A stretch of 27,802 bases of DNA from Candidatus Hydrogenedentota bacterium (GCA_007136375.1 SLHB01000122.1:1-27802); one strand, 5' to 3'. Shown: positions 1 through 27,802, counted from the first letter of the stretch. The notes: generated by a model not told the origin, from the sequence alone. Numbers and translations: made by a program.

Positions 1-1137
1 GATTGGGAGGCGAAACGGGACAAATACCTTCCCCTTGTGGACCGCGTCACCACGCGGGAGGAGCTCAACGAGGTCATCAGCATGCTCATGGCCGAACTCT
101 CCGCCTTGCATATCAACGCCTATGGCGGCGACATCCGCCGGGACACCGACGGCGTGTCCGTGGCCACATTGGGCGCTTATCTGGAGCGCGACGAGGACGC
201 GAGCGGATACCGGATCGCGCGGATCTACGAGGCGGATCCCGACTATCCCGAATGGTTCGGCCCGTTGCGGGAGCCTGGGCTGGACATTGAAGAAGGGGAG
301 GTGATCACGGCCATCAACGGGACGTCCACCTTGAGCGCGCGCCACCCCAACGAGTTGCTACGGAATCAGCAAGGCCAGCAGGTTCTGCTGGAGCTGGGCG
401 GGGCGGATGGGAACGGAGAAACCCGGGAGCGCATCGTCAGGCCCACCACCAACGAGAGCCTCTTGCGGTACCGGGACTGGAAGTACAGCCGCCGCGTCGC
501 CGTGGAGGAGGCGTCGGACAACCGCCTGGGCTACATCCATCTGAGCGCGATGGGCGGCGCTAACCTGGGCGAGTGGTACCGGGAGTTCTACCCCGTGTTC
601 AACCGCGAGGGCATCATCATCGACATGCGCGCGAACCGGGGCGGCAACATCGACAGCATCATCCTTGGCAAGCTATTGCGGGAGGCGTGGTCCTACCACC
701 AAGAGCGGGCCATGGAGCCATCCTGGAACATGCAGTACGCCTTCCGCGGCCACACCGTGGTCCTCGTGGACGAGACCACCTCGTCGAACGGCGAAGGCTT
801 CACCGAGGGCTTCCAGCGCCTCGGGCTCGGCACGGTCATCGGCACGCGCACGTGGGGCGGCTATATTTGGATCGCCGCAGGGCAGACCGTGCTCAGCGAC
901 GGCGGCAACGCCTTGGCTCCCCACATGGGCGTCTATTCCGAGGATGGCGAATGGATCATCGAGCGCCACGGGGTCGAGCCCGACATCACCGTGGACAATT
1001 TGCCCCACGCGACGTTCAAGGGCGAGGACGCGCAACTGGACGCCGCCATTGAATACCTGTTGGACAAGCTAGAAGAGGAGCCCGTGGAGGTTCCCCAGCC
1101 GCCGCCCTATCCGCACATCGACGATATCCGCTTCTAG
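1..1137 (+). CDS. Tricorn protease-like S41 family peptidase, C-terminal part (C1, PDZ, tail-specific protease domain); 5'-truncated by the window edge
   Basis: Frame is open from base 1 (DWEAKRDKYLPLVDRVTTREELNEVI). Tricorn-type motifs: ELSALH (His), GYIHLSAMG, IIDMRANRGGNID, DETTSSNGE (catalytic Ser region), GTRTWGG, IERHGVEPDITVDNLP, DAQLDAAIEYLL. Confidence 0.93.
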   Translation, partial: DWEAKRDKYLPLVDRVTTREELNEVISMLMAELSALHINAYGGDIRRDTDGVSVATLGAYLERDEDASGYRIARIYEADPDYPEWFGPLREPGLDIEEGEVITAINGTSTLSARHPNELLRNQQGQQVLLELGGADGNGETRERIVRPTTNESLLRYRDWKYSRRVAVEEASDNRLGYIHLSAMGGANLGEWYREFYPVFNREGIIIDMRANRGGNIDSIILGKLLREAWSYHQERAMEPSWNMQYAFRGHTVVLVDETTSSNGEGFTEGFQRLGLGTVIGTRTWGGYIWIAAGQTVLSDGGNALAPHMGVYSEDGEWIIERHGVEPDITVDNLPHATFKGEDAQLDAAIEYLLDKLEEEPVEVPQPPPYPHIDDIRF

Positions 1138-1166
1138 GGCGGCGCGTTCGCCCGGCATCGTTGGTG

Positions 1167-1175
1167 TGGTAGGCT
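1167..1175 (+). promoter_or_regulatory. Candidate extended -10 promoter (TG-g-TAGGCT) for the lipoprotein gene
   Basis: TGGTAGGCT fits TGnTAnnnT, 55 nt upstream of the ATG at 1230; a Shine-Dalgarno-like AGGAGG precedes the ATG. Confidence 0.35.
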
Positions 1176-1229
1176 TAACGGAGGAGAGCGGCAGTGTAAC
1201 CCGAAGATTGAAACAGGAGGACTCGGACG

Positions 1230-1739
1230 ATGCTTGGGCCCTCGCGGCTCGCGTGCGCGGCGGCGCTCGTGGCCGCTCTAACAGCGTGCGCGGCGCGTAA
1301 CGACACGAGTGGAGACTCAACGGACGTGGCGGACGGGAGCGGAGCGGCGCTGACGGAAGTGGAAGCGCCCGACGCCCTGGAGACGGAGGGGGACAACTTG
1401 GAGCCCATGGAGCTGACGGCCTTGGACGACGGCGCGGGTTACGCCGTGACGGGCCCCTGGGATTTCGAGGGGATGTTGACCACGCCGGAGACGGAGGGCG
1501 GCGCCTGGCGTTTCGCCGGCCAGTTCACGTTCCCGACGGGCGGCTACCAAGTGGGCGAACCCCGGGTGCGGATTATGAAATCCTATCCCGAGCAGGTGTC
1601 CATCGTGATCCCGGTGGTTCCCCCGCCGGATGACGCGATGGTGATTCAGGTCATTACCGAGACGCCGGTGGAGGTGGAGATTCCCGCCTCGCCCGAGGCG
1701 ACCTTCACCGCCGCCGTGGAGCGTGTGAGCACGGGTTAG
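1230..1739 (+). CDS. Lipoprotein with a PrcB-C-terminal-like (protease-complex subunit) domain
   Basis: Signal peptide ending in the lipobox LTA-C; acidic linker; then FPTGGYQV...VSIVIPVVPPPDDAMVIQVITETP, which resembles the PrcB_C pattern PTGGY...P....VTQ(A/V)IT. RBS present. Confidence 0.6.
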   Translation: MLGPSRLACAAALVAALTACAARNDTSGDSTDVADGSGAALTEVEAPDALETEGDNLEPMELTALDDGAGYAVTGPWDFEGMLTTPETEGGAWRFAGQFTFPTGGYQVGEPRVRIMKSYPEQVSIVIPVVPPPDDAMVIQVITETPVEVEIPASPEATFTAAVERVSTG

Positions 1740-1815
1740 CGACCGGCCAGCGTGTTGGGCCGCCTGGACGGGCGGCTCCGCGGCTCACGAAACGCAGGGG
1801 GAGGAGGGAGGCACG

Positions 1816-3156
1816 ATGGCGCGGTGGGCCTTGCTGATACTTGCGGCGATGGTGGTCTCCGCCGTGTTCTGGTGGGCCGCGCTGCCGACGCGCCCCTCCG
1901 ACGAGCTCTTCGCCAAGGAGATCGCGGCGGCGCAGGCCGAGTACTTGGAAGAAGCGGACCAGCGCCGCGCCGCTATGGACAGACGGCGGCGCGCGGCGGG
2001 GTTGGACGCGGATTGGGATTGCGCCGAAGCCCTGACGGAATGGCTCGACCCGGCGCGGGAGAGCTTGCCGGACTTGGCGACGGCGTTCCTAGAGAACCGG
2101 GGCCGCCTCGCCACGGAGCCTTCCGCCGCGGAGGCGTTGTCCGGCGCCATGGGCCCGTCCATGGGCATTGCTCCGGCCCAGGACCTACGGGCCACGCTGC
2201 TGGCCTACGCGCGGACGGATCCTTTCCTGGCGCAATTCTCGGAATGGGCGGCGCTGGGCCTGTGCGCGGCGGCGTTGGACCCCGTCCGGGGCGTCTCCCT
2301 AGCGGAATGGGACGGGCTGGACCGCGTTCAAGGCGTGGCGGGGTTGCTGGCGGTGCGGGCCGTGGCCTGGGCCGAGGCGGGCTACGCCGCGGAGGCCTTC
2401 CAAGGGTTGTTCGCGGTGTATGAACTCGCCGCTGGGTTGGCGGAAGAGCCAATCTTCGCCGCCCAAGAGCACGCGTTGGCCATCCAAGCCATGGCCGACG
2501 AAGCGCTGGGCTTGGTGCTCCATGCCGCGCCGCCGCCGAAGGCGGAACGGGACAAGCTCGCGCGGCGCATGGAGGCGCGCGCCTCCGCCGATCCCCTCAT
2601 CCGCACGCTGCACGCGGAGGCCTCCTTTGCATTGCGCCACTACCCCCTCGAACAGTTGGGCCACGCCTTGGGCGAGATGTTCGCGTACGACATCTACACC
2701 TTCGCGACCCACGCCATGCCTGTTCTGCGGCAGCAGCCCTGGGAGGCCAGGCCGGCCTTGGAGGCGCTGCGGGACACGTCGAGCAGCACCGCAGTGGAAA
2801 CCCGGGGCATGCTGAACACGATCAGCGAACTTCACGCCGCACACGCGGCGCGTGAACTCATCGGCCGCCTGACGCCGATCATCCTCGCCATCGAGGCGCA
2901 CCGTCACGAGACGGGAGGTTATCCGGACCGGCTGGACGACCTGGAGGGCCCTCGGGCCGCGTTGCCCGAAGACCCCATCACGGGCGGCTCCTTGCGCTAC
3001 CTGCGCACACCGAGCGGGTACGTCATCCGCGCCGAGGCACCCCCTGGCGCCGCGATAGAGCAACCCGTTCGTTGGCGCGGCGGTCTGGCGTCTGGCGACG
3101 CCCCTTGGACAGACAGTTCCGCCGTGGACGAAGAAGCGCCCGCGCCCGCTACATAG
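1816..3156 (+). CDS. N-terminally membrane-anchored hypothetical protein with a C-terminal GspG/pseudopilin-like motif
   Basis: RBS GGAGG; N-terminal hydrophobic helix (WALLILAAMVVSAVFWW); Ala/Leu-rich helical body; C-terminal LAIEAHRHETGGYPDRLDDL...LPEDPITGGSLRY resembles the GspG C-terminal A(L/I)xxYxxxxGxYPxxLxxL..lPxDP motif. Confidence 0.7.
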   Translation: MARWALLILAAMVVSAVFWWAALPTRPSDELFAKEIAAAQAEYLEEADQRRAAMDRRRRAAGLDADWDCAEALTEWLDPARESLPDLATAFLENRGRLATEPSAAEALSGAMGPSMGIAPAQDLRATLLAYARTDPFLAQFSEWAALGLCAAALDPVRGVSLAEWDGLDRVQGVAGLLAVRAVAWAEAGYAAEAFQGLFAVYELAAGLAEEPIFAAQEHALAIQAMADEALGLVLHAAPPPKAERDKLARRMEARASADPLIRTLHAEASFALRHYPLEQLGHALGEMFAYDIYTFATHAMPVLRQQPWEARPALEALRDTSSSTAVETRGMLNTISELHAAHAARELIGRLTPIILAIEAHRHETGGYPDRLDDLEGPRAALPEDPITGGSLRYLRTPSGYVIRAEAPPGAAIEQPVRWRGGLASGDAPWTDSSAVDEEAPAPAT

Positions 3157-4591
3157 CTCCCCACTGCCCACTCTGACTGTACGCGCCGGCTTGCTCCCGG
3201 CTGCCGGCGCGCTGGTATGTCTTCGGACGCCGCTTCAGGCTGGCCTCCAACCGGGGAAAGCGCGTAAACCGGCATCCTTCCTGCTCGAAGCGCGTGATGA
3301 CATGCAGATAGAGGATCACCCGGGCGATGCGGAGTTGCCGGGGCGACGCGTAGTAGATGGTGAGGCCTTGCTCAATAGCGTGCTCCAAGGGCGCTTGCAG
3401 CGCGGCGGGCCGCTTGGCGTCTTGCTCGGACCAGGCAAAGAGGTCGATGTCTTTATCTTCCCCGTTGCCGTCATTCCGCTGCTCTTGCGCCTTCCAAGCC
3501 TTGGCCGCCTGCCGGTAGGCCTGCACAAGGGCGTCGTACCAATGGAGCACGGCGCGGTAGCCTTCGTCCTGAATGTCCACCTCAAAGTGGAGCTTGTCAA
3601 GGCCGGCCGGCGTGACTTTGTTGAGGGCGGCGCGCCGGTCGTGGTCTTCCTCGGGGATCATGCGGACCCGGGCCTTCTCGTCGGCCGCGCCGAAGTTGAA
3701 GCTCTCCAGGATGGTGTCCGGCTTGAACTTGCCCCGGGCGATGAGGCCGAGTTCGCCGAGGAGTGGTCCGGCCAGCGCGTCATGCTCCAGGCCGTCGTCC
3801 AGGCTGGGCAAGGGCGCGAAGATGTCCGCCTTCCAGTCGAAGTAGATGTCGTGGCACAAGCCGGTGAAGGCCTTGCCGGTTCCGCGGAAGCGCCCCGCCA
3901 TGGCGGCGCCGACGATATCGGCGAAGCGCTTGCGCAGACGCCAGCCGGAATGCCGGAGGATGTCGTGTTCGTGGAGGTAGCGCAGGACCAAGAGCCGGTC
4001 CAGCGCGAGCGCGGCGGCCTGCTCGCTTTGCCCGGTCTCTTCGGCCAACAGCGTGCACCACTGCCCCACCCACTCGCGGAGTTGGCGCGCCACGTAGCTG
4101 CGGGGTTGCCGGCGCAACTCGTCCAGCGCGCCCTGGCCCGCCTCGCGGCGTTGCAGCACCGGGGCGATCTCCGCTTGAAACTCCTCGAAGGAATTCGCGC
4201 TGAGGAGCAATTCCTCCGTGCGCATTTCGTAGAGGTAGGACCGGACGAGATCCGTCACGAAGGTGTAGTCGGCCTTGTGCCGGTACGCCGCGGCGGTGAG
4301 ACGCCGCGTGGCCAGGCAGAAGTCCAGCCCTTGATCGATGACCGCGCCGGGGGGATCCAAGGCGCCCGGCTTCACGAAATACAGAACGAGCGTGCGGCCG
4401 CCCGCCGTCACTTGGAAGCCCAGCGCGCCCGCCGGGCCTTCCTCGCCTTCACCCGTCAAGCAGGCGGCGTCCTTCCAGCCCAGCAACGCCATGAACTTGC
4501 GGGCGGCGCGTTCCTGGTCCGGCCGTCCCGCGCCCGCCAGCTTGTCCCACCAGGATTGGCTTAGTTTTTCCAGATCTCTTGAGGCTCCCAT
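3149..4591 (-). CDS. Hypothetical protein; degenerate (likely catalytically inactive), C-terminally truncated Type IIG/Eco57I-like restriction-modification homolog
   Basis: 480-aa intact ORF. Blocks collinear with the REase-helical-MTase N-half: FMALLGW, YFVKP, YTFVTD..YLYE, LDRLLVLRYLHEHDI, KVTPAGLDKLHFEVD, LTIYYASPRQLRIARVILYL, FPRLEASLK. The CDS is well supported; the family assignment is a manual inference. Confidence 0.6.
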   Translation of the reverse strand: MGASRDLEKLSQSWWDKLAGAGRPDQERAARKFMALLGWKDAACLTGEGEEGPAGALGFQVTAGGRTLVLYFVKPGALDPPGAVIDQGLDFCLATRRLTAAAYRHKADYTFVTDLVRSYLYEMRTEELLLSANSFEEFQAEIAPVLQRREAGQGALDELRRQPRSYVARQLREWVGQWCTLLAEETGQSEQAAALALDRLLVLRYLHEHDILRHSGWRLRKRFADIVGAAMAGRFRGTGKAFTGLCHDIYFDWKADIFAPLPSLDDGLEHDALAGPLLGELGLIARGKFKPDTILESFNFGAADEKARVRMIPEEDHDRRAALNKVTPAGLDKLHFEVDIQDEGYRAVLHWYDALVQAYRQAAKAWKAQEQRNDGNGEDKDIDLFAWSEQDAKRPAALQAPLEHAIEQGLTIYYASPRQLRIARVILYLHVITRFEQEGCRFTRFPRLEASLKRRPKTYQRAGSREQAGAYSQSGQWGAM

Positions 4592-4592
4592 G

Positions 4593-5198
4593 TCAGGCCA
4601 CGCCCTTTCCTTTGTGCACGTTGAACCCCGCCGTTGCGATATGCCGCCAGATCACGTCGTCCCGCCTCCCCAGCAAGTCCACGCCGTCCCGCAGAAACGG
4701 CGCGAGCGTGTCTGGCTGGCTCTTTAGCGTCTTGACAAACTCGTTGCTGCTCATGGTTTGCACCGTGTACGGCTCGACCTCCGTTGCTTTGGAGCGGCGG
4801 CCTGGCGCCGTGACGGCCAACGCCTGGCCCAGGCGCTCGTTGAGAAAGGCCTGGCGCACCGACTCGTCCACGGCCAAGGCGGCCCGGAGACGGTCCGCGC
4901 TGCTTCCCGTCTTCAACACCATGGCGCGGAGCTCGGCGAAGAGGGGGAAGTCCCGGTCGGGCTGATAATACGTCCGGTTCCCCTCCTGGCGCCGGTATAG
5001 GAGCGCCATGCCCGCGAGCCGATCCAATTCACGCTGGACCGCGCGGATGGCCAGGCCCGTAACGGCCTCTATCTGGCGCTGATAATAGGCGCGGCCGGGG
5101 TCCAGCATGAACAGACGGACGATGGCCGCCCGCGCCCGGGAGGCGAAGAGGTCAGTAAGCAGCTCTTTCTGATTCTTTTGTTCCGCTGAATACATCAT
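4593..5198 (-). CDS. Winged-helix DNA-binding protein fused to a degenerate minimal nucleotidyltransferase (MNT)-like domain
   Basis: LFASRARAAIVRLFMLDPGRAYYQRQIEAVTG...VQRELDRL...RRQEGNRTYY..FPLFAELRAMVLKTG is typical of wHTH-MNT fusions. The GS..DxD motif is absent. Likely start is ATG at 5198 or 5195 rather than 5219. Confidence 0.75.
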   Translation of the reverse strand: MMYSAEQKNQKELLTDLFASRARAAIVRLFMLDPGRAYYQRQIEAVTGLAIRAVQRELDRLAGMALLYRRQEGNRTYYQPDRDFPLFAELRAMVLKTGSSADRLRAALAVDESVRQAFLNERLGQALAVTAPGRRSKATEVEPYTVQTMSSNEFVKTLKSQPDTLAPFLRDGVDLLGRRDDVIWRHIATAGFNVHKGKGVA

Positions 5199-5201
5199 AG
5201 C

Positions 5202-5214
5202 TAGATCCAATCTA
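5202..5214. promoter_or_regulatory. Inverted repeat TAGAT-cca-ATCTA immediately upstream of the wHTH gene; candidate autoregulatory operator
   Basis: Perfect 5-3-5 inverted repeat 3 nt upstream of the start codon, in an AT-rich patch. Confidence 0.3.
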
Positions 5215-5570
5215 AGCATATTGGGGCAGCAATTGCAACTATCCCCAACAACTTGTGGTATGGTTCACTCGAATGTGCGTCAAGGTCCACAAACTTGCGT
5301 TCCTTCGACGCGAATTTGTGTCAAGACGACTTAGCGTCGCGTCACTCGAACCACATTCGGCATGGAATGACGCGAAAATGGGATCAAGCGCCTTTGTCAA
5401 AGGGCGGAACGACGCCGCGAACCCACGATTCCCCCCGGCGCCGCAATGGGGAATACCGCCGCCGCCGCCGTGTTTTCCCTCGTGAAAACCCTTCCGGAGC
5501 GGGCGCGCGCAGGATTCCATGAGCCCTCGAAAACGCGGCCGCACCCATACTGCCGGGGATCTGCGCAGCC

Positions 5571-6245
5571 ATGAAAGAATCATTGATTAATCACAAAACG
5601 CGCCGGGCCGCGGAAGCGCGGCTCAGCGGAGACCAGCCGCCCGCCCGGCGCGTCCAGGGCAGCGGCGAACCCAACCGTCACGGCATGCCGAAGCTGCCCC
5701 CGGGCCAGCGCGCCGTGGAGAAGTGGCCAGTGCTGGACTTGGGCGTGCGTCCCGCCGTGACGAAGGCGAATTGGATTCTCAATGTCGGCGGCGAGACGGC
5801 GAACAGCTTTGACCTGAACTGGGACGGGCTGCTGGCGCTGCCGCAGGCCGAGGACGTTTCCGATTTCCACTGCGTGACCCATTGGAGCCGCATGGACAAC
5901 CTGTGGCGGGGCGTCCCGCTTCGGACGGTCGCGGAGCTGGCGCAGCCTCACACCGATGTCGCGCATGTTTTCTTCACGGCCTATGACGGGTACACCACGA
6001 ACCTGCGTTTGGAAGAGGCCCTTGACGAAGACGTGCTCCTGGTTCACGGCTGGGACGGCGAGCCCTTGCCTTATGAGCATGGCGGCCCCGTTCGGGTGGT
6101 CGTCCCGCGCAAGTACGCTTGGAAGGGGGCGAAATGGATCAAGGAGATCCTGTTCCTTTCCGAAGAGCGCAAGGGATTCTGGGAGGTCCGTGGGTACTCC
6201 AACTCCGCCGAACCTTGGTACAATGACCGCTACGCTTTCGAGTAG
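5571..6245 (+). CDS. Molybdopterin-dependent oxidoreductase, sulfite oxidase-like (YuiH/MsrP-type catalytic domain, no export signal)
   Basis: LPPGQ..VEKWPVL, DFHCVTHWS (Mo-ligating Cys), YDGYTTNL, HGGPVRVVVPRKYAWKGAKWI, GFWEVRGYSN. Confidence 0.9.
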   Translation: MKESLINHKTRRAAEARLSGDQPPARRVQGSGEPNRHGMPKLPPGQRAVEKWPVLDLGVRPAVTKANWILNVGGETANSFDLNWDGLLALPQAEDVSDFHCVTHWSRMDNLWRGVPLRTVAELAQPHTDVAHVFFTAYDGYTTNLRLEEALDEDVLLVHGWDGEPLPYEHGGPVRVVVPRKYAWKGAKWIKEILFLSEERKGFWEVRGYSNSAEPWYNDRYAFE

Positions 6246-6280
6246 TGCGCGCGTCTAGAACCGGCACGGTGGATACGGAC

Positions 6281-7684
6281 ATGAACCCAGCGGAACCTTC
6301 TGCGGCGTCGTGCGTTGATAAGGCGCGGGCGGCGCTGTCGCGTTGGGGTCTCGCCCCGCCGCTGAACCGCCCCATTCTCGTGGCTCTGTCGGGCGGCCCG
6401 GATTCCGTCGGCCTCTTTCATGTCCTCCACGAACTCGGCGTCCCCGTGCTTGCCGCGCACCTCGACCATGAAACACGAAACGGCGCCAGCGCCCAAGACG
6501 CGGCTTTCGCCGAGGCTTTGGCCCAGAAAGCCGGGGTCCCCTTCTACCTCCGCCGCCGGCCGGTGGCCGAGGAAGCCGCCGCGGCCGGAGCGTCCTTCGA
6601 GGCGGCGGCCCGGGCGGCGCGCTACGCCTTTCTCGCCGGCGTGGCGCGGGAAACCGGCGCCATCGCCATCGCCACGGGGCACCACGCCGGGGACCGGGCC
6701 GAGACGGTGCTCTGGCGCGTCATCCGCGGCTGCGGCCCCGGCGGCTTGGCGGGCGCGCGGGGCGAGACCCGCATCAACGGCGTCCGCGTCATCCGGCCGC
6801 TCATCCACTGCGATCGCGGGGAAATCATGGCGTACCTCCAGGCGAGGCAGCTCGAATTCCGGCGGGATCACAGCAATTCCGATATCAAGCACCTACGGAA
6901 CGCGATCCGCCACGATCTCCTGCCCCGCCTGCGCCAGGCGTACAACCCGGGCGTTGACGCCGCTTTGTTGCGCCACGCGGCTATCGCGGAGGAAGAAGAC
7001 AACTTTCTCGCGGCGCAGACGGCCGCCTTCCTGGAGCGGTGCGCCGCCGGGGACGGCCTCTGGGACCGGCGCGCCTTCGCCCGGGGCCATGCCGCGTTGC
7101 AGCGCCGCGCCGTGGCCGCATGGATGCACCGGCGGGGCGGCGATGCGGGCTTCGAGGCCGTAGAGGAGGCCCGCCGTTTCGTCACCGAAGGCCGCTCCGG
7201 CCAGTCGCTGACCCTTGGGGACGGCGTGCTCCTTCACAACACCGCCCGCTTCACGGAGTGGCGGGCCGAACACGCGTCGCCGCCCCCTGCGGACCCGGCG
7301 CCGTTGGCCGTTCCGGGTGAGGCGCGCATCGCGGGCTTGCGGCTTCGCGCCGCGCGGCTAGAGACGCCGCCGGCGGATCCCAGGGCTTTTTGCAGCGTCC
7401 GCCGCCAAGTCTTCGATAGCGCCGCTCTGGGCGCTCATCTGTCCGTGCGGATTTGGCGGCCTGGCGACCGGTTCCAACCCTTGGGCATGACGGGGAGCAA
7501 AAAGATCAAGGATTATCTATCGAGTCTGGGCGCGCCCTGGAGCGAACGGGAACGGCAGCTCGCCGTGTTGGCCGAGGACGGCCGCATCGCCTGGCTCGTC
7601 GGCCGGGCGCCCGCTCAGCCCTTCGCGGTCACCGCGCAAACCCGCGAGGCCATGGTCATTGAGGTGGATGATGGGATTGAGTAA
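6281..7684 (+). CDS. tilS: tRNA(Ile)-lysidine synthetase
   Basis: PP-loop VALSGGPDS, AHLDH, ARAARYAFL, ATGHHAGDRAET, RPL; C-terminal domain RPGDRFQPLGM.GSKKIKD; adjacent to hpt. Start at ATG 6281 (alternative GTG 6245). Confidence 0.96.
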   Translation: MNPAEPSAASCVDKARAALSRWGLAPPLNRPILVALSGGPDSVGLFHVLHELGVPVLAAHLDHETRNGASAQDAAFAEALAQKAGVPFYLRRRPVAEEAAAAGASFEAAARAARYAFLAGVARETGAIAIATGHHAGDRAETVLWRVIRGCGPGGLAGARGETRINGVRVIRPLIHCDRGEIMAYLQARQLEFRRDHSNSDIKHLRNAIRHDLLPRLRQAYNPGVDAALLRHAAIAEEEDNFLAAQTAAFLERCAAGDGLWDRRAFARGHAALQRRAVAAWMHRRGGDAGFEAVEEARRFVTEGRSGQSLTLGDGVLLHNTARFTEWRAEHASPPPADPAPLAVPGEARIAGLRLRAARLETPPADPRAFCSVRRQVFDSAALGAHLSVRIWRPGDRFQPLGMTGSKKIKDYLSSLGAPWSERERQLAVLAEDGRIAWLVGRAPAQPFAVTAQTREAMVIEVDDGIE

Positions 7685-8204
7685 GGAGCCCCTCATCACC
7701 GCGGACGCCATCGCGAAGCGCGTCGTGGAATTGGCCGCCGCCATTTCGCGGGATTATGCTCACCGCGACATCTTGGTCCTCGTGGTGCTGAAAGGCGCCG
7801 CCATTTTCGCGGCGGACCTCATTCGCCACTTGGCGACGCCGGCGCGGCTAGAATTCGTTCGGGCGCGGAGCTATACGGGCCGGCGCTCGGCGGGCGCCGT
7901 CGAGATTACCGTCTGGCCAGAGCGCTCCCTCGCCGGGCAGGACGTCTTGGTGATCGAGGACATCCTCGACACTGGCCGCACGACCGCCGCCATCCTCGAT
8001 CGCGTGGAGGCGGAAGGTCCGGCCTCCCTCGCGTACTGCGCCCTGCTGGACAAGCCGTCCGGGCGCGTCTGCGAGTTGCGGGACGGGTACACCGGCTTCA
8101 CCATCGGCGGGGAATTCGTGGTCGGCTATGGCCTCGACTACAACGAGCACTACCGCGAGCTGCCCGCCATCCACTTGTGGACGCCAAGCGGTCCCACGGA
8201 CTAA
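7668..8204 (+). CDS. hpt: Hypoxanthine phosphoribosyltransferase
   Basis: VLKGA, PRPP-binding motif VLVIEDILDTGRT, LLDK, FVVGYGLDYNE.YRELP; overlaps the tilS stop. Start at ATG 7668 or 7671 after GAGGTGG. Confidence 0.96.
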   Translation: MMGLSKEPLITADAIAKRVVELAAAISRDYAHRDILVLVVLKGAAIFAADLIRHLATPARLEFVRARSYTGRRSAGAVEITVWPERSLAGQDVLVIEDILDTGRTTAAILDRVEAEGPASLAYCALLDKPSGRVCELRDGYTGFTIGGEFVVGYGLDYNEHYRELPAIHLWTPSGPTD

Positions 8205-8229
8205 CGCCCCCGCCGGCCCCTTTGGCCCG

Positions 8230-8259
8230 GTGACGGCGCCTTTTCCCGTCTGTTATGAT
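8230..8259 (+). promoter_or_regulatory. Candidate sigma70 promoter for the M42 peptidase gene
   Basis: GTGACG (8230-8235), 18-nt spacer, TATGAT (8254-8259) preceded by the extended -10 TG (8251-8252). Confidence 0.5.
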
Positions 8260-8333
8260 GCGCGCCACGCAAGGGGCGGCGGTCGGCGCTCCCGCCCTGT
8301 TCCGCGCAATAACCCAGGCGCCAACGGAGGAGA

Positions 8334-9401
8334 ATGGATCGCATGCGGAAGGAATCCCTGGAATTCCTCAAGAAACTGGTCACGACGCCGAGTCCCTCGG
8401 GGTTCGAGGCGGATATACAGCGGGTTTGCAAGGACTATGTGGAGAAGCACGCCGATGAGGTCTACAAGGACGTTCACGGCAATCAGTTCGCGGTCCTGAA
8501 TCCCAAGGGCAAGCCGCGCATCATGCTCGCGGGCCACGTGGATGAAATCGGCCTCATGGTCAATCACATCGACGACAACGGGTTCATGTCCGTGGCGCCC
8601 ATCGGCGGCGTGGATGCGTCGATCCTGGACGGCCAACGGGTGGTGGTGCATGGAGAGGGCGGGGACGTCAGCGGCGTCATCGGCCGGCGCGCCATCCATC
8701 TCACCGATCCGGAAGACCGGGGCAAGCCCCTCAAGATGCACGAACTGTGGGTGGACATCGGCGCGAAGGACAAGGCGGATGCGCAAAAGGCCGCCGCCGT
8801 GGGCGATCCCGTCACCCTCGACGTGGGATTCACCCAGTTGCGCAATGACAACGTCTGCGCCCGCGCGCTGGACGACCGTATCGGCGCTTTCGTCGTCATC
8901 GAGGCCTTGCGTCTTCTCGCCAAGAAGAAGCCGACCTGCGCCGTCTACTGTGTCACCACGGTGCAGGAGGAGGTGGGCCTGCGCGGCGCCGCGACCGCCG
9001 CGTACAGTTGCGAACCCGACGCGGGCATCGCGGTGGACGTCAGCCACGCCACGGATCACCCGAACTGCGACAACAAGCGCTACGGCGCCACAACCCTCGG
9101 CGGCGGCCCAATTCTCGCCCGGGGCTGTAACATCAATCCTGTCGTCGCGAAAGGCCTCGCGGATGCGGCGAAGAAGGAAAAGATCCCCTATCAGATGTCC
9201 GCGGAGCCGCGGGCCACGGGCACGGACGCCAACGCGATGCAGCTCAGCCGGGGCGGCGTGGCGACGGGACTTGTGGGGATTCCGAACCGGTACATGCATT
9301 CCCCCGTGGAGATGGTGAACCTTGGCGATGTGAAGCACGCGTCCGATCTTATCGCCGCGTGGATCGCCAGTCTGAACAGCAAGGTCAGCTTCATTCCCTG
9401 A
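8334..9401 (+). CDS. M42 family metallo-aminopeptidase (TET/FrvX-like)
   Basis: SPSGFE, AGHVDEIG, ALDDRIG, VQEEVGLRGA, AVDVSHA, GTDA, RYMHSPVE metal-ligand motifs. Start at 8334 or 8343. Confidence 0.95.
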   Translation: MDRMRKESLEFLKKLVTTPSPSGFEADIQRVCKDYVEKHADEVYKDVHGNQFAVLNPKGKPRIMLAGHVDEIGLMVNHIDDNGFMSVAPIGGVDASILDGQRVVVHGEGGDVSGVIGRRAIHLTDPEDRGKPLKMHELWVDIGAKDKADAQKAAAVGDPVTLDVGFTQLRNDNVCARALDDRIGAFVVIEALRLLAKKKPTCAVYCVTTVQEEVGLRGAATAAYSCEPDAGIAVDVSHATDHPNCDNKRYGATTLGGGPILARGCNINPVVAKGLADAAKKEKIPYQMSAEPRATGTDANAMQLSRGGVATGLVGIPNRYMHSPVEMVNLGDVKHASDLIAAWIASLNSKVSFIP

Positions 9402-9426
9402 TCCATGTTCCCAGCGGAGCGGCGCT

Positions 9427-10407
9427 TCAGATCTCCACGTGGCGCCCGGTCTCGGCCGACTCCAACGCGGCCTCCACGACCTCCAGCGCGTGGACGCTCC
9501 ATTCCAAGGCGGGTTCCGGCGCGTCTCCGCCGGTGATGGCTTGGACGAAGGCGCTCGCGGGACAGCCGTCGTACCTGGGCAAGTCCGGCGCAATCTGGGC
9601 GCCCCGGGCATCATGCTGGATCAGGCCCACGCCGTGGCGGAGGTGGAGCGCGCCTTCCCCGCCGATCACGGCGAGATCCTCATGCCAGGCGGGGGCGTGG
9701 CCGGCGATGGAGATGGACCCCAGGGCCCCATTGGCGAACGTCAGGGACAGGGCCGTATTCACATCCACCGGAATGTCGAAGCGTTCGATCCGGGCGCAGA
9801 CGCTCGCCACCCTGCTGTTCACGGCCCAGGACGCGCACTCCAGGAAGCAGTTCCCGGCGTCCAAGAGCTGGCCGCCGCCGGACAGTTCCGGATCGTGCCG
9901 CCACGTGCCGCGGGTCATGTGCAGCCAATCCTGGCAGTGGATGGCGTGGATGAACTGGACCGGCCCGACGGCGCCCTGTAGCAGTTGGGCGCGCATGTAC
10001 CGGAAAGCGGGCTCATGATGGCGCGGCCGGGCCGCCATGAGGACGCGATCCTGTTCGCGGGCCTTGGCGATGAGGCGCCGCGCGCCTTCGGCGGAACAGC
10101 CCATGGGCCGCTCGCACAGGACATGGAGCCCAGCTTCCAGCGCGGCCGTCACATGTTCTTCCTGAAGCTTGGGGGGCGAAGCGACCAGGCAGGCGTCCAA
10201 CGTTTCTTCGGCGAGCATGGCGGCGTAGTCGCGGTACACGGCTACGGGTGCTTGGTCGCCGCACTCGGCGCCCAGCCGGTCCGTCGCCTCCTCGGCGGGA
10301 TCCGCCACGGCCGCCACGCGGGCCCGGCCGGTCTCCTGTATCCGCCGGCAGCGTCCGGCGGCGGCGCGCCCGGCTCCGATCACGCCCACCCGGGCCATGT
10401 CGATCAT
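9427..10407 (-). CDS. Gfo/Idh/MocA family oxidoreductase
   Basis: Real start is MIDMARVGVIGAG (ATG 10407, RBS GGGAG). Rossmann N-terminus, HVLCERP (variant of EKP), GGGQLLDAGNCFLE, ALEVVEAALESAETGRHVEI. The tracked ORF to 10878 is over-extended. Confidence 0.92.
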   Translation of the reverse strand: MIDMARVGVIGAGRAAAGRCRRIQETGRARVAAVADPAEEATDRLGAECGDQAPVAVYRDYAAMLAEETLDACLVASPPKLQEEHVTAALEAGLHVLCERPMGCSAEGARRLIAKAREQDRVLMAARPRHHEPAFRYMRAQLLQGAVGPVQFIHAIHCQDWLHMTRGTWRHDPELSGGGQLLDAGNCFLECASWAVNSRVASVCARIERFDIPVDVNTALSLTFANGALGSISIAGHAPAWHEDLAVIGGEGALHLRHGVGLIQHDARGAQIAPDLPRYDGCPASAFVQAITGGDAPEPALEWSVHALEVVEAALESAETGRHVEI

Positions 10408-10409
10408 GC

Positions 10410-11129
10410 CTACTCCCGTTCCAAGCGGTAACCCGCGCCGCGAACCGTCGTGATGAACTGGGGAGCGTCCGGATCGGCCTCGAGCTTCTTGCGCAGCCGC
10501 CCGATGTGGACGTCCACGGTCCGTTCGTCGCTGGCGCCGCCACGGGGCCACGCCTGCTCCATGAGTTGCTCCCGGCTTAGCACGCGGCCCGGGTTTCGAG
10601 CCAAAGCCACGAGCAGGCCATACTCGGTGGGGGTCAAGTCGAGAAGACTTTGACCGCGCCATGCCTGCCGCGCCCCTTGGTCGATCCGGAGGGCGCCAAA
10701 CACCAGGGGCGGGCCCTCCGAGGGGGCGTCTCCAAGGGCGCGCCGCCGCAGGATCGCCTTGACGCGGGCGGCCAACTCTTCGCCGCTGAAAGGTTTCGTC
10801 AGGTAGTCGTCGGCCCCAATGCTCAAGGCGAGGACTTTCACGATCTCCGCGCCGGTGCTGCTCAACATGAGGACGCACAAGCCGGGCCGGCTCCGGAGGC
10901 GGCGCAGCACCTCGATGCCGTCCATCGGAGGCTCCATGGAGGAGAAATCCTCGCCGGACAAGGTGATATCGAGAACCACCAGGGCGGGCTGGGCGGCGTC
11001 CACCGTCTGCAAGGCTTCGGGCCCGCTGGCCGCGGTAAGCACCGTGAAACCATTGTGGGCAAGAATCGACCGGACCTGATTGCGGACTCCCGGATCGTCA
11101 TCCACCACTAATACGCGTTCACCAGCCAT
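10410..11129 (-). CDS. OmpR/PhoB-family DNA-binding response regulator
   Basis: VLVVDDDP, LVVLD (phospho-Asp), GADDYLTKPF, wHTH LTPTEYGLL...REQL...RTVDVHIGRLRKKLE...ITTVRGAGYR. Confidence 0.96.
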   Translation of the reverse strand: MAGERVLVVDDDPGVRNQVRSILAHNGFTVLTAASGPEALQTVDAAQPALVVLDITLSGEDFSSMEPPMDGIEVLRRLRSRPGLCVLMLSSTGAEIVKVLALSIGADDYLTKPFSGEELAARVKAILRRRALGDAPSEGPPLVFGALRIDQGARQAWRGQSLLDLTPTEYGLLVALARNPGRVLSREQLMEQAWPRGGASDERTVDVHIGRLRKKLEADPDAPQFITTVRGAGYRLERE

Positions 11130-11162
11130 CGGCCCGGTCCTTCATCAAGTCCGTGATCCCTG

Positions 11163-13100
11163 TCAGTCGTCCAGGACATCCCGAATGGTCTGTCCCAGTT
11201 CATGAAAGCGGAAGGGCTTTTGCAAGACGGGAACCGCGATGTCTGTCCCGTCGCTTCCCGGCAACGTGTCGCCCGTGTATCCACTGAGAAACACCGCCCT
11301 AAGCCCCGGAGCTTCTCCGCGCAACTTTTCATAGAGGACGTTGCCCGGGGTCTCCGGCATGATAATGTCCGTCACAAGTAGATCTATCGTGTCCCGGTTC
11401 TTCCTGAATACATCAACGGCCTCGCTGGGTTTCCCCGCGGCGAGAACGGAATAGCCCATGTTGTCCAGGGCGGCGGAGACGAGCTTACGCAACTGGTCGT
11501 CGTCCTCTACGAGGAGCAGTGTCTCCCCCTGTCCCATGGGAATGTGCACGCGCTCTTTCTCCTTCGCCGCTGGGGGCGTTTCGGCAGGGGCCGCGGGGCG
11601 CTCGCCCGCCGGGAAACAAATGTGGAACGCGGTTCCCCCTCCAGGCGCCGTTTCCACGTCTACGAAGCCGCCGCACTGTTGAATGACGCCGTACACGGTG
11701 GACAGGCCGAGGCCCGTTCCCGCGCCCGCGGGTTTGGTGGTGAAGAAGGGCTCGAATATGCGCTCCGCCGTATCGGCGTCCATCCCGCAGCCCGTGTCCC
11801 GCATCGTTATCCGCACGTAGGCCCCCGGCGCAACGGGCGCGCCATCGCGCGCCTGTTCCCCGGCTACTTCTGTCACACCCGTGGAGATTGTCAGACGGCC
11901 TTCGCCGTCCATGGCGTCCCGGGCGTTCACCGCAAGGTTCATCAGGATCTGCTCGAAGCTGCCGGTGTCCACTTCCACCGTGGGCAACCCTTCCTCAAGC
12001 TGGGTCTCCACGGATATCGCCTCGCCGATGACCCGGCCGATGAGGCGGGACATCTCCGCGATCACTTCGTTCGGGTTGATCCGCCTGGCGGAGCCGCTCT
12101 CGCGGCGGCTGAACAGCAGCAATTGACGGACCAAGTTGGCGGCCTTTTCCGTCGCAAGGTTGATTTGCGTCAGTTCCTGAAAATGGGGCGCGTTAGGCGT
12201 CAGGTCCGCGAGGATCATCTGGGTGTAGCCGCCGATGGCCATCAGCAAGTTGTTGAAGTCATGGGCCACGCCGCCCGCCAGCCGGCCCATGGCGTCCATC
12301 TTTTGGGAGTGCCGCAACTGTTCCTGAAGCCGGACGCGCTCGGTGATGTCCCGGGAATTGATGACGTAGCCGCTTAGGAGGTCGGCCTGCATGGCGGAAG
12401 CGACCGATTCGAGGTGGACCCATTCGCCGGTGGCGGAGCGGAACCGGTAGGTCGCTCTGGAAACGCCTTGGCCGGCGGCCAATCCGTCGACAAACACACG
12501 GAACGTTTCGTCCCGGTCTTCGGGGTGAACGTATTCAAAGGCGTTGCTGCCGACGATCTCGCCCGCTTCATAGCCGAGGATGCGCTCGCCGGCGGGACTT
12601 TGATACAGGATGACGCCCTCGGCGTTGAGGATGGTGATGATATCGGTGCTGTGTTGCACCGCCGCCTTGAAGCGTTCCTCGCTCTCCAGGAGGGCGAATT
12701 CAGCCCGGCGCTTCTCCTGGCGCAACCGCTTGTCGCGAAGGGCGCGCTGCACCGCCGGACCCAGCCGCGCCAGCCGGCCCTTGAGCAAGTAATCCGCGGC
12801 GCCGGCCCGGATGCATTCGACGGCGGCCTCTTCGCTGATGCTGCCGGTCACCACGATGAAGGGAACGTCGAGGCGGGCGTTCTTGAGGAAGGTTAGCGCG
12901 CGAGAGGCGTCGTAGGAAGGCAGCGTGTAGTCGGCGAGCACAACATCCGGCGGGGGGCTGAGCGCTTCCTGAAAGCCGCGCTCGCTCTCGGCGCGGGACC
13001 ATGTGATCTCTTCGTAGCCGCTCTGCTTGAGCGCGCGCACCATCAATTCCGCGTCCGGGGGACTATCCTCGAGGATCAACACCCGCAACGGAGAGCTCAT
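11163..13100 (-). CDS. Hybrid sensor histidine kinase (REC-PAS-HisKA-HATPase-REC)
   Basis: Start [12 protein letters not shown] (ATG 13100, RBS CAGGAG); N-terminal REC with ADYTLP; PAS; H-box [11 protein letters not shown]; N-box [10 protein letters not shown]; DTGCGM; PFFTTK..GTGLGL; C-terminal REC with TDIIMP and KPF. Confidence 0.96.
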
Positions 13101-13363
13101 GGTCCGATACTCCTGACTACCGCCGGGCGTCACAAACAAAGTAAGCGTGGAATTACGGCCGAAGCGCCGCTCGCCAATAGCACTCAGGGCGCTGCCTGAC
13201 CACAGTCAGCGAACTAAGACCCGGACTTCCTGTAACTGTATACGCGCCGGCCTAGGTTCGGTTCCATGCCCAACCCGGGGTCTCCGGCCTGGTTACGGCC
13301 TGTTTCATGAGGCGGCCAGGGGGCGGCCACACTGCTTTCCAGCCGCGGGGACTCATGGGGCGC

Positions 13364-15814
13364 CTAGGCCTCGCCGCCGCCCAACGTGAAGTAGAACGCG
13401 GCGCCCTTTCCCGGTTCGCCTTCCGCCCACACGCGCCCGCCGTGTCTGCGAACGATCCGCGAGACGGTAGCGAGCCCCACGCCCGTTCCCTCGTACTCAT
13501 CGGCCGAATGGAGCCGTTGAAAGACCGCGAACAGCTTATCCGCGTAGGCGGGGTCGAACCCCGCGCCGTTGTCCCGCACACAGTACACCGCCTCATTGTC
13601 CCTGTCAAACGCCTCAATAACAATCCTAGGTTCAGGGGTATCCCGGGTAAATTTAAGCGCATTATCCACTAGATTATACAAGACTTGCTCCAATAGCGTG
13701 GCGTCGCCCCGCCCGGGCGGCAGCGGATGGAGCTCGCACACGTCCGGATTCCGCCCGTGGCGCTGGAGCGCGCTTTCCATCGCCGAGCGGGCCAGGGCGG
13801 TCATATCCACGCTGTCCACCCGGAGTTCCTTCCGGGCGCAGCGGGAGAAATCCAGGAGTTGGCCGATGAGTCCGTCCATCTTTGCCGCGCTGTCGCGTAT
13901 CATGCGGAAGAGCCGCTGGGCCTCGGCATCGAGGGCGGCGCCGTAGTCTTCCTCGATGATGGCGGCAAACCCGTCAATAGCGCGGAGCGGGGCCCGGAGG
14001 TCGTGGGACACGGAGTAGGAGAAGGACTCCAGTTCCTGGTTGGTCTCCTCCAAGAGCGCCGTCCGCTCGCGGACCCGCGATTCGAGCTGCTCGTTCAACT
14101 GGCGGACCGCCTCCTCGGCTTGAACGCGGGCGGTGATGTCCTTCGCGAGAATCAATCTGGCGTCCCGGCCTTTATGCGTAAAGCGGTAGCCCGCGACCTC
14201 CATGTGCATGGCGGCGCCGTCCCGCCCTTTGTGGACGCACACAGCCGTCTCCTCCGCGCCGGCCTCCGGGCCGCCGCCGGGGGGCGGAGGCGGCGCCTCC
14301 TCGTCCACGCACAGATCGGCCCACGTCATGGCGAGCCATTCTTTCGGCGCATACCCGTAGTGGGCCACGGCCGCCTCGTTCGCCTCCAGAAAGCGGTGGG
14401 TCGACTCGTCCATGATGTACATGGGCAGCGGATTGTGGGCGAAGAGCAAGCGGTAACGCGCCTCGGAGGCCTCCAAGCGCTCCCGCGTCCGTTTGAGGTC
14501 GGTGATGTCCACGGCTTCGCCGCCAACAGCCTCCACGCGGCCCTCGGAGTCGAACATGGGGAAGCGGACCACCCGGAAGTGGCGGGCCGCGCCCTCCGTG
14601 AGGGACATTTCCTCGCACACGCTCGGCGTGGCGAAACGGATCACGTCCTCATATTTTTGCGTCAGTTCGGCGGCGCGGTGCGGAAAAATCTCGGTCAACG
14701 GCTTGCCCGCCGCTTCCTCCGCGCTCACCCCCGTGAGCCGCTCCCAGGCGCTATTCGCTTGGAACAGCGTCAGGTCCTTGTTGACCACGGTCACCGCGTT
14801 GGGCGTGTTCGCCATGAGCCGGCGAAGCGCTTCCCGCACGCGCCGGTGCTCTTCTTCCTGGACGACCTTTTCCGTAATGTCTTCCAGCAACGCTATCGCG
14901 CCCGTGGGCCCACTCCCGCCGTTGTCGCCGTTTTTCAAGGGCGCGGCGGACAAGCTCACATGCACGGGCGAGCCGTCGCGGCGGCGCCGGACCAAGCGGA
15001 CACCCGTGAGCCACTTGCCTTCGAGGATTCTGTCCAGGAGCGCCTTGAACTCGGCTTCGGCTTCCGGCGGCACGATGGGCAGGGGCGCGCCAACGACTTC
15101 CTCCGCGGTCCATCCGAATATCCGCTCGGCGGCTTTGTTCCATAAGCCAGAGACACGGCCCTCCGGGTCCAAGGTGAAAATGGCCAAGGGACTGGCCCGG
15201 ACCACGGCCCGCAGCCGCGCCAAGGCTTCGTCCCGTTGGGCGGCGAGTTGCGTTCGCTCCGTCACGTCCCGGACGAACCCGAGATACCTTCCCGCCCGCA
15301 TTTGCTGCGCGCTCACCTCGACATGAATGATGTCTCCGTCCTTGCGGAGAAGGGTTTGGTCGCGCCGGATGACCTCACCACGTTGGAGCGCGTCAAAAGG
15401 CATCGGGGCCTCGGTCTGCCCGATGATGCTGTCCAGCCGCCGGCTGCGCAGTTCTTCCGCGGAATAGCCCATCAACGCGCAGAACTGGGGGTTTACATCG
15501 AGAAACCTACCCTTATCGTCGAAGATGACGATGCCCTCGGAGGCTTCCTCTACGATGGCGCGGTACCGCATCGCGGTTTCTTCGGCTTTCTCCTGAAGGT
15601 TACGAACAAGGGAGAAGCGGTGGTGGAGCAGCGCGCCCAAGAGGATGGCCGTCGCCAGGATGAAGCCGATGCCCTTCAACACGTTCGCCCACATGGGCGG
15701 GCTCTCGAGCCATAACAACTCGAACAGGCCATCGGAAAAGAGAATCCAGCCCGCGCCAACAACGAAATAGCCCAAGGCGATCAAGAGGGCGTCACGGGAA
15801 ATCGCAGCCTTCAT
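13364..15814 (-). CDS. Membrane-bound sensor histidine kinase with four PAS domains (Cph1/BphP-type kinase core)
   Basis: Two N-terminal TM segments (GWILFSD...KGIGFI); four PAS repeats; H-box SYSVSHDLRAPLR; NLVDNALKF; DNGAGFD; VFQRLH..EYEGTGVGLA. Start at ATG 15814 after GGAGGG (alternative GTG 15826). Confidence 0.96.
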   Translation of the reverse strand: MKAAISRDALLIALGYFVVGAGWILFSDGLFELLWLESPPMWANVLKGIGFILATAILLGALLHHRFSLVRNLQEKAEETAMRYRAIVEEASEGIVIFDDKGRFLDVNPQFCALMGYSAEELRSRRLDSIIGQTEAPMPFDALQRGEVIRRDQTLLRKDGDIIHVEVSAQQMRAGRYLGFVRDVTERTQLAAQRDEALARLRAVVRASPLAIFTLDPEGRVSGLWNKAAERIFGWTAEEVVGAPLPIVPPEAEAEFKALLDRILEGKWLTGVRLVRRRRDGSPVHVSLSAAPLKNGDNGGSGPTGAIALLEDITEKVVQEEEHRRVREALRRLMANTPNAVTVVNKDLTLFQANSAWERLTGVSAEEAAGKPLTEIFPHRAAELTQKYEDVIRFATPSVCEEMSLTEGAARHFRVVRFPMFDSEGRVEAVGGEAVDITDLKRTRERLEASEARYRLLFAHNPLPMYIMDESTHRFLEANEAAVAHYGYAPKEWLAMTWADLCVDEEAPPPPPGGGPEAGAEETAVCVHKGRDGAAMHMEVAGYRFTHKGRDARLILAKDITARVQAEEAVRQLNEQLESRVRERTALLEETNQELESFSYSVSHDLRAPLRAIDGFAAIIEEDYGAALDAEAQRLFRMIRDSAAKMDGLIGQLLDFSRCARKELRVDSVDMTALARSAMESALQRHGRNPDVCELHPLPPGRGDATLLEQVLYNLVDNALKFTRDTPEPRIVIEAFDRDNEAVYCVRDNGAGFDPAYADKLFAVFQRLHSADEYEGTGVGLATVSRIVRRHGGRVWAEGEPGKGAAFYFTLGGGEA

Positions 15815-15891
15815 CAATCCCTCCACCTTCGGCCGCGGTGGGCGAAACGCTCCACCCGCGCCAACGCTTTCTGTTAATTCACCGTGACGCC

Positions 15892-15920
15892 ATCATGCTG
15901 AATATAGTAAGCCATATCAA
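15892..15920 (-). promoter_or_regulatory. Candidate sigma70 promoter for the PAS histidine kinase gene
   Basis: Minus strand TTGATA (15920-15915), 17 nt, CATGAT (15897-15892), in an AT-rich intergenic patch. Confidence 0.55.
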
Positions 15921-15938
15921 GGACCGGCGCACGCCGGC

Positions 15939-18071
15939 CTAGCCGCCGGGCGGCGCGCTCAGGATCCGCGCTTCCCCAGGGGTCAGCGCCCGGCCAAACA
16001 CGGCGATCTCGGCGATTCGGCCTTCGAAGCCGAACGCGTTGTTTCCGTGTCCGCCGACGAAGAGGTCGCCCAAGTCCGCCGGAATGGGCGTCGACAGGCT
16101 GACGGTCAGGCCAGGTTCGGCGTCGCCGTTGAGATAAACGCGGATTCTCGAACGGCCGTGCACCAAGACCACGTGGTTCCACGTCCATCGTTCGATTGCC
16201 GCCGCGCCCACCGCCGATCCGCTGTCCGTGGAGAGCAGGAGCCGGCCGTCGCGATCAAGGCCGAGATGGACGCCCTGGCTGTCCAGGCCGTGGTTCCGTC
16301 CCCGGGAGAATAACCAGCCTGTCATCTCCCGGGTCCCGGCGGGCATGCCGTTCCAAAACCAGAGGGAGACGGAGTACTCGGCTCCCAGATCTGGAACGCG
16401 GGCGTGGACGCGGCCGCCCGCAAAGTGGGCGGCGCGGCTGTGTCCGCCGTCTCCCGCGAATGACGCGGAACGGGGTCCCGGCAAGAAGAAAACCACGCCT
16501 GGTTCGTAGATGGCGTCACGGTGGTGGCCCGACCGGTCGGCGGCCCAGGGACCGGCGAGATCGTCGAGCCGCCAGTACGCCATTGGGTCCAGCGCAAGGA
16601 TGGCCTTGGCCGCCGGGCCCATGGACGGCTCGTGAGGCCTGCGCGGTTTATCCGCGACACGCTCCAGCAAGCGCAGCGCGGCCTCCGAGATCTTGGGTTC
16701 GGCCTGCACTTCCAAGCCGGCCGTCCGGGCGGCCCAGGTGTTGTAGCCGCCAAGTACGTGCTGTTCCGGCGGCGGGATGTAGCCATCGGCGCCGTTCGCG
16801 AGGTCGAGCACCATGGTGTTCGGCAGGGGGCTTTGCAGCTTGATCTTCAGGCCCGTGAGGGCGTAGGTCTCCGTGGGCGTCGCGGCCACGCCGATTTCGC
16901 CTATGCGCGCCGCTTGCACCACCACCTCGGCGGATTGCCATTCGTGGAGCATGATCTGTTCCCGGGCGTACACCTCCTCTGTGTTTTCCGGGAGACGATC
17001 GCCCATCTCGGCCACGACACGCCGCGCCCACTCCAGGCGTTGACGGTCCGGAACGCGGTATTCCAAGGGGAGCCGCGCCTCTTCCATCGCGATGTCCGCG
17101 TCCGCTTGGTGTTCAATCGTGTCTAAGGCTGTCATGGCAATGTCGGCCAACCCTTCGGCGTATCCTTCGATGGCGGCCAACGCTGGCGGCTCGCCATCGG
17201 GATTCCGGTAGTCCCGCCGCCAGATGTCGCCGCTGCATCCGTGGGACATCATCGCCACGAAGGGCGGATGATCGCCCGGCGTCTCCGGCGCGAGCCGCGC
17301 TTGGAGGCCCTCGGCGAAGAGCCCGAAGTAGTCGGGATGCAAAGGCTGGACGCCGCCAAAGTAGTGCATCGAGAAATTGGCCAGCACCGCGATGGGCCGG
17401 CCGTCGGGCGCCGTGAAGGAGATAAGGGAAAGCTCGGGATCGATGGGTCCGGATTCGCCGGTGACATCGTCGAGATTGCTGGCCGCGTGCATGTTCGCGC
17501 GCACGGTGGGGTTGCCGAAGGGGTCGTCGGCGATCTGGTCTGGCCGGCGTATCCACCGGCGCACCGCTGTGTAATCGGCCGCGTTCGCCGAGGCCCAACC
17601 CACCCGCGCGGGCGCGAGGTTCGCATCCGCGTCGGCGATGGCCTGGGCGAGACGGTCTTCCAGGAAGGGGATGTAGGCTTTCTCGGGTTCGGCGCCGAGG
17701 CAACCCATGGCGGCGGGCGCGCTGTGGGTGTGTGTCGCCGCGATGAGCATATGCTCCGGCGGGATGCCAGTGGCTTCCGCCGCGCGGGCTTTCGCCCGGT
17801 CCAGGAGATCCCGGGGCATCATGCAACTGTCCGCCACGACGATGGCGATGCGGCGGTCGTCATCGGCCACAACGATGGCCCTGGCCTTCAGGGGCATGGC
17901 CGCCCCCTCCGCCTCGTTGGCGAGCATGCCGCCGTTCACGGAAACAGGAAAGGTTTCGGGGGTGATGTCCACGGCGGCCGCGCCGGCCTGCAACTCTCCG
18001 TGGGCGGCCATGGACGCAAACAGCGCGCAAGCAAAGAACAGAATTGGGGTCGCGTGTGTCCGTGTGTTCAT
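15939..18071 (-). CDS. Secreted neutral/alkaline ceramidase-like hydrolase with a C-terminal LamG/concanavalin A-like domain
   Basis: Signal peptide; AGAAAVDITP, LKARAIV, IAATHTHSAP, NFSMHY, GCSGD, LANGADGYIP; LamG-type AYWRLDD, YSVSLWF, WNHVVLV, RVYLNG, GRIAEIAVFGRALT. Confidence 0.85.
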   Translation of the reverse strand: MNTRTHATPILFFACALFASMAAHGELQAGAAAVDITPETFPVSVNGGMLANEAEGAAMPLKARAIVVADDDRRIAIVVADSCMMPRDLLDRAKARAAEATGIPPEHMLIAATHTHSAPAAMGCLGAEPEKAYIPFLEDRLAQAIADADANLAPARVGWASANAADYTAVRRWIRRPDQIADDPFGNPTVRANMHAASNLDDVTGESGPIDPELSLISFTAPDGRPIAVLANFSMHYFGGVQPLHPDYFGLFAEGLQARLAPETPGDHPPFVAMMSHGCSGDIWRRDYRNPDGEPPALAAIEGYAEGLADIAMTALDTIEHQADADIAMEEARLPLEYRVPDRQRLEWARRVVAEMGDRLPENTEEVYAREQIMLHEWQSAEVVVQAARIGEIGVAATPTETYALTGLKIKLQSPLPNTMVLDLANGADGYIPPPEQHVLGGYNTWAARTAGLEVQAEPKISEAALRLLERVADKPRRPHEPSMGPAAKAILALDPMAYWRLDDLAGPWAADRSGHHRDAIYEPGVVFFLPGPRSASFAGDGGHSRAAHFAGGRVHARVPDLGAEYSVSLWFWNGMPAGTREMTGWLFSRGRNHGLDSQGVHLGLDRDGRLLLSTDSGSAVGAAAIERWTWNHVVLVHGRSRIRVYLNGDAEPGLTVSLSTPIPADLGDLFVGGHGNNAFGFEGRIAEIAVFGRALTPGEARILSAPPGG

Positions 18072-18185
18072 GGAAGATACTCCCGCGCGCGTTGGCGATG
18101 GGGATCGCCCGAAACGGAAACGCGCCGACGCCGCGGGGCGTCCGCGACACCGGCGCGCGGTTCATGAATGGTTCGGCGGCCCTAT

Positions 18186-19646
18186 CTAATCCACGACTTC
18201 GACAAGGGCCACATACGAGCCGTTGCCGCTAGGCGTCAGATTGATGACGCGCCGGGGGCCCCACCAGTGGTCCATCTCCTGGTCCCAGTCCGGCTCGATG
18301 ATCTCTTCATCGGACCAGTTTCCCGCCGCCACGTCGAGCCAGCGCACCGAGAAGGCGTCCGCGTACACCCACGGATTGAGGAACACGGTGGCGCGGCCGG
18401 AGGGAAAATAGACGGCGTAGGCCTCGCCGGGTATGGCCAGGCAGTAGTCCGCGTCGATGGAGTGGCTGTCCATTTCTACTTCGAAATAGGGCGACGCCCG
18501 GAAGATGTCGAAAGCGTCCAGAAAAGCTGAGACGGAGCGAAGGGTCTCCTCCGCGCGGTCCGACAGGCCGATACCCCACCCCCAACCGTTCCGCGGCGCC
18601 GGGCGGTGGAAACGGCTGGACGCGGCGCCGGCGAAGATGTTGCGCCAGAATCGCTCCACCGCCTCTTTTTCGGTCCCCGCCGCCACGTTTCCGCCCACGC
18701 CCTCCCCGTAGACCTTCTCGTTGTTCATAGGCATGGGCCCGTTGGGATGGGCGGCAATGATGTTGCGCCAACGGATCATGTTTTCGTAGTGGTTTCGCCC
18801 CACGGCGCCCAGGGCGTCCTGATTGTTCTGCGAGGTCTCGGCAAAGGAGTAGAGGTCGGGACGGGTCAACGCCTGATAAACCGAAGTCATCGGTGAGAAG
18901 CGCATGGTCGTCACGTGGATTTCCCGGTCCCGCTCCGCCGCGGCGTCATGGAGGTATTCCGCCCAATAGTCGTCCCATTCCCGGGCGTGGGCGCTCTCGT
19001 TGTTCACGTTGTACAGAATGTGATCGTACTCAAGCGTAACCGACATCAACTCGTCGATGTAGCGGTGTTGCACCGCAAGCACGGGCTCGTTTCCGTTTTG
19101 GATGGAGCCGCCGTAGTAGTCGTCCATGTGGGTGATGGCGTCGTCTTCGAGGTTCACGTTGTTGGCGGGGTTCAGCGGATGCACCTCGAAGCGGCCGTAC
19201 CATGTCGCCAAATCGTAGCGGTCCCACAGGGTGAGCTGGACGATGATCCCCCGTTCGGCCGTCTCGTCGAGGAAGAAGCGGAGCCGGTCCCAGTATTCTT
19301 CGTTCCATTCGTCTAGGTCGTACAGGCCTTCCTCGACTTCCGCGTAAGCGAACACGTCCCCGTCGTTGCGGTCGGACATGGTGTTGCGGACATAGTTGCC
19401 GCCGGCGGCGGTCATGCGGTCGAGGTGCTCGGTAAGGTCGTCTCCCGTCCATTGCCAGAGGTTGTCGCGGTCGGTGGCGCCAATGAGCACCATGGGTTCG
19501 CCGTTGTACGCCCAGTAGAAGGGGTTTTCCGCGTAGGGATGAACGCCCTGCCCGTTGGGATTTCCGTCGGTGTCCGCCGCCGCGAAAAACGGACACGCCA
19601 TGGCCACTACCGCAGCCGCCGCGCCGCAAAAACACAAATGCCTCAT
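18186..19646 (-). CDS. Secreted putative glycoside hydrolase (clan-A-like TIM barrel) with a C-terminal beta domain (putative collagen-binding/DUF4038-associated type)
   Basis: Start MRHLCF (ATG 19646, RBS GGAGG); signal peptide; NPFYWAYNGEP, YDLDEWNEEYWDRLRFF...GIIVQLTLWD, acid/base-like YNVNNES, nucleophile-like MNNEKVYG, AVERFWRNIFAG.A..RFHRP; C-terminal YCLA.PGEAYAVYF...VRWLD. Confidence 0.7.
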   Translation of the reverse strand: MRHLCFCGAAAAVVAMACPFFAAADTDGNPNGQGVHPYAENPFYWAYNGEPMVLIGATDRDNLWQWTGDDLTEHLDRMTAAGGNYVRNTMSDRNDGDVFAYAEVEEGLYDLDEWNEEYWDRLRFFLDETAERGIIVQLTLWDRYDLATWYGRFEVHPLNPANNVNLEDDAITHMDDYYGGSIQNGNEPVLAVQHRYIDELMSVTLEYDHILYNVNNESAHAREWDDYWAEYLHDAAAERDREIHVTTMRFSPMTSVYQALTRPDLYSFAETSQNNQDALGAVGRNHYENMIRWRNIIAAHPNGPMPMNNEKVYGEGVGGNVAAGTEKEAVERFWRNIFAGAASSRFHRPAPRNGWGWGIGLSDRAEETLRSVSAFLDAFDIFRASPYFEVEMDSHSIDADYCLAIPGEAYAVYFPSGRATVFLNPWVYADAFSVRWLDVAAGNWSDEEIIEPDWDQEMDHWWGPRRVINLTPSGNGSYVALVEVVD

Positions 19647-19740
19647 CGAACCGTCTCCCTCCTTTTCTGGGTCTGTCCCGTCATGCTTCCACAAGCCCCA
19701 TTACATCCCATCCCGGACCGTGAATCAATGGGGCCACCGT

Positions 19741-21681
19741 CTAAGGTTTGGCTTCGCGGAGCGCCTCCAACTCGTATTCGATGCTCTGGGTCACCGGAAA
19801 ACGGAAACCCGTTTTCGGGTCCAAGTCCAGGTCCATCACCTTCATGGTTACGGGCAATTGCTCCCGCTTCCACTGGTTCTGGGCGAAAAGCGATCCGAAC
19901 CGGCCCGTCCATTCCCGCAATTGCTCCAGATCATGGTCCGGATGCCGGGGACACAGGACACGCCAACAATCGGCCAGGGACATGCGCCGCCGGCCGTAGA
20001 GATAGAGGAGGTCGTCCAGCACGGCGTAGGGCATGAGGTCCGCCTCGTCTTCTTGATCGGGCGCGAGTTCGGCGCTGGGCGGGATGGCGAGAATGTCCTG
20101 GAGGGACTTCAATCCGTCGCGGGCGGCCGCGTGCTCCAGGAGGCGGGTAACGACGGTCTTGGGCACGTTGGCGATGGGCGAGTAACCGCCTTGATTGTCG
20201 CCGCCCGTCGTGGTGTAGCCCACGGCGCTCTCGCTCAGATTGGACGTGACGAGGACAAGGCCGCCGGCGCTGTTCGCCCAGTTGAGCACCATGGCGCCGC
20301 GGATCCGCGCTTGCAGGTTCTGCCGGGCCATGGGCGCCACTTCCCCCTCGCCGCCCAGCATCTCTTCCGCTTTCTGGAGCGCCACATCCGCTTCCTCCGC
20401 GATGGACACGACGCGGAAGGGCACGCCCAGTTCCCACGCCAAGCCCCGCGCGGCGTTCTCCGTGGCGTCCGAGCTGTACGCCCGGTTGGGAAGATACACC
20501 GTGCTTACCCGTTCGGCGTAGCGCTGGGTGTCCCGCCCACCGTTCAGGGCCTTTGCCGCGCCCACGGCCAAGAGCAGGCAGAGGGCGCTGTCCCGGCCGC
20601 CAGACAGGGCGACGAGAAAGCGCTCGAAGACACCGACTTTCTCGAAGTAGTCTCGGAGACCCAGCACCAGGGCGTCCAGGATCTCGTCGAGATACGCCGC
20701 GGCCTCTCCGCCTTGCCTTGGCGCCGGCGCCTCCGTCGGCGCGGGCATGAAAAAGCTCCCGGGCATCTGCTGGACGAACGCCTCTACGGGCGCGGGAGCG
20801 TACGCGCCGTCCGAAAGGTCAATCAATTCCGTGTTGGCGTCCTCGCCGCCCCGCATGGCGTCATGGCGCCAGGTGGAGTTCTCCGCCCGGACGCGCGCGA
20901 CGTCGTCGAGGTCCACCACCGCCGTGGCGAGGGTCCAGCGCTCCTTCGAGAGGTGGGGGCCTTCCGCCACGATTCCTTCTGGCGTGGCCACAAAGCCGCC
21001 GCCGTCGAAAAGGAGCCGGCTGTTGTCGCAACCCAACAGATTGGCGTAGGCGTAGATGCAGGCGAGGTTCGCGGCGGCGCCCTGGACCATGCGCCGGCGC
21101 TGGCTGTTCTTCAGCGGCGTGAAGGGCGAGGCGCTCGCGTTGCAGATGATCTCGGCGCCCGCCTGCACGCGGCTGTGGGCGGGCGATTGCCGGGCCCATA
21201 GGTCCTCGCAGATCTCGGCGCTGACGACGCCGTAGGGCAGGCGGAAAACGAGGTCGCCCGCGGGGACGCCATGGTACTCGGTGACGCCTGCGCCCCAGGC
21301 CGCCCAGTTCCGCCCTTCGTAGAAGATGCTGTATGTGGGCAGATACTTCTTCAGCAACAGCCCCCGCACGCGTCCATCGTGGATGAAGGCGAGGGCGTTG
21401 TACATCATGGCGCGCAGGCGCACGGGCAAACCGACGAAGACGCTGATATCCCGGCACTCCTCCGCGAGGGCGTTCAACGCCTCCCAGCTCCGGTGGGTGA
21501 TGTCCGGCCAGAAAACCTTGTCTTCCAGACTGTAGCCGGATAGGCCCAACTCGGGCGTGACCAAGACATGGAGGCCCCGGCGGCGCGCTTCGTCAATGGC
21601 CTCGCGCAGGCAGGCGCTGTTCGCGGCGAAGTCGCCAACACGGGCGCTGGTGGCGGCGGTTCCGGTGCGTATCAGGCGCAT
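19741..21681 (-). CDS. nadE: Glutamine-dependent NAD(+) synthetase
   Basis: Nitrilase domain triad E(PELGLSGY)-K(KKYLP)-C(EICED); synthetase motifs SGGRDS, QNLQAR, NLSESAVGY.T, PSAEL..DQEDE, QWKREQ. Start MRLIR at 21681. Confidence 0.96.
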   Translation of the reverse strand: MRLIRTGTAATSARVGDFAANSACLREAIDEARRRGLHVLVTPELGLSGYSLEDKVFWPDITHRSWEALNALAEECRDISVFVGLPVRLRAMMYNALAFIHDGRVRGLLLKKYLPTYSIFYEGRNWAAWGAGVTEYHGVPAGDLVFRLPYGVVSAEICEDLWARQSPAHSRVQAGAEIICNASASPFTPLKNSQRRRMVQGAAANLACIYAYANLLGCDNSRLLFDGGGFVATPEGIVAEGPHLSKERWTLATAVVDLDDVARVRAENSTWRHDAMRGGEDANTELIDLSDGAYAPAPVEAFVQQMPGSFFMPAPTEAPAPRQGGEAAAYLDEILDALVLGLRDYFEKVGVFERFLVALSGGRDSALCLLLAVGAAKALNGGRDTQRYAERVSTVYLPNRAYSSDATENAARGLAWELGVPFRVVSIAEEADVALQKAEEMLGGEGEVAPMARQNLQARIRGAMVLNWANSAGGLVLVTSNLSESAVGYTTTGGDNQGGYSPIANVPKTVVTRLLEHAAARDGLKSLQDILAIPPSAELAPDQEDEADLMPYAVLDDLLYLYGRRRMSLADCWRVLCPRHPDHDLEQLREWTGRFGSLFAQNQWKREQLPVTMKVMDLDLDPKTGFRFPVTQSIEYELEALREAKP

Positions 21682-21759
21682 CGTTGCTCGTTCCTTTGGT
21701 TGGCGCGGCCGGCGGCGGGCGTCGTCCGGTGCGCGGCCGCGAATGTTCACGGCGAGGAG

Positions 21760-23235
21760 TCAGCCGGTGAGTTCGGGCGATTCCAGGAGGGCTTCCTTCA
21801 TGTCGCCGATGCGTTCGGACAAGGCGACGGCGTAGATCTCGGGATTGCGCAGGCGCTTGTATTCGTCGGGGAGGCGGGCGATCCCTTCCTGGGCGCGCTC
21901 GCGGATAGCCTCGACGGCGGGAGAATCTTGCGTGGGCTCCCCGTTATGGAACACCGGCTGCAACAGCGGCTTTCCGACTTTCGCATCGCGGATGCGGACG
22001 GGGAGGTGGGGCAATCCCCGGCGCCGGCCTGTCACGGGGCCGTGCTCTGGCCAGGCCTCGCCTTCTTCAAAGAGGACATCGGCGACGGGATGGCCATGGT
22101 CATTGTAATACCGGACGACATTCTTCCGGCCGGGGTCTGTGGCCTTCGCCATGTTCGAGGAAATCTTCATCCGTGGGCTCCAGTGCCCGTTGTGCTCCTT
22201 GGACACCAACTTGTAGACGCCGTTGAGGGCGGGGCTGTCGTACGCCGTGATGAGGTGGGTGCCCACGCCCCAGGCGTTTATCTTGGCGCCCTGCCGCTTC
22301 AGGTCGGCGATGAGGTCCTCGTCGAGGTCGTTGCTCGCCACGATGAGCGGATCCGTAAGCCCCGCGTCGGTCATCATCGCGTGGGCGCGCTTGCTCAGTT
22401 TCGCCAAGTCGCCGGAGTCCAGGCGGATGGCGGGGCGGATCTCCTGGCCCGCGTCCCGGAACTCCTTGAACACCTTGATGGCGTTGGGCACGCCGCTCTC
22501 CAGGGTGTCGTAGGTGTCCACGAGCAGGATACAGCGGCCGGGATAGATGCGGGCGAAGCGGCGGAAGGCGTCGGCCTCGCTATCGAAGCTCATGACCCAA
22601 CTGTGGGCAAGGGTTCCAGAAACCGGAATTCCGTACGCCTTGCCGGCCAGGACATTCGACGTGGAGGCGCAGCCGCCAATGTAGGCGGCGCGGGATCCGC
22701 TAATGCCCCCGTCGGGGCCGTGGGCGCGGCGCAGGCCGAACTCCAGCACGGGATCGCCGTCCGCCGCCAGGCACACCCGGGCCGCCTTCGTGGCGATGAG
22801 CGTCTGGTGGTTGATGATGTTGAGAAGCGCGGTTTCGATGAGCTGCGTTTCCGCCAATGGCCCCTCCACTTGCATAATGGGCTCGTGGGGAAAGGCAAGC
22901 GTGCCCTCCGGCATGGCGCGGACCGCGCACCGGGGCCGGAAGTCGCGGAGATAGTCGAGAAAGACGTCATCGAAGAGGCCGAGGCTCCGGAGATAGTCAA
23001 TATCGCCGGCGGCGAAACGAAGGTTGGCGAGGTAGCCCAGAAAGGGCTCGAGGCCCGCCGTGACCGCGAAGCCGGCGTGCGGCGGCAGGTCGCGAAAGAA
23101 GTACTCGAAACATACGGCGTCGCTTTCGCGCCCTTCCTTAAGGTAACCGGCCGCCATCGTCAACTGATAGAAGTCCGTGAGCAGCGCCAGACCTTCGCGG
23201 CGGAACCACGGCGCGAGCGCGCCCTCCGCGTTCAT
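21760..23235 (-). CDS. pncB: Nicotinate phosphoribosyltransferase
   Basis: LLTDFYQLTM, ETALLNIINHQT.IATKAAR, EFGLRRAHG, GTLAHSW (phospho-His), LVDTYDT, IRLDSGDL, GVGTHL, GVYKL. Start at 23235 with an ATGA overlap to pncA; the tracked ORF to 23655 is over-extended. Confidence 0.97.
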   Translation of the reverse strand: MNAEGALAPWFRREGLALLTDFYQLTMAAGYLKEGRESDAVCFEYFFRDLPPHAGFAVTAGLEPFLGYLANLRFAAGDIDYLRSLGLFDDVFLDYLRDFRPRCAVRAMPEGTLAFPHEPIMQVEGPLAETQLIETALLNIINHQTLIATKAARVCLAADGDPVLEFGLRRAHGPDGGISGSRAAYIGGCASTSNVLAGKAYGIPVSGTLAHSWVMSFDSEADAFRRFARIYPGRCILLVDTYDTLESGVPNAIKVFKEFRDAGQEIRPAIRLDSGDLAKLSKRAHAMMTDAGLTDPLIVASNDLDEDLIADLKRQGAKINAWGVGTHLITAYDSPALNGVYKLVSKEHNGHWSPRMKISSNMAKATDPGRKNVVRYYNDHGHPVADVLFEEGEAWPEHGPVTGRRRGLPHLPVRIRDAKVGKPLLQPVFHNGEPTQDSPAVEAIRERAQEGIARLPDEYKRLRNPEIYAVALSERIGDMKEALLESPELTG

Positions 23236-23807
23236 TCCAGGGCCTCCGAGGACATCAGAACCGCGCCCTCTTCGCGCATTTCCCCTAGGGTGCGCTCTCC
23301 GGCGCCGGGCGGATTGTCCACGGGCTTCGTGAGGTCTGTCAGGAGCACGGCTTGGAACCCGCCGTGGAGGGCGTCGATGACCGTGCAACGGACGCAAACG
23401 TCCTGGGCCAAGCCGCAGACGAAGACCCGCTTGACGCCGCGGTCCCGGAGCCGTTCCGCCAGGCCCGTGCCGTCCAGGGCGCTGTAGGCCTCCCGGTTCG
23501 GATCCTGGGCCTTGTCTACAATTTCGGCGTCCTCGGGCACGTCCAGATCCGGGTGGAATGCGGCGCCTTCCGTACCGGCGACGCAGTGGACGGGCCAACT
23601 CTTGTCCTCGAAGCGAGGGGTCGGCGAAAAGCTGCAATGGTCCGGCGGATGCCAATCGCGGCTATACACTTTATGCCGGAATTTCGGGTGAATCCGGTTG
23701 ATTCCAGGCACAATGACGTCGCCTTTCTGAACGGGCAACGCGCCGCCCGGGCAAAAATCGTTCTGCATATCCACGACGATGAGCGCGTCGCTGGGATCGA
23801 CTTTCAT
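23232..23807 (-). CDS. pncA: Nicotinamidase/pyrazinamidase
   Basis: VDMQNDFCPGGAL, DWHP.DH, WPVHCV, DK...EAYS, CGLAQDVCV; directly upstream of pncB. Confidence 0.96.
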   Translation of the reverse strand: MKVDPSDALIVVDMQNDFCPGGALPVQKGDVIVPGINRIHPKFRHKVYSRDWHPPDHCSFSPTPRFEDKSWPVHCVAGTEGAAFHPDLDVPEDAEIVDKAQDPNREAYSALDGTGLAERLRDRGVKRVFVCGLAQDVCVRCTVIDALHGGFQAVLLTDLTKPVDNPPGAGERTLGEMREEGAVLMSSEALE

Positions 23808-23895
23808 ACGGGAGAAGCCTCCTGTTGGAGCCAGCCGCCTCGCCGCATTCGCGCGGAAGACGGCGGCGGATCGTCATGGGGCCGCTGTGGCGCGG

Positions 23896-24546
23896 CTACA
23901 CCCGCGCCTGATGACGGGAAACAAACGTGTAGTGACCGGGCCTTCCCCAGGCGTCCGGTTCAATGATTTCCAAGTCGAGCAGTTGCGCGCGCAACGGGTC
24001 CTCGGCGATGGACGCGCCCCAAATGCGCTCATACAACTCCAGCAGCGCGTCGAAGGGAAAGGGCGACTCCAGCGCCTGCACGCCCACGCCCGCGTGGCGC
24101 GTAAGCTCTTGCAGATGGAAGCGGGCCTCGCTAACGATCGTCCCGTGATCGAAGGCCATGGGCGGCGCGGTCCAGATATCCCACCAGGCGGCCTTTGCGG
24201 CGTCGCTGCCGCCCGACACGGGATGGCGCCGGCTGTCGACGAGGGCCAAATGGACCACGCTGATGGTCCGGCCTCTGGGGTCCCGCCCCGGGGCGCCATA
24301 GGTCCGGAACTGGTCCAGCGTGACGCCCGCAACGCCAGTTTCCTCCTCTAGCTCCCGGGCCGCGGCGGCGGCGAGGTCTTCCTCCATGTCCACGAAACCG
24401 CCGGGCAAGGCCCAATGCCCCTCGAAGGGCGCCTTGCCACGCTGAATCAGCAGCACCGCCAGGCCCTGGCCATGGGGCGCGAACACCACGGTATCCACCG
24501 TGACCATCGGCCTGGGATAGTCGTAGATGTACGGTCCATCGCTCAT
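23896..24546 (-). CDS. Nudix hydrolase (ADP-ribose pyrophosphatase/NrtR-like) with a short, degenerate C-terminal wHTH
   Basis: Start MSDGPYIYDYPRPMVTVD; LLIQRG..PF.G.WALPGGF; complete Nudix box GFVDMEEDLAAAAARELEEETGV; RDPRGRTIS; AFDH; C-terminal YERIWG...GRP. Confidence 0.85.
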   Translation of the reverse strand: MSDGPYIYDYPRPMVTVDTVVFAPHGQGLAVLLIQRGKAPFEGHWALPGGFVDMEEDLAAAAARELEEETGVAGVTLDQFRTYGAPGRDPRGRTISVVHLALVDSRRHPVSGGSDAAKAAWWDIWTAPPMAFDHGTIVSEARFHLQELTRHAGVGVQALESPFPFDALLELYERIWGASIAEDPLRAQLLDLEIIEPDAWGRPGHYTFVSRHQARV

Positions 24547-24857
24547 GCGCGCCGTCCCCCCGCCATGGCCGTCCACGTGCTTCCGCGGGATGCCCCGCCG
24601 GAAACGCGCGCGCCCACTCGCCGGCTCTCGTGTCCATCTGTGCAGTTTCACACCCGCCCCCAAATCCCTGCCCTGGCGCCATCCTGACATACCCAGGCGC
24701 GCGGTTTCACCTCCGGCGGCCATGGCGCGGAGGCGTGGGCGTGGGGTATACTGCCGTGTTGGGCGCCGGGGCCCAAGTCTTCACGGAGCCGCGCGGGGCG
24801 CCCGCCCCTGGCCGCGCTCCATTCACGCCCATGCTGGGATAACCGCTGCAGGCCATA

Positions 24858-25985
24858 GTGCTTCTCTACCGCTATATACTCCGCCAGGTCGCTGTTCCGT
24901 CCGTATTGGCCTTGGCGGTCATCAGTTTTGTCACGGTCGCCAATGAGATCCGCGAGCGCGTGGATCCCGCTGGGGCCGCCGTGGTGCAGACGGCCATGCA
25001 GCAGATCAGCGCGCTGGATTTCCTTCATGTGGGCGTCTTGTTCTTGCCCGCCGTCATTATCTATGTCATTCCGATCACCTACATGATGGGCATCCTCATG
25101 GCCTTTGGGCGGCTTGCGGAGGACAACGAGATCACGGCCATGCGCGCGGCCGGCGCGCCGTTGAAGCGCATCATCCTGCCGGTGCTCGCGGGGGGCGCCC
25201 TGTTGACAGTGGGCAGCTTCCTCTTGCAGGACCGGGTGCAGCCGCCCGCCGTGATGCGGGCCCATCACCTTATGTTCGTCGAAATCCCCCTGCGCATCAC
25301 CCTGGACAAACTGCCCGCGGGCACGATGCACCAGGTCGACGGATGGCGGTTCTACATCGGCGATAAGGACCCGGAGACGCAGACGCTCTACGACATCAAC
25401 ATTCTCGTGCCGGAGCGGGACGGCGGCGCCTGGGTGTACCACGCCGGCGAGGCCCAAGTCTTTCAGGAGGGTTGGGAAGCCTCGCTGGAGCTGCGAAACG
25501 GGCATATCATCTTCCCGGAGGAAGGCGGACGGCTGGCCCGGAGCACATTTGACCGCTGGGTTTTGACCACGCCGGACTTCATCCCCGACCGGCCCGCCCG
25601 GGATCGGCGGGCCATGTCCCTGGCGCAACTGTTGGAGCGAGAACGCGAGCTTTCCGCCGCACTGGCGGAGGAAGGGGACGACCAGGCGAACGCGGACGAG
25701 CTGCGCCGCATCCGCAATGAAATTGGCGAACGGGCCGCGTTGCCCTTCGCCTGTCTTGTCGTGAGCGTCATGGCGGCCCCGTTGGCGGCGCGGCGGCGCG
25801 CGGCGGGCAAGAGTTACAGTTTCGCCATTGGCGCGGGCGTGTTCCTAGCCTACTACCTCCTCACACTGGCCTTCGACCGGGGCGGCCTCCTCAGCCTGGA
25901 GGAGACCGTGCTGCGGGCCTTCGCGCCCAACTTCGTGCTGCTGGCCGTGGGGGCCTGGCTCGTCTGGCGGGTGGACCGGGTATGA
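24858..25985 (+). CDS. lptF: LPS export ABC transporter permease LptF
   Basis: LLYRYILRQ, IPITYMMGIL.AFGRLAEDNEITAMRAAG, periplasmic beta region, three C-terminal TM helices; paired with an lptG-like gene. Confidence 0.85.
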   Translation: MLLYRYILRQVAVPSVLALAVISFVTVANEIRERVDPAGAAVVQTAMQQISALDFLHVGVLFLPAVIIYVIPITYMMGILMAFGRLAEDNEITAMRAAGAPLKRIILPVLAGGALLTVGSFLLQDRVQPPAVMRAHHLMFVEIPLRITLDKLPAGTMHQVDGWRFYIGDKDPETQTLYDINILVPERDGGAWVYHAGEAQVFQEGWEASLELRNGHIIFPEEGGRLARSTFDRWVLTTPDFIPDRPARDRRAMSLAQLLERERELSAALAEEGDDQANADELRRIRNEIGERAALPFACLVVSVMAAPLAARRRAAGKSYSFAIGAGVFLAYYLLTLAFDRGGLLSLEETVLRAFAPNFVLLAVGAWLVWRVDRV

Positions 25986-27064
25986 CGACCCTCGACCGCT
26001 ATCTCTTCCGGCGCATCGTCTCGGCGCTCCTCAAGACGCTCGCCAGCTTCGTGGGACTGTTCATCGTTGTCGATCTGCTCACGAACGTCCGCCGCGCTAT
26101 CCGCGACCATGATGTTCCCTGGCATGTCGTGGCGGAGTACTACGTATACGTGGCGCCGGGCGTGGCGTTCCAGGCGGCGCCGCTGGCCATGCTCGTCGCG
26201 GGCCTCCTGGTTCTGGGGCGCGCCGCCGAGCACAACGAGGTCACCGCGGCGCTCGCCGGGGGCGTCAGCCTGCGCCGCCTCATGTTGACGCCCGTGCTGT
26301 TGGCCCTGGGCTTCGCCGGGCTCTGCTTCGGCCTAGAGCAAACCATCGGCGCGCCCGCCATCGCCCAGGCGGACCGGATGGAGCGGGTCTACTTCGGCCG
26401 GCTGCCCGCCAACCCCCGGCCGGGCGTGAGCTGGGCCAACCTTGACGGCGGCTGGATCCTTCATGTCGCCACCTACAACCGCATCTCCGACGCGGGGGAG
26501 GACGCGGTCCTTCACGCGCTGCGGGACGACGCCGTCGAGCAAATCATGGCCGATCGGCTCTATTGGGACGAAGCGCGGGAGCAATGGATCATGGAGGACG
26601 GCCGTTGGGTCGTCTTTGACGCCGATGTCAACGTTATTCTCGCGGATCGGCGGATCACGCAGGAGCCGGCGCCCATTCGGGAGCGTCCCCGGGAGCTGTT
26701 CATTCAGGCGCGTCCGGCGGAGACGCAACGGGCGGGCGAGCTTTGGGACAACATCCGTTGGGCGGGCGAGCGCGGAATCCCCACGACGTCGATGGAAGTG
26801 GCGTTCCATGCGAAGTTTTCGCAGCCGGCGCTGAGCTTCGTGATGATGTGGCTGGCCATACCCTTCGCCATCCGGCTGCAGCGGGGCGGCCTGGCCATCA
26901 GCTTCGGCACGAGCATCGCCACAGCTATCGTGTATATACTCATGTACACCCTCTGCATGGGTTTTGGCCATGTGGGCCAGTTGCCTCCCGTGGTGGCGGC
27001 CTGGCTGGCGAACGCCGTCTTCTTCGCCGTGGGCCTCATCCTCTTTTTGCGCACGCCCACGTGA
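25982..27064 (+). CDS. lptG: LPS export ABC transporter permease LptG
   Basis: TLDRYLFR, NEVTAALAGGVSLRRL, FHAKFSQP..SFVMMWLAIPF, G..G.LPPVVAAWLAN..F; ATGA overlap with lptF. Confidence 0.85.
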   Translation: MTTLDRYLFRRIVSALLKTLASFVGLFIVVDLLTNVRRAIRDHDVPWHVVAEYYVYVAPGVAFQAAPLAMLVAGLLVLGRAAEHNEVTAALAGGVSLRRLMLTPVLLALGFAGLCFGLEQTIGAPAIAQADRMERVYFGRLPANPRPGVSWANLDGGWILHVATYNRISDAGEDAVLHALRDDAVEQIMADRLYWDEAREQWIMEDGRWVVFDADVNVILADRRITQEPAPIRERPRELFIQARPAETQRAGELWDNIRWAGERGIPTTSMEVAFHAKFSQPALSFVMMWLAIPFAIRLQRGGLAISFGTSIATAIVYILMYTLCMGFGHVGQLPPVVAAWLANAVFFAVGLILFLRTPT

Positions 27065-27179
27065 CCTCCGCCAGGTCCACGAATAAGGCGCGCCTTTCCG
27101 GCGTCCTATAACGTACAAGGCAAGGCCCGTCTGGGTCCCGCGGTTTCTGGAAACTTGCAAAGAAAAATGGAGAACACCA

Positions 27180-27802
27180 ATGCGATTTTTGATGCGCCCA
27201 TCCATTATCGTGTTGATTGCATTAACAGTTGTGACTGGGATGTTGTGGCGGTTCGCCGAGGCCGGTCCCTTCACGGAGGAACGCCCGGCGTCTCTGGCGG
27301 GCAACGCGCTGATGGACGGCGAGCCTGCCGCGCAAGCCGCCCAGTTTGGCCAGGGCGCCGCGGCGAACCCCCAGCCCATCGACGAAGACCGGCGCAACGC
27401 TATTGTCCGCGCCATTGAGCACGCCGGACCGGCGGTGGTCACCATCAACGTCATCTCGATTGAGCGCCAGCGCGTGTTCGATCCCTTCTATTTCGATTTC
27501 TTTGATCCCTTCGGACTGCCCCGGCGCGGGTACCGCACGCGGGAGCGGCGCGTCGAGGGCATCGGCACGGGATTCTTCTTCGACAATCAAGGCCATATTC
27601 TCACCAACTTCCACGTCATCCAGAACGCCCATGACCTCACCGTGTCCCTCCCTGATGGCCGCACGTTGGACGTGGAACTGGTGGGCGCCGACGAGACGAC
27701 GGACCTGGCCGTGCTGCGCGCCCAAGGCGGCAGTTTTCCCAGCTTGCCCTTGGGCGATTCCGAGAACCTATACATTGGCGAATGGGTGATCGCCATCGGG
27801 AA
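27180..27802 (+). CDS. htrA: HtrA/DegP-family trypsin-like serine protease; 3'-truncated by the window edge and absent from the ORF track
   Basis: ATG 27180 after GGAG; MRFLMRPSIIVLIALTVVTG signal/anchor; PAVVTINV; GIGTGFFFDNQGHILTNFHV (catalytic His); GADETTDLAVL (catalytic Asp); LPLGDSENLYIGEWVIAIG. No stop codon before the window end. Confidence 0.95.
   Translation, partial: MRFLMRPSIIVLIALTVVTGMLWRFAEAGPFTEERPASLAGNALMDGEPAAQAAQFGQGAAANPQPIDEDRRNAIVRAIEHAGPAVVTINVISIERQRVFDPFYFDFFDPFGLPRRGYRTRERRVEGIGTGFFFDNQGHILTNFHVIQNAHDLTVSLPDGRTLDVELVGADETTDLAVLRAQGGSFPSLPLGDSENLYIGEWVIAIG

Follow-up and report, generated by a model that had tools for sequence, protein, structure and literature searches.

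Two adjacent minus-strand genes, B and, directly downstream, A, in a 27,802-nt stretch of DNA from a Candidatus Hydrogenedentota bacterium (GCA_007136375.1 SLHB01000122.1:1-27802; hereafter the window) probably form a domesticated two-gene module and not a defence system: A would be an ancient exapted restriction-enzyme head and B a winged helix-turn-helix (wHTH) regulator or adaptor recruited later. Both genes have lost the ancestral catalytic sites, and the pair is nevertheless kept, single-copy and vertically inherited, in almost every Hydrogenedentota genome, which argues for a repurposed housekeeping module, neither mobile defence nor decay. The relevant features, by position in the window, are as follows.

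4593–5198, minus strand: gene B, 201 aa; wHTH, inactivated MNT-like domain and conserved C-terminal tail
4908–5159, minus strand: B residues ~14–97, ArsR/SmtB-type wHTH (Foldseek, PADLOC)
4689–4907, minus strand: B residues ~98–170, remnant of a Pol-beta/MNT nucleotidyltransferase fold (Atlas, paralog alignment)
4596–4688, minus strand: B residues 171–201, family-specific conserved tail GVDLLGRRDDVIWRRIEAAGxxVxKGKGV (alignment)
4589–4595, minus strand: stop/start junction TGAcATG, predicted to couple translation of B to that of A
3149–4591, minus strand: gene A, 480 aa; catalytically dead Type IIG-type head and C-terminal domain without known match
4127–4591, minus strand: A residues 1–155, N-terminal helix (..LLGW) and PD-(D/E)xK-like domain (hmmalign, Foldseek, Atlas)
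3713–4126, minus strand: A residues 156–293, helical spacer homologous to the Type IIG / MmeI_hel connector (profile, Atlas)
3152–3712, minus strand: A residues 294–480, C-terminal domain, mostly helical (predicted secondary structure)
5199–5570, minus strand: leader, intergenic between the divergent B and molybdopterin-oxidoreductase genes (sequence, repeats)
5221–5248: palindrome TTGGGG...CCCCAA with arms of only 6 nt
5267–5284 and 5308–5325: two 18-nt direct repeats beginning CTTGAC

Both ORFs are intact, 3149–4591(-) and 4593–5219(-), and within the latter the B start was placed at the ATG at 5198 (201 aa), favoured by ortholog lengths and by the database gene call. The TGA of B (4595–4593) is separated by a single c (4592) from the ATG of A (4591–4589), the GC content of B and A (0.62–0.68) is comparable to that of the adjoining genes, and no frameshift was found, all as described in a first-pass annotation of the sequence. 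The same annotation took both proteins to be full-length and coupled, with which the intact ORFs and the stop/start junction agree; moreover, the last codons of the B tail (AAAGGAAAGGG) give a purine-rich stretch 10–20 nt before the A start, a putative ribosome-binding site. A, the junction and B are represented in metatranscriptome contigs, one of which spans the junction (weak evidence); the leader is absent from these contigs, though DNA runs cover it. The neighbours in the window encode an S41 peptidase, a 446-aa unknown protein, a molybdopterin oxidoreductase, TilS and HPRT, mostly housekeeping-type genes, and it was rightly noted earlier that no HEPN toxin, methyltransferase or mobility gene adjoins the pair there. 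A minus-strand ORF at 2299–3171 was considered as an extension of the operon and dropped: it has no homologs, and the convergent plus-strand gene at 1816–3156 was preferred.

The N-terminal part of A belongs with Type IIG enzymes. Its profile matched the N-terminal ~300 aa of Eco57I/N6_Mtase/TaqI_C proteins (E 1e-11 to 1e-4) and, over the full length, relatives of 430–470 aa, of which one clade was placed in Sumerlaeota by a single-protein scan and P0278 and P0303 fall in other clades. In the predicted structure (AF2 pLDDT 91) the top Foldseek matches were Type IIG and BREX enzymes (DrdV, BpuSI, PglX/BrxX, BsaXI), and the Atlas search returned MmeI_N/HSDR_N for the N-terminal domain and MmeI_hel for the spacer. 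Accordingly, the endonuclease-type domain and spacer of Type IIG/IIL enzymes (Eco57I, MmeI, BpuSI, DrdV) and of PglX/BrxX are homologous to A residues ~26–293, and A shares with Type IIG proteins the blocks LLGW, D..Q/R, (L)T(N/D)..R..L(F/Y)(N/D), LDRL..(I/L)RY and S..KF, the spacer contributing LDRLxxxRY and SxxKF. The spacer also holds a lineage-specific basic motif, RRQPRSYVARQLREW. Alignment with Eco57I-type proteins by hmmalign placed G58 (4418–4420) and Y71-F72-V73 (4373–4381) at the D...ExK positions, for which the family consensus is S...H-F-V. Thus D, E and K are replaced by G58, Y71 and V73, and the proposal that A derives from the Type IIG family with loss of its catalytic residues was upheld; the N-terminal domain of PglX likewise lacks the nuclease residues. 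Of the 94 highly conserved positions, the protein of the window (P0001) retains 87. The acidic character of A (median pI 5.6) makes it doubtful that A binds DNA directly.

The earlier description of A as a full-length pseudo-Type IIG protein, a degenerate restriction-modification enzyme, did not hold. A counts 480 aa against 900–1300 aa for the homologous enzymes; no Eco57I, N6_Mtase or MmeI_Mtase Pfam match was obtained in A at E<=1, motifs I and IV of N6-adenine methyltransferases and the methyltransferase fold are absent from it, and no TaqI_C-like target-recognition domain was matched, so that neither profile nor fold reveals a remnant of these parts. A degenerate methyltransferase in the C-terminal ~190 aa is unsupported, since the match of the A profile to Type IIG proteins goes no further than column 293 (~residue 293) and a Rossmann fold is not what the predicted secondary structure shows. 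Instead, the C-terminal domain of A is helical and unrelated, and holds the motifs ILESFNYGxxxEKARVRMIPE, DEGYR and DLFxWS; it matched no Pfam entry or known catalytic fold, and the Atlas search gave no confident look-alike (best score 0.78). Searches of the Pfam, NCBIfam and PADLOC libraries with A returned nothing, and PDB sequence searches with the A and B profiles gave no useful match; the view that the family is undescribed stands, neither Pfam nor NCBIfam having a model for it. In sum, A has the N-terminal domain and helical spacer architecture of Type IIG enzymes but not their catalytic D...ExK, gamma-class N6-adenine methyltransferase or TaqI_C-like specificity domain. Its resemblance to PglX is confined to the N-terminal region, and no brx genes lie nearby.

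B combines a winged helix, a gutted nucleotidyltransferase domain and a tail of its own. In the predicted structure (AF2 pLDDT 92), the N-terminal domain superposes on the ArsR/SmtB repressors HlyU, SqrR and SmtB (TM by target 0.6–0.8), which would fit a dimer that binds an operator and regulates its own expression. B differs from these repressors by marginal sequence similarity (E 0.005–0.1) and by the additional dead-enzyme domain, and no site for sensing metal or sulfide was recognised in it. Among the closest described relatives are wHTH-MNT proteins (PADLOC PDC-M05A; MNT antitoxins of HEPN-MNT type VII toxin-antitoxin systems): PDC-M05A matched the N-terminal half of B (residues 20–125, 1e-21), and the ArsR-like wHTH, the linker helices, a first strand (..AF..) and a later NP..T.EEF segment are common to both. 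The remnant domain matched NTP_transf_2/Polbeta in the Atlas (TM 0.58–0.67) but gave no such Pfam match, unlike an intact paralog. Intact wHTH-MNT paralogs of the same phylum, 24–31% identical to B, scored 7e-59 to PDC-M05A and carry ..AFVFGSIANG....SDIDLMVIG.. in a segment from which B has lost ~21 residues bearing GS...DxD (deletion point ~4821–4847). Since the GS and DxD residues are deleted, nucleotidyl transfer at the ancestral site would be impossible, in line with the earlier suggestion that B is wHTH-MNT-derived and has lost its catalytic signature. B also has a conserved tail of ~30 aa (invariant D174, G177, R178, R179, W184, I187 and G191) absent from canonical wHTH-MNT proteins. PDC-M05 is defined as an MNT-HEPN toxin-antitoxin-like candidate defence system (PMC12988326); of its hallmarks B has the N-terminal wHTH but neither the GS...DxD motif nor an adjacent HEPN partner. 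No HEPN or PDC-M05B match was found in A, and the partner of B is thus a Type IIG-derived protein, in contrast to HEPN-MNT modules.

We then considered distribution and descent. A is single-copy in 130 of 135 Hydrogenedentota genomes (83/86 of the high-quality ones) and present in 63 of 66 genera, and its tree is congruent with taxonomy (minimum 6 family-label changes). B occurs in 113 of the 135, always directly upstream of A, and in 39/39 orthologous loci holding both genes the two are adjacent with a junction of -4 to +5 nt. Lengths are invariant (A ~477 aa, B 201 aa), no stops or frameshifts were seen in >100 orthologs, and dN/dS is 0.016–0.071 for A and 0.106–0.119 for B. The first-pass annotation had named homology, co-conservation and dN/dS as checks; all three came out in favour of its general idea, a repurposed non-catalytic module: the pair is kept and under strong purifying selection, which supports repurposing over neutral decay. 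An obligate partnership is, however, not supported, because three Hydrogenedentota genera have lost B and kept A, indicating that B is not essential for the role of A. Full-length homologs of A were also found in Candidatus Sumerlaeota (66/75 genomes), where they are core and stand alone without B; no B was detected in the one Sumerlaeota genome searched for it (G135). The two A families align over 423 columns (hhalign probability 100, E 4e-45) and share the C-terminal domain, with a full-length match. In the window and 12 other genomes, no gene neighbourhood beyond A and B is conserved and no defence genes lie beside the loci, the flanks being housekeeping and unrelated between genomes. tRNA-modification genes were observed near several members: queH twice and mnmA in Sumerlaeota, tilS in the window.

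These observations can be assembled into a scheme in which A would be an ancient core protein made of a Type IIG/MmeI/PglX nuclease-like domain and helical spacer, which would have lost the D...ExK triad with the whole methyltransferase/specificity part and gained the helical C-terminal domain. Its inheritance would be vertical, A being a core gene present once per genome in the main Hydrogenedentota order and also, unaccompanied by B, in Sumerlaeota. B would have been recruited later, in Hydrogenedentota, from a PDC-M05A-type, antitoxin-like wHTH-MNT protein by deletion of the catalytic GS...DxD loop and addition of the conserved tail. As a dimer of ArsR type it may use the winged helix to bind DNA, the dead MNT domain and tail offering a protein-contact surface, and would either regulate A, as its dedicated partner, or be the adaptor that targets A to DNA; tight translational coupling presumably sets the stoichiometry of the two. 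A itself would take part in a housekeeping process particular to the lineage, as a scaffold or binding protein without nuclease action, and could work without B. A more ambitious version, which we regard as possible but tentative, is a hitherto unrecognised, lineage-defining housekeeping system made entirely of exapted, catalytically dead defence parts (the pair, or A alone in Sumerlaeota), for example a chromosome- or transcription-associated complex with the restriction head as structural subunit and the gutted antitoxin as DNA-targeting or feedback partner, (near-)essential in two candidate phyla.

Another scheme would give A a new chemistry: with the old nuclease site dead, the C-terminal domain or new invariant polar residues would catalyse another reaction on nucleic acid or another substrate, and B would be a transcriptional or allosteric regulator. 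Many charged and polar residues are indeed invariant in Hydrogenedentota A (D90, D114, R160, R164, E296, N299, E305, K306, R308, R310, D339 and D383), and those from R160 to R310 might make an unrecognised active site; the very low dN/dS of A, the persistence of its invariant motifs in B-less lineages and the nearby tRNA-modification genes point the same way. Yet only 12 positions are common to the two A families, mostly hydrophobic (L, W, F, G, P) besides D90, K288 and D383; the E296/N299/E305/K306/R308/R310 motif is only 0–32% conserved in the Sumerlaeota sister family, the C-terminal domain resembles no known catalytic fold, and chance or shared synteny could account for the few neighbour associations. 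We therefore consider such an enzyme unlikely.

A defence role, as sensor, scaffold or anti-restriction decoy, had also been proposed, and the pair could be an undescribed system that still acts against phages or plasmids and happens to have become fixed in the lineage. The origin of both parts in defence or toxin-antitoxin families (Type IIG/BREX-like and PDC-M05A) would fit, and an acidic A is compatible with a decoy or DNA mimic. Type IIG and BREX systems are however patchy and mobile, and the usual signs of mobile defence (patchy, horizontal, in defence islands) are missing here: A is a single-copy core gene with a strictly vertical tree, in a housekeeping context at every locus examined and without conserved defence neighbours, the opposite of a defence-island pattern. 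A has moreover neither effector domain nor PADLOC match, and its Sumerlaeota homologs are likewise core and stand-alone. The defence flavour of the earlier proposal is thus unsupported, and an active system of this kind appears quite improbable. Hardly credible at all is the view of the pair as decaying pseudogenes or as what is left of a degenerate, toxin-antitoxin-like addiction module: B does come from an antitoxin-type wHTH-MNT protein and the tight coupling recalls a toxin-antitoxin operon, but A has no toxin-like domain, predates B and has the wider distribution, and the strong purifying selection, constant lengths and intact frames, together with the distribution, already contradict this reading.

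The domesticated module that we favour would provide a clean, well-sampled case of defence and toxin-antitoxin components turned into core genes: a restriction-enzyme head shorn of both enzymatic functions and an antitoxin-type nucleotidyltransferase shorn of its active-site loop, both under strong purifying selection for as long as a bacterial order has existed and, for A, across two candidate phyla. The pair points to a lineage-specific core function, and defining the A-B family would improve annotation of Hydrogenedentota and Sumerlaeota. It also cautions against 'defence' labels given from homology alone, as the N-terminal half of B would receive from its match to a candidate-defence model.

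Finally, the leader was inspected. The palindrome pointed out earlier exists, but as a regulatory site it found no support: its arms are 6 nt, the leader folds no better than shuffled sequences (z ~ -1.5) and the palindrome is not kept in orthologs. Rfam searches of the leader and both genes gave no matches, and sigma-70 and terminator scans of the window nothing informative. In 22/39 orthologous loci, B is preceded at constant spacing by a conserved promoter- or operator-like element, TTGACA-N4-TGACTAC-N6-GTATACT. It is essentially unique genome-wide in the genomes that carry it, and a regulon was rejected on the ground that the site is essentially single per genome. The leader of the window itself lacks the element, and a lineage from which B has been lost (L040) still shows a diverged form of it; the element may therefore belong to the promoter rather than serve as the operator of B.

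Genes A and B descend from a Type IIG restriction-modification enzyme and a wHTH-MNT nucleotidyltransferase, respectively, and both have lost the ancestral catalytic residues. The first-pass annotation had described two intact minus-strand ORFs joined by TGAcATG (the B stop and the A start) with a GC content like that of their neighbours, and sequence and composition bear this out. It had also noted that no HEPN, methyltransferase or mobility gene adjoins the pair in the window, in agreement with the neighbours identified; the genes and ORFs of the stretch are:

3149-4591, minus strand: gene A (P0001), intact, 480 aa
4593-5198, minus strand: gene B (P0122), intact, 201 aa
1816-3156, plus strand: 446-aa ORF with no Pfam match, converging on A with an 8-nt overlap
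1230-1739, plus strand: 169-aa ORF, no significant Pfam match
8253-9614, minus strand: 453-aa ORF, no significant Pfam match
Also among the neighbours in the window: an S41/tricorn-type peptidase, a molybdopterin oxidoreductase, TilS and HPRT

For B, the start at 5198 is favoured over an in-frame ATG at 5219, which would extend the protein to 208 aa, by the lengths of its orthologs and by the gene call in the database.

The reading of B as a wHTH-pseudo-MNT protein proved correct, both by fold matches and by paralog alignment. In the AlphaFold2 model (pLDDT 92), the N-terminus is an ArsR/SmtB-type winged helix (TM by target 0.6-0.8 to HlyU, SqrR and SmtB) and the C-terminal domain superposes on Pol-beta/NTP_transf_2 folds, wHTH-NTase fusions included (TM 0.58-0.67). 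The PADLOC model PDC-M05A matched only the first half of B (1e-21); PDC-M05 is a candidate nucleotidyltransferase plus HEPN system of toxin-antitoxin architecture (PMC12988326). Intact B paralogs in genomes of the same phylum match PDC-M05A over their full length (7e-59) and also Polbeta/NTP_transf_2. Compared with these, B retains the wHTH and linker helices as well as the first strand (VRLAFL in B, VQIAFVFGS in the paralogs) but lacks about 21 residues with GS and DxD; its tail (GVDLLGRRDDVIWRRIEAAG..V.KGKGV) is highly conserved and differs from theirs. The intact paralogs are scattered over Hydrogenedentota (loci L048:1750-2340(-), L049, L050, L051, L052, L053, L054 and L055). At L048, the upstream 193-aa ORF (2384-2965, minus strand) has no Pfam or PADLOC match, so a HEPN-type partner, if any, escapes recognition.

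Searches of the Pfam, NCBIfam and PADLOC libraries with A gave no match. Its AlphaFold2 model (mean pLDDT 91, 58-sequence alignment) found DrdV, BpuSI, PglX/BrxX and BsaXI as best PDB matches, with modest E-values (3e-4 to 0.1) and TM-scores that are low because the alignment is limited to the N-terminal part; the best match in the viral library was a Type IIG-like adenine methyltransferase. Against 1.8 billion representative proteins, the A profile returned only 123 matches in three groups. One is the Hydrogenedentota family itself, a second consists of about 45 clusters of 430-470 aa proteins matching over full length, and the third comprises about 25 proteins of 900-1300 aa that carry Eco57I, N6_Mtase and TaqI_C domains and align to profile columns 26-293 through their first ~320 residues (E 1e-11 to 1e-4). 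Aligned column by column, A and Type IIG enzymes share the blocks LLGW, a conserved D after the core strands, (L)T(N/D)..R..L(F/Y)(N/D), LDRL..(I/L)RY and S..KF. The catalytic D...ExK (vD ... hEaKrfG) corresponds to G58 ... Y71-F72-V73 in A and to S ... H-F-V-x-P-G in the family consensus. Past residue 293 of A no methyltransferase similarity was detectable, and the last 190 residues are predominantly helical with no confident structural look-alike. A thus amounts to a Type IIG "head" that lacks the nuclease residues and has neither the methyltransferase nor the specificity domain, joined to a C-terminal domain with no known match.

Homolog searches and dN/dS estimates, both proposed with the first-pass annotation, spoke for retention of the pair. 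Among 135 Hydrogenedentota species genomes, A is present in 130, one copy each (83/86 high-quality genomes, 63/66 genera), and missing only from two genomes outside the main order and three others. B is found in 113, and lies directly upstream of A (junction -4 to +5 nt) in all 39 loci where both genes were located. Selection is strongly purifying, with dN/dS of 0.016-0.071 for A and 0.106-0.119 for B in gene pairs with unsaturated synonymous divergence. The maximum-likelihood A tree is congruent with GTDB families, its six label changes being the minimum possible. Conservation does not extend to the flanking genes, and no third gene co-occurs with the pair. In the A tree the window copy has a long branch (1.24 substitutions per site against a median of 0.22), but it retains 87 of the 94 positions that are highly conserved; its genome is far more GC-rich than most relatives.

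A is independent of B: whole genera (g35, g37, g41) and a few other genomes lack B and keep A, among them L040 (genome G014) and L008 (genome G083). In L040, about 270 nt of leader is left where B formerly stood. The C-terminal ..RP..L..DR.. tail, otherwise conserved, is missing from the G014 A protein, whose branch is long (1.15, against 0.45 for its B-containing sister); this hints that constraints on A changed after B was lost.

One clade of the 430-470 aa relatives belongs to Candidatus Sumerlaeota. A profile built from them detected essentially one copy in 66 of 75 Sumerlaeota genomes, and hhalign joined the two A families with probability 100 (E 3.8e-45, 423 columns). Contexts there are also housekeeping, and no B was found in the one genome searched. 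For two divergent homologs (L056:4107-6329 and L057:4222-6290; 32% mutual identity only), the gene immediately upstream is queH, in the same orientation; one of the two also adjoins mnmA, and the window pair is near tilS; a link to tRNA modification, or shared synteny only, is possible but unproven.

A near-universal, single-copy, vertical pattern in housekeeping contexts, Sumerlaeota included, is typical of a core gene of old, vertical descent and not of a defence system. A defence role for the pair, or a role as a toxin-antitoxin remnant, is thus poorly compatible with these distribution data. The main rival is that A gained a new catalytic activity, which its many polar residues invariant in Hydrogenedentota would permit; however, the Hydrogenedentota and Sumerlaeota families have only 12 mostly hydrophobic positions in common (plus D90, K288 and D383), which fits a structural role better. 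We propose that A may serve a lineage-specific housekeeping process as a non-nucleolytic scaffold or binding protein, and that B may be a dimeric DNA-binding regulator or adaptor whose dead MNT domain and tail would contact A. Since A is acidic (median pI 5.6) and B near neutral to basic, any DNA contact would more plausibly come from B. The A and B domains belong to known superfamilies, but Pfam, NCBIfam and PADLOC cover neither the family nor its pairing and core status, and literature searches found no published description.

Upstream of B, the leader palindrome reported by the first-pass annotation exists (5221-5248, 6-nt arms), but the predicted folding of the leader is no stronger than that of shuffled sequence (z about -1.5), and the palindrome is not conserved in orthologs. 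A different element, TTGACA-N4-TGACTAC-N6-GTATACT, precedes B in 22 of 39 orthologous loci (including L010, L012, L014, L021, L025, L030, L032, L034, L039, L041 and L043), at 78-94 nt, or 135 nt in two loci. It reads as a putative sigma-70-type promoter whose 17-nt spacer contains a conserved box. In ~400 kb of flanks, 8 of 9 occurrences of the core pattern are this site, which is unique or nearly so in three whole genomes searched; a diverged copy is kept upstream of A in the B-less L040, and the window's own leader (5199-5570) has none. The element is thus probably a dedicated regulatory element of the operon, its link to B being unproven.

The window sequence occurs in soda-lake and alkali-sediment metagenomes. 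In a metatranscriptome library of the same study, contigs span A, B and their junction, whereas the leader is represented in the DNA libraries only; this is weak evidence that A and B are expressed and co-transcribed.

Next to the pair, no homologs were found for an alternative minus-strand ORF at 2299-3171. The C-terminal ~100 residues of the convergent 446-aa ORF match several 430-710 aa ORFs per related genome (E 1e-10 to 1e-4), which suggests a lineage-specific multi-copy family.
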